From NCBI GenBank assembly GCA_048938855.1, contig JBHLLT010000002.1, forward strand, positions 160,001 to 224,000: DNA of 64,000 nucleotides, in the 5' to 3' direction. The notes beneath the pieces are model-generated. The model did no database searches and had not been told where the DNA came from. It was given only the letters and a program-made list of their open reading frames with translations. Position 1 is the stretch's first letter. Each line of letters begins with the position of its first letter. The position numbers and the translations under genes were made by a program. Positions 1 through 64,000 of this stretch are shown here, piece by piece. The stretch comes from Promethearchaeota archaeon (lineage in GTDB: Archaea > Asgardarchaeota > Lokiarchaeia > Sigyniarchaeales > SOKP01).

Positions 1-59
1 TTTTGATTATTTGTCTATATTTATCATCTTGAGACATTTTTTAATATCACCTACTTATA

Positions 60-767
60 CTATGCATACATTCCTCCAAAATCTCTACCTTTAGGGCCTA
101 CCAATTTATCTAATAAATCTTGAGGTGTAAACATCCCGTGAATTACTTCCTTTTCATTTATAACAGTCATGGGAACACCTTGAACATTATATTTCATACC
201 AAGATCTGGATTTAGATTAACATCTATTACTTCTGCGGAAATTTTTCCTTTCGAAACTAAAGCGAATAGTGTAAGAACTGGAACAGTAGCAGGGCAATAT
301 GGACATGTTGGAGTAATAAAAATTTTCATCTTCCCCTTTTCTATTTTTTTAAGATGAGTAAGAATTTGATCCGCATAATAAGGTCTTACTCCTGAAAAAT
401 ATTGAATACTATTAAGAAAGGGTACAAATTCAGATCCTGTTGGATATGCCAGATAGCGAATAATTTCTTTGTTTTGATCATCAACAAATAATATTGCCGG
501 AATCTTAGTGATATTAAATTTTCTTGTTTCTTCCTGATTCTCTTCAATTGAGATTTCTTCAATTTCAAGTTTACCTTTTGATAAATTCTCAAGCATTTTT
601 AGTAATTCAAATGTCCCCTCACAAGCCATGCACTTTCTAATTTTTGTGCCGTCCTCTTTGGTTATATAATCAGTATAAAGTTTAATTACCACTTTATCTT
701 TTAATTTTCCCATTTCTCTTTTAATATTATCCATTTCATTTTCAGAAAATAACAAAAAATCACCCAT
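60..767 (-). CDS. Protein disulfide oxidoreductase (two thioredoxin folds, PDO/AhpF-N type)
   Basis: CMAC and CPYC motifs in tandem Trx folds; cis-Pro KIPA/GVP loops. Confidence 0.9.
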   Translation of the reverse strand: MGDFLLFSENEMDNIKREMGKLKDKVVIKLYTDYITKEDGTKIRKCMACEGTFELLKMLENLSKGKLEIEEISIEENQEETRKFNITKIPAILFVDDQNKEIIRYLAYPTGSEFVPFLNSIQYFSGVRPYYADQILTHLKKIEKGKMKIFITPTCPYCPATVPVLTLFALVSKGKISAEVIDVNLNPDLGMKYNVQGVPMTVINEKEVIHGMFTPQDLLDKLVGPKGRDFGGMYA

Positions 768-906
768 TAATTCACTCTATTATGAATATTTGCTTTCATA
801 CTTAAAAGAATTTTTCATTTAAATTATAAAAAAAACTCATTTTAGATTATTTTTGAATAAAATTGAATATAGTGATATTAATAATTCAAAAGGTAAGATA
901 TAATAG

Positions 907-2067
907 CTAAATATTAATTTCCGCAACGTATTTTTTAAAAATAAAATAAAGTATTAATCCTACTAGAAAACCAAGAGCTATGTTAAAAATGAAGCAGATA
1001 ATAGCTGATATCAATATAATTGTAAAGGATTTGAAATTAAAATCTTTGAAAGCTATTTTCCCTAATAAAAAGGCAGTATAAATGAGCATTGCCCCCAAAA
1101 TTGCCACAGGGAAATTCTTAAAAAGGATAAGTAAAGTTTCAGAGAAAAATAAGCCGAGAATTAGTTCCATTATGCCCTCTAATATCATTGAACCGCCAGT
1201 TCTTGCACCAAAAGCGTATTGAGACATTAATCCTCCAGAACCATGGCATAATGGCATTCCTAATATGAAAGGATTAATCAAATTCATAGCTCCCATGTTA
1301 AAAGCTAACGTATTAGCATCAACTCCTTCTTTTTCTGGAAAGAGTTCTTTAATTAATACAACTGTAGCTATCATGACATTCGTTAAAGTCAAGAATAATT
1401 GTGCAATTCCCGCATATAGCATACCCAACAAAAAATTCTCCCAAGTTGGAAACTGGAAAGCTAATATAGGAAGTCCAAATTGTAAATCTGTAAGGTTAAT
1501 CGCGCCTGTAAAAAAAATAATAACTATCCCCCCAATTGTAAGAATAATCGCTGAAGGGATAGGTCGATTCTTTATTAAAATCAAAATTACAATAATAGAA
1601 ATAAATCCGAGCCAAAAATTTTCAGAAAATAATAATATCCCTGTCCAACCTAATATTAATGCTAGACCTAGTTGTATTCCTCTTACTGCAATAATTGGGA
1701 CTTTACTTACAATCTTATTGAGTTTTTTTGTAAAGCCAAGAATAAACCATATTACTCCTGTACCAAACCCAGTTGATATAACCATATTAGGTGTCCAAGG
1801 AGTTGATATAGCTACTGCACCAATAGTTTTTTGTGGTTGAACAGGTAAGGGGAGATTGAATTTTAAACCTAATACAATATTTGTCAACCCTAATGTAAGG
1901 AAGATTCCTGCAGGATTTAAGCCTACGATTGAAATATAACCTATAACAAAAGGAATTAATGTTCCCCAATCTCCAAAAGCTCCTCCGAATTCTCTTAAAG
2001 TGAATTTTCTGTACTTTCTTTCACTTTTCTTTTCACTGCCATCAACACTTAGGTTCAAATTAATCAA
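907..2067 (-). CDS. Putative molybdate/sulfate transporter (MOT1-like)
   Basis: GAFGDWGT, PLPVQPQK and PLCHGSGGL..QYAFGARTG motifs; multi-TM. Confidence 0.85.
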   Translation of the reverse strand: MINLNLSVDGSEKKSERKYRKFTLREFGGAFGDWGTLIPFVIGYISIVGLNPAGIFLTLGLTNIVLGLKFNLPLPVQPQKTIGAVAISTPWTPNMVISTGFGTGVIWFILGFTKKLNKIVSKVPIIAVRGIQLGLALILGWTGILLFSENFWLGFISIIVILILIKNRPIPSAIILTIGGIVIIFFTGAINLTDLQFGLPILAFQFPTWENFLLGMLYAGIAQLFLTLTNVMIATVVLIKELFPEKEGVDANTLAFNMGAMNLINPFILGMPLCHGSGGLMSQYAFGARTGGSMILEGIMELILGLFFSETLLILFKNFPVAILGAMLIYTAFLLGKIAFKDFNFKSFTIILISAIICFIFNIALGFLVGLILYFIFKKYVAEINI

Positions 2068-2276
2068 ATATAAAAAAAGTACTAACTATATTAAACTTCT
2101 TAAAAAATTTTAAAATAACATATTTCATACACCAAATAACACTTGAAAATGTGTATTTTGCCTTTCAACAAATTTAAAAGTATTCAATTTATCATATTTG
2201 CAGATTTAGCTTTAGCTAATAACTCTTAATAACTCGAAGAACAAATATTATATTCTTTTGAATAAGGTGTGTCTCC

Positions 2277-3917
2277 TTGTCCATCGAAAGCAGGTTAAAT
2301 TTTGAAAAAATAATTTCGAGCATTTCCTCCCGATTTGTGGGTAAAGTTAATCTTGATGAAGCTATAAATTTATCTTTTGATGATATGGGAATTTTATCAA
2401 AAGCAGATCGCGTAAGTTTGTTTCTTTTTGATGAAAATAACAAATATTTTACAAATACACATGAATGGTGTGCAGATGGGGTTAATGCCCAAAGAATAAG
2501 TCTTCAAAAAGTGGATATTGGGATAATATCTTGGTGGATTGCACAAGTCGAGAAAAAGAGTTTTGTCAATATCCGAGATATATCAGAATTGCCGGAGAGA
2601 GCTCAAGCAGTAAAGAAATTTATGGAGATACAAAAAATCCAATCATTTTTAGCCTTTCCAATCTATATCAGCGGTACAATAAATGGATTTGTCTGTCTTA
2701 GTAAAATTAATGAAAAAATCCAATGGAAAGGCAAAGATTTCGTAATCTTGAGAATATTTGGTCAAACTTTAGGTGATACTATAGAACGATTAAATGCAGA
2801 AAAAGCCTTAAAAGGAAGTCAAGAGTTATTACGTGCTACATTCGAAGCTACCGCTGATGGCATTATTGCTATTGATAATAATGGTGTTATTAAACAATTG
2901 AATGAAAGATTTGTTTATATGTGGCGTATACCTAAGGAATTTGTTGCTCAAAAAGATTTTAATGAAGTATTAAATTATATGTTAAAAGAATTAAGAAATC
3001 CAGATGCTTTCTTATTAAAGCTAACAAATCTTGAAAAAACGTCCAAAGACGCTTATGATATGATCTTTTTTAATGATGGACGTATCTTTGAACAATATTC
3101 TTGCCCTTTAGTTCAAGATGAGAAAAAAGTTGGGCGTGTGTGGAGTTTTAAAGACATAACTGAACATCAACATGCAGAACAAGAATTGAGAAAATCTGAA
3201 AAATTATATCGAGAAGCATACGAAAGAGCAGAGCTTTTCAAAGATATTTTTACTCATGATATTAACAATATTTTCCATAATATTAAATCTTCAGCAGAAT
3301 TGATATCAATGTTAAAAGCGAAATCAGGAAATTTAGATAACTTGGATGAATTTTTCCAAATAATAAACAATCAAATTGATAGAGGTATTAAACTAATAAA
3401 CAACGTGCAAAAATTATCAAAACTCGATGAATCAGATATAAAATTAAGAGATGTGTGCGTTTCAGAAGTATTAGAAGAAGCAATTCAATTTGCCTATAAA
3501 AGTGCTCAAGATAAAGAAATAGACATTCAAATTTATAATAAAAATCCTGATACTTTAGTGATCGCAAATGAATTTCTCTTAGACGTGTTTGAAAACATTT
3601 TACATAACGCTATAAAATATAATCAAAATCAGCCAATTAAAATTGAAATAAGGATTTATAGAACCGAAAATAACAGAAAATCTAATATTTTAATAGAATT
3701 TAAGGACAATGGTATAGGAATTACTGATAAAAGTAAAGAAGTTATATTTCAAAAAGGATACAAGAAAGAAAATCATGTGAGAGGAATGGGAATTGGTCTC
3801 TCTCTTGTGAAAAAGATTATTGAAAGCTATAATGGTAAAATTTGGGTTGAAAATCGCATAAAAAATGATTATAATCAAGGCAGTAATTTTATCCTAGAAA
3901 TTCCAGAAGCAATTTAA
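2277..3917 (+). CDS. GAF-PAS sensor histidine kinase
   Basis: GAF (THEWCA), PAS, H-box FTHDINN, N-box ENILHNAIKY, DNGIGI, GMGIGL. Confidence 0.93.
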   Translation: MSIESRLNFEKIISSISSRFVGKVNLDEAINLSFDDMGILSKADRVSLFLFDENNKYFTNTHEWCADGVNAQRISLQKVDIGIISWWIAQVEKKSFVNIRDISELPERAQAVKKFMEIQKIQSFLAFPIYISGTINGFVCLSKINEKIQWKGKDFVILRIFGQTLGDTIERLNAEKALKGSQELLRATFEATADGIIAIDNNGVIKQLNERFVYMWRIPKEFVAQKDFNEVLNYMLKELRNPDAFLLKLTNLEKTSKDAYDMIFFNDGRIFEQYSCPLVQDEKKVGRVWSFKDITEHQHAEQELRKSEKLYREAYERAELFKDIFTHDINNIFHNIKSSAELISMLKAKSGNLDNLDEFFQIINNQIDRGIKLINNVQKLSKLDESDIKLRDVCVSEVLEEAIQFAYKSAQDKEIDIQIYNKNPDTLVIANEFLLDVFENILHNAIKYNQNQPIKIEIRIYRTENNRKSNILIEFKDNGIGITDKSKEVIFQKGYKKENHVRGMGIGLSLVKKIIESYNGKIWVENRIKNDYNQGSNFILEIPEAI

Positions 3918-3962
3918 GAATAATTTTCTTTTAAAATCCTTAAAAAGTTTTTTTAAATGATA

Positions 3963-4952
3963 TTAAAGTAATAATTCAAATAGATCTATAGCTTTTGGAT
4001 GAATTTTACATTGTTTACTAAAACGACGAAGAATCCACCAACAAGAAGGGCAATATGTAGTGACGTAATCAAGATCTTCTCGATCAAAATCAGACATTCT
4101 CTTACGAGCGATTTTTTCTATTACATCTGTCCGTCCCATCCATCCAGATCCACCACCACAGCACCAATGAGGAATATCTATAACATCATAACCAACAGAA
4201 TTAAGAGTATTATTAATATTTTCCTCTACATCCTCTCTACCTCTATTTGTTAATTGACATAAGTGTTGCACTCCCACTCTTCCTTTTCTCATGATATCAG
4301 AAGGTTTAATGTAATCAGCAATATACTTTACTTCGGCATTCAAACCATCCATTTCATTTTTAAAGAGATAATAACATGCAGGACACAAGCAAATGATCTC
4401 TTTGAATTTTCTACTATTAAAAATCTTTCTATTTTCTTCTACGCAAACTTTATACTCCTTATCTAATCCACTAATTTTGAGATGCCATCCACAACAAATT
4501 TCCTTCTCTAAAATAGTAAAATCAATTCCTTGTCGTAATAGATATTGAAGAGCATGATTCGTATATTGAGGGATTCTTATCGTTGAAAGACATCCCATAA
4601 AAAAAAGAGTATCAGATTCACTCGGAATTTCTTTTATTCGCTTAATACGCATGGTATTGGAAGGATATGGTGATTTAAATTTCTCAAAATTTTCACACAT
4701 CTCATTAATTCCTTCAAAACTATTTCCATCATTAATATATTTCTGTTTCAAAGAAATTCGTTCAAATTCGGTCTCACATTCTCCACAGTGAACACAGTTA
4801 TAGAGTTTATTATAATCATCTAAACTAAACTCAATATCGTCTTTAGTGCTAAGAAGTTCTTTAACGGTCTCATCACTTAGAAAGTTATTATGGTCGACCT
4901 CATCTGTAGGATAATTCTTTCTTCCTTTTATTCTTTCTTTTATAGGAATCAC
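3963..4952 (-). CDS. CCG-domain (Fe-S) protein, HdrD/GlpC-like
   Basis: CVHCGEC, ICCG..CPAC, WCCG..CPSC; true start may be the downstream ATA because the GTG lies inside the GAGGTGA SD. Confidence 0.85.
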   Translation of the reverse strand: MIPIKERIKGRKNYPTDEVDHNNFLSDETVKELLSTKDDIEFSLDDYNKLYNCVHCGECETEFERISLKQKYINDGNSFEGINEMCENFEKFKSPYPSNTMRIKRIKEIPSESDTLFFMGCLSTIRIPQYTNHALQYLLRQGIDFTILEKEICCGWHLKISGLDKEYKVCVEENRKIFNSRKFKEIICLCPACYYLFKNEMDGLNAEVKYIADYIKPSDIMRKGRVGVQHLCQLTNRGREDVEENINNTLNSVGYDVIDIPHWCCGGGSGWMGRTDVIEKIARKRMSDFDREDLDYVTTYCPSCWWILRRFSKQCKIHPKAIDLFELLL

Positions 4953-5108
4953 CTCAAAATACCAAATTTTATCTTTTAATTAAATATTTACATTTAAAAA
5001 AATAAGATTTTATAAAGATAATTGAATTCAATAGAGATATGATATTTTCATTCAAAGTATATTTTCTTAAATATTAATTCATGATTACAATCTTTATATT
5101 GAGAAAAA

Positions 5109-6215
5109 ATGATTGAAGATTTATTGATAATTAATGAAGCTGGCGCACTTCTATTTAATTGGCACCCTGAAGGATATAGAGATGAGGGAAACGATGATTT
5201 ACTCAGTGGATTTTTGACCGCAATGAACAGCTTTGCAACTGTAGAAAGAGGTGAAGATATAAAATCGCTAAAAATGAAGGAAACTCAAATTATTTTTGAA
5301 AAATATGAAGAACTACATCAAAAACTAACATTTGTAATAACAACAAAAAATGAAGAATTAATTGAATTACTTCATGCTATTATTCACGATATTATGAATA
5401 AATTTACAGAACTTTATTTCGATGATTTAAACAAAGAATTTAATGGGATGATATCACAATTCCAAACATTTAATGAACATGTAGAAGCTATAATTAAGTC
5501 ACATGGCTTAGATGTGCTAGATGACGCTATTAAAACTATTGATGAAATTACAACATTAAAAGGTGTTATATTTCTTGAACCAAAAGGAGGTAACATCTAT
5601 TATATTCATGCTAAGCAATATGTAAATAAAGAAAAAATTAGCTTCCTTATTCCACTGATAATGAATTCTGCAAAATTGCTTTATCAAAATAATCTTAATG
5701 AAAAATTATACTGGATATTGCTTAATACTGTCAAAAATGAAAATTTAATAGTAGAACCTCGAAATAAAATTCTTATAGTAAAGCAATATCAGTTGCAGGA
5801 AAATATTGAAAAAGAATATCTTCAATTGAAGTTTTTTAAGGAAAAAGATAAGTATATTAAAAGACCTCGAAAATTGATTGAACAATTTGATAAAATAGTT
5901 TGGAATCCAAAAATAAAGCAGATATATTTAGTTGATCTAGTCGGTAAAATAGTTTATTCTAAAATTTTAGATGAATCTTATGATTGTTCAGAGTATATTC
6001 CAGAAACTATAAGCTTTTTAACATCTTCCAAAAAAGCCAGCGAAGAAATTTATAATAGAATTCTTTTTAATGCCAGTATTGGTGGAGAAAAATTAACAAC
6101 AATTTGTATGAATTTCAATAATTTTGCTTTAACTTTAATTGGTAAAATTCATGATTTTACGGATTATAAAGTAATTCAGAAGACTTGTATAGATATTTAT
6201 AAACAATTAATATGA
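5109..6215 (+). CDS. Longin/roadblock multi-domain protein (eukaryotic signature-like)
   Basis: N-terminal longin pattern (LLIINEAGALLF..LLSGFLTAMNSFA) and two further beta-hairpin starts (GVIFLEPKGG, IYLVDLVGKIVY). Confidence 0.6.
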   Translation: MIEDLLIINEAGALLFNWHPEGYRDEGNDDLLSGFLTAMNSFATVERGEDIKSLKMKETQIIFEKYEELHQKLTFVITTKNEELIELLHAIIHDIMNKFTELYFDDLNKEFNGMISQFQTFNEHVEAIIKSHGLDVLDDAIKTIDEITTLKGVIFLEPKGGNIYYIHAKQYVNKEKISFLIPLIMNSAKLLYQNNLNEKLYWILLNTVKNENLIVEPRNKILIVKQYQLQENIEKEYLQLKFFKEKDKYIKRPRKLIEQFDKIVWNPKIKQIYLVDLVGKIVYSKILDESYDCSEYIPETISFLTSSKKASEEIYNRILFNASIGGEKLTTICMNFNNFALTLIGKIHDFTDYKVIQKTCIDIYKQLI

Positions 6216-6343
6216 TTTAATTCATATACAATTAAATTCAATGTAAATTATATATGAAAAATTCATATTTAGGATTAACATATTGTGAAATTATATTGAT
6301 TCCAAATTCAATCAAAATAAGAAAAAAATGTGAGAATATTTAA

Positions 6344-7399
6344 ATGGCTGCTATGGAAATATGGATTGAACTAATGATATTACAAACAATAATAGGATAT
6401 TGCTTTGTTTTGGCAAATGATTTCATTGGAATATATAATATAAGAGATTTAAACTTAATGAAAGGAGATTTTGTAATAGTTAAATATCATAAGAGGTTTG
6501 GATGGACTGAAATTACAATTTTCTACGCTTTATTTGCCCAGTGCATGTATATGCTTGCTCAACATATTATCGCTGCTGATCCATTATTATTAATTCCCTC
6601 TGGTGTTTGGTCGCATACCTGGATCGGTGGTTTAATCGGTACTATTCTAGTAAGTTTTAAATTTATTGTTGCTAGATTTAAAAAAAACAGTATATATTTA
6701 TATGGTAAATATATAGGTCCTATTGGATTTCTAGGATGGAGTTTAGCCCATTGGACAAATCTTTATAACTTTTATTTTGTTACATTACCCGCATGGCAAC
6801 TTTCAGGGTATTCAACTATAATAGCACCTGCTTCCTTTATATGGGCAGCTATTATTCCATTTATAGGTGGTGCTGGATTATTTCTTTTAGTTCTCTTCAA
6901 AAGAGGAAGAACTTTAAAAGAAAAAACTCGCTTTGCTTTTAATCAGATTGCATTTTTACTTCATGGAGTTACTTTTGGTTATGAAAAATCAGCTAAAGAG
7001 CTACTTGGAACACCAACTCTATTCAAATATGTTGTACCGAGAACTTATGAGTTTATTGAGAAGATGATGACAATGTCAGGACTAAACATGAAAAAGCTAG
7101 AAAAATTAAGCCTTTCAGATGCTTTAAATGAATTCATAAAAATGGCAGAGAAAATTGGTATGGCAGAAAAAGTTAAAATAAAGTGGGTGTCTGAAAAATC
7201 ATTTACAATTGAATCAGTAAATTGTTCTACAGCTCCGGTGAGAAGTGTTATGACAAAGGAAGAATTAACAAATGCTATTTGTCCATGGGCGATTTTTGCT
7301 GCCTCTATTGCAAATAAAATAACTGGAAAAGAATTAAGAATGGAACCTTCAGACTTTAATGAAATTGGAGCTTTTACAAAATTAACATTAGTAGATTGA
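6344..7399 (+). CDS. Membrane protein with C-terminal V4R/methanogen-output-like domain
   Basis: About 5 TM helices with His residues; C-terminal SVNC..ICPW V4R-like motif. Confidence 0.6.
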   Translation: MAAMEIWIELMILQTIIGYCFVLANDFIGIYNIRDLNLMKGDFVIVKYHKRFGWTEITIFYALFAQCMYMLAQHIIAADPLLLIPSGVWSHTWIGGLIGTILVSFKFIVARFKKNSIYLYGKYIGPIGFLGWSLAHWTNLYNFYFVTLPAWQLSGYSTIIAPASFIWAAIIPFIGGAGLFLLVLFKRGRTLKEKTRFAFNQIAFLLHGVTFGYEKSAKELLGTPTLFKYVVPRTYEFIEKMMTMSGLNMKKLEKLSLSDALNEFIKMAEKIGMAEKVKIKWVSEKSFTIESVNCSTAPVRSVMTKEELTNAICPWAIFAASIANKITGKELRMEPSDFNEIGAFTKLTLVD

Positions 7400-7435
7400 G
7401 TATAATATACCCAACAATAATAAAAAAAAATTATT

Positions 7436-7591
7436 TTAATCTTTTTTTAATTTTACATCAGTTCGCTGAATTCCTACTTCTTTATTGCTTGGTAAAGGAG
7501 ATCCACAGTGGTCTCTTAACCTTTCACTTTCTTTAAATGCTTTATCAAGTTCGTCTTCTAAATCATCATCTGTAATTTCTTTATCTGGCAT
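7436..7591 (-). CDS. Small acidic hypothetical protein, 51 aa (MPDKEITDDDLEDELDKAF...)
   Basis: Read manually, ATG to TAA; below the ORF track cutoff; helical acidic composition. Confidence 0.55.
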   Translation of the reverse strand: MPDKEITDDDLEDELDKAFKESERLRDHCGSPLPSNKEVGIQRTDVKLKKD

Positions 7592-7710
7592 AATAAATAA
7601 AGAGAATCTGTACTATTTAAGGGTTTTAATTATAAAAAATTGACGATAGAAATCAAATCTTTCTATAAAAAATAAGAAAATTCAAATAAATATTAAAAAT
7701 ATTAAAAAAA

Positions 7711-8076
7711 TTACTGATTAAAATATTCAGAAACTGCCTTCTCCTTTTCAATAGGTCTCCTTTCAGGAACAACTATGTAATCTTTCCTTATCGTTTGATA
7801 AAAATTTTCACGCATATATAAATTGCAATAACAAGCACCAAATTCTTTTACATCAAGAGGAGCATAATCACATGGACATATTAAATCCCTGTCTAATTCT
7901 CTGTTTCCCGAAGCTAGACGACATGGACAAGATTGGTAACCTAATCTTATCTTATTATCCAATAATCCATCAATCAAATCGTTGAAGGTATTACTATCCA
8001 TATTTAATATCCAATTGTTTTTCTCACTTACCTGTTCAACATATTTAGTCATACCTTCCTTCGTTTCCATATCCAC
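7711..8076 (-). CDS. Ferredoxin:thioredoxin/disulfide reductase catalytic subunit
   Basis: CPC..CPC..CYC motifs. Confidence 0.92.
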   Translation of the reverse strand: MDMETKEGMTKYVEQVSEKNNWILNMDSNTFNDLIDGLLDNKIRLGYQSCPCRLASGNRELDRDLICPCDYAPLDVKEFGACYCNLYMRENFYQTIRKDYIVVPERRPIEKEKAVSEYFNQ

Positions 8077-8077
8077 T

Positions 8078-8389
8078 CTAACTACCTCCAGATTTCATTA
8101 ATTCCTCATATTTTCCGGGATTGTATCCAACAACGAAATCATCATCACAAATCATAAATGGATAGGAAATTCTAGATTGATACTTTTCTCGTAAATATGA
8201 TAAAATTTTGGATTTATCTTCAAATTCAATTTTATCTACATCCACATATTTGTATTGAACATTACGGTCATTTAGCCAAGCTTTACATTTTTTACACCAC
8301 ATACATGTAGATAAGGTTAGAAGGGTAATATCTCTACTGTTATTTGATCCTTCAACTGTTTGGGCTAAATTATTAATAATTTCAGACAT
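8078..8389 (-). CDS. Glutaredoxin/NrdH-like protein
   Basis: CMWC active site, SYP cis-Pro, VVGY; 1 bp from the FTR gene. Confidence 0.88.
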   Translation of the reverse strand: MSEIINNLAQTVEGSNNSRDITLLTLSTCMWCKKCKAWLNDRNVQYKYVDVDKIEFEDKSKILSYLREKYQSRISYPFMICDDDFVVGYNPGKYEELMKSGGS

Positions 8390-8427
8390 AATATAATTTA
8401 AACCTAATTTTTAATTAATTTATCGAT

Positions 8428-8877
8428 TTATAGTGTTTTAACATTCATTTTCCAATTAGGATCAATACACTCAAAAGCCTCTTCTGTGAGCTTTCTAATA
8501 TCATTATGACAGGAATCTAATAAGATACCTAAATGCTCAAGTGCTCTTTTGTCTCCTATTTTCATTAGGCTCTCTATAATAATAAATAATCTATTTTTAT
8601 CTTGTTCTTCTTCTGGTTTCTTTAACTGTTCTTTTAAGAAATCAATAATGAGCATTGTTGCTTTTGGGTCTTTAATTTCACCCATTGCTTCAATAATTCG
8701 ATTAATAACCACAGTATCCTTTTCAGATTTTAACGCTCTCGCTAAAATATTTGTTGCTCTTCCCTCTTTCATTTGTCCTATACTTTGTGCTGCTATAGCT
8801 CTATCTTTCCAATTCGCGCTACTAAGTAAAACTTTAACATGCTTATTATATTCTTCATTTTGTGTTTTATGATCCAT
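8428..8877 (-). CDS. HEAT-repeat protein
   Basis: Repeated R..AA.SIG / IEAMGEIKDP / LMKIGDKRA units. Confidence 0.85.
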   Translation of the reverse strand: MDHKTQNEEYNKHVKVLLSSANWKDRAIAAQSIGQMKEGRATNILARALKSEKDTVVINRIIEAMGEIKDPKATMLIIDFLKEQLKKPEEEQDKNRLFIIIESLMKIGDKRALEHLGILLDSCHNDIRKLTEEAFECIDPNWKMNVKTL

Positions 8878-9147
8878 CTTAAGAATAGAATAAGCATAAG
8901 AAATAAGAATCTGATCATAATAATTTATTAAAAATTGAAAAAAAATAGATTAAATGAAAAGTAAAAATTGGTTTTTCTTTTTGTTTTTAATAATTTATTT
9001 AGGAAGATTTTATGAGTGAAATATAAGTATTTATGATTTGTTATATTAAATCACCTTTTTAGATATAAAAAATTTATAACTTAGAAGCTAAACTTTTTTT
9101 ATTATTCTCGTTTATCTCTAGAAATAAAAAAAAAGAAATGATTAAAT

Positions 9148-9444
9148 ATGGCTGAATCAAAGACCCCAATAGTGATAAGTAAGGAAGACTGCCACAGGTG
9201 TGCGGAATTAAAGGAATGGTTAAAGGAGAATGACGTTAGATACATTGAACGAGATATAAATGATGAGGAATTTGTCCATGAATTACTTCATGACGGTAAT
9301 TTTTTAAAGACGTTTTGTGATGCTGATGGATGTATTGTGAATACTCCAGTAGTAATTCATAAAGGAAAATACTGGTTTAAAGAACTCTGGGGTATTTCTG
9401 GTCTCAGAGAGAATGAAGCAAAAAAATTATTTGGAGTTAAATAG
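9148..9444 (+). CDS. Glutaredoxin-like protein
   Basis: CHRC motif, NTPV cis-Pro, extra CDADGC. Confidence 0.75.
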   Translation: MAESKTPIVISKEDCHRCAELKEWLKENDVRYIERDINDEEFVHELLHDGNFLKTFCDADGCIVNTPVVIHKGKYWFKELWGISGLRENEAKKLFGVK

Positions 9445-9473
9445 ACATATTTTTAATCTTTTAATTTAGGTAT

Positions 9474-10073
9474 TTATTTTTTAAATTCTACTAATCTTTT
9501 TATAACTTTTCGGACGGTTCTTAACCCTTCTTCGTCTTGTTCAACACCTTTTTTACCTAAATCTTTACTCCACAAACTAGCACCTAGATTCGCGCCAAAA
9601 GCCCCACCAGATACTGATATGATATGGTTTTGCTGATAAAAATCTAGAATACTTCTAATCGCAATCTCTTGTCCTCCATTTCTATCTCCTCCAACTGCCA
9701 ATACTGCTCCAATTTTATCTTTAAACACATTAGGATTCTTTGCAACCAATGCACGGCACCGATCCAATACCGTTTTTAATTGACCTGATAAATTGCCTTG
9801 AAAAACTGGAGTACCAAATAAGTAAAATTTAGCATTTTCCAATTTAGAATAAAGTTCTACCATATCATCCTTATGGATACATCCCTTTTTCTCTCGAATA
9901 CAATAATCATCATGAATACAGAATTTAATTTCTTTCTTTCTAACACTCCAATATTCAGTTTCAAACCCAAACTTTTCAGCAGCATAATTTAAAGCATACT
10001 GAACTGCATATTCCGTTCCTTGTCTTCTTGGGCTTCCAGAAATTCCAAGTAAAAGATTCTCAATTTCTACCAT
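9474..10073 (-). CDS. Iron-sulfur flavoprotein (Isf)/flavodoxin family
   Basis: GISGSPR, CIHDDYC-x6-C, TPVF, GGDRNGGQE. Confidence 0.88.
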   Translation of the reverse strand: MVEIENLLLGISGSPRRQGTEYAVQYALNYAAEKFGFETEYWSVRKKEIKFCIHDDYCIREKKGCIHKDDMVELYSKLENAKFYLFGTPVFQGNLSGQLKTVLDRCRALVAKNPNVFKDKIGAVLAVGGDRNGGQEIAIRSILDFYQQNHIISVSGGAFGANLGASLWSKDLGKKGVEQDEEGLRTVRKVIKRLVEFKK

Positions 10074-10159
10074 AATAATACTTTTAACTTGTTTTTATTA
10101 ATAATTAATCATTATTGTATAAAATAAAGTTTTAAAATCTAAAAAACTAGTATTTCAAA

Positions 10160-10813
10160 ATGGCTTCAGATAAACCAAGCTTAGCTAGAATTAAAATCAA
10201 GTTTCCAGAACCACTTTGGTTCTCTGAAATTTTTAGGAACTATCCTGATGTAAAAATGGAAATTTCACATTTTCTTCCTTATGATCTTGAGAGATCTATA
10301 GGCAATAGCGTAATTGAGATAATGCATTATAATATAGATTCTATAATAGAAGAAATTAGTGTCCATCCTTCTGTATTTGAGCTAAGTGTTATAGAGAGAG
10401 AAGAAAACTATGTAAAATTTAATATAAAAACAAAAGATCCTTATTTATTATATGCAATAATAAAATGTGGAGTACTTGTAGATTTTCCAGTAAGAGTGGA
10501 AGATGGTTTTGCTTATTGGAGGTTAATTTCAAGTCGAGATAGAATAGATCAACTCCTAACTCTTTTTGAAGAGAGAAATATTAACTTCGAACTGCTAAGA
10601 ATCGGGATTGCACCCTATAATATTGAGGATGAAAAATATAAATTAACTTTGGATGAATTAAATGTTCTTGATAGAGCTATTTCCTCTGGTTTTTTTGAAA
10701 TTCCTAGAAAAATTTCTCTAGAAGAATTAGCTAACGAATTAGGTAAATCTAAATCAGCATTATCGGTAATGCTTAGAAAAATCATTAAAAAGAAAGTTTT
10801 ATTTGAAAAGTAA
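10160..10813 (+). CDS. Transcriptional regulator with C-terminal bacterio-opsin-activator (HTH_10) domain
   Basis: GFFEIPRKISLEELANELGKSKS. Confidence 0.88.
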   Translation: MASDKPSLARIKIKFPEPLWFSEIFRNYPDVKMEISHFLPYDLERSIGNSVIEIMHYNIDSIIEEISVHPSVFELSVIEREENYVKFNIKTKDPYLLYAIIKCGVLVDFPVRVEDGFAYWRLISSRDRIDQLLTLFEERNINFELLRIGIAPYNIEDEKYKLTLDELNVLDRAISSGFFEIPRKISLEELANELGKSKSALSVMLRKIIKKKVLFEK

Positions 10814-10832
10814 ATAATAAAGAAAAAAGAAA

Positions 10833-11618
10833 TTATATCCATTCTTCTTTTAAGATGTTTCCTTGTATTCCTACAACAATATATTTTATAGGAACTTTCC
10901 GATTTGCTCGTTTGGCGCCCTCTTGAGCTAAGGCTAATAATCCTCCGCAACATGGTACTTCCATAATCGCAACTGTGAGAGTGTTAATCTTAGCATCATC
11001 TATTAACGTTCTAATTTTTTCAATATAGACTTCTTTACCTTGGTCAAGTTTAGGACAGGCAATAGCAATTGATTTCTGTTTCATAAAGTCTCTATGAAAA
11101 TCGCCATAAGAAAATCCAACACAATCAGCTGATAGTAGAACATCTGCACCTTGGTAGTAAGGAGCCCTAGGATTAATTAAGTGCATTTGAACAGGCCATT
11201 GTCGTAAAGTTGAAGATATCTTTCCAGATCCTTCTTTTTGCTCTATTGGTTCCTCAAATACCATTGTTTGAGCCGATGGACAACCACATTGGTGTGTATG
11301 TTCAGAAATAATTTGCTCTACTTGATTTACCTCAACTTGTTTAGAATTTTTACTAGATTCTAAATGTTTCTCAACAGCTTCTTCATCGAACTCTAAAGCT
11401 TCTCTTTCGATAATTTCAAGCGCACCTTCAGGACAACCTGAAATACATGCGCCAAGACCATCACAAAAAACTTCATTTATAACCTTAGCTTTTCCATTAA
11501 TAACCTTTAAAGCTCCCTCTGCGCAATCTACAACACAATTTCCGCATCCTGTACAGAGATCTTCATCAATCTTAATAATTTTTCTTTTTACCATTTTATT
11601 TAGTTTTGCTTCAGTCAT
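10833..11618 (-). CDS. 4Fe-4S dicluster protein of the family often found beside hcp/cooS
   Basis: CTGCGNC..C, CDGLGAC..CP; C-terminal QWPVQ..ADC..CPKLD..MEVPCC. Confidence 0.88.
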   Translation of the reverse strand: MTEAKLNKMVKRKIIKIDEDLCTGCGNCVVDCAEGALKVINGKAKVINEVFCDGLGACISGCPEGALEIIEREALEFDEEAVEKHLESSKNSKQVEVNQVEQIISEHTHQCGCPSAQTMVFEEPIEQKEGSGKISSTLRQWPVQMHLINPRAPYYQGADVLLSADCVGFSYGDFHRDFMKQKSIAIACPKLDQGKEVYIEKIRTLIDDAKINTLTVAIMEVPCCGGLLALAQEGAKRANRKVPIKYIVVGIQGNILKEEWI

Positions 11619-11657
11619 GATTAAATCAAATAGAGAGGATTATATATTTTTAATTTC

Positions 11658-11667
11658 GAACATGTTC
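11658..11667. promoter_or_regulatory. Palindrome GAACATGTTC upstream of the 4Fe-4S gene (candidate operator)
   Basis: Perfect 10-bp palindrome, repeated at 13706-13717. Confidence 0.65.
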
Positions 11668-11724
11668 AAAATAAGAAAAAAAATAAAATAAACAAGAAAT
11701 TGAATAAAAATCTATAAATAGATA

Positions 11725-13629
11725 CTAAATACCTAACTTCTTACGATTTGTCTCTATATGGTCCATCATGGCATCTACTGCTTCTTTTGTGTCTGTTTCT
11801 ACATGTAAAATCCCACCGGTTAAATCCTTACAATCTTTAGTTAAAAGTTTCACTAAATCAGCACCACCAGTAACAGTAGGAACAGGATTAATATATGTAT
11901 ACAATCCGAAAGCTAGAGCAAACACACCATCTATCGTGGCTTTTTGTTCCATATATTCTGGAGCTACGGCAACTATAGGAAGATCTGGAATTGGTACACC
12001 ACCAAGCGCGGCAGAGATAGCTCCTACTAAGTCTGCGATTCTGCCAGTATCAGTGCAAGTTCCATAACTTAGTACTGGGGGAATGCCTAATTTTTCACAA
12101 ACCGCTTTTAGACCGGGACCTGCCATTTCTTTTGCTTCTGGGATACATAATCCCCCAACTTGTAATGCTCCATTACCACATCCCATTGATAACACTAAAA
12201 TATCTCTTTTAATTAACTCTTTTGCCACTTCAATAACATGTACATCTTGTCCATAATCTCTTAATGTAGTACAAGAAACTAGTCCTGCAACCCCTCGTAT
12301 TGTACCATCTTTAATTAAATCGAGTAAGGGTTCTAAAGTTCCTCCTAGAGCAGCAAGAATACTTTCACTTGAAAATCCAACTATCGCTTCATTCATATCC
12401 AAATCAGTAATGGGGTCAACGCTAGCTCTGCGTTCTCTGAAATTATCAATTGCCATTTGTAGTAATTTTGCTGCTTGAGATTCGGCTTTTTCAGGTTTAT
12501 AATCTACTCTCTCATTAATTCCTTCGAATACTACTACTTCTGAGACTGGTACTAATCTAAATTTATATTTTTCAGCATAAATCGGATCAATTGGCATACA
12601 ACAATTCATATCACAAATAAAGGCATCAATGCAACCACTTGCTAAGACGGCTTCTTGCATAATCCAATTACCAGTAAATCCATAAAAAACATCATCCATC
12701 TCCCATCTTTGTATCATTTCTTGCCCCGTCTCAATATTCGCTATTATTCTTAATCCCTTTGCACCTACGGATTTAGCTTTTTCTTGCCATTCAGATTTAC
12801 GAGCAAGTTGAACCATTGCAAACCCTAAAAATGGCTCATGGCCATTTGGTAGTATATTTACATAGTCTGGGTCTAAAACTCCGAGATTAACCCTCATCTT
12901 ATGGGGTCTGGGGATATTGAATAAAATATCTTGAGTAAATTCATTCACAATTTGGCTTTGATAAGCCATGGCGATTCCTAATCTCATTGCTTTAAGAGCT
13001 AAACTTGCATAATAACCATCTACATTTGTGAGGCAAGAACTGGTTGAGAACATAAGTTCACCATGTAATCCTCCTGGAAAGATTCCTAATTTTTTCCATA
13101 CTTCTTGTCTTTCGGGTGGGGCTAATTTTTCGACAATTTTGCTTGCTTGGTCATAGGATCTATTGAAATCTTCCATAACAAAATTATATAACCTTAGAGC
13201 TATGTCTTTTTCTGACCCAGAATTATCTAAACCAAGGCGTTGAGCGAAACTTTTTAGTTTTTCTGGTTCAGAGATTTTAAAAGGTGTTTGACTTTCTACC
13301 GTTGCCTTTAGGGTTTTTAAAGTTGTTTCAGTATGATAGTGATAAGTAGATGCTCCCATTACATTTCTAAGAAGCATCATTCGCATTGCCATTCCATCAG
13401 CAGTAATACCACATACACCACGTTTATCAATTGATGAGTCCGCTCTACATGGACCATTGGAACATAAGTCACAGCGTGCTCCTTTTAAGCAGAATGGACA
13501 TCTTTTATCGGGATCTCCTCCAAATCCTTGAGCTTCAAATCGATCCCAAATGTTGGTCATTCTATCTTTTTTAATTCTCTCATATACTTTTTGAACAGAT
13601 CTATGATATGAAATTCTCTCGTTTTCCAT
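11725..13629 (-). CDS. cooS: CO-dehydrogenase family protein, non-canonical (CooS-V/clade-D-like)
   Basis: CPFC..CDLCSNGPC, NGHEP, DMNC, SCT, MGCG, GTCTD, EQKA; C-cluster Cys replaced by Glu (ANIETGQE). Confidence 0.9.
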   Translation of the reverse strand: MENERISYHRSVQKVYERIKKDRMTNIWDRFEAQGFGGDPDKRCPFCLKGARCDLCSNGPCRADSSIDKRGVCGITADGMAMRMMLLRNVMGASTYHYHTETTLKTLKATVESQTPFKISEPEKLKSFAQRLGLDNSGSEKDIALRLYNFVMEDFNRSYDQASKIVEKLAPPERQEVWKKLGIFPGGLHGELMFSTSSCLTNVDGYYASLALKAMRLGIAMAYQSQIVNEFTQDILFNIPRPHKMRVNLGVLDPDYVNILPNGHEPFLGFAMVQLARKSEWQEKAKSVGAKGLRIIANIETGQEMIQRWEMDDVFYGFTGNWIMQEAVLASGCIDAFICDMNCCMPIDPIYAEKYKFRLVPVSEVVVFEGINERVDYKPEKAESQAAKLLQMAIDNFRERRASVDPITDLDMNEAIVGFSSESILAALGGTLEPLLDLIKDGTIRGVAGLVSCTTLRDYGQDVHVIEVAKELIKRDILVLSMGCGNGALQVGGLCIPEAKEMAGPGLKAVCEKLGIPPVLSYGTCTDTGRIADLVGAISAALGGVPIPDLPIVAVAPEYMEQKATIDGVFALAFGLYTYINPVPTVTGGADLVKLLTKDCKDLTGGILHVETDTKEAVDAMMDHIETNRKKLGI

Positions 13630-13705
13630 AAATTATCACTTTTTTTTTATGTTTATTAAAGTTTATCTATTTAAAGAATAAGGTATTATGATTTAAGGTT
13701 ATAAT

Positions 13706-13717
13706 TGAACATGTTCA
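13706..13717. promoter_or_regulatory. Palindrome TGAACATGTTCA in the divergent cooS/oxidoreductase promoter
   Basis: Perfect 12-bp palindrome with the same core as 11658-11667. Confidence 0.7.
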
Positions 13718-13786
13718 TTAGGTTACTAATTCAGATTACAATCTATAATGAAAACGTTAAAATAAGATGTATAAACTAATTATTCT

Positions 13787-15139
13787 ATGAAAGTTTTAAT
13801 AATCGGGAACAATATTTCTGGAACATTTACAGCTCAAAATATAAGAGCTCTCAATGATGAAGTCGATATTCAAATCTATACTCAAGAAAGTTATCCATAT
13901 TATACAAGGGTAAAGCTACCAGAATTAATTTCAGAAAAAGTTACAATTGATGATATAATCGTTTTTAATGAAGATTGGTATAAGAACAAGCAAATTCGCC
14001 TGCACTTAAACAAAATAGTCAATAAGATTGACCCGGCATCAAAAAAAGTTCAGATTGAAGGTGAAAGTTCATTAGTTTCCTATGATAAGCTTATTTTAGC
14101 TCTTGGAAGCATGCCAAATATTCCTCCAATTAAAAATGCAAACGAATTTAAACAAGAAAAGAAAGGTGTTTTTACATTACGAAGCATTAATGATGCTCTA
14201 GAAATAAAAGATTTTATTAAAAAGGAGCATGTAAAAAGAGCAATAGTAATTGGCGGAGGTTTATTAGGTTTAGAATTAGCTAATCAAATTAATGATTCTA
14301 ATTTAGAAACTACTGTAGTAGAATTCTTTCCTAGATTGTTACCAAGACAATTAGACGAAGAATGCGGTGCTATGCTAAAAGATGAGATAGAAAGCCGAGG
14401 AATTAAAGTAGTTTTAGATGCCGCTACTGAAGAAATTTTAGGTAATGGATCTGTAACCGGGATTAAATTAAAGGGAGGACAACAAATAGAGTCGGAAATT
14501 GTTTTAATCCAAGCAGGGATTAGACCTACTATCGATCTAGCCAAAGAAGCTGGCATGCAAACCAATAGAGGGATAATTGTTAATGAATTCTTGGAAACTA
14601 GTGAACAAGATATCTACGCGGTAGGAGATTGCATTGAATACAAAGAACAAATATGGGGTATTATTCCTGCTTGTATGGAGCAGTCAAAAATAGTTGCAGC
14701 TTCTGCTCTTGGTTTGAAAAAAGTTGACTATAAAGGAACAACTCCTAAAAATACTCTTAAAATTATCGGATTAGAATTGACTTCAATGGGTATTATTGAT
14801 CCCTCTCAAGAGCAAGGTGGAGCTTGGGAAATACTGAAAAAAGCAGATAAAAAAGATTGTTGTTATCAGAAAATAGTATTGAAAGGAAGCAAGTTAAAAG
14901 GAGCAATTTTGTTTGGTGATAATAAAGCAATGTCTTACGTCTCGAATAAAATGGAGGAGGACGTTGATAGAGAGGAATTGAAAAGATTATTAGAATTATA
15001 TTCCTATTTATGTAATAACTGTGGAATGGAGTATGATGAGGCTAAAACGGGTATTCTGTTTAAAGAATTACCTCCCGATTGGACATGTCCAAATTGTAAA
15101 GGTCCAAAAAAAGAATTCACAAGAAAAGATACTCCTTAA
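13787..15139 (+). CDS. FAD-dependent NAD(P)H:rubredoxin oxidoreductase-like protein with C-terminal rubredoxin
   Basis: VIGGGLLGLE, YAVGDC; C-terminal CNNCG..LPPDWTCPNC. Confidence 0.9.
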   Translation: MKVLIIGNNISGTFTAQNIRALNDEVDIQIYTQESYPYYTRVKLPELISEKVTIDDIIVFNEDWYKNKQIRLHLNKIVNKIDPASKKVQIEGESSLVSYDKLILALGSMPNIPPIKNANEFKQEKKGVFTLRSINDALEIKDFIKKEHVKRAIVIGGGLLGLELANQINDSNLETTVVEFFPRLLPRQLDEECGAMLKDEIESRGIKVVLDAATEEILGNGSVTGIKLKGGQQIESEIVLIQAGIRPTIDLAKEAGMQTNRGIIVNEFLETSEQDIYAVGDCIEYKEQIWGIIPACMEQSKIVAASALGLKKVDYKGTTPKNTLKIIGLELTSMGIIDPSQEQGGAWEILKKADKKDCCYQKIVLKGSKLKGAILFGDNKAMSYVSNKMEEDVDREELKRLLELYSYLCNNCGMEYDEAKTGILFKELPPDWTCPNCKGPKKEFTRKDTP

Positions 15140-15162
15140 TAAAATATCAAAAGAGGTGAAGA

Positions 15163-15321
15163 TTGATTTCTATCTATCGCTGTAAAAGATGTAATTATAT
15201 TTATGACAATAGTGAAAAAGAGATTCCTTTTGAAGAATTAAATGAAGATGAATTTAAATGCCCTAAATGTCGTTCTTCAAAAAATTTCTTTATAAAAAAA
15301 GATATGAATAGAAATAAATAA
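15163..15321 (+). CDS. Rubredoxin-like protein, 52 aa
   Basis: Read manually: TTG start after GAGGTGA SD; YRCKRCNYIYD..FKCPKC. Confidence 0.85.
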   Translation: MISIYRCKRCNYIYDNSEKEIPFEELNEDEFKCPKCRSSKNFFIKKDMNRNK

Positions 15322-15557
15322 TAGTTTTTACACATCAAAAAACACTAGTTATAAATAAACAGAAGTTTAATTCATATCTAATTTAATATTTTTAAGTAAA
15401 AGAGCATCAAGAAAAATTAAATAAACTTAATTTATCATTATTTTTTTCTATTCTTTCATTATTTTTATAAATTATTAAATTAATATTTTTAATATAATTC
15501 CAATTTAAATCAATCATAGTATACTAAATTATTAATTATAAAGTAAAGGTTTAAAAC

Positions 15558-15695
15558 ATGTCTCGTTATGAGTGTCAAGCTTGCGGTTACATATATGATG
15601 AAGACGCAGAAGGTACAAAATGGGAAGATCTCCCTGACGATTGGACCTGTCCCGTATGCGGAGTAGGAAAAGATATGTTCGAAAAAATTGATTAA
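15558..15695 (+). CDS. rub: Rubredoxin, 45 aa
   Basis: Read manually: [45 protein letters not shown]. Confidence 0.95.
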
Positions 15696-15856
15696 CCTAT
15701 TTTAACTTCACTTATTTTATTTTTTTTTTAACTCTTCTCTCAAAAACTTTATAATAAATAGGATATAAGTTTTTAATTTGATTTGAATTTATATTACGAA
15801 AATACTATTTAATCTCATTAAATAAAGGTGAAATTGAAATTACACATTTAGAATTA

Positions 15857-17044
15857 ATGAAAGATATTTATTATGTTGGCTATGTTGATTTTGAAGTTCG
15901 TAATTTTCATGGATATTCCACGCATCGAGGTAGTAGTTATAATGCTTATATTATCAAGGGAGAAAAAACTGTACTGATTGATACTGTTAAACGTCCCTAT
16001 TTTGAATATTTTTTGAAAAATATTAAGGAGGTATGCGATCCTTCTGAAATCGATTATTTCATTACAAATCATGTAGAAATGGATCATTCTGGGTCGTTTC
16101 CATTAATTATTAATTATCTTCCAAATGCTGAGTTTATTGCTTCAGAAAAGGGAGTTGAAATATTAAAAGCACATTTTCATGAAGAGGTAGGAGATGATAT
16201 TTTTGACAAGATAAGAGGCGTTAAAGATGGAGATACATTAGATATTGGAAATGGTAAAAAATTAACTTTTGTACCGATACCAATGATTCATTGGCCAGAT
16301 TCAATGGTTTCATTTATGAAAGATGAAAATGGTAAGAATGTATTATTCTCTAATGATGCATTTGGTCAGCACTTTGCCTCAACAAAACGTTGGGATGATG
16401 AAAATGATTTATGTGAGGTAATGCAAGAAGCTGAGAAATACTATGCCAATATTTTGCTACACTTGTCTGGTTTAATAGCCAAAACATTACCTAAAGTAGG
16501 AGCCCTACCTATAGACATCATTTGTCCTTCTCATGGAGTATGTTGGCGCATCCATATTCCAGAAATTTTAGAGAAATATACTAAATGGTGTAAGGGTGAA
16601 ATCGATGAAAAGAGTGTAATAATAATATATGATACTATGTGGGGAAGTACAGAAAAGATTGCAAAAGCAATAGTAAAAGAAATTAGCCATAGAGGAATTC
16701 CTGTAAAACGTTTCAGATTGACTATGGCAGACTATTCTGATGTAATTACTGAAGCGATGAAAGCAAAAGTAATTATTGTGGGGAGTCCTACACTTAATAA
16801 TGGATTATATCCTACTGTAGCAGAATATTTATCATATCAAAGAGGATTAAGACCGATGAATAAAATAGGCTTAGCCTTCGGTTCATATGGCTGGTCAGGT
16901 CAGGCTCCACAAGAAATTGCCAATATTATGAAAGAAACGAGAATTGATGTTATGGACGAATTAATCAAGGTTAAATTTGTACCAAAACCAGAAGATTTAG
17001 ATTTTAAGGTAATTATAGATAAATTAATTAAGAAAATAGAGTAA
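15857..17044 (+). CDS. fprA: Flavodiiron protein (O2/NO reductase)
   Basis: NHVEMDHSGS, IHWPDS, SNDAFG, PSHG and a flavodoxin domain. Confidence 0.95.
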   Translation: MKDIYYVGYVDFEVRNFHGYSTHRGSSYNAYIIKGEKTVLIDTVKRPYFEYFLKNIKEVCDPSEIDYFITNHVEMDHSGSFPLIINYLPNAEFIASEKGVEILKAHFHEEVGDDIFDKIRGVKDGDTLDIGNGKKLTFVPIPMIHWPDSMVSFMKDENGKNVLFSNDAFGQHFASTKRWDDENDLCEVMQEAEKYYANILLHLSGLIAKTLPKVGALPIDIICPSHGVCWRIHIPEILEKYTKWCKGEIDEKSVIIIYDTMWGSTEKIAKAIVKEISHRGIPVKRFRLTMADYSDVITEAMKAKVIIVGSPTLNNGLYPTVAEYLSYQRGLRPMNKIGLAFGSYGWSGQAPQEIANIMKETRIDVMDELIKVKFVPKPEDLDFKVIIDKLIKKIE

Positions 17045-17058
17045 ATGGTGATAGGCGA

Positions 17059-18243
17059 ATGAATTTTATGCTAACTGAAGAAGAAAAGCTTTTACAAATA
17101 AAGGCAAGAGAGTTCGCTATTCGTGAGGTTTTACCCGTAGCAAGAAAATATGATGAGTCTGAAGAATTTCCTTTACCCGTTATTAAAAAAGCTTGGGAAC
17201 AAGGATTATTGAATTCAGAGGTTCCAAAGGAGTATGGTGGACCAGGTTTAAGTTTATTAAGTTCTTGTATTGTTGTTGAAGAAATCTCATCTGCTTGTCC
17301 AGGTATTGCCACTTCTATTTTTGACAATAATCTTGGTGCAGAACCTATCATTATTGGGGGAAATGAAGAACAAAAGCAAAGAATTTTAGGGGAATTAGTT
17401 AATGAATTTAAATTAATTGCTTTTGCCACATCTGAGCCAACGATGGGTTCTGATGTGGCAGGAATGCAGTGCCGGGCAGAAAAAGATGGGGATGAGTTTA
17501 TTTTAAATGGAACCAAGTTTTGGATCACAAATGGTGGATTTGCTGATTATATCACCGTATTTGCAACTATTGATCCTGAGAAAAAGCATAAGGGGATTGC
17601 AGCATTTATAGTAGATACTAAAACTGAAGGAGTGAAATTAGGTAAGCATATCCCTAAATTAGGCCAAAGATCATCTAACACAGTATCTGTTGGTTTAAAA
17701 AATGTAAGGATTCCCAAAGAAAATGTACTTGCTAAGCCTGGAAGGGGGTTTGTTTTGGCAATGCAAACATTTGCTCACACACGACCTGCTATAGGAGCTT
17801 TTGCTGTCGGTTGTGCTCGTTCTGCGATGGAATATTCTATCGATTATGCTCACAAGAGAGAAACTTTTGGGAGACCAATTGGAAATTATCAAGTAATCCA
17901 GGAAAAAATCGCTAATATGTATAAAGACATTGAAGCCGCACGATTGTTAACATATAAAGCAGCTTGGGAGACTGATCAAGGCATGGATAATAATTTGAGT
18001 TCCTCAATAGCCAAAGCGTTCGCTTCAGATGTCGTAATGAATGTTACAACAGAAGCAGTGCAAATTTTTGGAGGATATGGATATTTAAGAACATACCCCG
18101 TCGAAAAACTGTTTAGAGATGCAAAATTATACCAGATATATGAAGGAACAAGCGAAATTCAAAGAATAGTTATCTCTCGCTTTGTTATGAATCAATATAA
18201 GCATGCAATGCCTTTTCTTGGTAAAAAAAGGACTTCAGATTAA
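17059..18243 (+). CDS. Acyl-CoA dehydrogenase
   Basis: SEPTMGSD, NGTKFWITNG, QIFGGYGY, IYEGTSEIQR. Confidence 0.95.
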   Translation: MNFMLTEEEKLLQIKAREFAIREVLPVARKYDESEEFPLPVIKKAWEQGLLNSEVPKEYGGPGLSLLSSCIVVEEISSACPGIATSIFDNNLGAEPIIIGGNEEQKQRILGELVNEFKLIAFATSEPTMGSDVAGMQCRAEKDGDEFILNGTKFWITNGGFADYITVFATIDPEKKHKGIAAFIVDTKTEGVKLGKHIPKLGQRSSNTVSVGLKNVRIPKENVLAKPGRGFVLAMQTFAHTRPAIGAFAVGCARSAMEYSIDYAHKRETFGRPIGNYQVIQEKIANMYKDIEAARLLTYKAAWETDQGMDNNLSSSIAKAFASDVVMNVTTEAVQIFGGYGYLRTYPVEKLFRDAKLYQIYEGTSEIQRIVISRFVMNQYKHAMPFLGKKRTSD

Positions 18244-18261
18244 TTTTAAAATTAATAACTT

Positions 18262-18762
18262 TTATTCCAAATTTTTATTTTTTAGCTGTTCTTGCTTCTT
18301 CAATTTCTTTTTGTTAAGAAAGTCATAGTAGGTTTTGTAAAATTTCCGTTGACATAAATTATCACAGAAGAATTTGAAATTCGGGTCTAACCAAAGAGTT
18401 TTTATTTCATGAATTTTCAAAAAATTGTGAAATTTGCTAAATTTATAGATGTCCATTGGATTTTCACAGTATAAACATTTCCTTTCTTTTAATACGTTCT
18501 CAATTTTTTTTAACTCATGAATCTTGAGATATCGAAAGCACTCGCAGCAGTGAAATTCTAAAATTGAAGTTTGCCATAGTTTTAAGATATATTTGGGTGT
18601 AAAATTAACATTATCACTTAGAAAATCATAAATATTTAAATCCTTTCCACAATTCCAGCATGTTCTTTTTTTAAAATTATTTTCATGTTTAATGAGTTCT
18701 CTTAATTTTTGAATTTTGTCCCATAATTCAGCATTATTTAACTTCTTAAAGAACAAAGACAT
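18262..18762 (-). CDS. Hypothetical protein with duplicated Zn-finger-like unit
   Basis: CWNC..CCEC and CLYC..CDNLC. Confidence 0.6.
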   Translation of the reverse strand: MSLFFKKLNNAELWDKIQKLRELIKHENNFKKRTCWNCGKDLNIYDFLSDNVNFTPKYILKLWQTSILEFHCCECFRYLKIHELKKIENVLKERKCLYCENPMDIYKFSKFHNFLKIHEIKTLWLDPNFKFFCDNLCQRKFYKTYYDFLNKKKLKKQEQLKNKNLE

Positions 18763-18846
18763 ACTTAAAATACATTCTTATATCTTATTATAATAGATTA
18801 GTAGTAATATTACTTTATATAGGAAATCCTTATATCAAGTAAGAAT

Positions 18847-19797
18847 TTACTTTTTCTTTTTTGTTATTAACATGATGAGTGTTACAAATAATGAAATGCC
18901 AGTTAGAAAAATCAGAAAAAAGGCGATTGAATTATTTAGACGTTCTATATAGCAAAAATTATTTTTAAAAACATTACCAATACATGCATCTTCAGACCAA
19001 CAAAGTGCATCACCTTTAGAAATAAAATTATTCCTCACAATAGTATTATAATTACTTTCCCTTAACACAAGTAGAGTAGGGATCCAGGGGAATCTTGTAT
19101 TATAATCTATAGAAATTATATTCTCTACAATCAGGTTATGATGGCTACTAGATAATCTTATCACATCCCTATTATTGTTGTATAGAATATTTCTAGTAAG
19201 ATTGTTATAACTACTACTAGATAAAATAATACCCGTTTCCTCCCAGTAAAAATCATATCCGTAATTGTTACTAACATTATTTCCTAAAATAGTATTATTA
19301 TTACTATAATATAATAAAATCCCATAAGTATTACGAGAACAGGTGTTATTGATTAACTGAACGTTATTAACATTGGTTAACACTATACCTCCTCCTTCCC
19401 AATAATTAGGTTCAAATTCAGTATCCATTTCAGCATTAGAGATTTTACAATTTTCAATTCTAAAATAAACATTAGAATTTTCAATAAAAATACAATAATC
19501 GTAAGCTGACCTATTGAATACTAAATCTTCTATAACATAAGGATCAGAATAAGTGCCCTGACCTGTACAATTTGTAATATTTTTATAACTAATCCACCCT
19601 GAGTTTCCGATTATGTGAATTGAACTCTGATTTTTAGAGATTCTTAGATGAAAATCATCTACATTAGAATCCGTAGAGATCTTTGAATTATTATGAATAT
19701 CTCCCAAATTAAACACAAAGATACAGCTAAAGATAGTTGAGTAGGTAAGAACAATGCCTAACAATAATATTGATTTATACTTTGTGTTGAAGATCAT
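18847..19797 (-). CDS. Membrane-anchored right-handed beta-helix (NosD-like) surface protein
   Basis: N- and C-terminal TM, GTYSDPYVIED, NN..S.N.GI.L repeats. Confidence 0.8.
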   Translation of the reverse strand: MIFNTKYKSILLLGIVLTYSTIFSCIFVFNLGDIHNNSKISTDSNVDDFHLRISKNQSSIHIIGNSGWISYKNITNCTGQGTYSDPYVIEDLVFNRSAYDYCIFIENSNVYFRIENCKISNAEMDTEFEPNYWEGGGIVLTNVNNVQLINNTCSRNTYGILLYYSNNNTILGNNVSNNYGYDFYWEETGIILSSSSYNNLTRNILYNNNRDVIRLSSSHHNLIVENIISIDYNTRFPWIPTLLVLRESNYNTIVRNNFISKGDALCWSEDACIGNVFKNNFCYIERLNNSIAFFLIFLTGISLFVTLIMLITKKKK

Positions 19798-20561
19798 CTG
19801 CTTTTAAAAGTAATGTAATTAATATCAAAAAGAAGAATAATAATGAACGTTGTAAAAAATGTAAATATAGTAGTCTGAGCTGTATATCTACCTAATGCTA
19901 CAAAATTAGATATTATAAAAAAGAATCCTAAAGATAAAATAATTAAAGTTAAAAATTTAAATTCATGTTTGACTAAGAAATTAACTACTTTAAGAAAAAT
20001 TGAATATTGTGGCTTTTCCAGTTTGTCTTTTTCTAAATCGCTTTGATTACTTAAGTTAATTGAAAGAATTTTACCGATTGAACGAATTTTACCGATTTGA
20101 GGTGAAAAAATAACGAGAATCATATTAAATGCAAACAATACTCCTACACCTACCCAAATATACATTAAAATTTGAACCAGGAGCCAAAAAGTATTGTATA
20201 AGGCTACTACATCAACAGTTCCTAAAAATATACTTATTCCAAACCAAAATGGATAAAAAAGTATAATCGATCGAATTACTTTTCTAATTTCCGATGAGTT
20301 TATTTTTACAAAATAATAAACTACAATTGACCAAGAAAGGCAACCTAAAAAGAAGAAACATAGTATATGATTATAAGATGTTCCATAAATATTAAAAACT
20401 GTACGTACTCCGCCATATTGAAATCCAGAAAAAATTAAAAAAAAAGGGCCTAGAAATATAATCCATAAAAATTTTAAAAAAGGAATATACAAAGACAAAC
20501 TGAAAAAAAAACAAAGTGCAATAAAAAAAATGAGTAAACGATTTTTAGAATCTTTATGCAT
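19794..20561 (-). CDS. Hypothetical membrane protein
   Basis: About 6-7 hydrophobic segments; 4-bp overlap with the beta-helix gene. Confidence 0.6.
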   Translation of the reverse strand: MHKDSKNRLLIFFIALCFFFSLSLYIPFLKFLWIIFLGPFFLIFSGFQYGGVRTVFNIYGTSYNHILCFFFLGCLSWSIVVYYFVKINSSEIRKVIRSIILFYPFWFGISIFLGTVDVVALYNTFWLLVQILMYIWVGVGVLFAFNMILVIFSPQIGKIRSIGKILSINLSNQSDLEKDKLEKPQYSIFLKVVNFLVKHEFKFLTLIILSLGFFFIISNFVALGRYTAQTTIFTFFTTFIIILLFDINYITFKSR

Positions 20562-20701
20562 TAGATTGCCTTCTTATTAGTTTGCTCTTTAATGATTAAA
20601 AAATTTATAACTAAATTTTTCGGTCAGTTGAGATCCAATTTCAGCTTTTATGAATATATATAATCTAATAACTTTATAAGATTTTTTAGGTTTAAAAGGT
20701 G

Positions 20702-21259
20702 TTATAAATCTAAAATTTTATTTGTTGCTTCAAAAAAATTATTGCATATTAGAGTTGGTTTAATACCAAGGTATTCTAACTCATCCAAATGCTTATCACC
20801 ATGACCAGTTGTAAGGAAAATAGTCCTACACCCAGCATTTATTCCAAATTGTATATCTGAAGGATGATCACCAATCATCCATGATTTACTAATATCAACT
20901 TCAAAATCTTTAATGATCTCATCAATAAATTTAGTTTTAGGTTTTCTACATTCACATCCATCCTCCTTTAAATGAGGACAGAAATATGTTTTCAAAATTT
21001 TTATTTCATGTTTTTTCAAGGTATGAATTAAATGTTTATTGAAAATTTGGAAATCTTGGGTTGTATAATAACCTCTCCCTATTCCTGATTGATTTGTCAC
21101 AATGAAAAAGAGAAAATCATTTTGGAGTAGCTTTAATCCTTCAATCACTCCATCTAATAATTCAAAATCTTCTATTTTGTAAGTATAATTTTTGTCTTCA
21201 ATTAACGTGCCATCCCTATCCAATATAATTGCTTTCTTTTTATTCATACTCTGCCTCAA
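20702..21259 (-). CDS. gmhB: HAD phosphatase, GmhB/HisB-N family
   Basis: LDRDGTL, VTNQSG, CPH..CECRKP, IGD..SD. Confidence 0.85.
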   Translation of the reverse strand: MRQSMNKKKAIILDRDGTLIEDKNYTYKIEDFELLDGVIEGLKLLQNDFLFFIVTNQSGIGRGYYTTQDFQIFNKHLIHTLKKHEIKILKTYFCPHLKEDGCECRKPKTKFIDEIIKDFEVDISKSWMIGDHPSDIQFGINAGCRTIFLTTGHGDKHLDELEYLGIKPTLICNNFFEATNKILDL

Positions 21260-22611
21260 AAAAATATAAAAATTATAGCCGCGAGATACAATATTCCAAG
21301 TACTATATGCAATAAAGCAAAAAGGCCCCCAACTTTTAATAATTTCTTATAATTCATCCCATCAACACAATATTTTGTAGATAGATCCAATGTCATCATA
21401 TCTGCAGCACTACCTTGAGGTAGGAAATTTCCGCCCAAATTTATCCCTAAAATAAATGCAATTAATAATGGAATTGATGAATAACCATCAAATATTAAAA
21501 CTTGAATTATTGGAATGAAAAGAACCGTAATAGGAACATTATCTAGGAAAGCCGAAAGAATAGATGTTAAAATCAGTATCAAAACACACAATAAAAAGAG
21601 ATTGGATGGTGCTATAGCCACTACAAAATCTTCAATAATGGCAATAATTCCAACTTTTTCAAAGCAATATACTAGCACAAATAAACTTATAAAGAAGAAA
21701 GGTAATTTGAAATCAACCTTTTTGAAGTAATAAGAGATATCAGGTTTTTTTTTTCCAGACTCACGTCTCCTAGGATTAATAAACACAAACAAAAGCATTC
21801 CAAGAAGTCCTACAAATAGAATACTAGGAATAATAATTAACATAATAAAGAAGATTAATAAAGCACCCAAATTTCGATAAAATACTTTAGGATTAACAGA
21901 TTCTTCCAGAATTATTAACTCATGTTCCTCGATATGGTCAGCTTCTAAAGATTCATTATATTCAGTACAATGAGGTGCCCAAATTTTTGTTAAATTTTTT
22001 TTAAGGATAAAATAATCTAAAAGAGTCAAGGTCAGAAAAGTAGCAAAGATAAAATAAATTGAAAGGCTCGTGAAAAACCAAACTGTTGATAGAGTAAATT
22101 TATTTGCAATCAAAATATTCTGGGCAGAACCAAAAGGAGTTAGAGTTGCAGCAAGATTTATACAAATAGTCATTCCCAATAATATTGGAGTTGGATTTAT
22201 CTTCATTTTTTCACTTGTAAATATTATCATGGGTATAAAAATAACCGCAACCGAAACATCTTCAATGAAAGCAGCGCTTAAAGTTGAAATTAAACAAATC
22301 ACCCAAAAAAACCTTCGAGTATTAGTATGGAACTTTTTCGTTATCCTTGATGCAATTTCTTGAAAAATTAATTGTTCATCTAAAATCACCACTATAGTAA
22401 ATACAGAGATCAAGAAAAAAATGACAGGCCAATCTATTGCCAAAATGAACTCCTCAATAGAAACTGGTGTTGGTGAAAAAATGAAAGTAGCTGTAGCAGC
22501 AGCTAACATTGCTAACACACTATAAGTTAGAAAATCTGTTTTCTCACGAAAGAGAGCAACCATAACAATAATAAAACAGAAGATAACAAAAATCTGTAAA
22601 AAGAGTATCAT
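21256..22611 (-). CDS. SLC13/ArsB/NhaD-family anion permease
   Basis: LTPFGSAQN, SAFLDNVP, NLGGNFLPQGSAA. Confidence 0.88.
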   Translation of the reverse strand: MILFLQIFVIFCFIIVMVALFREKTDFLTYSVLAMLAAATATFIFSPTPVSIEEFILAIDWPVIFFLISVFTIVVILDEQLIFQEIASRITKKFHTNTRRFFWVICLISTLSAAFIEDVSVAVIFIPMIIFTSEKMKINPTPILLGMTICINLAATLTPFGSAQNILIANKFTLSTVWFFTSLSIYFIFATFLTLTLLDYFILKKNLTKIWAPHCTEYNESLEADHIEEHELIILEESVNPKVFYRNLGALLIFFIMLIIIPSILFVGLLGMLLFVFINPRRRESGKKKPDISYYFKKVDFKLPFFFISLFVLVYCFEKVGIIAIIEDFVVAIAPSNLFLLCVLILILTSILSAFLDNVPITVLFIPIIQVLIFDGYSSIPLLIAFILGINLGGNFLPQGSAADMMTLDLSTKYCVDGMNYKKLLKVGGLFALLHIVLGILYLAAIIFIFF

Positions 22612-22702
22612 AGTTTCTCTTCATAACTAATACTCATTCTATTTTAATATTTGCATTTGTATTTTAAAATTTCATTATTTTAAAATAAAAAATAAAAAAA
22701 AA

Positions 22703-23512
22703 TTAACCCAAGGCTTTAAATTCACTTTCAGAAGGATGATTTAGATCTTTATCTTTACGTGTATCATGATAACAGAAATCACAATAATCATCCCCCATCA
22801 TTAATGTTTTCGTTCTCGTAAGTATGAAGTTAGGATTTAAATTCTGTGCTCCTTGAAAATCAGAATAACATAACATTGCATAACATAGCTCTGAATCAAA
22901 ACCTTTCAATACTTTAGCCCATTCACATTTCTTAACCTTATATAGCAATTTATCTTCATCTAATGAGCCAGTAATACATTCTTGCATTCTCCATCTTCCC
23001 AAATTATTTTTAAAACGTTCTACAGATTCTTCAAATGAATCAACATAATTATTTGGATTCCTTCTAGAGAGAGAAACCTCATCCGATAAATTTTTAATAT
23101 ATTCAATTGCCTCCTCCCGATTCATTATTTTTAAAAGTGATTCCATTAAAAAATATTCGAAATGAGTGAAAGTACGTACGAGATCTAAAGTATATATTTC
23201 TATTTCAACCTCAATCGATGGAGGATTATATTTGCTATAACCTACAAGTGATAAGACATGATTTTTACTCCCATTAACTAAAACAGGATATTGATTTAGG
23301 ATTTCAAAATCGGATTTGAAAGTAACCTCATAATTTTCAATCTTTTCATAGAATCCTTTTAAAGATTCAATTATAGTAAGAAATGAATCTGGTTTGTTAG
23401 CTTTTAAGTCTTTTAAAAATCTATCACACCCATCTAAACATTGAGCAATTAAATCATGAATTTTATAATTAAGTTTGGTATTCTTATCATAAGTGCAAAT
23501 TGTGTTTTTCAT
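22703..23512 (-). CDS. L-2-amino-thiazoline-4-carboxylate hydrolase-like domain protein
   Basis: KCEW..LCYSD..RTKTLMMGDDYCDF. Confidence 0.8.
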   Translation of the reverse strand: MKNTICTYDKNTKLNYKIHDLIAQCLDGCDRFLKDLKANKPDSFLTIIESLKGFYEKIENYEVTFKSDFEILNQYPVLVNGSKNHVLSLVGYSKYNPPSIEVEIEIYTLDLVRTFTHFEYFLMESLLKIMNREEAIEYIKNLSDEVSLSRRNPNNYVDSFEESVERFKNNLGRWRMQECITGSLDEDKLLYKVKKCEWAKVLKGFDSELCYAMLCYSDFQGAQNLNPNFILTRTKTLMMGDDYCDFCYHDTRKDKDLNHPSESEFKALG

Positions 23513-23654
23513 ATAACATCATTTTATCTATTTAATTACTTTTCAAAATTATCTACGCTATAAATAGATTAAGATGATGAACTACTATTGAAGTCTAATC
23601 CTAAAAGTTAATCCATAAATTAAAATGAAAGAAAAGAAATAAGCAGAGTTAGGA

Positions 23655-24368
23655 TTAAGGATCTTCAGAAAAAGCTCTTAAATCACTTTCAATAAAAGAT
23701 TTTCCGTAGTGTGTATACAATATAGATGCTGGATTGTGAGGGTTTGACCTGTCTTTCGCAATGAAAGTGGTTACTGGAGCTTCTGATAAATGAGTGAAAG
23801 TAATATCATGTCCCACACATAAACCTACTATAATGTTCATATCAGTTTTTGCTTTATTCAATAGTAGTGCTTGGGCTACAGGATTACACGTTACAAAACC
23901 AATTGGATACCCTGTCTTAGATATCTCAGTAAATTCTTTTGGAACCCCAACTTTAGTTTTTGGAATAGCTCCTGTCTTACAACAAACAGAATATACCTGA
24001 AATCCATATTTCTCTAAAATTTCTGCAGTTAGTTCTGCTTCATTTTGAAGGCCTACACAAGAAGCGATTCCTAATTTCTTATATTTCATACCCTTTGCAT
24101 ACTCAATCGTATCTTTAAGACGAGGCCAATGAATATAACCTTTAGCTTCCACAATGGATGCTACTTTTGTAGAATTTTTCACAAATTCATCTGATTCGTA
24201 TATCTCTTTAACTTCCTTGGCGATTTCAGGACTTATTATCATAGGACAATTTCCTATCGATTTATTTGGCTTACCTCTCGTGCAGTGATTAATGCTATCA
24301 CATTTAACACATGTAGGGCTGATTATATCATCCTTATCCCATTCAGGGTTACATGAATTTTTGTTCAT
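23655..24368 (-). CDS. DUF1847 Cys-rich metal-binding protein
   Basis: GIASCVGL, SVCCK, CNPVAQA, GLCVGHD, KDR..HNP. Confidence 0.88.
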   Translation of the reverse strand: MNKNSCNPEWDKDDIISPTCVKCDSINHCTRGKPNKSIGNCPMIISPEIAKEVKEIYESDEFVKNSTKVASIVEAKGYIHWPRLKDTIEYAKGMKYKKLGIASCVGLQNEAELTAEILEKYGFQVYSVCCKTGAIPKTKVGVPKEFTEISKTGYPIGFVTCNPVAQALLLNKAKTDMNIIVGLCVGHDITFTHLSEAPVTTFIAKDRSNPHNPASILYTHYGKSFIESDLRAFSEDP

Positions 24369-24467
24369 AATTTATGTAATGAGTAGAAGCAAATTAAAAG
24401 TGTTGAATTCGACCTTTTTATTAATTTGAAATCTTAAAAAAAAAAATAAAAAAATAAAATTTAGAAT

Positions 24468-24854
24468 TTAGCTCTTCCATAAAAAGTGTAAATTACAATA
24501 TTCTCGAGCCCAGAGACCTTCAGGATTAGCAACAGTAAAGGTTGCTTTAGGCTCCATACCAGGCTTTAAGAATCTTCTTTCATAGCATCCGTTTTTACAT
24601 ATTATTTCAATCCACATTATATAGTGCTCATCAGTCATAGGATGAGGGGTTCCCATTGAGATTCCTACATCTACAGTCACTTTATTACCATCAATAGTAA
24701 TTTTAGGAACGTGTTTTTCAGTTTTCCAGTCTTTCGTTTGTTCCTCCATTAATTTCATTGGTTCTCCGCAACATATCGTCTGAGTTACTCCGGGATTTAA
24801 AATTTCTATAACTTTGTCGCATATTGCGCATCTATAGATTTCCTTCTCTTTCAT
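24468..24854 (-). CDS. dfx: Desulfoferrodoxin (2Fe superoxide reductase)
   Basis: CAIC..CCG, EKHVP, HPM..EHYI, CNLH. Confidence 0.95.
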   Translation of the reverse strand: MKEKEIYRCAICDKVIEILNPGVTQTICCGEPMKLMEEQTKDWKTEKHVPKITIDGNKVTVDVGISMGTPHPMTDEHYIMWIEIICKNGCYERRFLKPGMEPKATFTVANPEGLWAREYCNLHFLWKS

Positions 24855-24946
24855 TTTTCTTCACAAATACATAATTTTTTGTTTCTACTTCAGATTATTA
24901 AATTTTTAAAAATTTTGATTTTAAATTAAAAAGGAACTTATTTTTT

Positions 24947-25537
24947 TTAGAAATCTTCGCACTTTTTTCTATAGTATTCTCGTGGATGGTCACAAGATGG
25001 ACATTTGAAGTTTTTAGGTAATTCATCCATTTCAACTTCATAACCACATTCCATACAAACCCACACTATCTTTTTACCTCGTTTAAAGAAAGCATCATCA
25101 CCAACTAGTTTGAGAAGTTTACCATATCTCTCAGAATGATGTCTTTCAGCTTTTACAATTGCATTTACCCTATTTGCAATGGCAGGATATCCTTCTTTTT
25201 CAGCAGTTTCAGCTATATCTGGATAAAGTGTTTTCCATTCCATGTTTTCTCCAGCTATAGCGGATTTTAAATTTTCAATTGTAGTTCCAAGGGTAGTTGG
25301 AAATTCTGCATCAGGGATTACCTTCATTAAATCGAAATTTTCTTCTTTTTTAAACTGTTGGAGCATTTTATAGAACCAACTTCCATGTTCTTTTTCCTGT
25401 TCCGACGTTTCATCGAAAATCTTTGAAATTAATACATATCCTTCTTTTTTCGCTACTTTAGAGAAGTAATAATAGCGATTTCGCGCTTGTGATTCTCCAA
25501 CATATGCTGTATATAATTTTTTAGCAGTTTCTTTCAT
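24947..25537 (-). CDS. rbr: Rubrerythrin
   Basis: GESQA, EKEH, GENME, ERHH and C-terminal CMEC..CPSC. Confidence 0.95.
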   Translation of the reverse strand: MKETAKKLYTAYVGESQARNRYYYFSKVAKKEGYVLISKIFDETSEQEKEHGSWFYKMLQQFKKEENFDLMKVIPDAEFPTTLGTTIENLKSAIAGENMEWKTLYPDIAETAEKEGYPAIANRVNAIVKAERHHSERYGKLLKLVGDDAFFKRGKKIVWVCMECGYEVEMDELPKNFKCPSCDHPREYYRKKCEDF

Positions 25538-25662
25538 AGTTTTTTAACCTCCATTTTTTAAATTGGAAATTCGTTATATATGAATATATTTGGATTTAAA
25601 TTATTTCGCCTTTATTTTAACTTTTTTACTTATAATTTAAAGAAAATCTAAAAATAATTGAT

Positions 25663-28059
25663 TTAATAATAGGTATCTGACATTCTACTTTCTACCAACT
25701 CTACAGGATATCCTTTTCTATGCCACATCATCATTCCCCCTGTCAAATTTCGAATATCCTTAAACCCTGCCTGTGCTAAAATTTGAGCTGCCATCATAGA
25801 ACGGGAACCTGAATGGCATATTGAGACTATTTCTTCATCTTTATACTCCTTAATAACATCTGGGTTATTTAAAAGCTCTCCTAGAGGTATTAATCTGGCA
25901 TTCTTAATATGTCCATGAGGACCATGATATTCTTGTGGGGATCGAACATCAATCAGAAGGGTTGGTTCGTCTTCTGTATTTATACGCTCAAAAAGCTCAT
26001 CAACACTTATTTTAGAGACTGGAGGAGCATCAGGAGGTCTTAATTCCTTCCTAGTTTTCTTTTTAATAGGCTTTACAATTTCAATTGGTCGTACTTTTTC
26101 TAAGGTAGCAACTAACATTCCCTTTTCTTTTCCAAGATGTACTAAATTTACAGCATCATTTAATTTAGAATATGCTTCAACACTAGATTTAAATCCTGGA
26201 TCAGTAGCATAAACTTTTAATCTCTTATTTTCTGGTAATGTTTCAAGTCCTTTAATCATTGCATTTAAAGGACCTGGACATGATATTCCACAAGCGTCTA
26301 CCTCTATATAATCTTTACTTTCGGTAGCCTTTTCATGGACGTATTCTTCGATGACATTTTCAGATCCTCCACAAGCTGCCATTATTTCTTCAGTGGTTGC
26401 AGTTGCCATCTCATAAATTTTAAATCCTCCAGTTAACTCAAAAACTTCTTTAAATCCACTTTGTAATAGAATTCTTAATGCTAAGTAGCTTCTATATCCT
26501 ACTTCGCAATAGACATAAATTGGATTATTATTAGATAATTCACCTAGCCTTTCTCTAAGCTCCTCAATCGGTATGTTAATTGAGCCATCAATAGCTCTTG
26601 CAGAAAATTCATCTTTAGTTCGAACATCTAATAATATACTTCCATTATTCGTGATATTTATGAAATCATGCCATTGAAAAATCGGCATATCGTTTCTCAG
26701 ATAATTAGATGCCACAAAACCTGCCATATTTACAGGATCCTTAGCAGAACCATAAGGTGGAGCATATGTTAACTCCAGTTCTTCCAAGTCAAATACAGTG
26801 CCATTAAATTTTATTACTGTCGAGATCACATCAATTCTTTTTTCTGTACCTGGACCTCCTACCGCTTGTGCCCCAAGAATTTTTCCTGTAGGGACTTCAA
26901 ATATTAATTTTAATGTTATGGGTATTGCTCCAGGATAATAACCTGCATGATTATTTGGATGGATATAGATTTTATTATATTTTAAGTCTAGATTATTTAG
27001 TTGTTTTTCAGTTAAACCTACTGAAGCGATAGTTTGATCAAAAACTTTTACAACAGAGGCCCCTAGAACTCCATTATATTCTGAGGCTTTTCCAGCAATA
27101 TTATCCGCTGCTATTCTTCCTTGTTTGTTTGCAGGTCCAGCCAATGCAATTGATATTGGTTTTTTAGTTTGAAAATGTTCTAATTGAACAATATCACCCA
27201 CAGCGTATATACTTGGATTAGATGTTTGCATTTTATTATTTACTATAAGATATCCTCTATCATTGACAACTAATTTAGCCTCTTTAGCTAGTTCACTTTC
27301 TGGTCTAATTCCAATAGATAATATAATTAGATCTGTGTCTATTATCCTTCCACTTTTTGTCTTTACAAAAGGGTTATCATTATCATCTCTACCAAAAGAG
27401 TCAACAGGATCTTCTAAAACGAGGCAAATCCCATTTAATATTAGCTCTTGATGGATAAACTGTGCAATTTCCTTATCAATAGGAGGCAGGACTTGATCTA
27501 ACATTTCAATGATCTTGACTTTCACCCCTAAATGGGCTAAATTTTCTGCCATTTCTAGTCCAATAAATCCTCCACCAATCACAACTGCCTTCTTAATATG
27601 AGACTTTTCTACAAAATCACGAATTTTTATAGCATCTGGAATTGTCCATACAGTAAAATAAGGGACCTTCTCAAGGCCATCAAATGGAGGAACAATTGGT
27701 TTTGAACCAGTTGCTAAGACTAAATAATCATATTCAAGTGAAAATTCATCAGAGTGTTTTAAATCCTTTACTATAACTCTTTTCTCCTCTTTATTTATAG
27801 AAATTACTTCGTTATTAACCCGAACATCAATCTTAAACCTCTCAAGGAATCTTTCTGGTGTCACTAATTCTAACGATTCACGATCTTTGATTATATTTCC
27901 AACATAGTAGGGTAACCCACAATTTGCAAATGAAACGTATGGTCCTCGATCAAGCATAATTATTTCAAAGTCCTCTCTTAATCTTCTTAATCTAGCCGCA
28001 GTTGAAGCTCCTCCTGCAACTCCACCAACAATCACAACTCTTTTCATAACAATTGCCAA
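25663..28059 (-). CDS. CoA-disulfide/persulfide reductase fused to rhodanese-TusA-rhodanese
   Basis: SFANCGLP, YAPPY; rhodanese YCEVGYR; TusA CGISCPGP; second rhodanese ICHSGSRS. Confidence 0.92.
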   Translation of the reverse strand: MAIVMKRVVIVGGVAGGASTAARLRRLREDFEIIMLDRGPYVSFANCGLPYYVGNIIKDRESLELVTPERFLERFKIDVRVNNEVISINKEEKRVIVKDLKHSDEFSLEYDYLVLATGSKPIVPPFDGLEKVPYFTVWTIPDAIKIRDFVEKSHIKKAVVIGGGFIGLEMAENLAHLGVKVKIIEMLDQVLPPIDKEIAQFIHQELILNGICLVLEDPVDSFGRDDNDNPFVKTKSGRIIDTDLIILSIGIRPESELAKEAKLVVNDRGYLIVNNKMQTSNPSIYAVGDIVQLEHFQTKKPISIALAGPANKQGRIAADNIAGKASEYNGVLGASVVKVFDQTIASVGLTEKQLNNLDLKYNKIYIHPNNHAGYYPGAIPITLKLIFEVPTGKILGAQAVGGPGTEKRIDVISTVIKFNGTVFDLEELELTYAPPYGSAKDPVNMAGFVASNYLRNDMPIFQWHDFINITNNGSILLDVRTKDEFSARAIDGSINIPIEELRERLGELSNNNPIYVYCEVGYRSYLALRILLQSGFKEVFELTGGFKIYEMATATTEEIMAACGGSENVIEEYVHEKATESKDYIEVDACGISCPGPLNAMIKGLETLPENKRLKVYATDPGFKSSVEAYSKLNDAVNLVHLGKEKGMLVATLEKVRPIEIVKPIKKKTRKELRPPDAPPVSKISVDELFERINTEDEPTLLIDVRSPQEYHGPHGHIKNARLIPLGELLNNPDVIKEYKDEEIVSICHSGSRSMMAAQILAQAGFKDIRNLTGGMMMWHRKGYPVELVESRMSDTYY

Positions 28060-28176
28060 TTTTATTCTAAAATATTGTATATCCTAACCTTTTTTATAAG
28101 GGAGTTAATATAAATTTGGTTACTATATGTTAGTAAGATTACTAAATAATCCAATATTATAACTTACGATAGTACT

Positions 28177-29310
28177 ATGGATATAAACAAACTATTGACC
28201 CAAATAAATTCATGTATAGAGTGCAAGGATTGTATGGAAGTATGTGATACTTACAAAGTTACTTCTGACGAGACGAAATCACCTTATGGAAGATTAAAAA
28301 TAGCTGAAAATGTCTTCTCTAATAATTCTATTACTGAAAATGAGATCATCGGGCTCTATACTTGTACGTTATGTGCATTATGTGATTTAACTTGTCAACA
28401 AAATATTCAAATATCAGAAATTATTCATTCTTCAAAAATTAACCTTGTAGAAAAAAAGCAAGCGCCTTTAGAAATACATAATAAGATAATAAAAGGAATT
28501 ATTGAGAAAGATAACTCTGTTGGCGGAGATCCGGATGAAAGGTTAAATTGGTTACCCGAGAAATACAAAGAAAAAGAAGAATTTGAAAAGAAAGATTCAG
28601 ATACTCTATTATTTTTAGGATGCATGTCATCATTTCGAGTTACACAAAGTGCACTTAGTTCCTATGAAATTTTAAAACTTGCTGGTTATGATTTTAAAAT
28701 TCTGAAAGAGGAACCATGTTGTGGAGAATATATCTATTCTGCAGGGGATCTTCAATTGGCTAAGAAAATCTTTAAAGAGAATATTGAAATTTTTCAAAAA
28801 ATTGGAGTAAAAAATTTGATTGTTACTTGTGGGGGTTGTTTATATGCATTTGATAAAGTTTATAGAAAATATTTTGGAGATTTTAATCTAAATGTTAGAC
28901 ATATAATTGAGGTTATTTACGACTTGGAAAAAAAGGGAAAAATTACCTTAAATTCATTAAATAGATCAATTACATATCACGATCCTTGCCGAATAGGAAG
29001 AAAGCACATAAGTGGTCCTCTTTATTATGAACCTCGAGAGCTTTTAAGGAAATGTGGTTTAAAATTAAAAGATTTAGCTCTTAATCCTGAAGATACGCCT
29101 TGTTGTGGCGCTGGTTCTGGAATAAGAGGGGTAGATAGTAGCATCTGTATAAAAATTGGAAAAGAATTATTTTCCAATATAACACCAAAAGAGATTGCTA
29201 CATCATGTCCCTTATGTGTTTTTAATTTTAGATATGTTAATTATAAGAATCAACTGGATAAAGAAAGTAAATATATAACCGATTATATTTTAGAATCAAT
29301 GAAAAAATAA
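28177..29310 (+). CDS. 4Fe-4S plus CCG-domain protein (HdrD/GlpC-like)
   Basis: CIECKDC..C, CTLCALC..C, PCCG, YHDPC, CCGAG..CPLC. Confidence 0.88.
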   Translation: MDINKLLTQINSCIECKDCMEVCDTYKVTSDETKSPYGRLKIAENVFSNNSITENEIIGLYTCTLCALCDLTCQQNIQISEIIHSSKINLVEKKQAPLEIHNKIIKGIIEKDNSVGGDPDERLNWLPEKYKEKEEFEKKDSDTLLFLGCMSSFRVTQSALSSYEILKLAGYDFKILKEEPCCGEYIYSAGDLQLAKKIFKENIEIFQKIGVKNLIVTCGGCLYAFDKVYRKYFGDFNLNVRHIIEVIYDLEKKGKITLNSLNRSITYHDPCRIGRKHISGPLYYEPRELLRKCGLKLKDLALNPEDTPCCGAGSGIRGVDSSICIKIGKELFSNITPKEIATSCPLCVFNFRYVNYKNQLDKESKYITDYILESMKK

Positions 29311-29317
29311 AAAAAAT

Positions 29318-30118
29318 TTAACCTCTATAGTCTAAAATTATTACTGCATCCACAAACAATTCGTAATTTTCCTCTTCATCGAAATCGTGTATGATTACTT
29401 TTTCCACTTCGCCTAATTCTCCTTTAATTTCATTTATTTCTGATTGACGTAATAATTTAACATCAGAGTGCTTCAACTTTTTTGCTATATCCACAGTTCC
29501 TGGAATTTCTTTTGCAGAAGTTACTAAAATTACTCTTCCTGTATATTCAGTTAATTTGAGAGCTAATTCTAAAGATTCATCGCCAGTATCAACAATTAAT
29601 GTTCTTTTCTCTCTTAGTTTCTCAAGATCAGGAACTTCTAAATATACTCCTTTCCCTTTAAATTCATCAACTCCTAGAATTACTCGAACTTCTAACTGAC
29701 AAGATGTAACTACTTCGACATCTGGTTTTGTACCCTCTCGGTAATTATTGATTGCTGCTTTTAAAGCATCTGCAGCTAGATTTGAACAATGCATTTTGAT
29801 GGGAGGTAGTCCATCTAATTCCTCTGCTACATCACTTCGTGTAATCTTATATGCATCATCAAGTGTCATTCCCTTAGCCATTTCAGTTACCATTGATGAA
29901 GTTGAAACTGCAGACCCACAACCAAAAGTTTTGAATTTAATATCATCTATTATTTCTTCTCCTTTATCATTTTTACCTACTTTTATGAACATTTCCATTA
30001 AATCTCCACATACGGGATTTCCAACTTTGCCATATCCATCAGGGTTCTCAATTGAACCAACATTTCGTGGATTACGAAAATGATCCATAACTTTATCGGT
30101 ATACTTATGTACACTCAT
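29318..30118 (-). CDS. iscU: IscU/NifU-N scaffold fused to a degenerate thioredoxin-reductase NADPH-binding domain
   Basis: GNPVCGD, FGCG, LPPIKMHCS; C-terminal GVDEFKGKGV..TLIVDTGDESLELALKL..VDAVII. Confidence 0.88.
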   Translation of the reverse strand: MSVHKYTDKVMDHFRNPRNVGSIENPDGYGKVGNPVCGDLMEMFIKVGKNDKGEEIIDDIKFKTFGCGSAVSTSSMVTEMAKGMTLDDAYKITRSDVAEELDGLPPIKMHCSNLAADALKAAINNYREGTKPDVEVVTSCQLEVRVILGVDEFKGKGVYLEVPDLEKLREKRTLIVDTGDESLELALKLTEYTGRVILVTSAKEIPGTVDIAKKLKHSDVKLLRQSEINEIKGELGEVEKVIIHDFDEEENYELFVDAVIILDYRG

Positions 30119-31309
30119 TTAATTTTCCTCCTCTTGTAATTTTTTTAATAAATCTGAAGGTGTAAGAGGTGATAAAATTCTTAATTGCCTTACTATTCCA
30201 GGTAATACTTCTATAATTTTATCAATATCCTTCTCTTCAGTAAATCTTCCTAAAGTTAGTAATAAACTCCCATGTGCTTCTTCGTGTAACAAACCACACG
30301 AGATTAGTGTATGAGATGGCTCTAATGTTTTTGAAGAACAAGCTGAACCTGTTGCTACTTCAACTTTTTCATCTTTTAATTTAAGAAGTAATGATTCACC
30401 TTCAATATAATCAAACCTGAAATTAGCATTATGGGACGTTCTTTTCTCGGGATGCCCATTTAAATATGAATGCGGTATCTTTAAAACTTCCCTAATTAAT
30501 TTATCCCTCAAAGTTTTTAGTCTAGCTGCTTCTTCCTTTATTTCTGCTTTCATTATCTCAGCTGCTTTAGCAAATCCTATAATCCCCGGCATATTCTCAG
30601 ATCCCGATCTCATGCCATTCTCTTGACCCCCTCCAATAAGAATAGGATTAACTCTTACCCCTTTCTTAAGATATAAAGCGCCCACACCCCTAGGACCATA
30701 AATATCATTGGAAGATAAAGTCAATAAGTCAAAAGGAACCTTTTGTACATCAATAGGTATTGCACTTTCGCTTGCTACAGCATCAGAATGAAACCAGATT
30801 TTTTTCTTTTGAGCAAGTTCTGCGATTTCTTCTACAGGCTGGATGGATCCAATTTCATTACTAGCTGTAGAAATCGATATTAAAATTGTCTCATCAGTTA
30901 TTAATCTCTCTAATTTAGCTAGGTTTATGATACCAAACCTATCCACAGGAACTCGACTTACTTTGAAACCTTGTCTTTCTAAATATTTTCCAATGTTTAT
31001 GATCGAAATATGTTCAATCTCGGATATAATGATATGGTTTCCTTTTCTTTTATTTCGAAGAGCAGCACCAATTATTCCCAAATTATTTGATTCTGTAGCT
31101 CCAGAAGTAAATATTATCTGTTCTGGACTTGGAGCGTTTATAAATTCAGCAAGCTTAAGACGAGCTTCTTCTAAGGCTTTTGTAGCATTATATCCATAAG
31201 TATGCAATGACGATGGATTTCCAAATTCTTTTGTAAAATAAGGTTTCATGACCTCAAATACACGAGGATCAACTGGTTTTGCTGCTTGGTAATCTAAATA
31301 AGCACTCAT
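30119..31309 (-). CDS. iscS: Cysteine desulfurase (IscS/NifS type)
   Basis: YLDYQA, FTSGATESNN, TGSACSS; the usual PLP Lys motif reads SSNDIYGP. Confidence 0.85.
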   Translation of the reverse strand: MSAYLDYQAAKPVDPRVFEVMKPYFTKEFGNPSSLHTYGYNATKALEEARLKLAEFINAPSPEQIIFTSGATESNNLGIIGAALRNKRKGNHIIISEIEHISIINIGKYLERQGFKVSRVPVDRFGIINLAKLERLITDETILISISTASNEIGSIQPVEEIAELAQKKKIWFHSDAVASESAIPIDVQKVPFDLLTLSSNDIYGPRGVGALYLKKGVRVNPILIGGGQENGMRSGSENMPGIIGFAKAAEIMKAEIKEEAARLKTLRDKLIREVLKIPHSYLNGHPEKRTSHNANFRFDYIEGESLLLKLKDEKVEVATGSACSSKTLEPSHTLISCGLLHEEAHGSLLLTLGRFTEEKDIDKIIEVLPGIVRQLRILSPLTPSDLLKKLQEEEN

Positions 31310-31325
31310 TGCTTCTCACTCTAAT

Positions 31326-31580
31326 TTACTTCATTTTCTTAAAGACAAAAATTAAATCTTCGCCGTCCTTCTTAAATTCAACTACTTTTGTATCAGTTCT
31401 TTTAGCCCATCTCTTAAGATCCTCTTCTGCTGCAGGATCATCAGCAAGAACCTTAAAACATTGCCCTACGCTTAAAGTTTCACTTAAATTTCTTACCTCG
31501 AACAAGGGTTCTGGACAATATAATCCACGCGTATCTAATACGCTTTCAATCTTTACTTCCTCACTTTGTTCTTCACTCAC
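31326..31580 (-). CDS. tusA: Sulfur carrier TusA
   Basis: LDTRGLYCPEP, ADDP. Confidence 0.92.
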   Translation of the reverse strand: MSEEQSEEVKIESVLDTRGLYCPEPLFEVRNLSETLSVGQCFKVLADDPAAEEDLKRWAKRTDTKVVEFKKDGEDLIFVFKKMK

Positions 31581-31776
31581 TTTTAAAACCTCCTAATAAA
31601 AAAAAAAGCCTTAAAGAGTATAAATCTTCGGATTATAATTTAGTATACTTTAATCCTAACTAAGAAAAATATATAAAATGCATAAAAAAATGAATTTATA
31701 ATTTATAAATTCTTTAAGGTTAATTACTAAAAGAATTAAATAAAATGAAGAAAACTCAAAAATAGAATAAAAATAA

Positions 31777-32412
31777 TTATTTAATTCCAGCAAGTTTTTT
31801 TATGTGTTTTACTCCATCTACCGCATCATCAGCAAAATCGTCTGCTCCAAGTTTTTTTGCAAGTTCCATATTTAATGGGGCTCCTCCCACAATTAATTTA
31901 ACTCTATCACGCAGTCCTGCTGCTTGTAAAGCCTCATGAACAACTTTAATATGTTCTACAGTCATGGTCAATAAAGAACTTAATGCGACTATTGTAGCTC
32001 CTGTTTCTTTTACTTTTTCAACTATTGTATTTTCATCAACATCCATCCCCAAATCATATATTTCAAAACCAGAACTTAAGAGTAGGGATGCTAATATATT
32101 TTTTCCAATATCGTGGTTGTCTCCTTTGACTGTACCTATAATTATTTTAACCTTATCCTCAGTTTTATCTGATGCAGCTAAAATAGGCTTCAAAATATTA
32201 AAAGCTTCCTTCATAGTTTCTCCAGCTAACACAAGTTCAGTTAAATAATATTCTTTCTCCTCATAACGACGACCAACCTCATCCATACCTTTTGTCAAAG
32301 CATTTAAAACATCAAATGCATCCTTTCCTTCATCTAATGCTTCTTTCACAGCACCGGCAATATCATCTACTTCTAATTCAATTACTAATTCTGTTAAATT
32401 TTCGAAATTCAC
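31777..32412 (-). CDS. Corrinoid (B12-binding) methyltransferase protein, MtmC/MttC-like
   Basis: Cap domain, GDNHDIGKN, VGGAP. Confidence 0.92.
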   Translation of the reverse strand: MNFENLTELVIELEVDDIAGAVKEALDEGKDAFDVLNALTKGMDEVGRRYEEKEYYLTELVLAGETMKEAFNILKPILAASDKTEDKVKIIIGTVKGDNHDIGKNILASLLLSSGFEIYDLGMDVDENTIVEKVKETGATIVALSSLLTMTVEHIKVVHEALQAAGLRDRVKLIVGGAPLNMELAKKLGADDFADDAVDGVKHIKKLAGIK

Positions 32413-32540
32413 AAATTTCTCCTTTCTGTATTCTATTATAAATGTTAATTTATACTAATGTAAATTAAATTTCTCCTTTAAATCTTATTTCATTATAAAA
32501 ATCTAGTTTCCAAAATTGATATGCTTCAGAAATTTAAAAA

Positions 32541-32700
32541 GAGAGAGAGGGAGATGAGAAAAAAACAAAATCTCAACATGTTTGTTTAAGATTTTGTAAA
32601 ATTCAGTTTAGTTACCATTTTAATTAGGAAATTCCACGAAAAAGGGAATCCCTTTTTTCATTAGGGGATATTATTTGTATTTTCTCAATCTTCCCTCTAT
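32541..32700. ncRNA. Candidate structured RNA (~160 nt) closed by a long imperfect stem
   Basis: AGAGGGAGATGAGAAAA..ACAAAATCTC pairs with GATATTATTTGTATTTTCTCAATCTTCCCTCT; inner hairpin AAAAAGGG-AAT-CCCTTTTT. Confidence 0.45.
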
Positions 32701-32949
32701 TGTATAATTATGATACTTTAATATTTAAAGTTAATTTAGCAAAAGCCAACAAACCAAAAATTATTCATCAAATATATATCCAATCAAACTAAGGTTCTTT
32801 CTATTAAAAAATTCTAAAGAAAAGCATCTTTTAAAAGAAAAATACTAATTTTTTATAAATTCATTATATAGAAATGTAATTTTCAGATTATCATTACAAT
32901 TAATTTAATATGACACTAAAGATTTAAATAAAAAATAATTATTTTCAAT

Positions 32950-33753
32950 GTGCCAGAAATTAATAATTCCTTAAAAGATATTAAGCAAGAAAATTCAGTG
33001 AACGAGAATAATATTATTTCAAAAACAGAAATGTTGAAAGAAATAAGTTCTGAGTTTGCTATTGTTTGTAAAGAGTTATTTAAAGATTATGAAATAGGAG
33101 ATTTTATTGTTCGAGCTGTTGATAATGTATCTGTAACAATTCATAATGGAGAATTTTTAGTCATTAAAGGACCTAGTGGTGCAGGTAAGACATCTTTTTT
33201 AAATCTAATAGGAGGCTTAGATTCACCCAATAAAGGAATATTATATTCTTTTGGTGTAAAAATTTCAGATATGGAAGAGGAATCCTTAACAACCTGGAGA
33301 CTTTTAAATACTGGTTTTGTTTTTCAAAATTATAATCTTATTAGTACACTTACTGCTGAGGAAAATATTATGTTTCCAATGAATCTTTCAGGAGTAGCTT
33401 TTAAAGAACAGAGGAAGCGTGCAGAAGAATTATTAAGAAAAATGAACCTTCTTGATCGGAGAGAACATTTACCATTTCAACTTTCTGCTGGTGAACAACA
33501 GAGAGTTGCTATAGCAAGAGCATTAGCAAACGATCCCCCCATGATCCTGGCTGATGAACCAACGGCTAATTTAGACAAAAAAACTAGTCAATTTATTCGA
33601 GATATTTTTAAAGGGTTAAAAGATGATGTTAGAACAATCATAATCGCTACACACGATGATTATTTAATAAATATAGCTGATAGAATTCTTTCTTTTGATG
33701 AGGGTAAAATTATAAATGAAGAAATAATAAGAAAATTCGAATTGAGATTATAA
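32950..33753 (+). CDS. ABC transporter ATP-binding protein (LolD/MacB type)
   Basis: GPSGAGKT, LSAGEQQR, ADEPTANLD. Confidence 0.93.
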   Translation: MPEINNSLKDIKQENSVNENNIISKTEMLKEISSEFAIVCKELFKDYEIGDFIVRAVDNVSVTIHNGEFLVIKGPSGAGKTSFLNLIGGLDSPNKGILYSFGVKISDMEEESLTTWRLLNTGFVFQNYNLISTLTAEENIMFPMNLSGVAFKEQRKRAEELLRKMNLLDRREHLPFQLSAGEQQRVAIARALANDPPMILADEPTANLDKKTSQFIRDIFKGLKDDVRTIIIATHDDYLINIADRILSFDEGKIINEEIIRKFELRL

Positions 33754-33758
33754 AAGGT

Positions 33759-35669
33759 ATGTCATCATTTGATTTTGCTCTGAAAGATTTATATCGGAAG
33801 AAAAAGGCGAATTATCCTTTTCTAATTATTATAATTTTGACCGTAACTATAACAGAATTCTTAATTTATTTTACTTCCTCACTAGGATTAAACATCTTTA
33901 TTCAATCTTCATTTTTGAATACTTATTATTTCACAAGTGGAATTAATCTAGTTTATAAACAATTTAATAGCTTAGTTCAGATCTTATTGATAGTATTAAC
34001 AATTAGCATTGTAATCGGTGTTTGTACAACATTAATCGTTTCAAAAAAGAAAGATATTGCTATAATGAAATCTTTAGGAACACTACCACGAGAATTATAT
34101 AGTTTTTTTTTGCTTGAAGTATATATATTGTTCATTATTGGTTTTATATTAGGTTTAATCTTAGGGCTGGTTACATTTGGAATCTTTGCTTTGATTATGT
34201 TTTTTGTCAATTTTCCGATTTTATTTCATTTCGATATCTTTTTTACATTATTTACTTTTATTTCCTGTATAATAGGTATTTTCTTTGTGAGTGGTTATGC
34301 AATAAGGAGAATAGGGAGACAGAAGATAATCCGTTCTTTCTCTAAAGATATTCCTTACAACTATAATGCAGGAAAACCTTTAAAGCTTATCCCTAAATGG
34401 TTAACTTCAATTGGTTTTAATATTAAAATTGCTGTTGTTAATACATTGAGAAAAAAAGGTGAATTTCAGAGATATTTAATATTGTTTTCTATTATTGGAA
34501 TATTGATATTTACTCTAAGCATCGGAACAGTTGTTATCAATTTTTCCTCTCGGGAGTGGATAAATAAATCACAAAATGAAAATATTGTAATTATCGGACA
34601 TGAAGATGTTGTATATAATTATTCTTTAATGTATAGGATGTTTTCCGATCCCCAACTCTTAATTAGCGAGGCAAATATAAATTTTACAGATTCACAATAC
34701 TTCTTTAACTTAAGCGATATACAAAGTTTAGAAAACATTGCTGAAATTGAAAAAATTGATGAAAGAATAATAAGTTTTTATGATGTAGAGGAATTAACCG
34801 GAACTATCATAACAGAAGATGGCTCTTACGTAACTGTTGGACAGGATCGAACGGGGAATATTCCTATAATTGGAGTTAATCCAGACAATATAATTCAAAA
34901 TTTTGAAATTGAAGGAAGATTCTTTACTGAAGAAGATGCTTTTTTCAACATGACTATTGCTGATGGTTTAGCTCAGAACTTTTTTGATTTTCCATTATTC
35001 CAAAGATTAGAACTTACTGGACTTAGTAAAGTATTTCATATTGCGGGGGTGGTTATTGATAGTTTTTATTCTGGGTGGAGTGGATATATAAGTATCAATG
35101 AGTCAAGGAAATTATTAGACCTAAATAATGATGAGGTCAATTTGATTATGTTAAAGCTAAGTCCTGGAACATATGAGGGACTTAGTGAGACACTTGAAAA
35201 TGTCACTAATACAATTGGTGAAAAATTTACATTTTTAAGATTAGACCAAGTTTTCCAAACAAATTTAAATTTCGTAAGCTCATTATCTGTATACCCAATA
35301 ATATTGATCATGGTAATATCAACAATAGCAATTTTATCATTGTATAATTATCAAAAATCCGGAATATTGGAGAAAGCGCAAGATTTTCTTATTATGCGAG
35401 CGATTGGTTCAAAAACTAAGTCACTTAAAAAAATACTTTTCATGGAGTCAATTTTAGTTATAATTCCTTCACTATTACTAAGTTTAGGTATTGGAATGAT
35501 TATAAATTCACTATTTCTTTTTAAGCAAATCTATTTACCTCCCTTATACATTCCATTTCTTTTCTTCTTAATTTTATTTATAATTTTTATGATATTTAAT
35601 TTTTTAAGTCTTTTTCCTATAATCAAGAAAATCAATAAATTTTCTATTAAGGATTTCAGTTTGTACTAA
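33759..35669 (+). CDS. FtsX/MacB-type ABC permease
   Basis: Two FtsX signatures (IAIMKSLG, LIMRAIG) and an extracellular domain. Confidence 0.88.
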   Translation: MSSFDFALKDLYRKKKANYPFLIIIILTVTITEFLIYFTSSLGLNIFIQSSFLNTYYFTSGINLVYKQFNSLVQILLIVLTISIVIGVCTTLIVSKKKDIAIMKSLGTLPRELYSFFLLEVYILFIIGFILGLILGLVTFGIFALIMFFVNFPILFHFDIFFTLFTFISCIIGIFFVSGYAIRRIGRQKIIRSFSKDIPYNYNAGKPLKLIPKWLTSIGFNIKIAVVNTLRKKGEFQRYLILFSIIGILIFTLSIGTVVINFSSREWINKSQNENIVIIGHEDVVYNYSLMYRMFSDPQLLISEANINFTDSQYFFNLSDIQSLENIAEIEKIDERIISFYDVEELTGTIITEDGSYVTVGQDRTGNIPIIGVNPDNIIQNFEIEGRFFTEEDAFFNMTIADGLAQNFFDFPLFQRLELTGLSKVFHIAGVVIDSFYSGWSGYISINESRKLLDLNNDEVNLIMLKLSPGTYEGLSETLENVTNTIGEKFTFLRLDQVFQTNLNFVSSLSVYPIILIMVISTIAILSLYNYQKSGILEKAQDFLIMRAIGSKTKSLKKILFMESILVIIPSLLLSLGIGMIINSLFLFKQIYLPPLYIPFLFFLILFIIFMIFNFLSLFPIIKKINKFSIKDFSLY

Positions 35670-35770
35670 ACATTTTTATTCTTGTAATAAGATAAGATGG
35701 ATAAGGGATTGATAGGATAAATTTTAATTTCTAAAATTTTATTATTCTAATATAATGGTGATTCTTTTTA

Positions 35771-37087
35771 ATGTCTGAAGATGCGTTGAAAGCCCGGATC
35801 AATGATTTAAAGGTAGAACTTGAGAAAAAAGATAGAGAAATTCATAGTCTCCTTGATAGAATTGAGGAACTTGAAGATAACATAATGAGATTAGAAGCTC
35901 TTATTCCAGATGAAGATCCAAAGAATAAAAGCAAGAAACAGCAAGCAGTTGATTCAAAATTAGCTATTGAACTCGATGAAAAAGATAGAAAAATTCGAGA
36001 GTTAAAAAATAGTATGGGATTCTTAAGAAAAGAAAAAGTACAACTTCAACAAGAATTAGAAGTAATTAAAATTCAACAGAAAGACTCTTCGGTTATTAGA
36101 GTTGAAGATCTAAGAAGTGCTCCCCCTCTTAATATGCTGGTAAAAGAACTCCAAGATAAAGTTAACAATTATCGTTCAATAATTAATAAATTAAGATCCC
36201 AGAATATTGGGAACAATGACTTAAGTGAGCAACTAAATCAAAGAGAAATGGAAATTAAAATTTTAAAATCAGAAAATTTAGATTTACAACAAAAATTAAA
36301 GGAGCTTGATACTTATTCTAGAAAAAAAGGTTCAGATTCAATACAAAAAGAGTTAATTGAAGATCTTCAAGAACAATTGACTAAATCTAAAAAACAGATT
36401 GCAGATTTAAAGCTCAAAATTGTAAAATCAGATAAAAAAAGTAAAAAAAACGAGAAAGACATTACAAAAATAAAGGAATTCAAAAAACAGATCAATGAGC
36501 AAAAAGATATAGTAAAAGAAAGAGAAGCTGAAATTAAAGAATTAAAGAAAGAAATTATTTTATTACAGAAGGCTGATATTGCTGCAAATTTTGAACAAGA
36601 CGATATTACTTCAAATAAAATGATGAAAACTCTACAAAATGATCTTCAAAATAAACTAAATAAAGCAAAACAAAGAATTCAATCCTTAAAAAGTGAACTT
36701 AAAAAGATGCAAGAAGGAAAACCGATTGAATCCATGCAACCTCAAAGTGAGCTAGAAGGAAAACTCAAAATGCAAAGAGAAATGGCAATCTTCCTTCAAA
36801 AACAATTAAAAACCAAGGAAGAAGAAATTGAAACCATCAAAAATGAAGCAGTTCAAATAAAGGGAAAGTATAGACAATTAGAAAATCAAGTGAGATCAAA
36901 AGAGGAAAAACTTAATGATTTACAACGACAATTGGATAGTTTTAATATTCAAACTCAAGTACAACATACAAGAGTAGATCCTACTTTAGATTTGAGACTC
37001 AGAGAGCTTAAAAATAGACTTGAAAATTTAGAAAAATTGAATAATGAACAAAAATTAGAAATAGCTCAGTTAAGAAAACGAACGTAA
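35771..37087 (+). CDS. Long coiled-coil protein
   Basis: Heptad-rich K/E/L/Q composition along the whole length. Confidence 0.75.
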   Translation: MSEDALKARINDLKVELEKKDREIHSLLDRIEELEDNIMRLEALIPDEDPKNKSKKQQAVDSKLAIELDEKDRKIRELKNSMGFLRKEKVQLQQELEVIKIQQKDSSVIRVEDLRSAPPLNMLVKELQDKVNNYRSIINKLRSQNIGNNDLSEQLNQREMEIKILKSENLDLQQKLKELDTYSRKKGSDSIQKELIEDLQEQLTKSKKQIADLKLKIVKSDKKSKKNEKDITKIKEFKKQINEQKDIVKEREAEIKELKKEIILLQKADIAANFEQDDITSNKMMKTLQNDLQNKLNKAKQRIQSLKSELKKMQEGKPIESMQPQSELEGKLKMQREMAIFLQKQLKTKEEEIETIKNEAVQIKGKYRQLENQVRSKEEKLNDLQRQLDSFNIQTQVQHTRVDPTLDLRLRELKNRLENLEKLNNEQKLEIAQLRKRT

Positions 37088-37097
37088 ACTTGTTATA

Positions 37098-38078
37098 ATG
37101 GAACTTATTATATTAGGGAGTTCAGCAGCAACCCCTCTTAAAGAAAGAAACTTGCCCTCTATAGCATTAAAATACAAAAATCAAGTTCTTTTATTTGATT
37201 GTGGAGAAGATTTCCAAAGAAAGTTTGCTGAAGCTGGTTTAAAATTTAATAAGCCAATGAAAATATTTATTACTCATTTTCATGGTGACCATATACTTGG
37301 ACTACCTCCTTTCCTTTTTCGTTTAAGTTTAAATGGTAGAACTGCTCCAATGATAATTTTTGGCCCCAGAAATCTTTTTCTGTATTTATACCTCCATAGG
37401 AAAATACTTGGTTTAAAAGCCGAATATCCTATTAAGATAATAGAAATTGATTATCAAAATCAAAAATTAATAGAATTTGAGGGCTTAGATTCTGAAATAC
37501 CAAAGAGAACACTTGATATTGTCGCAAATGTAGTTTTTGATTCAAAATATTATTCAATAAAATTTGCTGTCGTAGATCATTCTATAATTACCTTCGCATA
37601 CGCATTCATTGAAAAACCAAGATATGGTAAATTTGTACCTGAACGTGCCAAAAACTTGGGTATCCCTGAAAGTAACTTATGGAAAAAATTACAAGAAGGA
37701 CAAATAATTGAATTCAATGGAAAAATGATTGATCCGATTAAAGAAGGAATTGTTGGACCCCAGAAACCAGGTAGAAAGATAACTTATTCTGGAGATTTGA
37801 AACCTTGTGATTCCTTAATTGAATTAGGACGGGATTCAGATATTTTGATTCATGAAGCAACATTTGCTAAATCCTTAGCTGAAACTGCTGATGAGAAAAA
37901 GCACTCTACATCAGTGGATGCCGCTAATGATGCAAAAGAAATGAATGCGAAAAAGCTTATTTTAACGCATATTTCTGCAAGATACCAACATGATGCTTTA
38001 ATTTTATTAGAAGAAGCTAAAAAAATATTTCCTAATACAATTTTAGCAGAAGATTTACTAAAAATTGTAATTAATTAG
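37098..38078 (+). CDS. rnz: Ribonuclease Z
   Basis: THFHGDH, HEATF, HST, LTHISARY, exosite arm. Confidence 0.95.
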   Translation: MELIILGSSAATPLKERNLPSIALKYKNQVLLFDCGEDFQRKFAEAGLKFNKPMKIFITHFHGDHILGLPPFLFRLSLNGRTAPMIIFGPRNLFLYLYLHRKILGLKAEYPIKIIEIDYQNQKLIEFEGLDSEIPKRTLDIVANVVFDSKYYSIKFAVVDHSIITFAYAFIEKPRYGKFVPERAKNLGIPESNLWKKLQEGQIIEFNGKMIDPIKEGIVGPQKPGRKITYSGDLKPCDSLIELGRDSDILIHEATFAKSLAETADEKKHSTSVDAANDAKEMNAKKLILTHISARYQHDALILLEEAKKIFPNTILAEDLLKIVIN

Positions 38079-38133
38079 AATCAATTCTATAATTAGGCTT
38101 TGAAAAAGAAGATGATAAAATATTGATTGTTTT

Positions 38134-38343
38134 CTAATTTCCACCTGCTATGTGTGGAAGTATTATAATCTCGTCTTCTTTGCCGATTTTTGTTTCTGGA
38201 GTTGCTTTTTTCCCATTTACAAGAATTCCAAAATACTTATCTTCCAAGTTGAGTTCTTTCAATAAATCGGCAACTACCATTGTCCTTTCTGGTTTATAGG
38301 TCTCAAACAATCCGGTGTCTAATAATTCACTGATCTGTTTCAC
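38134..38343 (-). CDS. MoaD/ThiS/SAMP ubiquitin-like protein ending GG-N
   Basis: ILVNG..DEIIILPHIAGGN; GGTGG SD before the GTG start. Confidence 0.85.
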   Translation of the reverse strand: MKQISELLDTGLFETYKPERTMVVADLLKELNLEDKYFGILVNGKKATPETKIGKEDEIIILPHIAGGN

Positions 38344-38610
38344 TTTGTAAAAACCACCTATTTCTTGTTTTTAATTATTAATAATATGTTTGTAATTATA
38401 TTTAATATTATTTCTTTAGATATATTCGTTTCAGAAAGCTATTAATTATAAGATCTGAAATGCTCTATTAGACTAATTTTAATCGTTCAGGAATTATTTT
38501 ACGGAATCCTTGAGTTAACTATGTTTTTTTGATTGAAATTAAAATCCAATTTTTTTTATTTTTAAATTAATTTCTATATATAGGCTTTACTTATTTGAGG
38601 AGATAATAAA

Positions 38611-40263
38611 ATTATTGAAGAAGAAGAATTCATTGAATACGCTGAATTTTTAGATAAACTTAGAAAATATGAATCTAAAATAAAAGAGATTAAAAATCCA
38701 ATAGAAAAAAAAAAGTTAATACAAGAAATGGTTTCAGAGTCAATTATTTTTTCTAATGAGATTGTTCAATCTGGAGAATTTTATGAAGCTGGAGAACTTC
38801 TGTTTTCTGTTGCTGAAATGATGGAAAATATCGAATTTTCTGAAGCTATTAAATTATATAATAAAACCATAGAATTATATAAAAAACAAATTGTTGATTA
38901 TAAACTCCAAGCTAAATTACATGAAATTGCTGAATTATATTTAAGAATTGCTGAAATTTATCGCGATAAAATTATAGATTATCAATCAGAGAAAAAAAAT
39001 ATTAAAAATAGTATAAAAATTTTAAAGCAAGAAAGTGATCTTTTAAAAGAATTTAATGAAACAAGAAAAATCGCTCAAAACTATCAAAATATAGCAGATT
39101 TATATTTAAAATTCTCTGATTTCAATAATGCGATAGATTTTTATGAAAAAGTTATTAATATATCTAAAAATCATGACTTTTTCGATATGCTATCCTACTC
39201 TTATCAACAGATAGGTTCATGCTATGAAGAGATTGATGATTACAATAAATCACAAGATATTATTTTGGATGGTGTTGAATTCTTCTCTACTCTCGCAACA
39301 AAATTCGAAGAGAAAAATGATAATATTACATTAGCCCAAATTTATCAGATCTTAAAAAATTTAAATAAAATTTTGGATAAACAAGACCAATACTCAATCT
39401 TCTCTAAAAAAGAAGCAGGAGCATATATAGATTTAGCAGAAACCTTAGAAAAATTACCAGAAAATTATTATAAAATCGCACGATATTATAGAGGCGCGGG
39501 ATTATGTTATCAAGACATTCAAAATAATCTAATTGAGTGTGCTTCCTGTTTTGTTTTAGCTGGCAATTTTTCAAAGAAAATTGAGGATTATAACCAAGCG
39601 GCTACAAATTTTTTTGATGGGGCAAATGTTTTTAAAGAAATGGGTAATTTTGAAATGGCTTATAAACATTATGTTGAAGCCGGTGACAATTATTGGAAGG
39701 TTGGAAGTTTCAATGAGTCTACAGAGAGTTACTTAAACGCTTATGATGCTGCAATTGAAGGTGGTTTAGAATTCAATAGATTTGGCATTTTTAATCAAAT
39801 AATTAGAGGTTTAAATAAGATTGTTGAAGAAGGATTAAAAAACAAACAATTCTTTACAGCAGCTACATTAATATTAGAAAGCATAAAATTTTATGAACAG
39901 CTTGATACTGCAAAAGATTTCCTTCTTAGAGAAATGGTTAACAATTTATATCGTTATTATTATCGAGCAGCAAACTTAAAGAAAATTGGCTATTCTCACA
40001 TCGTACATAGTTATGTTTTAGCATCAATCTCATGCATTTTGATTGGAAAATTAGATAAGGCATGGAAAGTGATCTCTGAAATAGACTCTAAAGAAACAAC
40101 AGTAAAAAAATATAAAGAAATAATAAAAATAATGATTGAAAAGGTTTCTCAAGGAAAAAGTATTGAATTAAATAGTTTTCCTTATGATTTAAAGAGAATT
40201 ATTGAATCCTCGGAAGAAATAATGTTCCTTATAAAGCTATTTAAGGGTTTTACACTAAACTAA
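38611..40263 (+). CDS. TPR/alpha-SNAP-like helical repeat protein (probable ATT start; ORF track starts at 38728)
   Basis: TPR-like repeats (AATNFFDGANVFK, HYVEAGDNYWK); frame open from ATT 38611 after GAGGAG. Confidence 0.75.
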   Translation: MIEEEEFIEYAEFLDKLRKYESKIKEIKNPIEKKKLIQEMVSESIIFSNEIVQSGEFYEAGELLFSVAEMMENIEFSEAIKLYNKTIELYKKQIVDYKLQAKLHEIAELYLRIAEIYRDKIIDYQSEKKNIKNSIKILKQESDLLKEFNETRKIAQNYQNIADLYLKFSDFNNAIDFYEKVINISKNHDFFDMLSYSYQQIGSCYEEIDDYNKSQDIILDGVEFFSTLATKFEEKNDNITLAQIYQILKNLNKILDKQDQYSIFSKKEAGAYIDLAETLEKLPENYYKIARYYRGAGLCYQDIQNNLIECASCFVLAGNFSKKIEDYNQAATNFFDGANVFKEMGNFEMAYKHYVEAGDNYWKVGSFNESTESYLNAYDAAIEGGLEFNRFGIFNQIIRGLNKIVEEGLKNKQFFTAATLILESIKFYEQLDTAKDFLLREMVNNLYRYYYRAANLKKIGYSHIVHSYVLASISCILIGKLDKAWKVISEIDSKETTVKKYKEIIKIMIEKVSQGKSIELNSFPYDLKRIIESSEEIMFLIKLFKGFTLN

Positions 40264-40442
40264 TTTTAACTCTCTCTATCTACTTTCTTGTAAATTATTA
40301 CTGGATCTTGATAAAAACTTAAATATATTAAATAAAATGTTTATGATAATATCAAAAAAAGAATTCTGACATATCTAAAGTATTAATATTTACTCACAAC
40401 GCAGATAATTTCAGTAATCGAATTTTAAAGAAGGAAATAGTT

Positions 40443-41654
40443 ATGCGAAAAAATTATAAAATATTTGTTGTTTTTGTTTTAAGCATCATTTTCATAGGAG
40501 CAACAATTCCATTTTCTTTAGTTATATTTGGAGGACGTCAGCCTTCTCGATCAAATCTTGTTCATATATATGTAAATTCAACTATTTACAATAGTTTATC
40601 TTCTGATGTTTCACAATATAAACAAGATATTGAAACTCAGGGTTACACTGTAAATGTTTTCAATTGGTCTAATAGCAACGTTACTCAACTTAAAAGCCAT
40701 TTGATATCAGCAAGTTCAAATGGATTAACAGGGGCTATTTTAATCGGGAAACTCCCCTATGCAAAGGCACAATATTATGATAGTGCTTGGAGTATGTATC
40801 GTCAATTTTCTTGTGACTATTATTTAATGGATTTAGATGGAAATTGGACAGATGTAAATTCAAATGGATATTATGATGTAGGTGCTTCAGATAATAATGT
40901 AGAACATAATAATGGTACTGCAAATTGGTTTCCTGAAATTTGGGTGGCACGTATAAGTCCCTATACTATTTCTGAGGTTGGTTTTAATCCAATTACTTCT
41001 ATTAATAACCTTTTCAATCGAGATCATAATTTAAGGATAGGTCTTACTAATCGATCTCATAATGCTCTATTATACATTGACGATGAATGGGCGAGTTATA
41101 GAAATGAATGGATAAGCAATTTTACTGCATATACCGGTAATAACCTTACCTGTGAATCGACTAACAACATTACTAATGCAGCAAGCTTTCTTTCGAATAT
41201 TACAGATATTACAGATCCTAATTTTACAAATTATGAATTAGTTCATGTAATGGCTCATTGTAACGGTACTGATCAGCTGTTTGGAGTTACCACTAGTCCT
41301 TATCAACCGAATCCAATAGATGGAGTTTTAAATTATCATCAGATTTACATGAACGGTCCTCAGCCACTATTCTTCAACTTATATTCATGCTTTTCCACTA
41401 ATCTAATGCTAACGAATAATATTGGGACTCATTACCTTTTTAGTGGTCAATCTTTGGTTGTAATAGGCTGTTCGAGATCAGGAGGAATGAGTCTTTACCA
41501 GCCATTTTATGACTCTCTTAGAGATGGGAAAATCTTTGGAGAAGCTTATAAAGATTGGTTTTATGGACCCGAAATAATTCCTTTTGGACACTGGGAAGAA
41601 GTGTATGGAATGATGTTTCTAGGGGATCCACTTCTCACAATATATATGACATAA
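40443..41654 (+). CDS. Secreted/anchored peptidase C25 (gingipain)-like protein
   Basis: N-terminal signal/TM; ILIGKLP, PEIWVARI, AH (His), YSC (Cys), FLGDP. Confidence 0.7.
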   Translation: MRKNYKIFVVFVLSIIFIGATIPFSLVIFGGRQPSRSNLVHIYVNSTIYNSLSSDVSQYKQDIETQGYTVNVFNWSNSNVTQLKSHLISASSNGLTGAILIGKLPYAKAQYYDSAWSMYRQFSCDYYLMDLDGNWTDVNSNGYYDVGASDNNVEHNNGTANWFPEIWVARISPYTISEVGFNPITSINNLFNRDHNLRIGLTNRSHNALLYIDDEWASYRNEWISNFTAYTGNNLTCESTNNITNAASFLSNITDITDPNFTNYELVHVMAHCNGTDQLFGVTTSPYQPNPIDGVLNYHQIYMNGPQPLFFNLYSCFSTNLMLTNNIGTHYLFSGQSLVVIGCSRSGGMSLYQPFYDSLRDGKIFGEAYKDWFYGPEIIPFGHWEEVYGMMFLGDPLLTIYMT

Positions 41655-41745
41655 TCTCTATATTAAAGTCAATTAAATAACAAATTTTATTAATATTTCT
41701 TTTCTTTATTTTTTACATTTTAAAAAGATTAAGATTATTCTAATA

Positions 41746-42414
41746 ATGTCTATTAAAGAAACAAATAAAATTGTTTTAAGTTTTGATTTAGATAATACTC
41801 TAATCAATAACAGAGCAGGCATAGTTGCTTCATTTAATTATGCATTAAAGAAATATGATTTACCTAAAATAGAAGCCTCTGTAATAGAAAGTATGATTGG
41901 GATACCTTTAAATGATATGTTCATTGAAGTGACAAATCAAGATCCCTCAAAATTAGTTTTTGCATTCAGAGAATATTATACAAAAAAAGGAATTTTTCAA
42001 GCTAAACTTTTATCAGGAATTTTAGCTAAATTGAATGATTTAAAAGAACAAAAATTCATCATGGGTATTATAACTTCAAAAAAGCAAGAATTAGCCCGTA
42101 GAGTTGTTGAAATTTTAAATATTCAGAATTTTTTTGATTATGTTTTAGGAGAGACAGAAGAAACAAGAGAATTAGGAAAATTAGATCCCCATATAAATAA
42201 ATATCTAATTAAAAAATATTCAGGATACAAGATTATTGTTATTGGAGACCATCCTAAGGATGCAATGCTTTCTAACAATTTAAATTGTCCATTTATAGGA
42301 GTTCTTACAGGAAATCATACAGCTGATCAGTTAAAGGAAGCAAAAGAGGGAAAAATATTAATATTCAATTCTGTTAGTGAATTAGATATTGACTCAATAT
42401 ATACTTTAATTTAA
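41746..42414 (+). CDS. HAD-superfamily hydrolase (phosphoglycolate-phosphatase-like)
   Basis: FDLDNTL, ITSK, IGDHPKD. Confidence 0.88.
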   Translation: MSIKETNKIVLSFDLDNTLINNRAGIVASFNYALKKYDLPKIEASVIESMIGIPLNDMFIEVTNQDPSKLVFAFREYYTKKGIFQAKLLSGILAKLNDLKEQKFIMGIITSKKQELARRVVEILNIQNFFDYVLGETEETRELGKLDPHINKYLIKKYSGYKIIVIGDHPKDAMLSNNLNCPFIGVLTGNHTADQLKEAKEGKILIFNSVSELDIDSIYTLI

Positions 42415-42479
42415 TCATAATTATATTCATGAATAATCTGCTATAAAAAAGAGAAAAAAGTAAGGAGAATATAATTATC

Positions 42480-43946
42480 TTATTCTTTACCCCAAGATTC
42501 ATATTCCTTCATGAATTCTTTTGGTTTCCATTGAGTATCCATAAATTTAGGGATTCCAGAACTGTCTCTTGGACCTACAACTACAAAAGCATTCGCTTCA
42601 TCTTCTAAAGCTCCACTCAGACGTGCCGCCATACCAGGGAGTACTAAAATTCTATGACTTACTTTATCAAAAACTCCAAATTCTTTTACTGCTTCTGCTA
42701 TTCCACCGGCATTAAACTGGCCACCTGCTACTGCGCTTTCAATTCCAATTCCCTCTGTATCAACTACTAAAAGCCAACAATTCAAATTTGCGCCTTGTAG
42801 ATCCTGTTCAACAGGTATCTTTGTCATTCTATAATTGCTAGTGACAAATATTGGATCCATATCACTTGGTTCTCCTATCTTATAAAGACCAGGATCAACA
42901 GCTGGATAAATCCTTGGATCTGAAAACACACTTTGCCGCAATGTCATTAGTGCCAAAAGAGCCCAAATTTCTTCTTTCTTCTGACCAGTATGCAAAACTA
43001 TAATATTTGTATCTATCGATTCCATTATTGCTCCCATTATTACTTCTTGATATTGATGTTCCCAAAGCTCTTTATCATCTCCTAAATTTACTTGACTCCA
43101 ATAAGCTGCAGGAACGCCCATAACAGGCCAATTAGCATTCACATCTTTCTTATTTATTGCCGCATTTCTTAATTGCATAATATTATCATATGTTACAGAA
43201 AGATTCCCCGGACCAAAATAAGTTCCTGAATCTAAAACGATCTCCTTTACACCAAATTTTTGTAAAGTCCCACTTAATGACATTAACTCATCTAAGTTAT
43301 TGGAACTAATAACTACTGGTAGATTATTTTGAATTGCAAATTTTCCAATCTGCTCCCATGTATTCTTTGTAACAGCATAAAGTAATGGTTTTCTATCTTT
43401 AATAACTTCTGCTGCTGCTAATAGAACATCAGCATTAAAACTACATAACATAATTGGAAGATCTGAGGTCTCAGCAATTTTCTTTGCTGCCAATTTAAAC
43501 TGTTCAGCATCTCCAGAGACGTTTCTTAAAGCAATTCCATCTAATGTAAGTACATCGCCAATTCTTTCTATCTTTAAATCTGTAAGATATTTTACGATTG
43601 CTTCTAAATCAACATCATCATCTGCAATTTCCATGAATATAGCTGTCTGATTGTAAAAAGTCAGTTGATGGCGCATTAATACTTCTTCTCCACCGATAGT
43701 AACTGCCCTATCTCCTGTTCCAATAATAACTGGTCTTTGGGGAGGAGTTATAAGCGCAATTAATTTATCTCGATTTTTTGCTTGTTTAGGATCTTGAATT
43801 AAATGAGAACAATCCTGTACTTTAATTTTTCTTTCAAGGATATCGGTTGCAAAGGCCATACACGTGTCATATCCACAGTCCTTACAATTACTTTTATCTA
43901 AAAGTGCATAAACTTCTAAAGGGCTTGGTCGTGCCATTTTTGACAA
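42480..43946 (-). CDS. cdhE: Acetyl-CoA decarbonylase/synthase gamma subunit (CFeSP large subunit)
   Basis: NCKDCGYDTCMAFA, IGGEEVL, VTSNY, VGPRDSS. Confidence 0.93.
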   Translation of the reverse strand: MSKMARPSPLEVYALLDKSNCKDCGYDTCMAFATDILERKIKVQDCSHLIQDPKQAKNRDKLIALITPPQRPVIIGTGDRAVTIGGEEVLMRHQLTFYNQTAIFMEIADDDVDLEAIVKYLTDLKIERIGDVLTLDGIALRNVSGDAEQFKLAAKKIAETSDLPIMLCSFNADVLLAAAEVIKDRKPLLYAVTKNTWEQIGKFAIQNNLPVVISSNNLDELMSLSGTLQKFGVKEIVLDSGTYFGPGNLSVTYDNIMQLRNAAINKKDVNANWPVMGVPAAYWSQVNLGDDKELWEHQYQEVIMGAIMESIDTNIIVLHTGQKKEEIWALLALMTLRQSVFSDPRIYPAVDPGLYKIGEPSDMDPIFVTSNYRMTKIPVEQDLQGANLNCWLLVVDTEGIGIESAVAGGQFNAGGIAEAVKEFGVFDKVSHRILVLPGMAARLSGALEDEANAFVVVGPRDSSGIPKFMDTQWKPKEFMKEYESWGKE

Positions 43947-44059
43947 TTCTTCTAGTATGTTTTTTTTTCTAATAGAAAAATGAATTTATATGTGTAGTCT
44001 AATTTTAAATTGAATTAAAAATTTGGTTTTTTAAAAATTTAACTCTACTTATCCTAATT

Positions 44060-44077
44060 CATTCCACAAATGGAATG
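44060..44077. promoter_or_regulatory. Inverted repeat CATTCCA-CAAA-TGGAATG in the divergent cdhE/acd promoter
   Basis: 7-bp perfect arms. Confidence 0.4.
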
Positions 44078-44113
44078 GTAAGTTTTTAAAAAATTTTTGA
44101 ATTTAATAAGTCA

Positions 44114-45568
44114 ATGGATATCAATAAAAAAGAGTCGGAAAATTTACAATCATTATTTTACCCTAAACATATTGCTTTTATTGGTGCATCAGAGAGTTCA
44201 ACATTAGGTTCAATGATGTATTTACCTGCTTTCAAAGATTCAATATGGGCAAATACATTTTATCCGATTAATCCAAAACACAAAAGAATAATGGATTGGA
44301 AATGTTATCCTTCTGTTTTAGAGGTTCCCTTTCCTATTGATACTGCATATATTTCATTAAAAAAAGATTTTATTCCAAAAACAGTTAAGGAGTGTGTTCA
44401 AAAAGAAATAAAATGGATTATCATTTTTGCTTCTGGATTTTCTGAGACTGGAGATTCTAAAGGTAGAGAATTGGAGAAGAACCTTCTAAAAATTATTAGT
44501 GGTTCAAAAACAAGAATATTAGGACCAAATTGTCTAGGACCGTTTAATGCTGAAAATGGAATGGCGATTACTTTTGCTTCTCAAAAAGGAAATCAAGGAG
44601 GAGTATCTTTCATGTCCCAATCTGGAGGCCACTTAACCCAATTAGTTGATGTGGGATATAAACGAGATATAAGATATCGTTATGGTATAAGTTTTGGTAA
44701 TCAAATTGACTTGAATTGTGTGGATTTTTTAAAATTTTTTCGTCATAATTCAAAAACTTCTCTGATTGCAGCATATTTAGAATCTACTGGTTCAGCAAAC
44801 ACCAGGGAGTTGTTTATGGAGCTAAAGGACACTACAAATATCAAGCCAGTAATTATCTGGAAAGGTGGATATACAAAAGAGGGTTCTAGAGCGGCATTCT
44901 CACACACAGGTGCGATAAGATCGGATAACGGATTATGGAAATCAATGGCTAAGCAAACAGGAACAATTCTTGTAAAAGATAATGAAGAATTTTGGAATTC
45001 AATTAAAACCTTTGAATTACTTTATCCAAAATATATACCAAAGGGAAGAAATGCTGGAATTATAACACCTGGAGGAGGATTATCCGTTAACCTAACTGAT
45101 TTATTTTCTTCCCATGACTTATCTATCCCAGAATTAACTTCAGAGTCACAATCCAAAATTGGGAAGATATTGCCTGATGTAAACGTAAATATTAAAAATC
45201 CTGTTGATTTAGGAGCCTCAGGGTTTATTCTAGATATTTTTACAAAGTGTATTAGTATAGTTGTTGATGATCCTAATATTGATATAATTATTATTCCACT
45301 TTGGCCAGACCATATTTATCGCCATGTCTTTAAGAGAATGATTAAGATAAGAGATTCAACACCAAAACCTTTTGCTTTTTGTTTACCAAATCTGGCTGAT
45401 GATATTACCGTAGCTAAAAGATTTAATTCTGCTAAAAAATTAATTCATGAAAAAAGAGTTCTATATTATTTGTCATTGAGAAATGCAGCTAAAAGTTTGT
45501 CATCTCTTTGTGATTATATTGAGTTTTTAAGAATTCGAAAAGCACCAATTTATAGAGAGAATATTTAA
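44114..45568 (+). CDS. ADP-forming acyl-CoA synthetase alpha subunit
   Basis: IGAS, SGFSE, GPNCLG, SQSG, AFSHTG (phospho-His), NPVDL. Confidence 0.9.
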   Translation: MDINKKESENLQSLFYPKHIAFIGASESSTLGSMMYLPAFKDSIWANTFYPINPKHKRIMDWKCYPSVLEVPFPIDTAYISLKKDFIPKTVKECVQKEIKWIIIFASGFSETGDSKGRELEKNLLKIISGSKTRILGPNCLGPFNAENGMAITFASQKGNQGGVSFMSQSGGHLTQLVDVGYKRDIRYRYGISFGNQIDLNCVDFLKFFRHNSKTSLIAAYLESTGSANTRELFMELKDTTNIKPVIIWKGGYTKEGSRAAFSHTGAIRSDNGLWKSMAKQTGTILVKDNEEFWNSIKTFELLYPKYIPKGRNAGIITPGGGLSVNLTDLFSSHDLSIPELTSESQSKIGKILPDVNVNIKNPVDLGASGFILDIFTKCISIVVDDPNIDIIIIPLWPDHIYRHVFKRMIKIRDSTPKPFAFCLPNLADDITVAKRFNSAKKLIHEKRVLYYLSLRNAAKSLSSLCDYIEFLRIRKAPIYRENI

Positions 45569-45584
45569 TTGTAAACTATCCATA

Positions 45585-45872
45585 CTAAATTCTCTCAGAA
45601 ATGCTCTTTAAATATAATTTCATAAAAAATCGTTGACTACTGCAGTAGTCAAATTTCTGTTTTTGAGTAAGACTATGATTATTTTTTAAAATAAAATGGA
45701 TTTTTTTTATTGTCTCAAAATTAAAATCTCTATTTCTTCCTTCTTTATATGGTTCTGATTTAAATTTACAACTTTTACGTAAAATACTTTCAGAAAAAAT
45801 AACAGATTCATTAAAAAGTAAACCATCTTGAACAAGTTTGGAATAATTTTGTTCTACTTTTCCTGAACTCAT
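45585..45872 (-). CDS. Hypothetical protein
   Basis: 95-aa non-overlapping ORF; no motif recognised. Confidence 0.35.
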   Translation of the reverse strand: MSSGKVEQNYSKLVQDGLLFNESVIFSESILRKSCKFKSEPYKEGRNRDFNFETIKKIHFILKNNHSLTQKQKFDYCSSQRFFMKLYLKSISERI

Positions 45873-46197
45873 ACTAATAATAACCTTATAGATTAAAATT
45901 TACTAATACTATTATTTTTCTTATATTAATTTCAGAGTTCGTGGTCTATTAATCCATTAATATGTTCATAATCAAACATGATATTAAAATTACCAAAAGT
46001 TGTATGAAAAAGAGTAAAGAAGGAATGCAAAATTCAATTTATAATAAAAAGTAGCATATTTAAGGCGAAATCCAATGTAAGATTGAAAATTTTGTTTCCC
46101 TTCCAAATAATATTTTAAAAATTAACTATAAAAATATCACAAATTTTTAAAATCCTAAAAGAAAAGAATGAAAAAAAATTAAAATTCCAAGTTTTAT

Positions 46198-46719
46198 TTA
46201 ATAGTATTCTTCTTTAGAAAGAAGTAGGGCAAAAAAACCATAGAATACAATATTCACCAGACAACTTATTATTGCTAATATTAGAATGACATTCGTGGAA
46301 GCCCATCCATAGGTAACAATCAATATACTTGCAGTATAAGGACTTAACCAAGCTGCAATTATTACAGAAGCAGTACTAATGACTGCTGTCAATAGCCATC
46401 CTCCAAATGATTGACTTTTACTCTCACCAAATCTCCCAGCAAGAATTGCTGCTATTAAAGGAGCAACTAAATGTCCTAGTCCCAATATCAACATGTCCAT
46501 GTCACTGAGAAGAAAAGGGGCCGCTATTGTCCAATTAAAAATTGCAGAGGGAGTACTTATTACTGATCCAAATAAATAATATAAAATCATTAAGGGGTAA
46601 GTTTGAATGATGGTGATCAATCCATTAAAACCCGTAAAAGCATAGTAAATTATTGTAAAAATAAAATTTATACCTACGAAAGCGATTAGGCTAAATAAAA
46701 AAGCTTTTCCAAATCCCAT
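46198..46719 (-). CDS. Hypothetical membrane protein
   Basis: 4-5 TM helices. Confidence 0.75.
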   Translation of the reverse strand: MGFGKAFLFSLIAFVGINFIFTIIYYAFTGFNGLITIIQTYPLMILYYLFGSVISTPSAIFNWTIAAPFLLSDMDMLILGLGHLVAPLIAAILAGRFGESKSQSFGGWLLTAVISTASVIIAAWLSPYTASILIVTYGWASTNVILILAIISCLVNIVFYGFFALLLSKEEYY

Positions 46720-46894
46720 TTTTTCTCTGTCTCTATTTTATTAGTTTAACTATATAACTTATTATCCTCAAGGAAGTTATGAATTTTAAATTTTAGGGTA
46801 TCTTAATCTATCTTATCAGCCAATCATAAAAAAGTTTTTTCAGATTAATCCTCAAAATTTTAATATATTATGAACTCCTAAAGAGACTATAATA

Positions 46895-47923
46895 ATGAAG
46901 AGAGTTAATGAAAAATTTACTCTTGGAAAGCTTAAACATGATTATTTAGCTCAATTGTTCTCAGAAATTGAAATCCAAGATAATAGAGTAGTTATGGGAT
47001 CTAAAATAGGTGAAGATGCAGCAGTTATAGATATACCTGGTGAAAATTATCTAGTAGCTAAAACAGATCCTATTACTTTCGCAACTGATGAGATTGGATA
47101 TTATGTTGTAATAGTAAATGTAAATGATCTCGTATGTACAGGAGCTAAACCAAAATGGTTTCAATCAACGGTATTATTACCTTCATATCATACAACAAGT
47201 CAAATGATTAATAAGATCTTCAATGATATTCACAACACTTGTAAATCAATGGAAATAACTGTCATAGGAGGACATACTGAAGTAACTCCAGAACTTTCGA
47301 GGCCAATTGTGATTGGTTCTTTAATTGGAGAGGTTAACAAAAATAAACTCGTACTTACTTCAGGAGCAGAATCCGGAGATGCATTAATTTTAACAAAAGG
47401 TATTTTTATTGAAGGTACTTCAATAATAAGTCGAGAAAAGGCAGATAAATTATTAAATTATGGATTTAATGATAAATTTATAGAAAAATGTAAAAATTAT
47501 CTATACAATCCCGGAATAAGTGTTTTTCATGAAGCATTACTTGCAAATAGTCATTTTAAAATTAAATCTATGCATGATCCTACAGAAGGGGGTGTTTACA
47601 CTGGTATTGCTGAGATGACAATTGCATCAAATACAGGTATTTTAATTGATGAAAAGAAAATAAAAATATTAGAAGAGTCAAAAATCTTAAGTGAATTATT
47701 TAATCTAAACCCATATAATTGTATTGCTTCTGGATCATTACTAATTGCAGTAGATCAAAAGGACTCATCTGATCTAATTGATTTACTAATTAAAAATAAA
47801 ATATCAGCAATACAAATAGGGAATTTTACTACCAGAGAGAGTGGTTTATTGATTGAGAAAGAAGGTGGAAATCGAGAACCTCTGAGATATTCGGAAACTG
47901 ATGAAATCACAAAACTATTTTGA
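46895..47923 (+). CDS. AIR-synthase/HypE-related protein
   Basis: GEDAAV, KTDPIT, NVND, GGHTEVT, MHDPTEGG. Confidence 0.88.
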   Translation: MKRVNEKFTLGKLKHDYLAQLFSEIEIQDNRVVMGSKIGEDAAVIDIPGENYLVAKTDPITFATDEIGYYVVIVNVNDLVCTGAKPKWFQSTVLLPSYHTTSQMINKIFNDIHNTCKSMEITVIGGHTEVTPELSRPIVIGSLIGEVNKNKLVLTSGAESGDALILTKGIFIEGTSIISREKADKLLNYGFNDKFIEKCKNYLYNPGISVFHEALLANSHFKIKSMHDPTEGGVYTGIAEMTIASNTGILIDEKKIKILEESKILSELFNLNPYNCIASGSLLIAVDQKDSSDLIDLLIKNKISAIQIGNFTTRESGLLIEKEGGNREPLRYSETDEITKLF

Positions 47924-48093
47924 TTTTTAATTGAAATTAAATATCCTAGATAATCAATTCTTAAGGATCCCCTATTATCTGTGTATAAATAAGATTTTTA
48001 TTTTAAAATTTTCTTTGTAATTATAATAACATTTTTTCTTAGGGTTGTTAAAAACCGATTATAAAGTTAAATGAATTAAATATTCGATCAAAC

Positions 48094-50016
48094 GTGACTT
48101 ATAAAGAAATAAAACAAATTGCTGATAATCTAATAAATAAGACACCATATCAAGATTTAAGTTTTAAAATTATTAACAACGTGTTCTTTAAGTTTTTAGA
48201 GAAAAACGGTAGAGAATTTGAAGAATTTAAAGATGATATTAAAATAAGGTGGGATAATTTTCAAAAAAGAAACCAAACTCGAGTTATTAAAAGGAGTTTT
48301 ACATCATTTTTCTATGAAAATTTTCATGATTTATTTAAATCATTTCTGCAAGTTTTTTTCAAGTTCAACGAGAATTCTCTTGAATTATTAAGTAAAGAGA
48401 AGATATCTGAAAAGATCATTTTTTTTGAATATAGTTATCAGTTAGACCCAACCGAGGAAGAAAAATTTATAAATATATCTGATGTCTTTCAAATTGAAAT
48501 TTTATATGGATTTTCAATAATTACAGGTTACTTATATTTTATTGTCCGACTTTTAGGAATGGTTATTAGGAATGTAATTCAGGAAAAAATCTTTATTTTA
48601 CTTGATGCTATAATCATAAAAAATGAAGATTTGAATAAAAATTTAAATTTCCTTATAATATGTAAAGACAGCAAAGATGAGATCTTTGAATCTTATTATA
48701 ATATGGTCTTATTTTATTTTTTAATGCAAATTAAAGGGATTCCAGAATCTTTTTTTGAGCAGTTGTATAAGGGAAGAGAAAAATTATATGAAATTGCTTT
48801 AGATGAATATCCTTCATCAAAAGAAAAATTAGTAGATCTTCTATATTATTTCTACAAAAAATGCAATTTACTTCAAGGCTTCTCTCCTTTATTAGATTTT
48901 TTTAATTTTGTGGGTGCACGAGTAGAAGATTCAATCTTTTCAAAGTTAGATATTATCAAAAGAGAATTCCTTGCCAATCTTAATTATTCAACGGAAAAAA
49001 AGAATGCTATCATCAAATTTTTTGAATATCTTGATAAAAAATCTACTTTATATTCAACTTTTCAAGCAAATAACCTGCCTTCGCCAAAATCACAATTAAA
49101 TTTATTTCTATTATACATGAAATACTATTTTGGAAGCGGTCTTGAAGCATTGGAAGTAGGTGATATACTTTTTTTACCAGAAGTATTTAAAGAGACTTTA
49201 AATCAGTATAATAAAAAAGTTGATGATGTAATAGGAGCCAATTCTATCAAAAATATTAATGAATTTTTGAATTACTTGTCAGTGTTATCAAATATTCAAA
49301 ATATTAACATTTTCTTTAAAAAAGTATTTGGAAAGAATACATCTCAACTGAACTTTGGATTCTTTAAAACGTTTTTAAAAAGCTTAAATTCAAATTTTTC
49401 TCAAAAAATAAAACAGGAAAATGAAATTCTCATGGAAAATATTGAGAATTCCCCCTTAACATTTCAAATTTTAGTCGATCATATTTGCAGAATTCTTTAT
49501 GTATTAATTGATAAAATATTTATGAAAAAATCTCCAAATGAAGCTTCTATCAACTTCATTGATCCACGTAGCCGCTATATTGGAAAAAATATTGCCTTAC
49601 GAGTTCTAGAACTTTTTGTTTTTCAAGATATTAATTATTCTGACGATGTATGGCCAGATTATATAATAAGTTTAAATAGAGATCAACTTAAGAAAGAATT
49701 AAAACAATTTGATGTATCAATACCTACTAAACATTTTTACTCACTTGAAGAATTGATGCAAATAATGATCACATATAACATTCAGTCTTTTTCAGACCAA
49801 CCCTATTTTGAAGAATGGATAATTAATGAGATTATAATTCCATTAAATAAGTTCATCCAAGAAATTCAAATTTCTGTTGGTGATCAGACTGATGAAGTTG
49901 AAGTTTATCAAAAATTAAGTAATTATATAATTAATGGTATAAAAGATAAGAAAATTAAGAAAAATCTTGAATTTCTTTGCCAACAGTTAGCGCCATTTTG
50001 GAAATATGTTAAATAA
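48094..50016 (+). CDS. Hypothetical helical protein
   Basis: 640-aa ORF; no family recognised. Confidence 0.7.
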   Translation: MTYKEIKQIADNLINKTPYQDLSFKIINNVFFKFLEKNGREFEEFKDDIKIRWDNFQKRNQTRVIKRSFTSFFYENFHDLFKSFLQVFFKFNENSLELLSKEKISEKIIFFEYSYQLDPTEEEKFINISDVFQIEILYGFSIITGYLYFIVRLLGMVIRNVIQEKIFILLDAIIIKNEDLNKNLNFLIICKDSKDEIFESYYNMVLFYFLMQIKGIPESFFEQLYKGREKLYEIALDEYPSSKEKLVDLLYYFYKKCNLLQGFSPLLDFFNFVGARVEDSIFSKLDIIKREFLANLNYSTEKKNAIIKFFEYLDKKSTLYSTFQANNLPSPKSQLNLFLLYMKYYFGSGLEALEVGDILFLPEVFKETLNQYNKKVDDVIGANSIKNINEFLNYLSVLSNIQNINIFFKKVFGKNTSQLNFGFFKTFLKSLNSNFSQKIKQENEILMENIENSPLTFQILVDHICRILYVLIDKIFMKKSPNEASINFIDPRSRYIGKNIALRVLELFVFQDINYSDDVWPDYIISLNRDQLKKELKQFDVSIPTKHFYSLEELMQIMITYNIQSFSDQPYFEEWIINEIIIPLNKFIQEIQISVGDQTDEVEVYQKLSNYIINGIKDKKIKKNLEFLCQQLAPFWKYVK

Positions 50017-50505
50017 TTTTAAAAATTCTGGAAATTGAATCTTAATATCGACTATTGGTATATTATTAACCTCCTTCTTTGGTATAGTTTTGGAACAGAT
50101 TATTCCTGAGATCATTTTCACGTTTACTGTTAGTTGTTCTCTAATTTCATCAATTTCTGATATACATAAAACAGTAGGATTGTTTAAATTTCTAAAACCT
50201 TCTGTAAACGTTAGATCGGATTTGATGGGACCGTTATTTAACCATTTTAACAGTTCTTCAAATCTATCTTCTTTGCGCTTTATAAAAATTGCAGTTTCTT
50301 TATCACTGTTTTGAATCACAGAAAAAAGAGCACCTGCTTCAGTAAATCTATAAGAATCTTTTCCTTTCTCATCAACTGGATGCCCTTTAACATTTTTTAT
50401 CACTGAAACTTTATATTTTAATTCTTTTTTTAATAGTTTTATGGCATTTGTAATAAATTCTGTCTTTCCAGATCCTGAATATCCTACAACATCTATTAGT
50501 AAAAT
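49987..50505 (-). CDS. mobB: Molybdopterin-guanine dinucleotide biosynthesis protein B (ATT start)
   Basis: Extending upstream of the ORF-track GTG recovers the P-loop VVGYSGSGKT; VDEKGKDSYRF..AGA, TEGF. Confidence 0.85.
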   Translation of the reverse strand: MLLIDVVGYSGSGKTEFITNAIKLLKKELKYKVSVIKNVKGHPVDEKGKDSYRFTEAGALFSVIQNSDKETAIFIKRKEDRFEELLKWLNNGPIKSDLTFTEGFRNLNNPTVLCISEIDEIREQLTVNVKMISGIICSKTIPKKEVNNIPIVDIKIQFPEFLKLFNIFPKWR

Positions 50506-50689
50506 AGAAATTCACACTAGTTAATTTTTAATAAAAATTTATAAAAATCTTCTATACGAGATATATTCTTATTTATTTTTGATTATTTTTCTATTTTGAT
50601 TTATTTTAATGAAACAAAAATATATTAGTTCTATATCTATTATTTATTAAAATAAGTTATTTCAAAATCAACACAATCTCATTATCCAT

Positions 50690-52678
50690 ATGAATAATTC
50701 AAATCGATTTGTGTTCGATGCTAATTTTTTCATTTGCATGCTACAAGTTAAAGCTCGAAATATTTTAGAATATTTAAAGAAAGTTGGAGAAGAATTAGGT
50801 TATAATTATTATATTTCTCAGACAGTTTTTAATGAAATTAAAGCACCACATACTTACATGGATAAAATGAAGACTTTCATCAATATCGAAAATATATCAA
50901 ATAGTGAAATTGATAAAATAAAAGAGCAACTTGGCAAATTTAAAGTAAGGTTTCCTGCTCAAGATCCTGACCTCACCCTTGTTTGTGTTGGAAATAACTT
51001 ATTAGAAAAAAGTACAATTTTACCAGTTCATCTGGTTACAGATGACTTTAAATTAGCTAAAAATACTAACTTGCTTTATAAAGGTAAAATAGATATATTA
51101 TCGCTTTCAAGTTTTCTATTAAAAGTACAAAAGTCTACCACTAATTCTCAAATGCGACAATATTTTAAAGAAATATGGAAGAGAAGTCTTAATTACACAC
51201 TATCTTATATGATTGAACGCTCTAAAATATATCCTGCTGAACAAAAGATAACTTGGTTGATTGAAAAAGCAATTGCTGTAACAGAGAGTTCAATTTTAAC
51301 TCAAGATATCGAGCTAGAAAATCCTGATACTGGTGTAAAATTTGAGATTGGTGCTTCAAAATATCTAAATGAAATTGCTAATGCTGAGAAATACATCGCA
51401 AATCAAGAACTTCCTCAAAGTGAACAGAAAAATTTACAAGGGGTTCTAAATTTTCTTGAAAATCTGAAAATCTCAAGAGAGTATGTAATCCGAGCTCGTG
51501 AGGCGATAACTAGAAGTGAACCAAAAGAAGCAATAAAGTTATTAAAAATGGGGAATGGATTTTTAGTATCCTTACTTCAAGTCGCATCAGGCCAGTTAAA
51601 CAATCTGAAAGACTATGAGATTGTGGAACAATTGATTTGCTCTGAAATTAGCAAAGTAGAATTTTTAAGAGCATTTTTATTGGTTTCTTTAGGACGCATT
51701 AATGCTGCAATCGATTCACTTGAAAGAGCAGCATTATTCTCTGTTATAATTCAAAATTATAAAACATGTCTAACTCTAAATTATATTAAAGCATTGATTT
51801 ACTTATTTCATGGTCTTTATAAGAATGCTATAAAACAGTATAATTTTACTGAAGAGCTAGCTGATATTTATAATGATGATAAGTTACGACTTAAATGTTT
51901 AATCGGAAAGGCAATAGCAATTTATATTCAAGGTGAAAATAAGGATACAGCTCTAAATATAATGGAAGAGATATCTAAAATGGACCTAGATAAAAATTTC
52001 CTCGATGCAATAATCGTATTTAGTGAACTTGGTGATTATTTCCTAGCATTAGGTCATTCTCAAATTGCTGCAAATCTTTATAATCAAGCATTAGAAATTT
52101 CTATTGATTATAAATTGTCATATAAAAGTGAAATATTAATAGATAAATTAAAAAGAGCTTATATTGCAACTGTTTTAGTTGGTTATTCTGCGGGAGATAT
52201 GGTTGATAAATTAGACATATTGTTAGATAGAGCCTATGAGATAAAAGATAAAGAAAAATATAATGAACAAATTAAGAAAATTGCTAGTTTTAATATACTC
52301 TTTTATACACCTTTTGAATACATCTCAGGTAGGAAAAAGATAATACCCTTTGCTAATCTACCAAAGGAATTGAAAGAAGATTTTTTGGAGGTTGTTTATT
52401 TTGAGAAAAACTCACAAAAAGAAGGTGAGATTCTATTTATCGTCTCCCATTATGAACTTGGCTTACTTGGAATTAAATTGAAAACAACAGAAAATGTTAC
52501 TGGGATCGCAGAAAATTATACACTGAAAATTAAACCAACTGCTAATGTAAAGATATATGAACCTGAAGAAGAGTTAAGAAACGTGTTCCTTATACGAGCT
52601 ATAATAGAAGTTACAAACCAAAATCAAGTTCAAATTAAATATACACTTCCCAGTTTCTTTAAACAACTAAATTTATGA
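50690..52678 (+). CDS. PIN-domain nuclease fused to TPR repeats
   Basis: VFDANF, VFNEI, QDPDL and VTDD acidic tetrad, followed by TPR helices. Confidence 0.75.
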   Translation: MNNSNRFVFDANFFICMLQVKARNILEYLKKVGEELGYNYYISQTVFNEIKAPHTYMDKMKTFINIENISNSEIDKIKEQLGKFKVRFPAQDPDLTLVCVGNNLLEKSTILPVHLVTDDFKLAKNTNLLYKGKIDILSLSSFLLKVQKSTTNSQMRQYFKEIWKRSLNYTLSYMIERSKIYPAEQKITWLIEKAIAVTESSILTQDIELENPDTGVKFEIGASKYLNEIANAEKYIANQELPQSEQKNLQGVLNFLENLKISREYVIRAREAITRSEPKEAIKLLKMGNGFLVSLLQVASGQLNNLKDYEIVEQLICSEISKVEFLRAFLLVSLGRINAAIDSLERAALFSVIIQNYKTCLTLNYIKALIYLFHGLYKNAIKQYNFTEELADIYNDDKLRLKCLIGKAIAIYIQGENKDTALNIMEEISKMDLDKNFLDAIIVFSELGDYFLALGHSQIAANLYNQALEISIDYKLSYKSEILIDKLKRAYIATVLVGYSAGDMVDKLDILLDRAYEIKDKEKYNEQIKKIASFNILFYTPFEYISGRKKIIPFANLPKELKEDFLEVVYFEKNSQKEGEILFIVSHYELGLLGIKLKTTENVTGIAENYTLKIKPTANVKIYEPEEELRNVFLIRAIIEVTNQNQVQIKYTLPSFFKQLNL

Positions 52679-52708
52679 ATAAAAAACGTAATATTGAATG
52701 AAAAGGTA

Positions 52709-52981
52709 TCAATATTTTCTGAGACTCTTATCTCGTTGGCTTATTTGATGGCCATGAATAGCACAGCTTATACAATAATATTTTGTTTTACTTGGAGCTT
52801 GGATAATTGTACCTGCTTTTTTTAATTCAGTATACATTCGACCATCAACAAGAGGAACTCTTCTTGTTACTGCTTTTGCCTTACTCCTAGCGACAAATCT
52901 TCCACATTTACTGCATTGAACCCTTGCATAATGTCCTTTACTAGAACCGCTTCTTCCGCCACTTTTTCTTTTTTTTGGAAT
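52709..52981 (-). CDS. rps26e: 30S ribosomal protein eS26 (ATT start; missed by ORF track)
   Basis: (M)PKKRKSGGRS..VQCSKCGRFV..KYYCISCAIH, 90 aa. Confidence 0.95.
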   Translation of the reverse strand: MPKKRKSGGRSGSSKGHYARVQCSKCGRFVARSKAKAVTRRVPLVDGRMYTELKKAGTIIQAPSKTKYYCISCAIHGHQISQRDKSLRKY

Positions 52982-53135
52982 AAAAATCAGCTACTTTTAG
53001 TTTTTTCTTATGTATCTTTTCTCTATATTCTAATTGAATTATATAAAACTTAAAAAATTTATCCTTTAGCTTGATAAAGTACAAAATTAACATTGAAAAT
53101 AGTTATTTAAAGAGTTAAAAACAAATAAAAATCAC

Positions 53136-53837
53136 TTAACTTTGCTTTCTTAAAATCTTAAAAGTATAACTTAATCGTTGAATAACTGTAAAAATTAAAG
53201 TTAGAGTATAAATTATTATACTAATAAGAAATACTGGGGTAACAGGAACTCTTGTAATAAATGGAACATATATCGTAAAAGGATCACCGAAAATAAGGAA
53301 TGTAATAAAATATATTATTAATTCTATAATTATTGTAAAAAGTAGGAAAAGAATTCGTTCAGCTCGTTCCATAAATCCAATACCTTTCATATTAACACCT
53401 TCATTTTCTGCTCTTGAACGTATGTATGAAATCATGATAACTAAAAATAATACTATATATCCTAATAAAAAATCTAATAAGCGTCCATAAATTAAAGCCA
53501 AGATTAGAATTGCGTCAGAGAGTCTATCTAAATTTGAATCCAAAAATGCCCCCGCTTGTGTCTCTTTATTTGTTCTTCTTGCAACTTCTCCATCAAATAA
53601 ATCAAAAGCACCAGCTAATCCTAAAAGAGCTGGAATTATCCATGAAAACCAAATTGAAAAATATAATCCAAAAAATCCAATCAATATAGAAGCAATTATA
53701 GAGAACGTAAAACCTAAATAAGAAATTTTGTTGGGGGTCACATTATGTTTTATTAGAAATTCTACTGGTAAATTTATATATCTCTTAGAAATTTCCTTCT
53801 GTTTAGACCTTTTATTTGTTTCCTCTTTTTCGTTCAA
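53136..53837 (-). CDS. CDP-alcohol phosphatidyltransferase (archaetidylinositol-phosphate synthase-like)
   Basis: TPN, DLFDGEVAR..GAFLDSNLDR, SYIRSRAE. Confidence 0.9.
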   Translation of the reverse strand: MNEKEETNKRSKQKEISKRYINLPVEFLIKHNVTPNKISYLGFTFSIIASILIGFFGLYFSIWFSWIIPALLGLAGAFDLFDGEVARRTNKETQAGAFLDSNLDRLSDAILILALIYGRLLDFLLGYIVLFLVIMISYIRSRAENEGVNMKGIGFMERAERILFLLFTIIIELIIYFITFLIFGDPFTIYVPFITRVPVTPVFLISIIIYTLTLIFTVIQRLSYTFKILRKQS

Positions 53838-53908
53838 ATCTTAAATGCTTCCCAATTTCTCATTATTTCGATTAATATTTTTAAAATTACTTTATAATAA
53901 AAAATTTA

Positions 53909-54502
53909 TTAAAATCCCAAAATATATAACTTCAATAATCTTATAATCGAAGAAGCTAGATATGATTGATCTCCAAAACTTAATCTAGAAACTTTCAGTT
54001 CTAGTAATTCCTCTGAATTAAGAAATTCATCTTCTTGACTTCCTATGATGAAAACTATCTTTTCTTGTTTTTTAATAATACTAAATTGTGTAAAAAAATC
54101 TTTTCCTTGTTCCTGAAGTATGTATATATTATAGTTTAATTTTTTGAAATGTTTTATAGCGTCTAAAATATCCATACTTGATTTTTCTAACGTGTTTAGT
54201 GGGTTTAAAGGTTGAGCTTTTTTATAGAGAGATTGAATAACCCTAGCAAAATTATCTGTGAAGAGCAATTCGTTTTTTGGGAAAGTTTTATAATTAAAAT
54301 AATCTGAAGAAAAAATAAAGGTGCCATAATGATCTAGAAATACCCAAATTTGAACATTCTTCTCAAAATGATTATTTCTTATTAATGCTGCCAAAATACA
54401 TCGTGATATAACATCCAACCTTCCTGAGGACCCTGGAATATCTTTTATGTTATACTTATCTACTTTTACAGTTTTAGACTTGATAAAGAAGATAATAGTC
54501 AT
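53909..54502 (-). CDS. trmY: tRNA (pseudouridine-54-N1)-methyltransferase, SPOUT
   Basis: DIPGSSGRLDVISRC, PKNE, FIIG, LSFG..SYLAS. Confidence 0.8.
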   Translation of the reverse strand: MTIIFFIKSKTVKVDKYNIKDIPGSSGRLDVISRCILAALIRNNHFEKNVQIWVFLDHYGTFIFSSDYFNYKTFPKNELLFTDNFARVIQSLYKKAQPLNPLNTLEKSSMDILDAIKHFKKLNYNIYILQEQGKDFFTQFSIIKKQEKIVFIIGSQEDEFLNSEELLELKVSRLSFGDQSYLASSIIRLLKLYILGF

Positions 54503-54623
54503 AAAATTAGTATTGTATATAAAATATATATATAGAAAATGGTTTTTTAAATAAATATATTATATTAAGATTTAATAATTATATAATCCATCTATTCATA
54601 ATTGAAGATAATTAGGTTAAAGC

Positions 54624-55559
54624 ATGGATGAAATTGATATTTCTCTTTCATTACTTCTAATGGTTAATTCCAGAATTACCTATAAAGAATTAGCTGAAAC
54701 GTTCAATATGAGTGTGAATTCTATTCATAAAAGAATAAAATCTTTAGTAGATCTTGGAGTAATACAAGGTTTTAAATCAAAATTAGGATTCACAAATTTT
54801 CCTGGGATGACAAATATTATCATTTTTGGTTTTTCAAATATAAAACAAAAAAAACTATTAATAAACAAACTAGGAAATAATGAATTTATTTATAATGTGA
54901 CACAATGTAGTGGTAATGCGGTATATATTAATGCATATTTAAGGAATATTAGTGAATTAGACGCTTTAGTGTCATTTATTCGAAAGACGGGAAATCTTAC
55001 CGATTTAATTATCGGTATTGATAAAAGAATGCCCCCTATTAATGTTGAAGAATTGAATTTTAAACCTCCAACTGATTTAGATTATCTAATTATTAATTCA
55101 TTAAAAGACAATTCTAGAAAATCAATTTCTGATATTGCTATTGAAGTGGGAGCTTCCACTAAAACAATAAGAAGAAGGCTGGATCGCTTAACAGAAAATT
55201 ATCTTATTCAATTTCAAATAGATTGGTATCCTGACAAAACTGGAATAATAAATACCATGATAAATTTAGAATTAGATTCTAATGCAATTATTGATGATAG
55301 AGAATTTGAAAATAGATTAAAACAAAAATTAGGTTCAAATATTCTCTTTACTTGGTCATTTAGTAACCTTCCTAATTTTAAACTCATTTTTATATGGACA
55401 AAATCCATGAAGGAACTTCAAGATTTACAATCTTTACTCTCTTTTGAAAATTATAAAAAATTTGATTTGAATATTTTAATTGGAGGAAAAATGTTTCCAA
55501 CTTGGATAGATACCTTTTTAGAAGATAAAGTTAATGAAATAAAAACTAAATCACTATAA
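54624..55559 (+). CDS. Tandem Lrp/AsnC-type winged-helix regulator
   Basis: Two D.ID..I...L..NSR..HTH units. Confidence 0.85.
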   Translation: MDEIDISLSLLLMVNSRITYKELAETFNMSVNSIHKRIKSLVDLGVIQGFKSKLGFTNFPGMTNIIIFGFSNIKQKKLLINKLGNNEFIYNVTQCSGNAVYINAYLRNISELDALVSFIRKTGNLTDLIIGIDKRMPPINVEELNFKPPTDLDYLIINSLKDNSRKSISDIAIEVGASTKTIRRRLDRLTENYLIQFQIDWYPDKTGIINTMINLELDSNAIIDDREFENRLKQKLGSNILFTWSFSNLPNFKLIFIWTKSMKELQDLQSLLSFENYKKFDLNILIGGKMFPTWIDTFLEDKVNEIKTKSL

Positions 55560-55904
55560 TTGATAGTTTTATTATATAGTTTTTTTCCACCAACTATATT
55601 AATAATGGGAATTCAAATTAAAGAATTGATTTATATATTATTTCTTAATTTTTTGAATAAAATTTAAGATAACTCAATATGGAAAATAAACTTAAAAAAA
55701 CAAGGTTTTTCAAAGTATAATTTATCACCCATGTGGGTTAAAAATGTCCCAATTTTCTTATACTTTTTTCCCTTTTTTGATAGACTTACTTAGCATTAAT
55801 TTTATATACGAATTTAAACAATTCAATATCAAATATTGGACTAAGAATGTTTTATAATATTCTAAAAATTAAAAATGGTAACAACAACATAAATGTGAAG
55901 AATA

Positions 55905-56729
55905 ATGGAAGAAATGAAAAATAGAATTAAACCATATGAAAAACCTGAAAATATACGCTATCCAAATAGTGAAATATCAGTTGAAGTTAAGGATCTTAAG
56001 AAATATTATAGCGGGAAGAAAGGCTATGACGATGTGAAGGCGGTTGATGGAATTTCATTTCAAGTTAAGTCTGGGGAACTCTTTGGTTTTTTAGGACCAA
56101 ATGGCGCAGGAAAAACTACAACTATTCAAATGTTGATTGGATTACTTAAACCAACTGGTGGAACCGCTTTAGTAAATGGTTATGACATTCATGAAGATCT
56201 ACCAAATATTAAAGAACTAATTGGAGTTTGCCCGCAAGAACCTGCAGTTTTTAAACAACTGTCTGGCAAGGAAAATATTGCACTGTTCGGAAATCTTCAT
56301 TTAATGCCCAAAGATGAAATAAAAAAAAGAATGGAATTACTTTTAAAGACTCTTGATCTTGCAAAAGCTAGTAAGAGAATGGCTAAAGGTTATAGTGGTG
56401 GTATGCTTCGCCAATTAAATTTGATTATAGCATTGATTCATGATCCAATGATATTATTTTTAGACGAACCGACTGTTGGTATGGATCCAAGAGTTCGAAG
56501 AAAAACATGGGAATTTATTGGAAGTCTTAAGCAAGTTAATAAAACAATATTCTTAACTACTCATTATATTGAGGAAGCAGAAGCATTATGTGATAGAGTT
56601 GCTATTATTGATTATGGGGTACTATTGGATATTGGTACTCCGAAAGAATTAATGGAAAAATATAAAACAGATAATTTAGAGGGCGTTTTTATGAAAATTA
56701 CAGGTAGAAGAATTATGGAGGGGATGTAA
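55905..56729 (+). CDS. ABC-2 exporter ATP-binding protein (DrrA-like)
   Basis: GPNGAGKT, YSGGM, LDEPT, TTHY. Confidence 0.93.
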   Translation: MEEMKNRIKPYEKPENIRYPNSEISVEVKDLKKYYSGKKGYDDVKAVDGISFQVKSGELFGFLGPNGAGKTTTIQMLIGLLKPTGGTALVNGYDIHEDLPNIKELIGVCPQEPAVFKQLSGKENIALFGNLHLMPKDEIKKRMELLLKTLDLAKASKRMAKGYSGGMLRQLNLIIALIHDPMILFLDEPTVGMDPRVRRKTWEFIGSLKQVNKTIFLTTHYIEEAEALCDRVAIIDYGVLLDIGTPKELMEKYKTDNLEGVFMKITGRRIMEGM

Positions 56730-57470
56730 ATGAAAGCGCAACGACTTTTAGCTTTACTAAAAATGGAATTGAAAAAAACAATTCGAGAACCAGCATATTT
56801 ATTTTTAATGCTTTTATTTCCAGCAGTACTTACATTAGCTTTTGGTTTCGCTTTCAGTGATGCTTCGCTTGGAATTAGTTTTGATGCAATGGCACCGGGA
56901 TTATTTGCATATGCTTGCATTTTTATAATCATGACAGTCGCTCAATCCTTTAGTGATATTAGAGAACAAGGCTTGTTAAGAAGGTTAAATTCAACCCCTA
57001 TGACTTCTGGAGATTTCATGGGAAGCCAAATTATTTCAAATATGATAATAACAATGTTGCAAGTGCTTATAGTTTTCCTTCTAGCATTACCTTTTGGATT
57101 CAGTCCTAACACTAATATAGGAGGAATTTTACTCGCTTTTCTATTAATGGCGATTTTCTCTTTGAGCTCCGTAGGATTAGGTCTTATAACAGCTACAATC
57201 GCAAAAAGCTCCGGAACGGCAACTGGATTATCATTTATATTTATTCTGCCTCAGATGTTTTTTGGCACATTTATACCTCTTACTAACACTACTAGAATCA
57301 TTGCAATGGTACTTCCAAGCTACTATGCGACAGATGCAATTTCTTCAATATATAGTGGAGCTTCTTTGTTAAGTAGCAATATATTAATTGATTTTGCTTT
57401 TATTTCGATAGTAAGCATCTTAATAATATTAGTAGGTATATTTGTATTCAAAAAGTATGGAAATAAATAA
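56730..57470 (+). CDS. ABC-2 exporter permease
   Basis: 6 TM, REQGLLRRL..TP. Confidence 0.9.
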   Translation: MKAQRLLALLKMELKKTIREPAYLFLMLLFPAVLTLAFGFAFSDASLGISFDAMAPGLFAYACIFIIMTVAQSFSDIREQGLLRRLNSTPMTSGDFMGSQIISNMIITMLQVLIVFLLALPFGFSPNTNIGGILLAFLLMAIFSLSSVGLGLITATIAKSSGTATGLSFIFILPQMFFGTFIPLTNTTRIIAMVLPSYYATDAISSIYSGASLLSSNILIDFAFISIVSILIILVGIFVFKKYGNK

Positions 57471-57494
57471 ACACTAACTCTTTTTTTTTATTAA

Positions 57495-58511
57495 TCATTC
57501 TAAATTTAATGAATTAGAATTAGAAATCTTTATTGAAATCCTTCTTTTATATTTAGTGATCAAATAGAATGTAAAAGACATAACACCAATAGTTAAAACA
57601 GTACCAGTAATAGCAGCCCCATAATCATTTGTAATCCAACTTAGTAAAGGTATCCATGGAGAAACTAAATTATCAAGCCATGATTCACCATTATGGTCGA
57701 TTAATACGCGTTCTAATCCATCAGGGTTGTTCGATAAAAATCCTAATGTAAATCCTACGGCAATCATCAATAGTAATGTTCCCGTTACAACAATAACTGA
57801 AGTTATCGGTCTTTTATATTTACTAATATTAAGATTTATCGTTTTGTTTAACATTAATGGCTCAGTTGTAATAAAATTAGGTTTTACTTTATATATATAG
57901 AATATTATCAAACCAGAGATTATTGCTTCTCCAACACCAATTAAAAGATGCCAATAAACCATTGCTGGGATCGCAATTTCAATAGGAACTGCTCCAGCAA
58001 GAGATAATTCAATGCCACACATAAATGCTGCTAATACAATGGCAATATAAGATCCTAATGCGGTACTAATTGAAACTTTAATCTCTTTCTTAAGTGATGT
58101 TTTATTAAGCATTTTTACTATAAATAAAACGATATAAAATCCAATAATTCCTCCAATTATCCCCATATTAAAAGCATTTGCTCCTAAAGCTAAAATTCCC
58201 CCATCTCCGAATAGACTTTGTACTAATAAAACTAAAAAAAGAATCATTACCGAAGCCCATGGACCTAAGATGACAGCAATTAGAGTACCGCCAACTAAAT
58301 GACCTGAGGTTCCTCCTGGAACAGGATAATTCACAAATTGAAAAGCAAATATAACCGCAGCTAAAACTCCTATATATGGAATCAATTTATCGGAATCTTC
58401 TTTTTCAAATCTTTTTCCCATCTTGAAATATCCAAGAATCATAACTATAATAACTACTATCCATAAGCCAATAATAGTAATGGGATCCAATACACCATCT
58501 GGTATATGCAT
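57495..58511 (-). CDS. cbiM: ECF Ni/Co substrate component CbiM/NikM fused to a PDGLE (NikN) domain
   Basis: MHIPDG N-terminus, GTSGHL, GDGG..LGAN, NPDGLE. Confidence 0.92.
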   Translation of the reverse strand: MHIPDGVLDPITIIGLWIVVIIVMILGYFKMGKRFEKEDSDKLIPYIGVLAAVIFAFQFVNYPVPGGTSGHLVGGTLIAVILGPWASVMILFLVLLVQSLFGDGGILALGANAFNMGIIGGIIGFYIVLFIVKMLNKTSLKKEIKVSISTALGSYIAIVLAAFMCGIELSLAGAVPIEIAIPAMVYWHLLIGVGEAIISGLIIFYIYKVKPNFITTEPLMLNKTINLNISKYKRPITSVIVVTGTLLLMIAVGFTLGFLSNNPDGLERVLIDHNGESWLDNLVSPWIPLLSWITNDYGAAITGTVLTIGVMSFTFYLITKYKRRISIKISNSNSLNLE

Positions 58512-58649
58512 TTTTAATACACAAGGGTTAATTTTTTTTATAATGAATAATTAGAATGTTACTAATTTATAGCAGAGTATGAAAAGTAATAAATGTTGCT
58601 ATTTCAAATTTTAGTATGAAAACTATCAAATTTTCGTGGAGATAAGCGT

Positions 58650-59453
58650 TTGAAAACTACTTTACCTTTTAGACATGAGAATGAAAAATTATACTTAGCA
58701 AAAGTACATCCATTAATTCGTTTTATATTACCCTTTATATTGGTGATACCTTTTTTAGTTTTAGAAAATATTTACCTGATAATTACAATTATTCTAATTA
58801 CCTTAATTGTTGATTTACTGCTTAGAATTAATATTCTACAGATATTTTCTAGATTAAAATTAGTTATTCCTTTTGTTTTTATAATTACAATCTTTATACC
58901 TTTTTATTTCGGAGAAACTGTTTTGATTAACCTCAACATTGGAATTAGCATACCAATTTATAAAGAGGGTTTTTTCCTCGCATCCCTTATTTTTTTAAGA
59001 GTTTTTACCTCGATATTTGTATTTATGTCTTTTTTTTCATCATTAACTTATTCTGAATTTATAAATGCTTTAACAAAGTTGAGAATCCCTTCATTTCTAA
59101 TTGGATCTTTGATAATTATGTTACATTACATCCCGATCTTAGCAAGTTCTAATATTAAAATAGTAGAATCCCAAGAAATGAGGGGTAAAAAGATAACCAC
59201 ATATTGGCAAAAACTCAAGACTCACGGTTTCATAATGGGAAAAAGTATCATAATAAATATGGAAAGAAGTGAAAAACTATATGATAGTTTAAAGTTACGC
59301 GGATTTTCAGGCAAGATTACATTTGCTCCAAGAAAAATCAAAATATTAGATATAGTATTAATGATTTTATTTATTCTAATGCAATCTTATTTTATTTTAA
59401 TAATAAATTTACAATCAATTTATGAATGGGTGTTTGGACTATTTATGCTGTAG
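58650..59453 (+). CDS. cbiQ: ECF T component CbiQ/NikQ
   Basis: HP, QEMRG and LKLRGF coupling motifs. Confidence 0.88.
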   Translation: MKTTLPFRHENEKLYLAKVHPLIRFILPFILVIPFLVLENIYLIITIILITLIVDLLLRINILQIFSRLKLVIPFVFIITIFIPFYFGETVLINLNIGISIPIYKEGFFLASLIFLRVFTSIFVFMSFFSSLTYSEFINALTKLRIPSFLIGSLIIMLHYIPILASSNIKIVESQEMRGKKITTYWQKLKTHGFIMGKSIIINMERSEKLYDSLKLRGFSGKITFAPRKIKILDIVLMILFILMQSYFILIINLQSIYEWVFGLFML

Positions 59454-60193
59454 AAGTAGATAATCTGAATTTTAGTTATAATGCTGGATTCGAAATCCAA
59501 GATATATCCTTTAAATTAAAGAAAAATACCATAACTGCCTTAACGGGAAATAATGGATCTGGTAAAACTACTTTATTAAGGTTATTAGTTGGGTTATTAA
59601 AGCCAAAATCAGGTCTTATAAAAATTTTTAGTGAGACTCTTTCAAGAAATAAGCAAAAACTATGGGAGATTAGAAAAGGAATAGGATTTTTATTTCAAAA
59701 TCCTGATAATCAATTATTTGCACCTACAATCGAAGAAGATATAAGTTTTGGTGCAAGGAATTTGAAGTTAGATGAGAATGAAGTCGCATTAAGAGTGAAC
59801 TGGGCCTTAGAAGCGGTAGGGTTATCTCAATTCAGGAGTTATTCACCATTCAATCTTTCTTGGGGTCAAAAAAAAAGAGCGGCCTTAGCTGGTTTGTTAG
59901 TAATGGAACCCAAATTATTAATTTTGGATGAGCCTTTTGCAAATTTAGACTTTAAATCAATATTCAACCATCTTAAAATCCTAGAAAAGTTAAGAAAGGA
60001 AAATGATATAACCATATTCTATACTACCCATAATTTATTTTTTGTAGAACACTGGGCTAATGAACTCATTGTGCTAGATAATGGAAAAATTATATTTGAG
60101 GGAAATCCCAGTAAAGGATTACAAGATTTAAGTGTACGAAACGTACTTGGTTCATATAACGATATTCTTTCATTGATAAACAAGAGTTATTAG
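59426..60193 (+). CDS. cbiO: ECF ATPase CbiO/NikO
   Basis: GNNGSGKT, FQNPDNQLFAPT, LSWGQKKR, LDEP. Confidence 0.92.
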   Translation: MGVWTIYAVEVDNLNFSYNAGFEIQDISFKLKKNTITALTGNNGSGKTTLLRLLVGLLKPKSGLIKIFSETLSRNKQKLWEIRKGIGFLFQNPDNQLFAPTIEEDISFGARNLKLDENEVALRVNWALEAVGLSQFRSYSPFNLSWGQKKRAALAGLLVMEPKLLILDEPFANLDFKSIFNHLKILEKLRKENDITIFYTTHNLFFVEHWANELIVLDNGKIIFEGNPSKGLQDLSVRNVLGSYNDILSLINKSY

Positions 60194-60264
60194 TATATTT
60201 ATACAATAATTTTTCTATTAAATTAATTTTAAATTTATATAATTTATTTTCTAATAAACTTCTG

Positions 60265-60771
60265 GTGATCAATATTCACTTAGTCCTAACTTTTTTTCAT
60301 CAAATTAATGGCCCAAGTGTTTTATTATCTTACCCAGATGAAAAATTAGAAGAAAATCTCATCAACAAGTTAAAGAAATTTTTTGATTTAGATATTGATG
60401 AAACGTTTTTTGAAATAATATTAATAACTAAAAAAAAGAAAATAATTAATTTTAGTTTTGAGATCCCGTCGGAGTGGGCTCGAGGTAAAAAAGAATTTGT
60501 TATGCTCTCTTTAATAATGAAAAGAGAATATAAAAGTGAAGATCTTTACGCGTTCTTGGTCGATTCATGTTATAAAATCATAAATACTAAGAATGTATAT
60601 AAAGCACTCTATAAAAATTCAGATTTCCATTATAATGACATAGAAATTGATCTAAACTTTGAGATAATCAGAAAAATACTATTTAATTGTTTAAATAATT
60701 TGATATTAAGGATTGAAGATAAGATTAAAGGTGTAGATAAAAAAGAACCTTTTCCGTTTTCTAAAAAATAG
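60265..60771 (+). CDS. uDENN/longin-like protein
   Basis: LTFFHQINGPSVLLSYP resembles the uDENN/NPRL longin N-terminus; SEWARG motif. Confidence 0.6.
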   Translation: MINIHLVLTFFHQINGPSVLLSYPDEKLEENLINKLKKFFDLDIDETFFEIILITKKKKIINFSFEIPSEWARGKKEFVMLSLIMKREYKSEDLYAFLVDSCYKIINTKNVYKALYKNSDFHYNDIEIDLNFEIIRKILFNCLNNLILRIEDKIKGVDKKEPFPFSKK

Positions 60772-60773
60772 AA

Positions 60774-60784
60774 ATTTTTATAAT
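60774..60784 (+). promoter_or_regulatory. Putative TATA box for the downstream ncRNA
   Basis: TTTATAAT about 23-30 nt upstream of GGGAC at 60807; weak evidence in an AT-rich genome. Confidence 0.35.
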
Positions 60785-60804
60785 TTCATTATTCTATTTA
60801 TATA

Positions 60805-61122
60805 TTGGGACAACAATGACGGGCTAAATGCGTCAATCGAGGGCTCATAAAAATATTTGAATATATGATGATTATGAAGCGCATGAGTACGCATACACTA
60901 GAGTTGAGTAATCAATACATCTCCTGGAAAAATGGGCTCTTAACTTAGCAACAGATCAACGGTCTAGCAATGAAGTTTGAGTCAGTACCCTAACAGGAAA
61001 CATGATTACGTCCCAAAAAGGCATATAAATTAAAGCCTAGCACGAGAGAACATTTTTGATTTGAAAGGTATATCCTTAATATGAAAAAACAGTGTTAGTG
61101 TTTTAGGCAACAATAATATGCT
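60805..61122 (+). ncRNA. Box H/ACA guide RNA locus with three hairpins (60828-60897, 60922-61002, 61035-61112)
   Basis: Each hairpin has a lower stem, a pocket, an upper stem with K-turn/K-loop, and ACA 14-16 nt from the pocket top; hairpin 1 pocket is complementary to 23S UGC-U-A-CCUCGAU. Confidence 0.8.
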
Positions 61123-61130
61123 GAAATTTT

Positions 61131-61601
61131 TTAAAGCATACCAATGGAATCAGATCTAAATAATTCCTTCATTTCCTTACCTAACTCCGCTTGATCGGTT
61201 TGAAGATACCTGTTTAGAATTAAAGCAATTTTTGGGGACCATTTTTTCATTATAGCTCGAATGAAACCAATTTGAGCATTTTTATCCGCCACAATACATA
61301 AAACTCCTTTTCCAACTTTCATTGAAAAGATCATCCCTTCAAGATATTCGGTAATTTGCAAATCAATAGCCCCATAACCTAGAATATGACCCTGTTCCTC
61401 TCCTGCAACAAAAACAGCACCCCCTATAGCACCAATTTTTTCAACAGAGATCCCATTTTCATCAGAAAATTTAAATTTAGCTTGACTTAAAATCGTTATT
61501 CCTGTATCATCAGTGATGAGCGCAAATTTTAACCCGGGAGCACTATTTATGATTAAGGTTAAAATCTTCTTTAATCTAAGCTCATCCTCAGTGTAACTCA
61601 A
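61131..61601 (-). CDS. Roadblock/LC7 (MglB-like) protein
   Basis: ALITDDTGITI, IGAIGG, AQIGFIR. Confidence 0.85.
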   Translation of the reverse strand: MSYTEDELRLKKILTLIINSAPGLKFALITDDTGITILSQAKFKFSDENGISVEKIGAIGGAVFVAGEEQGHILGYGAIDLQITEYLEGMIFSMKVGKGVLCIVADKNAQIGFIRAIMKKWSPKIALILNRYLQTDQAELGKEMKELFRSDSIGML

Positions 61602-61809
61602 CTATATCTCTACCTATTAAATATTATCTCTTTTCCTATTAGTTTCTTTTAGGTTAAAATATAGTTATTTAAACCAAACTTTATATTTTTACCTTATACT
61701 GACTTGAGATAATGAAGTTATTTTAAATATAAAAATTTAAGTAAACAATGTGTTTCCTTACGAACCGCAACAAAAAACAATTTTAATTTCTTTTCAGTAA
61801 ATTTTTGGG

Positions 61810-62157
61810 TTAGAAAAGCTCTTGTGATTTAATTAAACCTTTTAAAGGTCTTAGCCGACTCTTATATTCTTTAGATTTATCCAATAATACTAATAGCTTG
61901 TAATTTTTAGTTTTGTCTAAATCTCGTTTAATTTGAACTAAATGTGGATCCTCTATAAACCCCCCCTTTTTAACAATTGCAGATAAAGCCAAAGTGTTTT
62001 CAAGTACCCACAATTTCTTCGATATTTTAGACGCGATTGGGAAACCATGGCGATCGGTAATAACTCCGGCAACAAAGCTTGGGAAATTTTTCTCGATCCT
62101 ATATAAAAAATAATTAACCTCACTTTGGTTTATTAGTTTATCCATTCTTTTTAGCAC
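61810..62157 (-). CDS. Roadblock-like protein
   Basis: AGVITDRHGFPIAS. Confidence 0.7.
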   Translation of the reverse strand: MLKRMDKLINQSEVNYFLYRIEKNFPSFVAGVITDRHGFPIASKISKKLWVLENTLALSAIVKKGGFIEDPHLVQIKRDLDKTKNYKLLVLLDKSKEYKSRLRPLKGLIKSQELF

Positions 62158-62330
62158 CTAATCTATCAATATGATCTTATTGATGTTATTATATCATTAA
62201 ATGTTATAATACGAAGATAATACTAATATTGAATTTGAAGAAGGTTTATACGCTCAAAAATTAGAGATTACTCCAATAATATAAAGATAATACAATAATA
62301 TAGAAAAAATTGATTTCTACTAATTTTTAT

Positions 62331-63308
62331 TTATTTATTATTTCTCTTTAATGATATTCCCAAATTTAAATTATCTACAAGTTCACTAAATCGATTTCGA
62401 ACAGTAACTTCAGTTACACAACTTACTCGAGCGATATTTCTTTGAGTTCTTCTTTCATTAGATAGAATACACGAGGCATAAATTGCTGCAGCACAAACTC
62501 CAGTAGGACCTCTCCCAGAGGTTAATCCTCGTTCTTCGGCCATTCTTATTATTGTTTTTGCCGTTTTTTGGCATTGATTAGTTAGACCTAATTCTGAAAT
62601 GAATCTCGTAAGGAAGTCAATTGGTTTAGTAGGATTTAATTCTAAAGATAATTCGTTAGATATAAATCTAAAAGATCTTCCAATTTCTTTCTTATCCACT
62701 CGTGCGACTTCCGCTATTTCATTTAATGTTCGTGGAACCTTATACATTCTACAGGCAGCGTATAAACTAGCAGCAGCCACTCCTTCTATGCTTCTTCCAC
62801 GAATTAAATGGGCTTCAACAGCATCTCGATATATTTTAGCCGAGCATTCTCGCAAATTTTTTTGAAGATCAAGATTAGAAGCCATACGATCAAGTTCACT
62901 TAATGCAAAAGTCAGGTTTCTTTCAGTTGCATCAGATACTCTAATACGACTTTGCCATTTTCTAAGTCTATATATTTGACCTCTTAATTTTGCCGGTATC
63001 TCCTTTCCAAAAATGTCTCTATTTTTCCAATCTATCATAGTACTAAGTCCTTTATCATGGATCATATATGTCATAGGAGCACCTGTCCTCGTTCTTTTCT
63101 TTTTTTGGTCAGCATCAAAAGCTCTCCATTCTGGACCACGGTCAATATGTTTTTCTGAATGCACTAAACCACATTCCTCACAGACTAATAGTCCTCTATT
63201 CTCGTCAAAAAATATATTTTTTCCACATTCCTTACAGATATCAATTTCTGTGTATGAGTCATCCTCCAATACGGATTTTAAATTTCTCCAACTTGAAATA
63301 AAACACAC
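62331..63308 (-). CDS. tfb: Transcription initiation factor IIB
   Basis: Zn ribbon CKEC..CEEC, EWRAF B-reader, two cyclin repeats, TEVTVRNR. Confidence 0.97.
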
Positions 63309-63357
63309 CTTTTTTTATAATATTCTTGATTTGTACTAGAAAGATTAATTCTGAAAA

Positions 63358-63612
63358 TTAATTTATTTTAGTATAAATTTTGTCGTCGGGGTTAAAAGAT
63401 TGATTAGATAAAGCTTTGATTGAAATAAAGGGAAAATCTATTGGACCGAAAACATCTTTAATAAATCCAATTTTTTCATACTTCTCATTGTACACTGAGT
63501 TTTTAATTATTTGTTCTAATTTATTATTCCATTGTTTTGCTCTAAAGATCTGATGATTTTTTGAGGATTTTCCGAGATAATATAGATTTAATTTAACCCA
63601 GTTCTTTTTCAA
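63358..63612 (-). CDS. gar1: H/ACA RNP subunit Gar1
   Basis: VYNE..IGFIKDVFGPIDFPFISIK; gar1-tfb synteny typical of archaea. Confidence 0.88.
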   Translation of the reverse strand: MKKNWVKLNLYYLGKSSKNHQIFRAKQWNNKLEQIIKNSVYNEKYEKIGFIKDVFGPIDFPFISIKALSNQSFNPDDKIYTKIN

Positions 63613-63766
63613 GAGATCCCCTAGCTAAGTGGATATACAATTTAAAATAAATGATGGTTGTTAATATTTAAATATAATGGTTTTTATTTCCCATTCATAC
63701 AAAAATGGAAACGACAGTTTAACCTGGTTTCAATAAATTTGTCGTTAAAATTATCAAAAAAAGATT

Positions 63767-64000
63767 TTAAATATAGTTTTTCTTTAGATTATACTTTTTC
63801 TTACAATCGCACTTAAATTCTTGCTGTTCTAACTCATCTAAATTTTGGGAAAGTACAAAGTTCTTAAGTTTTTCTCTTGCATAGGTCTCACATTCTTTCT
63901 TCAAACAATTATGAATACCTCTTTTTGTTCCCGCCCCAGAAGGATCAGACAACAATCTTACATTGTTTAAATCCTCCTGACTTACAGAATTTCTTATAGT
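63767..64000 (-). CDS. C-terminal fragment of a radical SAM protein (RaSEA/TIGR01210-like); start lies outside the window
   Basis: Frame open to the window edge; SDPSGAGTKRGIHNC..C..CDC. Confidence 0.65.
   Translation of the reverse strand, partial: TIRNSVSQEDLNNVRLLSDPSGAGTKRGIHNCLKKECETYAREKLKNFVLSQNLDELEQQEFKCDCKKKYNLKKNYI

Follow-up and report, generated by a model that had tools for sequence, protein, structure and literature searches.

What is encoded in a spacer between two convergent genes that is richer in GC than its neighbours? We analysed such a spacer in a Lokiarchaeia genome, in a window of 64,000 nucleotides (contig JBHLLT010000002.1, positions 160,001 to 224,000), in which positions 60772-61130 separate the stop codons of a gene for a 168-aa protein (+) and of a roadblock-type gene (−). 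No ORF of at least 50 aa lies within 60772-61130, and the GC content of the region amounts to 36%, whereas the three nearby spacers have 8-22% and the whole window 29%. An original prediction, made from the sequence alone, had noticed this GC-richer spacer and had read it as a transcribed, unannotated cluster of three box H/ACA guide hairpins close to gar1; every motif that it quoted was found in its place. We consider it highly probable that the region encodes a free-standing archaeal box H/ACA guide RNA with three motifs, related to HgcG, Pab40 and Afu4 and targeting 23S rRNA, since the element is conserved and covarying, carries ANA boxes, K-turns and rRNA-complementary pockets, is covered by RNA contigs and is found in a genome with the protein genes of the class. 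The predicted guide function and the three H/ACA hairpins are hence retained, while the notion of a cluster gives way to one RNA of about 315 nt (60806-61122, +), taken as one transcript on the basis of conservation, covariation, fold and RNA contigs.

Locus, fold and expression of the RNA

The RNA has a putative promoter of its own, consisting of a BRE-like purine run and a TATA-like box (60767-60783, the box at 60776-60783, +), which overlap the stop codon of the upstream gene. In 24 of 30 congeners the TATA-like word starts 30-31 nt 5' of where GGGA first occurs, and the start site is a putative one. A sigma-70 promoter scan of the region was disregarded, as its model is not applicable to archaea. 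At the 3' end, a T-run (61127-61132, +) that might act as terminator abuts the convergent gene of the roadblock type at its stop codon, and many relatives of the RNA have T-runs behind their last helix. The upstream gene (60265-60771, +) is small, yielded no Pfam family and faces two small genes downstream of tfb (61131-61601 and 61810-62157, both −). One of these is of the roadblock type, with a match to Pfam MAPKK1_Int at an E-value of 3e-5.

The minimum-energy fold of the plus strand reproduced the three predicted hairpins, with a z-value of −2.5 that was matched by 1 of 100 shuffles. When folded singly, hairpins 1 and 3 reached z-values of −2.9 and −2.7, hairpin 2 only −1.0. Of 36 congeners, 34 carry the RNA according to BLAST searches (identity 68-94%). 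Its neighbours are usually the same genes, and it also occurs in places from which the upstream gene has disappeared or in which another gene has taken its position. Across 30 sequences, 94% of the cells of the proposed structure pair, compared to 32-38% in a control with slid partners, and 20 of the 64 pairs are altered on both sides, in an alignment (A4) that was fitted to the structure model and whose covariation is therefore biased towards it. RNAalifold recovered most helices without the structure model, and the stem-internal loop-stem hairpins are backed by compensatory changes. Both the RNAalifold analysis and the survey of conservation and covariation across relatives, proposed earlier as checks, thus spoke for the prediction.

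An ANA triplet lies immediately 3' of each lower stem (ACA at 60895, 61000 and 61110). Relatives have ACA, AUA or AAA, and in 36 diverse Asgard copies of motif 1 the first A is present in 36 and the last in 35, the middle base being variable. In motifs 1 and 3 the K-turns sit 10 layers up from the pocket, in motif 2 it is 9-10 layers by direct count; the rule for archaeal H/ACA RNAs is about 10 layers for a K-turn or K-loop (PMC4652768). The most conserved parts of the RNA are the unpaired pockets, which match rRNA.

The three-hairpin anatomy as first described was correct, but overlooked a fourth K-turn and three enclosing helices. The outer helix P0 pairs 60806-60811 with 61010-61015 (+; 94% of cells paired, present in the RNAalifold consensus) and encloses motifs 1 and 2 as a single domain; the helices around motifs 2 and 3 start at or shortly after the ACA. 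The fourth, basal K-turn is built from a 5' strand with C-stem AAC, bulge AAT, GA and NC-stem (60812-60822, +) and from a 3' strand right after the motif-1 ACA (60898-60905, +), as assigned by alignment. Among 36 diverse Asgard copies its GA is invariant (36/36) and the partner GA occurs in 34-35, with C-stem and flanking pairs altered on both sides in an alignment fitted to the model. The basal K-turn is present in at least 11 Asgard families and absent from four. We suggest that it would form a fourth L7Ae site and that, together with the clamping helices, it probably serves to fold this long AU-rich RNA and to protect its ends.

Is the RNA made at all? Consistent with the predicted transcription, RNA contigs of close relatives from four metatranscriptomes of four studies are all confined to 60824-61106. 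They give neither strand nor ends, stem from related strains that are 85-99% alike, and could include DNA. The best contig comprises 282 nt at 98.6% identity. The flanking genes are without cover by such contigs, which is no proof of silence.

In RNAs of this class, Cbf5 attaches to lower stem plus ACA and L7Ae to the K-turn, with the uridine presented by the pocket. Each motif described here would bind Cbf5, L7Ae, Nop10 and Gar1 and present a 23S uridine to Cbf5 for conversion to pseudouridine. Genes for Cbf5 and Nop10 (each over its cut-off) and an L7Ae-like gene (E 6e-35, 121 bits vs a cut-off of 134.6) lie on other contigs. The gene of the core H/ACA protein Gar1 is located upstream of tfb at 63358-63612 (−; Pfam PF04410, E 9.6e-7, 28.9 bits, cut-off 29.3), at the predicted distance of about 2.2 kb. 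This proximity is no argument for the guide RNA, which is preceded by a TATA-like box of its own and, within this order, stays near tfb-gar1 in either orientation. Copies outside the order, as examined, have no tfb, gar1 or roadblock gene within 1.5 kb. The linkage is inherited gene order and not evidence of co-regulation, and gar1 is not co-transcribed with the RNA. Elsewhere in the window, a gene for a SPOUT-type RNA methyltransferase was found at 53909-54502 (−; Pfam Methyltrn_RNA_2, E 2e-12), which we take to be possibly TrmY, the tRNA m1-pseudouridine-54 enzyme.

Guide motifs and predicted 23S targets

Target prediction requires a reliable rRNA. The only rRNA contig of the assembly (G000:C18; 3.2 kb, 53% GC), on which 16S and 23S are linked, shares about 68% identity with the 23S of congeners, which are 78-93% identical to each other, differs from them in the helix-69 loop and is probably a contaminant. 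Targets were therefore predicted on congener 23S and 16S instead, with sites numbered after E. coli via PMC2584109 and PMC8307265. Guiding at 2496, 1915/1917 and 2554 is thus a prediction from complementarity to congener rRNA, in which the sites are nearly invariant (ten 23S compared). It counts against this reading that predicted archaeal targets often fail in tests (6/21 in P. abyssi).

Motif 1 (60828-60897, +) was delimited by alignment, covariation and target scan. Above the lower stem ATGCGT/ACGCAT (60828/60889), the alignment places a 5' pocket at 60836-60842 and a 3' pocket at 60881-60885, with the ACA (60895-60897) 14 nt from the pocket top. Stem, ACA and spacing are as originally described; the TTGA quoted as K-loop partner is instead the terminal loop of an added stem. 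The partner by alignment is 60850-60852, AAA here and usually TGA in relatives, so that in this genome a short stem has been added and a K-turn results (60850-60857/60863-60872, +), in which the second sheared pair is A.A and not G.A as in many relatives. The loss of this G speaks against our reading. In the target scan, the best of all uridines was 23S U2496 in helix 89, the U before CCUCGAU (score 26, next 18), with a score that was matched by 2 of 60 shuffled pockets. Motif 1 would guide U2496 in the usual geometry, with 7 + 3-4 pairs, 14 nt to the ACA and a 10-layer upper stem, and we regard this prediction as very likely correct.

Motif 3 including its enclosing helix (61021-61121, +; helix 61021-61026/61116-61121 by alignment) was recognised by covariation, model search and target scan. 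Its lower stem (61035-61043/61098-61108, with GCCTAG/TTAGGC at 61035/61103) and ACA (61110-61112) agree with the original prediction, which does not apply to the pocket: the proposed distance of about 14 nt measured 13 nt, and this register has no target, 58 of 60 shuffles being as good in the scan. The motif has a second register, supported by covariation, with a 5' pocket at 61044-61048, a free GTTA at 61094-61097 as 3' guide starting 16 nt from the ACA, and a 10-layer stem up to the K-turn (61057-61059/61080-61085, by alignment). The first register pairs the invariant GTT, its changes are almost all one-sided, and it may represent a closed form of the free RNA. For the covarying register the best site was 23S U1915, with 8 to 46 of 60 shuffles as good; the assignment draws its support from homology to Pab40 motif 3 and from the distances of 17 and 19 bases shared with SL2 of Haloferax sR-h45. 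The spacing from pocket top to ANA is 16 nt for U1915 and 18 nt for U1917, and five target bases stay unpaired. We thus think it likely, mainly by homology, that motif 3 guides U1915, and probably also U1917, in helix 69 in the atypical open-loop manner of sR-h45 SL2. A 16S site for motif 3, derived from contig C18, was rejected, as the contig is probably foreign and the site is absent with congener 16S.

Motif 2 (60909-61008, +; alignment, covariation, target scan) comprises an enclosing helix (60909-60914/61003-61008) with a compensatory change in one congener, the lower stem TCCTG/CAGGA (60922-60926/60994-60998), upper stems GGCTC/GAGTC (60935/60979) and AACT/AGTT (60942/60974), and a K-turn (60945-60949/60967-60974) with U at 2n, whose second sheared pair is A.U in this genome and G.A in many relatives. 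These stems and the ACA (61000-61002) had been identified correctly, but not the pocket register, for which 55 of 60 shuffles were as good. With the pockets placed by alignment at 60931-60937 (5') and 60983-60990 (3'), the top site was U2554 of the A-loop (score 29, next 21; 1 of 60 shuffles), a test that flatters the motif because the register was picked after inspection of the data. The 5' strand pairs with the A-loop over 7 pairs, and the duplex energies sum up to −18.9 kcal/mol for U2554 vs −9.7 kcal/mol for U2586. In this order, a CAG(U/C) strand precedes the old 3' guide; its CAG does not vary, and all 30 congeners have a pyrimidine next to it on the 3' side. In five of these, the ACCC word of the old guide is lost by a 4-nt deletion, which puts the U2554 register 13 nt from the ACA, and three copies from a neighbouring family have a textbook U2554 pocket alone, with two unpaired target bases. 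The distance from pocket to ACA here is 17 nt for U2554 and 14 nt for U2586. Archaeal guides are expected to have 14-16 nt here, 14-15 nt by a stricter form of the rule; the U2554 start falls outside it, and two or three pairs of the upper stem must open, both of which argue against this target. On balance, we lean towards the prediction that motif 2 guides U2554, which stacks on the A-site tRNA (10.1101/2022.07.15.499945), and keeps a residual fit to U2586: the motif would have gained the CAG(U/C) strand in this order and thereby its best fit to U2554 (7 + 4 to 7 pairs), perhaps retaining U2586 as second target.

But, could motif 2 of the same RNA still guide only the ancestral U2586, the A-loop match being incidental? 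In that register the 3' guide begins exactly 14 nt from the ACA, and the ACCC word is retained in most copies of the source genome's family. Most other Asgard copies match U2586 by a 5-pair 5' and a 5-pair 3' duplex, SL1 of Haloferax sR-h45 makes the equivalent pseudouridine, and Muller et al. expect this site for motif 2 of Afu4/Pf7. We nevertheless judge it unlikely, since the fit here comprises only 4 + 4 pairs with a U.U mismatch beside the target and the weaker of the two energies, U2586 is absent from the top matches of the scan, and ACCC could be deleted in congeners that all kept CAG. Moreover, one congener (G077) has C instead of U at the 2586-equivalent of its 23S and kept the pocket, if this is no sequence error. 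Other Asgard copies mostly fit U2586 at least as well as U2554, their pocket can pair with both sites (−15.7 and −15.9 kcal/mol in one copy), and a clear switch to U2554 was seen in Lokiarchaeia only. A pattern search for motif 2 in five genomes was drowned in chance matches.

The 23S rRNA of this genus has further peculiarities. Between helix 89 and the A-loop, in the helix 91 region, it carries a hairpin-like insertion of 30-44 nt that is absent from the four other Asgard 23S compared; helix 91 is not mentioned in PMC7594248. In the 23S of G077, an insertion of about 60 nt, probably an intron, sits within the loop of helix 69, immediately behind the 1917 target, and would split the motif-3 target until spliced. 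Further probable introns are located just past helix 69 in G061 (about 30 nt) and after helix 93 in G064 (about 780 nt) and G061 (about 125 nt).

Known relatives and rival readings

The search of Rfam that had been proposed as a check assigned no family: at E-values up to 10, the region gave chance matches only and none to RF00064. Below its cut-off, the Rfam HgcG model nevertheless matches 13 of 101 Asgard genomes (E 4e-13 to 4e-3), not including this one. The best of these matches has 51.9 bits vs the RF00064 gathering cut-off of 77, while a true Thermococcus HgcG scores 194 bits. Three of the 13 are matched at the same places by a hairpin-1 model (E 1e-6 to 7e-6), and since this model was built from the genus alone, the link to HgcG is not circular. 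On the Thermococcus HgcG locus, the hairpin-3 model, which included copies found via RF00064, has its best match at motif 3 (E 2e-4 in 8 kb), the hairpin-1 model only one of E 0.28. The HgcG consensus contains the same pocket words in the same order as the Asgard RNA, and the succession of a 2496-guide, a variable middle guide and a helix-69 guide is that of HgcG/Pab40. We thus see in the RNA the Lokiarchaeia version of a lineage that has HgcG/Pab40/Afu4 as relatives; as it misses the RF00064 cut-off, we file it under the H/ACA class, as a divergent HgcG relative and not as a member of RF00064.

Like the RNA described here, HgcG/Pab40/Pf7/Pho40/Afu4 (RF00064; PMC2377435) have three motifs, each with K-turn and ANA, and in HgcG/Pab40 motif 1 is directed to the 2496-equivalent and motif 3 to helix 69, under an own promoter. 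In vitro, motifs 1 and 3 of Pab40 act on P. abyssi 2588, which is E. coli 2496 by the numbering of this analysis, and on helix-69 position 2016 (PMC2377435). The motifs of Thermococcus HgcG span about 215 nt, compared to about 315 nt here, and each ACA runs directly into the next motif, without basal K-turn, P0 or enclosing helices. Motif 2 of Pab40 acts on 1932, whereas motif 2 here is a plain hairpin with its best fit to U2554. For Afu4/Pf7, the initial assignment of this motif was to a position in the A-loop (Afu 2601 = Pab 2647), for which the 2586-equivalent was substituted later. Haloferax volcanii sR-h45 (PMC7075261) has two stem-loops that correspond to motifs 2 and 3, lacking motif 1, a composition shared by one Asgard family. 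Its SL2 makes the equivalents of both 1915 and 1917 from one pocket, 17 and 19 bases from the ACA as in motif 3, but leaves four target bases unpaired and not five; its SL1 is a typical guide for the 2586-equivalent, in contrast to the best fit of motif 2 here. In yeast, snR46 (25S-2865), snR10 (2923) and snR191 (2258 and 2260) serve the same sites as E. coli 2496, 2554 and 1915/1917, all of them modified in human too. These are three separate two-hairpin RNAs with H box and without K-turn, and shared targets are not evidence of descent.

Class and mechanism of the RNA are already known, and the basal K-turn is absent from the Thermococcus HgcG compared. The RNA yields specific, testable predictions of rRNA pseudouridines for the archaea closest to eukaryotes. 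The literature, which was covered incompletely, yielded no H/ACA guide RNA of Asgard archaea and no archaeal guide for the A-loop pseudouridine 2554, of which this would be the first if our reading is true. If motif 2 modifies U2554, a guide has switched its target through a small insertion, and the dispute over Afu4 (A-loop or 2586) would be answered by one pocket fitting both.

Which other readings of the whole element deserve attention? Spacing in motifs 2 and 3 is atypical, all three sites lie in late-folding functional centres, and a definite higher-order shape is suggested by the additional K-turn and the clamps, as might be expected of an RNA that binds the H/ACA proteins but acts partly or mainly as folding chaperone for 23S domains IV-V, pairing with helices 69, 89 and 92 while the ribosome is assembled, in the manner of yeast snR10, which combines processing and modification. 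We find this decidedly improbable, since each pocket has at its centre a uridine that yeast pseudouridylates, the ANA boxes are retained along with upper stems of 9-10 layers, the relatives include proven modifiers, and no processing-domain-like element was seen. In eukaryotes, composite scaRNAs of the U85 type have a K-turn in addition to an H/ACA hairpin, and the composite H/ACA-C/D sRNA Pab21/Pf1 has an extra K-turn outside the H/ACA hairpin, as here. The basal K-turn could, in analogy to such RNAs, be a box C/D unit guiding 2'-O-methylation; its 5' strand is box C-like (ATGATG in many copies), with CTGA on the 3' strand in a few. In contrast to Pab21/Pf1, however, it closes motif 1 from below, without guide segment or C'/D' pair. 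The 3b.3n pair varies freely among four bases on either side and is U.U in only 11 of 30 congeners, and upstream of the D-like word lie the motif-1 ACA and lower stem, so that neither a box C with box D and conserved U.U nor a free guide of 10-20 nt was found. A composite RNA is thus very improbable. The location between two convergent stop codons and the missing Rfam match would also suit terminator hairpins, a 3' UTR structure or an RNase P-like RNA. We rate such non-guide readings as practically negligible: the element persists after loss or change of the upstream gene and across different gene contexts in the phylum, has its own TATA-like box and pockets that match rRNA, and is covered by RNA contigs that spare its flanks, and the RNase P covariance model gave no match to the region at E-values up to 10.

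Returning to the guide RNA, one may speculate that it forms a distinct Asgard RNP, with a fourth, basal L7Ae site and clamps that keep motifs 1 and 2 together as one two-hairpin domain, in which one transcript guides 2496, 2554 and 1915/1917; we consider this quite doubtful. Equally doubtful is the notion that such an RNA, serving positions for which eukaryotes use snR46, snR10 and snR191, is a candidate source of those guides by splitting. Direct descent is weakened by the restriction of the clear 2554 shift to Lokiarchaeia and by the at least equally good fit of most other Asgard copies to U2586.

Occurrence in Asgard archaea

The hairpin-1 model found a single copy in 94 of 102 genomes of the family. 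Of 150 Asgard genomes, 118 have a match to the hairpin-3 model, as do 61 when the 71 good genomes alone are considered. The count includes some false positives, since at least one weak match (G085, L258) is protein-coding sequence; these lie among the weak matches, of which a minority was inspected. Two complete genomes of the same order, each a single contig (4.36 and 6.04 Mb), also have copies. The whole-genome model search, in which few candidates were scored first, missed both of these copies, and they were found near tfb; misses are hence not to be equated with absences. In a pattern search of a genome collection, five of six matches were bacterial.

Shortened forms were encountered in other Asgard families, with motifs 2 and 3 only, with motifs 1 and 3 and little between them, or with an unrelated first hairpin plus motif 3. 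One genome carries a degenerate second hairpin 3 about 600 nt from the first (G180:C17, L116:400-488, −; E 5e-13). In the complete genome G044, a 39-nt stretch recurs nearly unchanged at six places and is probably a repeated element.

Follow-up and report, generated by a model that had tools for sequence, protein, structure and literature searches.

A candidate box H/ACA guide for 23S rRNA U2496 in a three-hairpin RNA of the Lokiarchaeia

The window, by which we mean the whole stretch of 64,000 nucleotides analysed, belongs to contig C49 of a host assembly of 3.95 Mb and 30% GC. In it, an RNA of three hairpins, whose features are given in Table 1, occupies the gap (60771–61131) that separates convergent genes. 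The RNA is flanked (60265–62157) by a 168-aa ORF with no Pfam match and a roadblock-like ORF with a weak MAPKK1_Int match; a similar gene and tfb flank it also in a genome of family f2 (L225 in G042). Genes for Cbf5 (with its DKCLD domain), Nop10, Gar1 and the L7Ae family are present in the host genome by family matches, which do not tell the two L7Ae-family genes apart. A protein in the 90% cluster of this Gar1 bears the name Ca. Lokiarchaeia. The ends of the RNA are predicted at approximately 60807 and 61121. A second TATA-like word at 60797–60804, which precedes hairpin 1 by about 25 nt in the host and is mostly not retained in homologues, might start a shorter transcript; a sigma-70 promoter scan was set aside as irrelevant for an archaeon. 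Metatranscriptome contigs from four studies, ~93–99% identical and so derived from relatives, all fall within 60824–61106, and come with neither strand nor level. Three of these contig sets span hairpins 1–3 and none lies on the immediate flanks, hinting at one stable transcript in relatives; we infer that the RNA is transcribed in the host too.

Table 1. Features of the three-hairpin RNA and its surroundings (positions in the window).
Feature	Position	Strand	Basis
TATA-box-like element, ~25 nt upstream of RNA 5′ end	60775..60783	+	sequence; same distance in most genus homologues; putative promoter
Three-hairpin H/ACA RNA, ~315 nt, HgcG/Pab40 ortholog by sequence comparison	60807..61121	+	alignments, covariance models, metatranscriptome contigs
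Outer clamp P0 (60807-09 with 61012-14), encloses hairpins 1 and 2	60807..61014	+	alignment pairing
C/D-like kink-turn capping hairpin 1	60812..60905	+	conserved tandem GA, covarying helices
Capping kink-turn C-stem	60812-14/60903-05	+	two-sided changes
Capping kink-turn bulge	60815-17	+	
Capping kink-turn tandem pairs	G60818-A60902, A60819-G60901	+	
Capping kink-turn NC stem	60821-22/60898-99	+	two-sided changes
Hairpin 1 (H/ACA motif: lower stem, pocket, upper stem, apical K-motif, ACA)	60829..60897	+	sequence, alignments, covariation
Hairpin 1 lower stem	60829-33/60889-93	+	sequence
Hairpin 1 5′ pocket strand AUCGAGG; predicted partner 23S 2498-2504	60836..60842	+	CGAGG invariant 54/54
Hairpin 1 upper stem	60843-49/60873-80	+	sequence
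Hairpin 1 apical K-motif	60850..60872	+	genus alignments; K-loop in most relatives
Hairpin 1 3′ pocket strand GCA; predicted partner 23S 2493-2495	60881..60883	+	homologue alignment
ACA box 1	60895..60897	+	exactly 14 nt from pocket top
Hairpin 2, predicted targets U2586 (ancestral) and/or U2554 (A-loop)	60909..61008	+	alignments, covariation
Hairpin 2 closing helix P3	60909-14/61003-08	+	
Hairpin 2 lower stem	60922-26/60994-98	+	
Hairpin 2 K-turn	60946-47/60969-73	+	
Hairpin 2 ACA	61000-02	+	
Hairpin 3, predicted target helix 69 (U1917, perhaps U1915)	61021..61121	+	
Hairpin 3 closing helix	61021-25/61117-21	+	
Hairpin 3 ACA	61110-12	+	
gar1 (H/ACA RNP subunit), adjoins tfb, 2.2 kb from RNA	63358..63612	-	Pfam Gar1 E 9.6e-07, 0.4 bit below cut-off; cluster members named Gar1

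Hairpin 1, inspected directly, is a real H/ACA hairpin: a lower and an upper stem flank an internal pocket, as in archaeal H/ACA motifs generally, and the distance of 14 nt to ACA lies within the 14–16 nt that separate an archaeal ANA box from its target U. The pocket of AUCGAGG and GCA described in the initial annotation, together with that distance, is thus borne out at 60829–60897. A register placing the first upper-stem G inside the guide was rejected, as it yields no consistent rRNA site, and a K-loop read from the inserted loop of the host alone was rejected too, that loop not being retained in the two closest relatives. An extra H/ACA hairpin proposed at 60952–61005 turned out to be part of hairpin 2, namely its top and 3′ arm, and inspection by eye led us to drop SRP RNA, RNase P RNA and a tRNA anticodon mimic as candidates. 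Rfam scans returned nothing at the locus or elsewhere in the window, the gathering threshold of RF00064 (HgcG) not being reached; in the 14 control genomes, among them M. jannaschii and H. volcanii, the RF00064 model never reached its cut-off either.

BLAST within the genus recovered 29 full or near-full homologues of the RNA, and a covariance model matched 119/131 other genomes of the family, with one full copy in each. This full-length model (R1) is nearly blind outside the host family, f1; a model of hairpin 1 (R2) reaches more widely and still misses genomes, so that non-detection is not to be read as absence. R2 matches extend across the phylum, mostly with the other two hairpins downstream, and include Ca. 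Heimdallarchaeum aukensis and Ca. Borrarchaeum. Two loci (L202 in G228 and L207 in G259) carry hairpin 1 without recognisable hairpins 2 and 3 downstream, and another (L198 in G240) apparently has hairpins 1 and 3 only.

Across 54 diverse aligned homologues the pocket of hairpin 1 is constant while the surrounding stems vary: CGAGG and GCA are unchanged in 54/54, and an ANA box lies at 14 nt in 50/54 (ACA 37, AAA 7, AUA 6). The first pair of the upper stem alternates between G-C and A-U and so sets the top of the pocket. Nine nucleotides separate the tandem GA from the pocket in relatives, where archaeal motifs have 9–10, a spacing that, like that of the ACA, fits published rules (PMC7075261). 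For the stems, 95% of cells were paired and 31/41 pairs showed two-sided changes in an alignment fitted to the model, which leans towards it; slid-partner controls gave 25–42%, and a plain MAFFT alignment gave 94% of cells paired and 14 pairs with two-sided changes. A minimum-energy fold of the whole 216 nt, in which the hinge pairs with hairpin 2, was rejected by this covariation.

Domain V of the host 23S rRNA was looked for in the host assembly and is absent, the target site not having been assembled. A 3.2 kb rRNA contig (C18; L001 in genome G000) was rejected as host rRNA, being probably a contaminant (68% identity to the genus rRNAs in 23S, 79–83% in 16S) that in any case stops before domain V; the only true host 16S present is 185 nt of its end on contig C40, at 99% identity. 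Ten 23S genes from the same genus all read UUGC-U-U-CCUCGAU (10/10), with which hairpin 1 forms 7+3 Watson–Crick pairs and leaves U-U unpaired, satisfying the archaeal H/ACA rule of bipartite pairing over at least 8 bp around an unpaired UN. This is the sole 10-pair site in the same-genus 16S and 23S set, and 5/2000 dinucleotide shuffles reached a 10-pair match. The initial annotation had given the same pairing with A as the base N: the pairing stands, N is in fact U, and since N is unpaired the exchange leaves the 7+3 duplex unaffected. The 12-mer with A, whose lack in 23S it had offered as counter-evidence, is formally lacking in the genus, which is irrelevant as the differing base is that unpaired N.

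Counted from A2451, which we take as the anchor in E. coli numbering, the target is U2496; the expected placement at around 2496, near the peptidyl-transferase centre (PTC), was therefore right. U2496 is present in 10/10 genus 23S sequences and in 38/40 further Asgard 23S stretches; the two that lack it are a bacterial-type sequence and an interrupted gene. The pairing supports the reading that the pocket of hairpin 1 is aimed at U2496, and the host's own 23S presumably carries the genus target sequence.

Several 23S sequences show peculiarities of their own near this site. At L254 (G167:C1:457535-457885) the 23S breaks directly 5′ of the 2498–2509 motif, at the hairpin 1 target, where an intron or intervening sequence may lie. 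The 23S stretch of L235 (G119, family f1) is of bacterial type and probably a contaminant. In the genus 23S genes (L035–L044) a variable hairpin insertion in helix 91, either an expansion segment or an intervening sequence, lies just 3′ of the PTC motif and is longest in G077.

We consider it very likely that hairpin 1, as the first unit of a Lokiarchaeia ortholog of HgcG/Pab40, functions as a box H/ACA guide motif and presents 23S U2496 for pseudouridylation. Under the archaeal model (PMC7075261), Cbf5 would hold the lower stem and ACA, L7Ae would bind the apical K-motif, and Nop10 and Gar1 would complete the particle; the pocket strands would pair with 23S on both sides of U2496–U2497, so presenting U2496, which adjoins the PTC at the base of helix 89, for isomerisation to pseudouridine. 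Assembly of this RNP and modification of U2496 would be expected in the host. Against this reading, the ACA, lying in a stem-closed internal loop, is unlike that of known archaeal guides, and predicted archaeal targets have failed testing before, 12/21 having been confirmed in P. abyssi.

The host copy of hairpin 1 is the weakest version seen, at 29.8 bits under the hairpin model against 57–77 for family members. Most homologues have a canonical K-loop (G at 2n, 24/29); the host and two close genomes instead carry A at 2n together with a short additional stem (60853–60864). Moreover, 48/54 relatives have a fourth 3′-pocket pair which the host, with U instead of A, does not, and its 3′ duplex is 3 bp, on the side reported as the more important. 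Such features would be expected had the family guided U2496 while the copy of the host lineage became weakened or inactive. We think this improbable: the three genomes all retain pocket, stems and ACA, and their inserted stems all pair. Hairpin 2 has U or A at 2n in the whole family, and Kt-23, with A at 2n, is bound by L7Ae (PMC3985660). The apical motif of the host may be read, from its sequence, as a non-standard K-turn, and because L7Ae accepts a K-turn with A at 2n, hairpin 1 is likely to be active in the host.

Outer helices surround the hairpins. The ACA of hairpin 1 sits in an internal loop above the capping kink-turn, in which G60818, A60819 and A60902 are invariant (29/29) and G60901 nearly so (28/29), and the ACA boxes of hairpins 2 and 3 are enclosed by helices of their own. 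The clamp P0 is paired in 29/29 homologues and in 99% of cells, with changes that are one-sided only. These extra clamps and the kink-turn suggest a role beyond that of a bare guide, and the genus has U-U at 2496–2497; the main role of the pocket might accordingly be that of an RNA chaperone or assembly guide, keeping 23S 2493–2504 open during large-subunit assembly, or the pocket might modify U2497 instead of or besides U2496. This is less probable still, as conversion within a run of unpaired U residues is normally confined to the most 5′ one (PMC7075261). The geometry, besides, is canonical for U2496, and across Asgard archaea position 2497 is U, A or C while 2496 remains U. It is hardly credible that the molecule is a hybrid C/D–H/ACA RNA like vertebrate scaRNA U85, its outer boxes also guiding 2′-O-methylation: a C-box-like word before hairpin 1 and a D-box-like word after the ACA do form a conserved kink-turn, but in the 10–12 nt preceding the D-like box, where a conserved antisense element would be expected, there is instead the variable lower stem with the ACA, and no C′/D′ pair was seen.

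With hairpin 1 taken as a guide for U2496, the order of motifs in the RNA is 2496, the 2586 region and helix 69, the target of hairpin 2 being ambiguous in the family. Of the non-Loki Asgard copies of hairpin 2 that were read, most fit U2586 with a 14-nt distance. In two genomes of the sister family f2, hairpin 2 has a canonical fit to U2554 (6+4 pairs, 15 nt), and that of L032 is also canonical for U2554; in family f1 the hairpin is mostly two-target, fitting both U2586 and U2554, each atypically. These pairing patterns (L183, L186 and L032 compared with L197 and L203) suggest that the target of hairpin 2 probably shifted from U2586 to U2554 of the A-loop within the Lokiarchaeia. Only tentatively would we go as far as the fuller proposal, which is rather less than an even prospect: that the Asgard ortholog of HgcG has an architecture of its own, its ACA boxes enclosed and its hairpins packed as one end-protected particle by outer helices and a C/D-like kink-turn, and that its second pocket moved within the Lokiarchaeia from U2586 to U2554, the site of yeast snR10, via a two-target intermediate that persists in family f1. 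The outer helices around ACA, the C/D-like kink-turn cap and the shift of hairpin 2 were not found in the literature searched.

Among the 23S sequences, several from the family have C at 2586 (L138 and L046 of G077; L227, L230 and L238–L240), and the 2586 guide of hairpin 2 has drifted too in G077. No helix-69 loop of the usual kind was found in the 23S genes of L047 (G061) and L046 (G077), and L047 and L048 diverge directly after position 2600, a pattern suggestive of insertions or introns at functional sites.

The analysis gives a concrete prediction of rRNA modification for Asgard archaea, for which no H/ACA guide was found in the papers searched, mostly those outside subscription journals. 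A guide motif for this PTC site is common to Thermococcales and to many Asgard families, that of Ca. Heimdallarchaeum aukensis included; Ψ2496 and an RNA guide for it therefore probably predate eukaryotes. A pre-eukaryotic origin of site and guide had already been suggested from Pyrococcus, so the surprise is limited; what a specialist would not expect is to find the ACA boxes enclosed and hairpin 2 apparently retargeted.

Yeast snR46 has the same target position as hairpin 1. The annotation's statement that the equivalent U2865 of yeast 25S rRNA is snoRNA-guided is correct: Ψ2865 lies in the PTC, is guided by snR46 and is modified in human too (PMC8307265). Spacing in P. abyssi (2549/2588/2603) equals that in yeast (2826/2865/2880), yeast 2826 being E. 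coli 2457. Hairpin 1, however, is built in the archaeal manner from a single motif with a K-motif as its L7Ae site, and a target in common would not by itself demonstrate descent of the guide. Its framing as an Asgard functional counterpart of a eukaryotic H/ACA snoRNA gives way to a closer relationship: it appears as an ortholog of HgcG/Pab40 motif 1, with the same pocket and a site modified in Pyrococcus abyssi (PMC2377435), and is not an Asgard-specific forerunner of snR46.

Parts of the RNA are recognisable in Haloarchaea. The sR-h45 RNA of Haloferax volcanii, which comprises homologues of Pf7 stems II and III, shares with hairpin 2 the AACCC guide for 2586, and its stem III is a helix-69 guide with pocket and lower-stem words matching hairpin 3; the AACCC guide of Pf7 stem II and the haloarchaeal stem III homologues are documented elsewhere (PMC2584109 supplement). 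Haloarchaea have no homologue of stem I, the counterpart of hairpin 1.

The closest likeness is to HgcG, known also as Pab40, Pf7, Afu4 and Tko1 (Rfam RF00064). Pab40 of P. abyssi has three motifs, of which motif 1 makes Ψ2588 in vitro at a site modified in vivo (PMC2377435), and in T. kodakarensis the equivalent site is modified and requires Cbf5, Nop10 and Gar1 (PMC6138745). Eight HgcG loci of Thermococcales type were retrieved for comparison: their motif 1 has a CGAGG/GC pocket, an upper-stem 5′ start as in hairpin 1, a K-loop and ACA at 14 nt, and thus shares with the Asgard hairpin its pocket, type of K-loop, ACA distance and target site. The order of motifs (2496, 2586 as proposed, helix 69) is identical. 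On sequence comparison the RNA is an ortholog of euryarchaeal HgcG/Pab40, and hairpin 1 its motif 1, because the three-motif order and stem words are shared; a match of pockets alone could reflect the common target. Unlike HgcG, the Asgard RNA is AT-rich with short stems, and its 3′ pocket strand is GCA instead of GCG. Whereas the Thermococcales motifs are simply adjacent, in the Asgard RNA an outer helix closes around each ACA, a kink-turn caps hairpin 1, and a clamp joins hairpins 1 and 2. Site and guide were thus already known from Pyrococcus; what is new is the Asgard form, with its extra closing kink-turn and outer helices.
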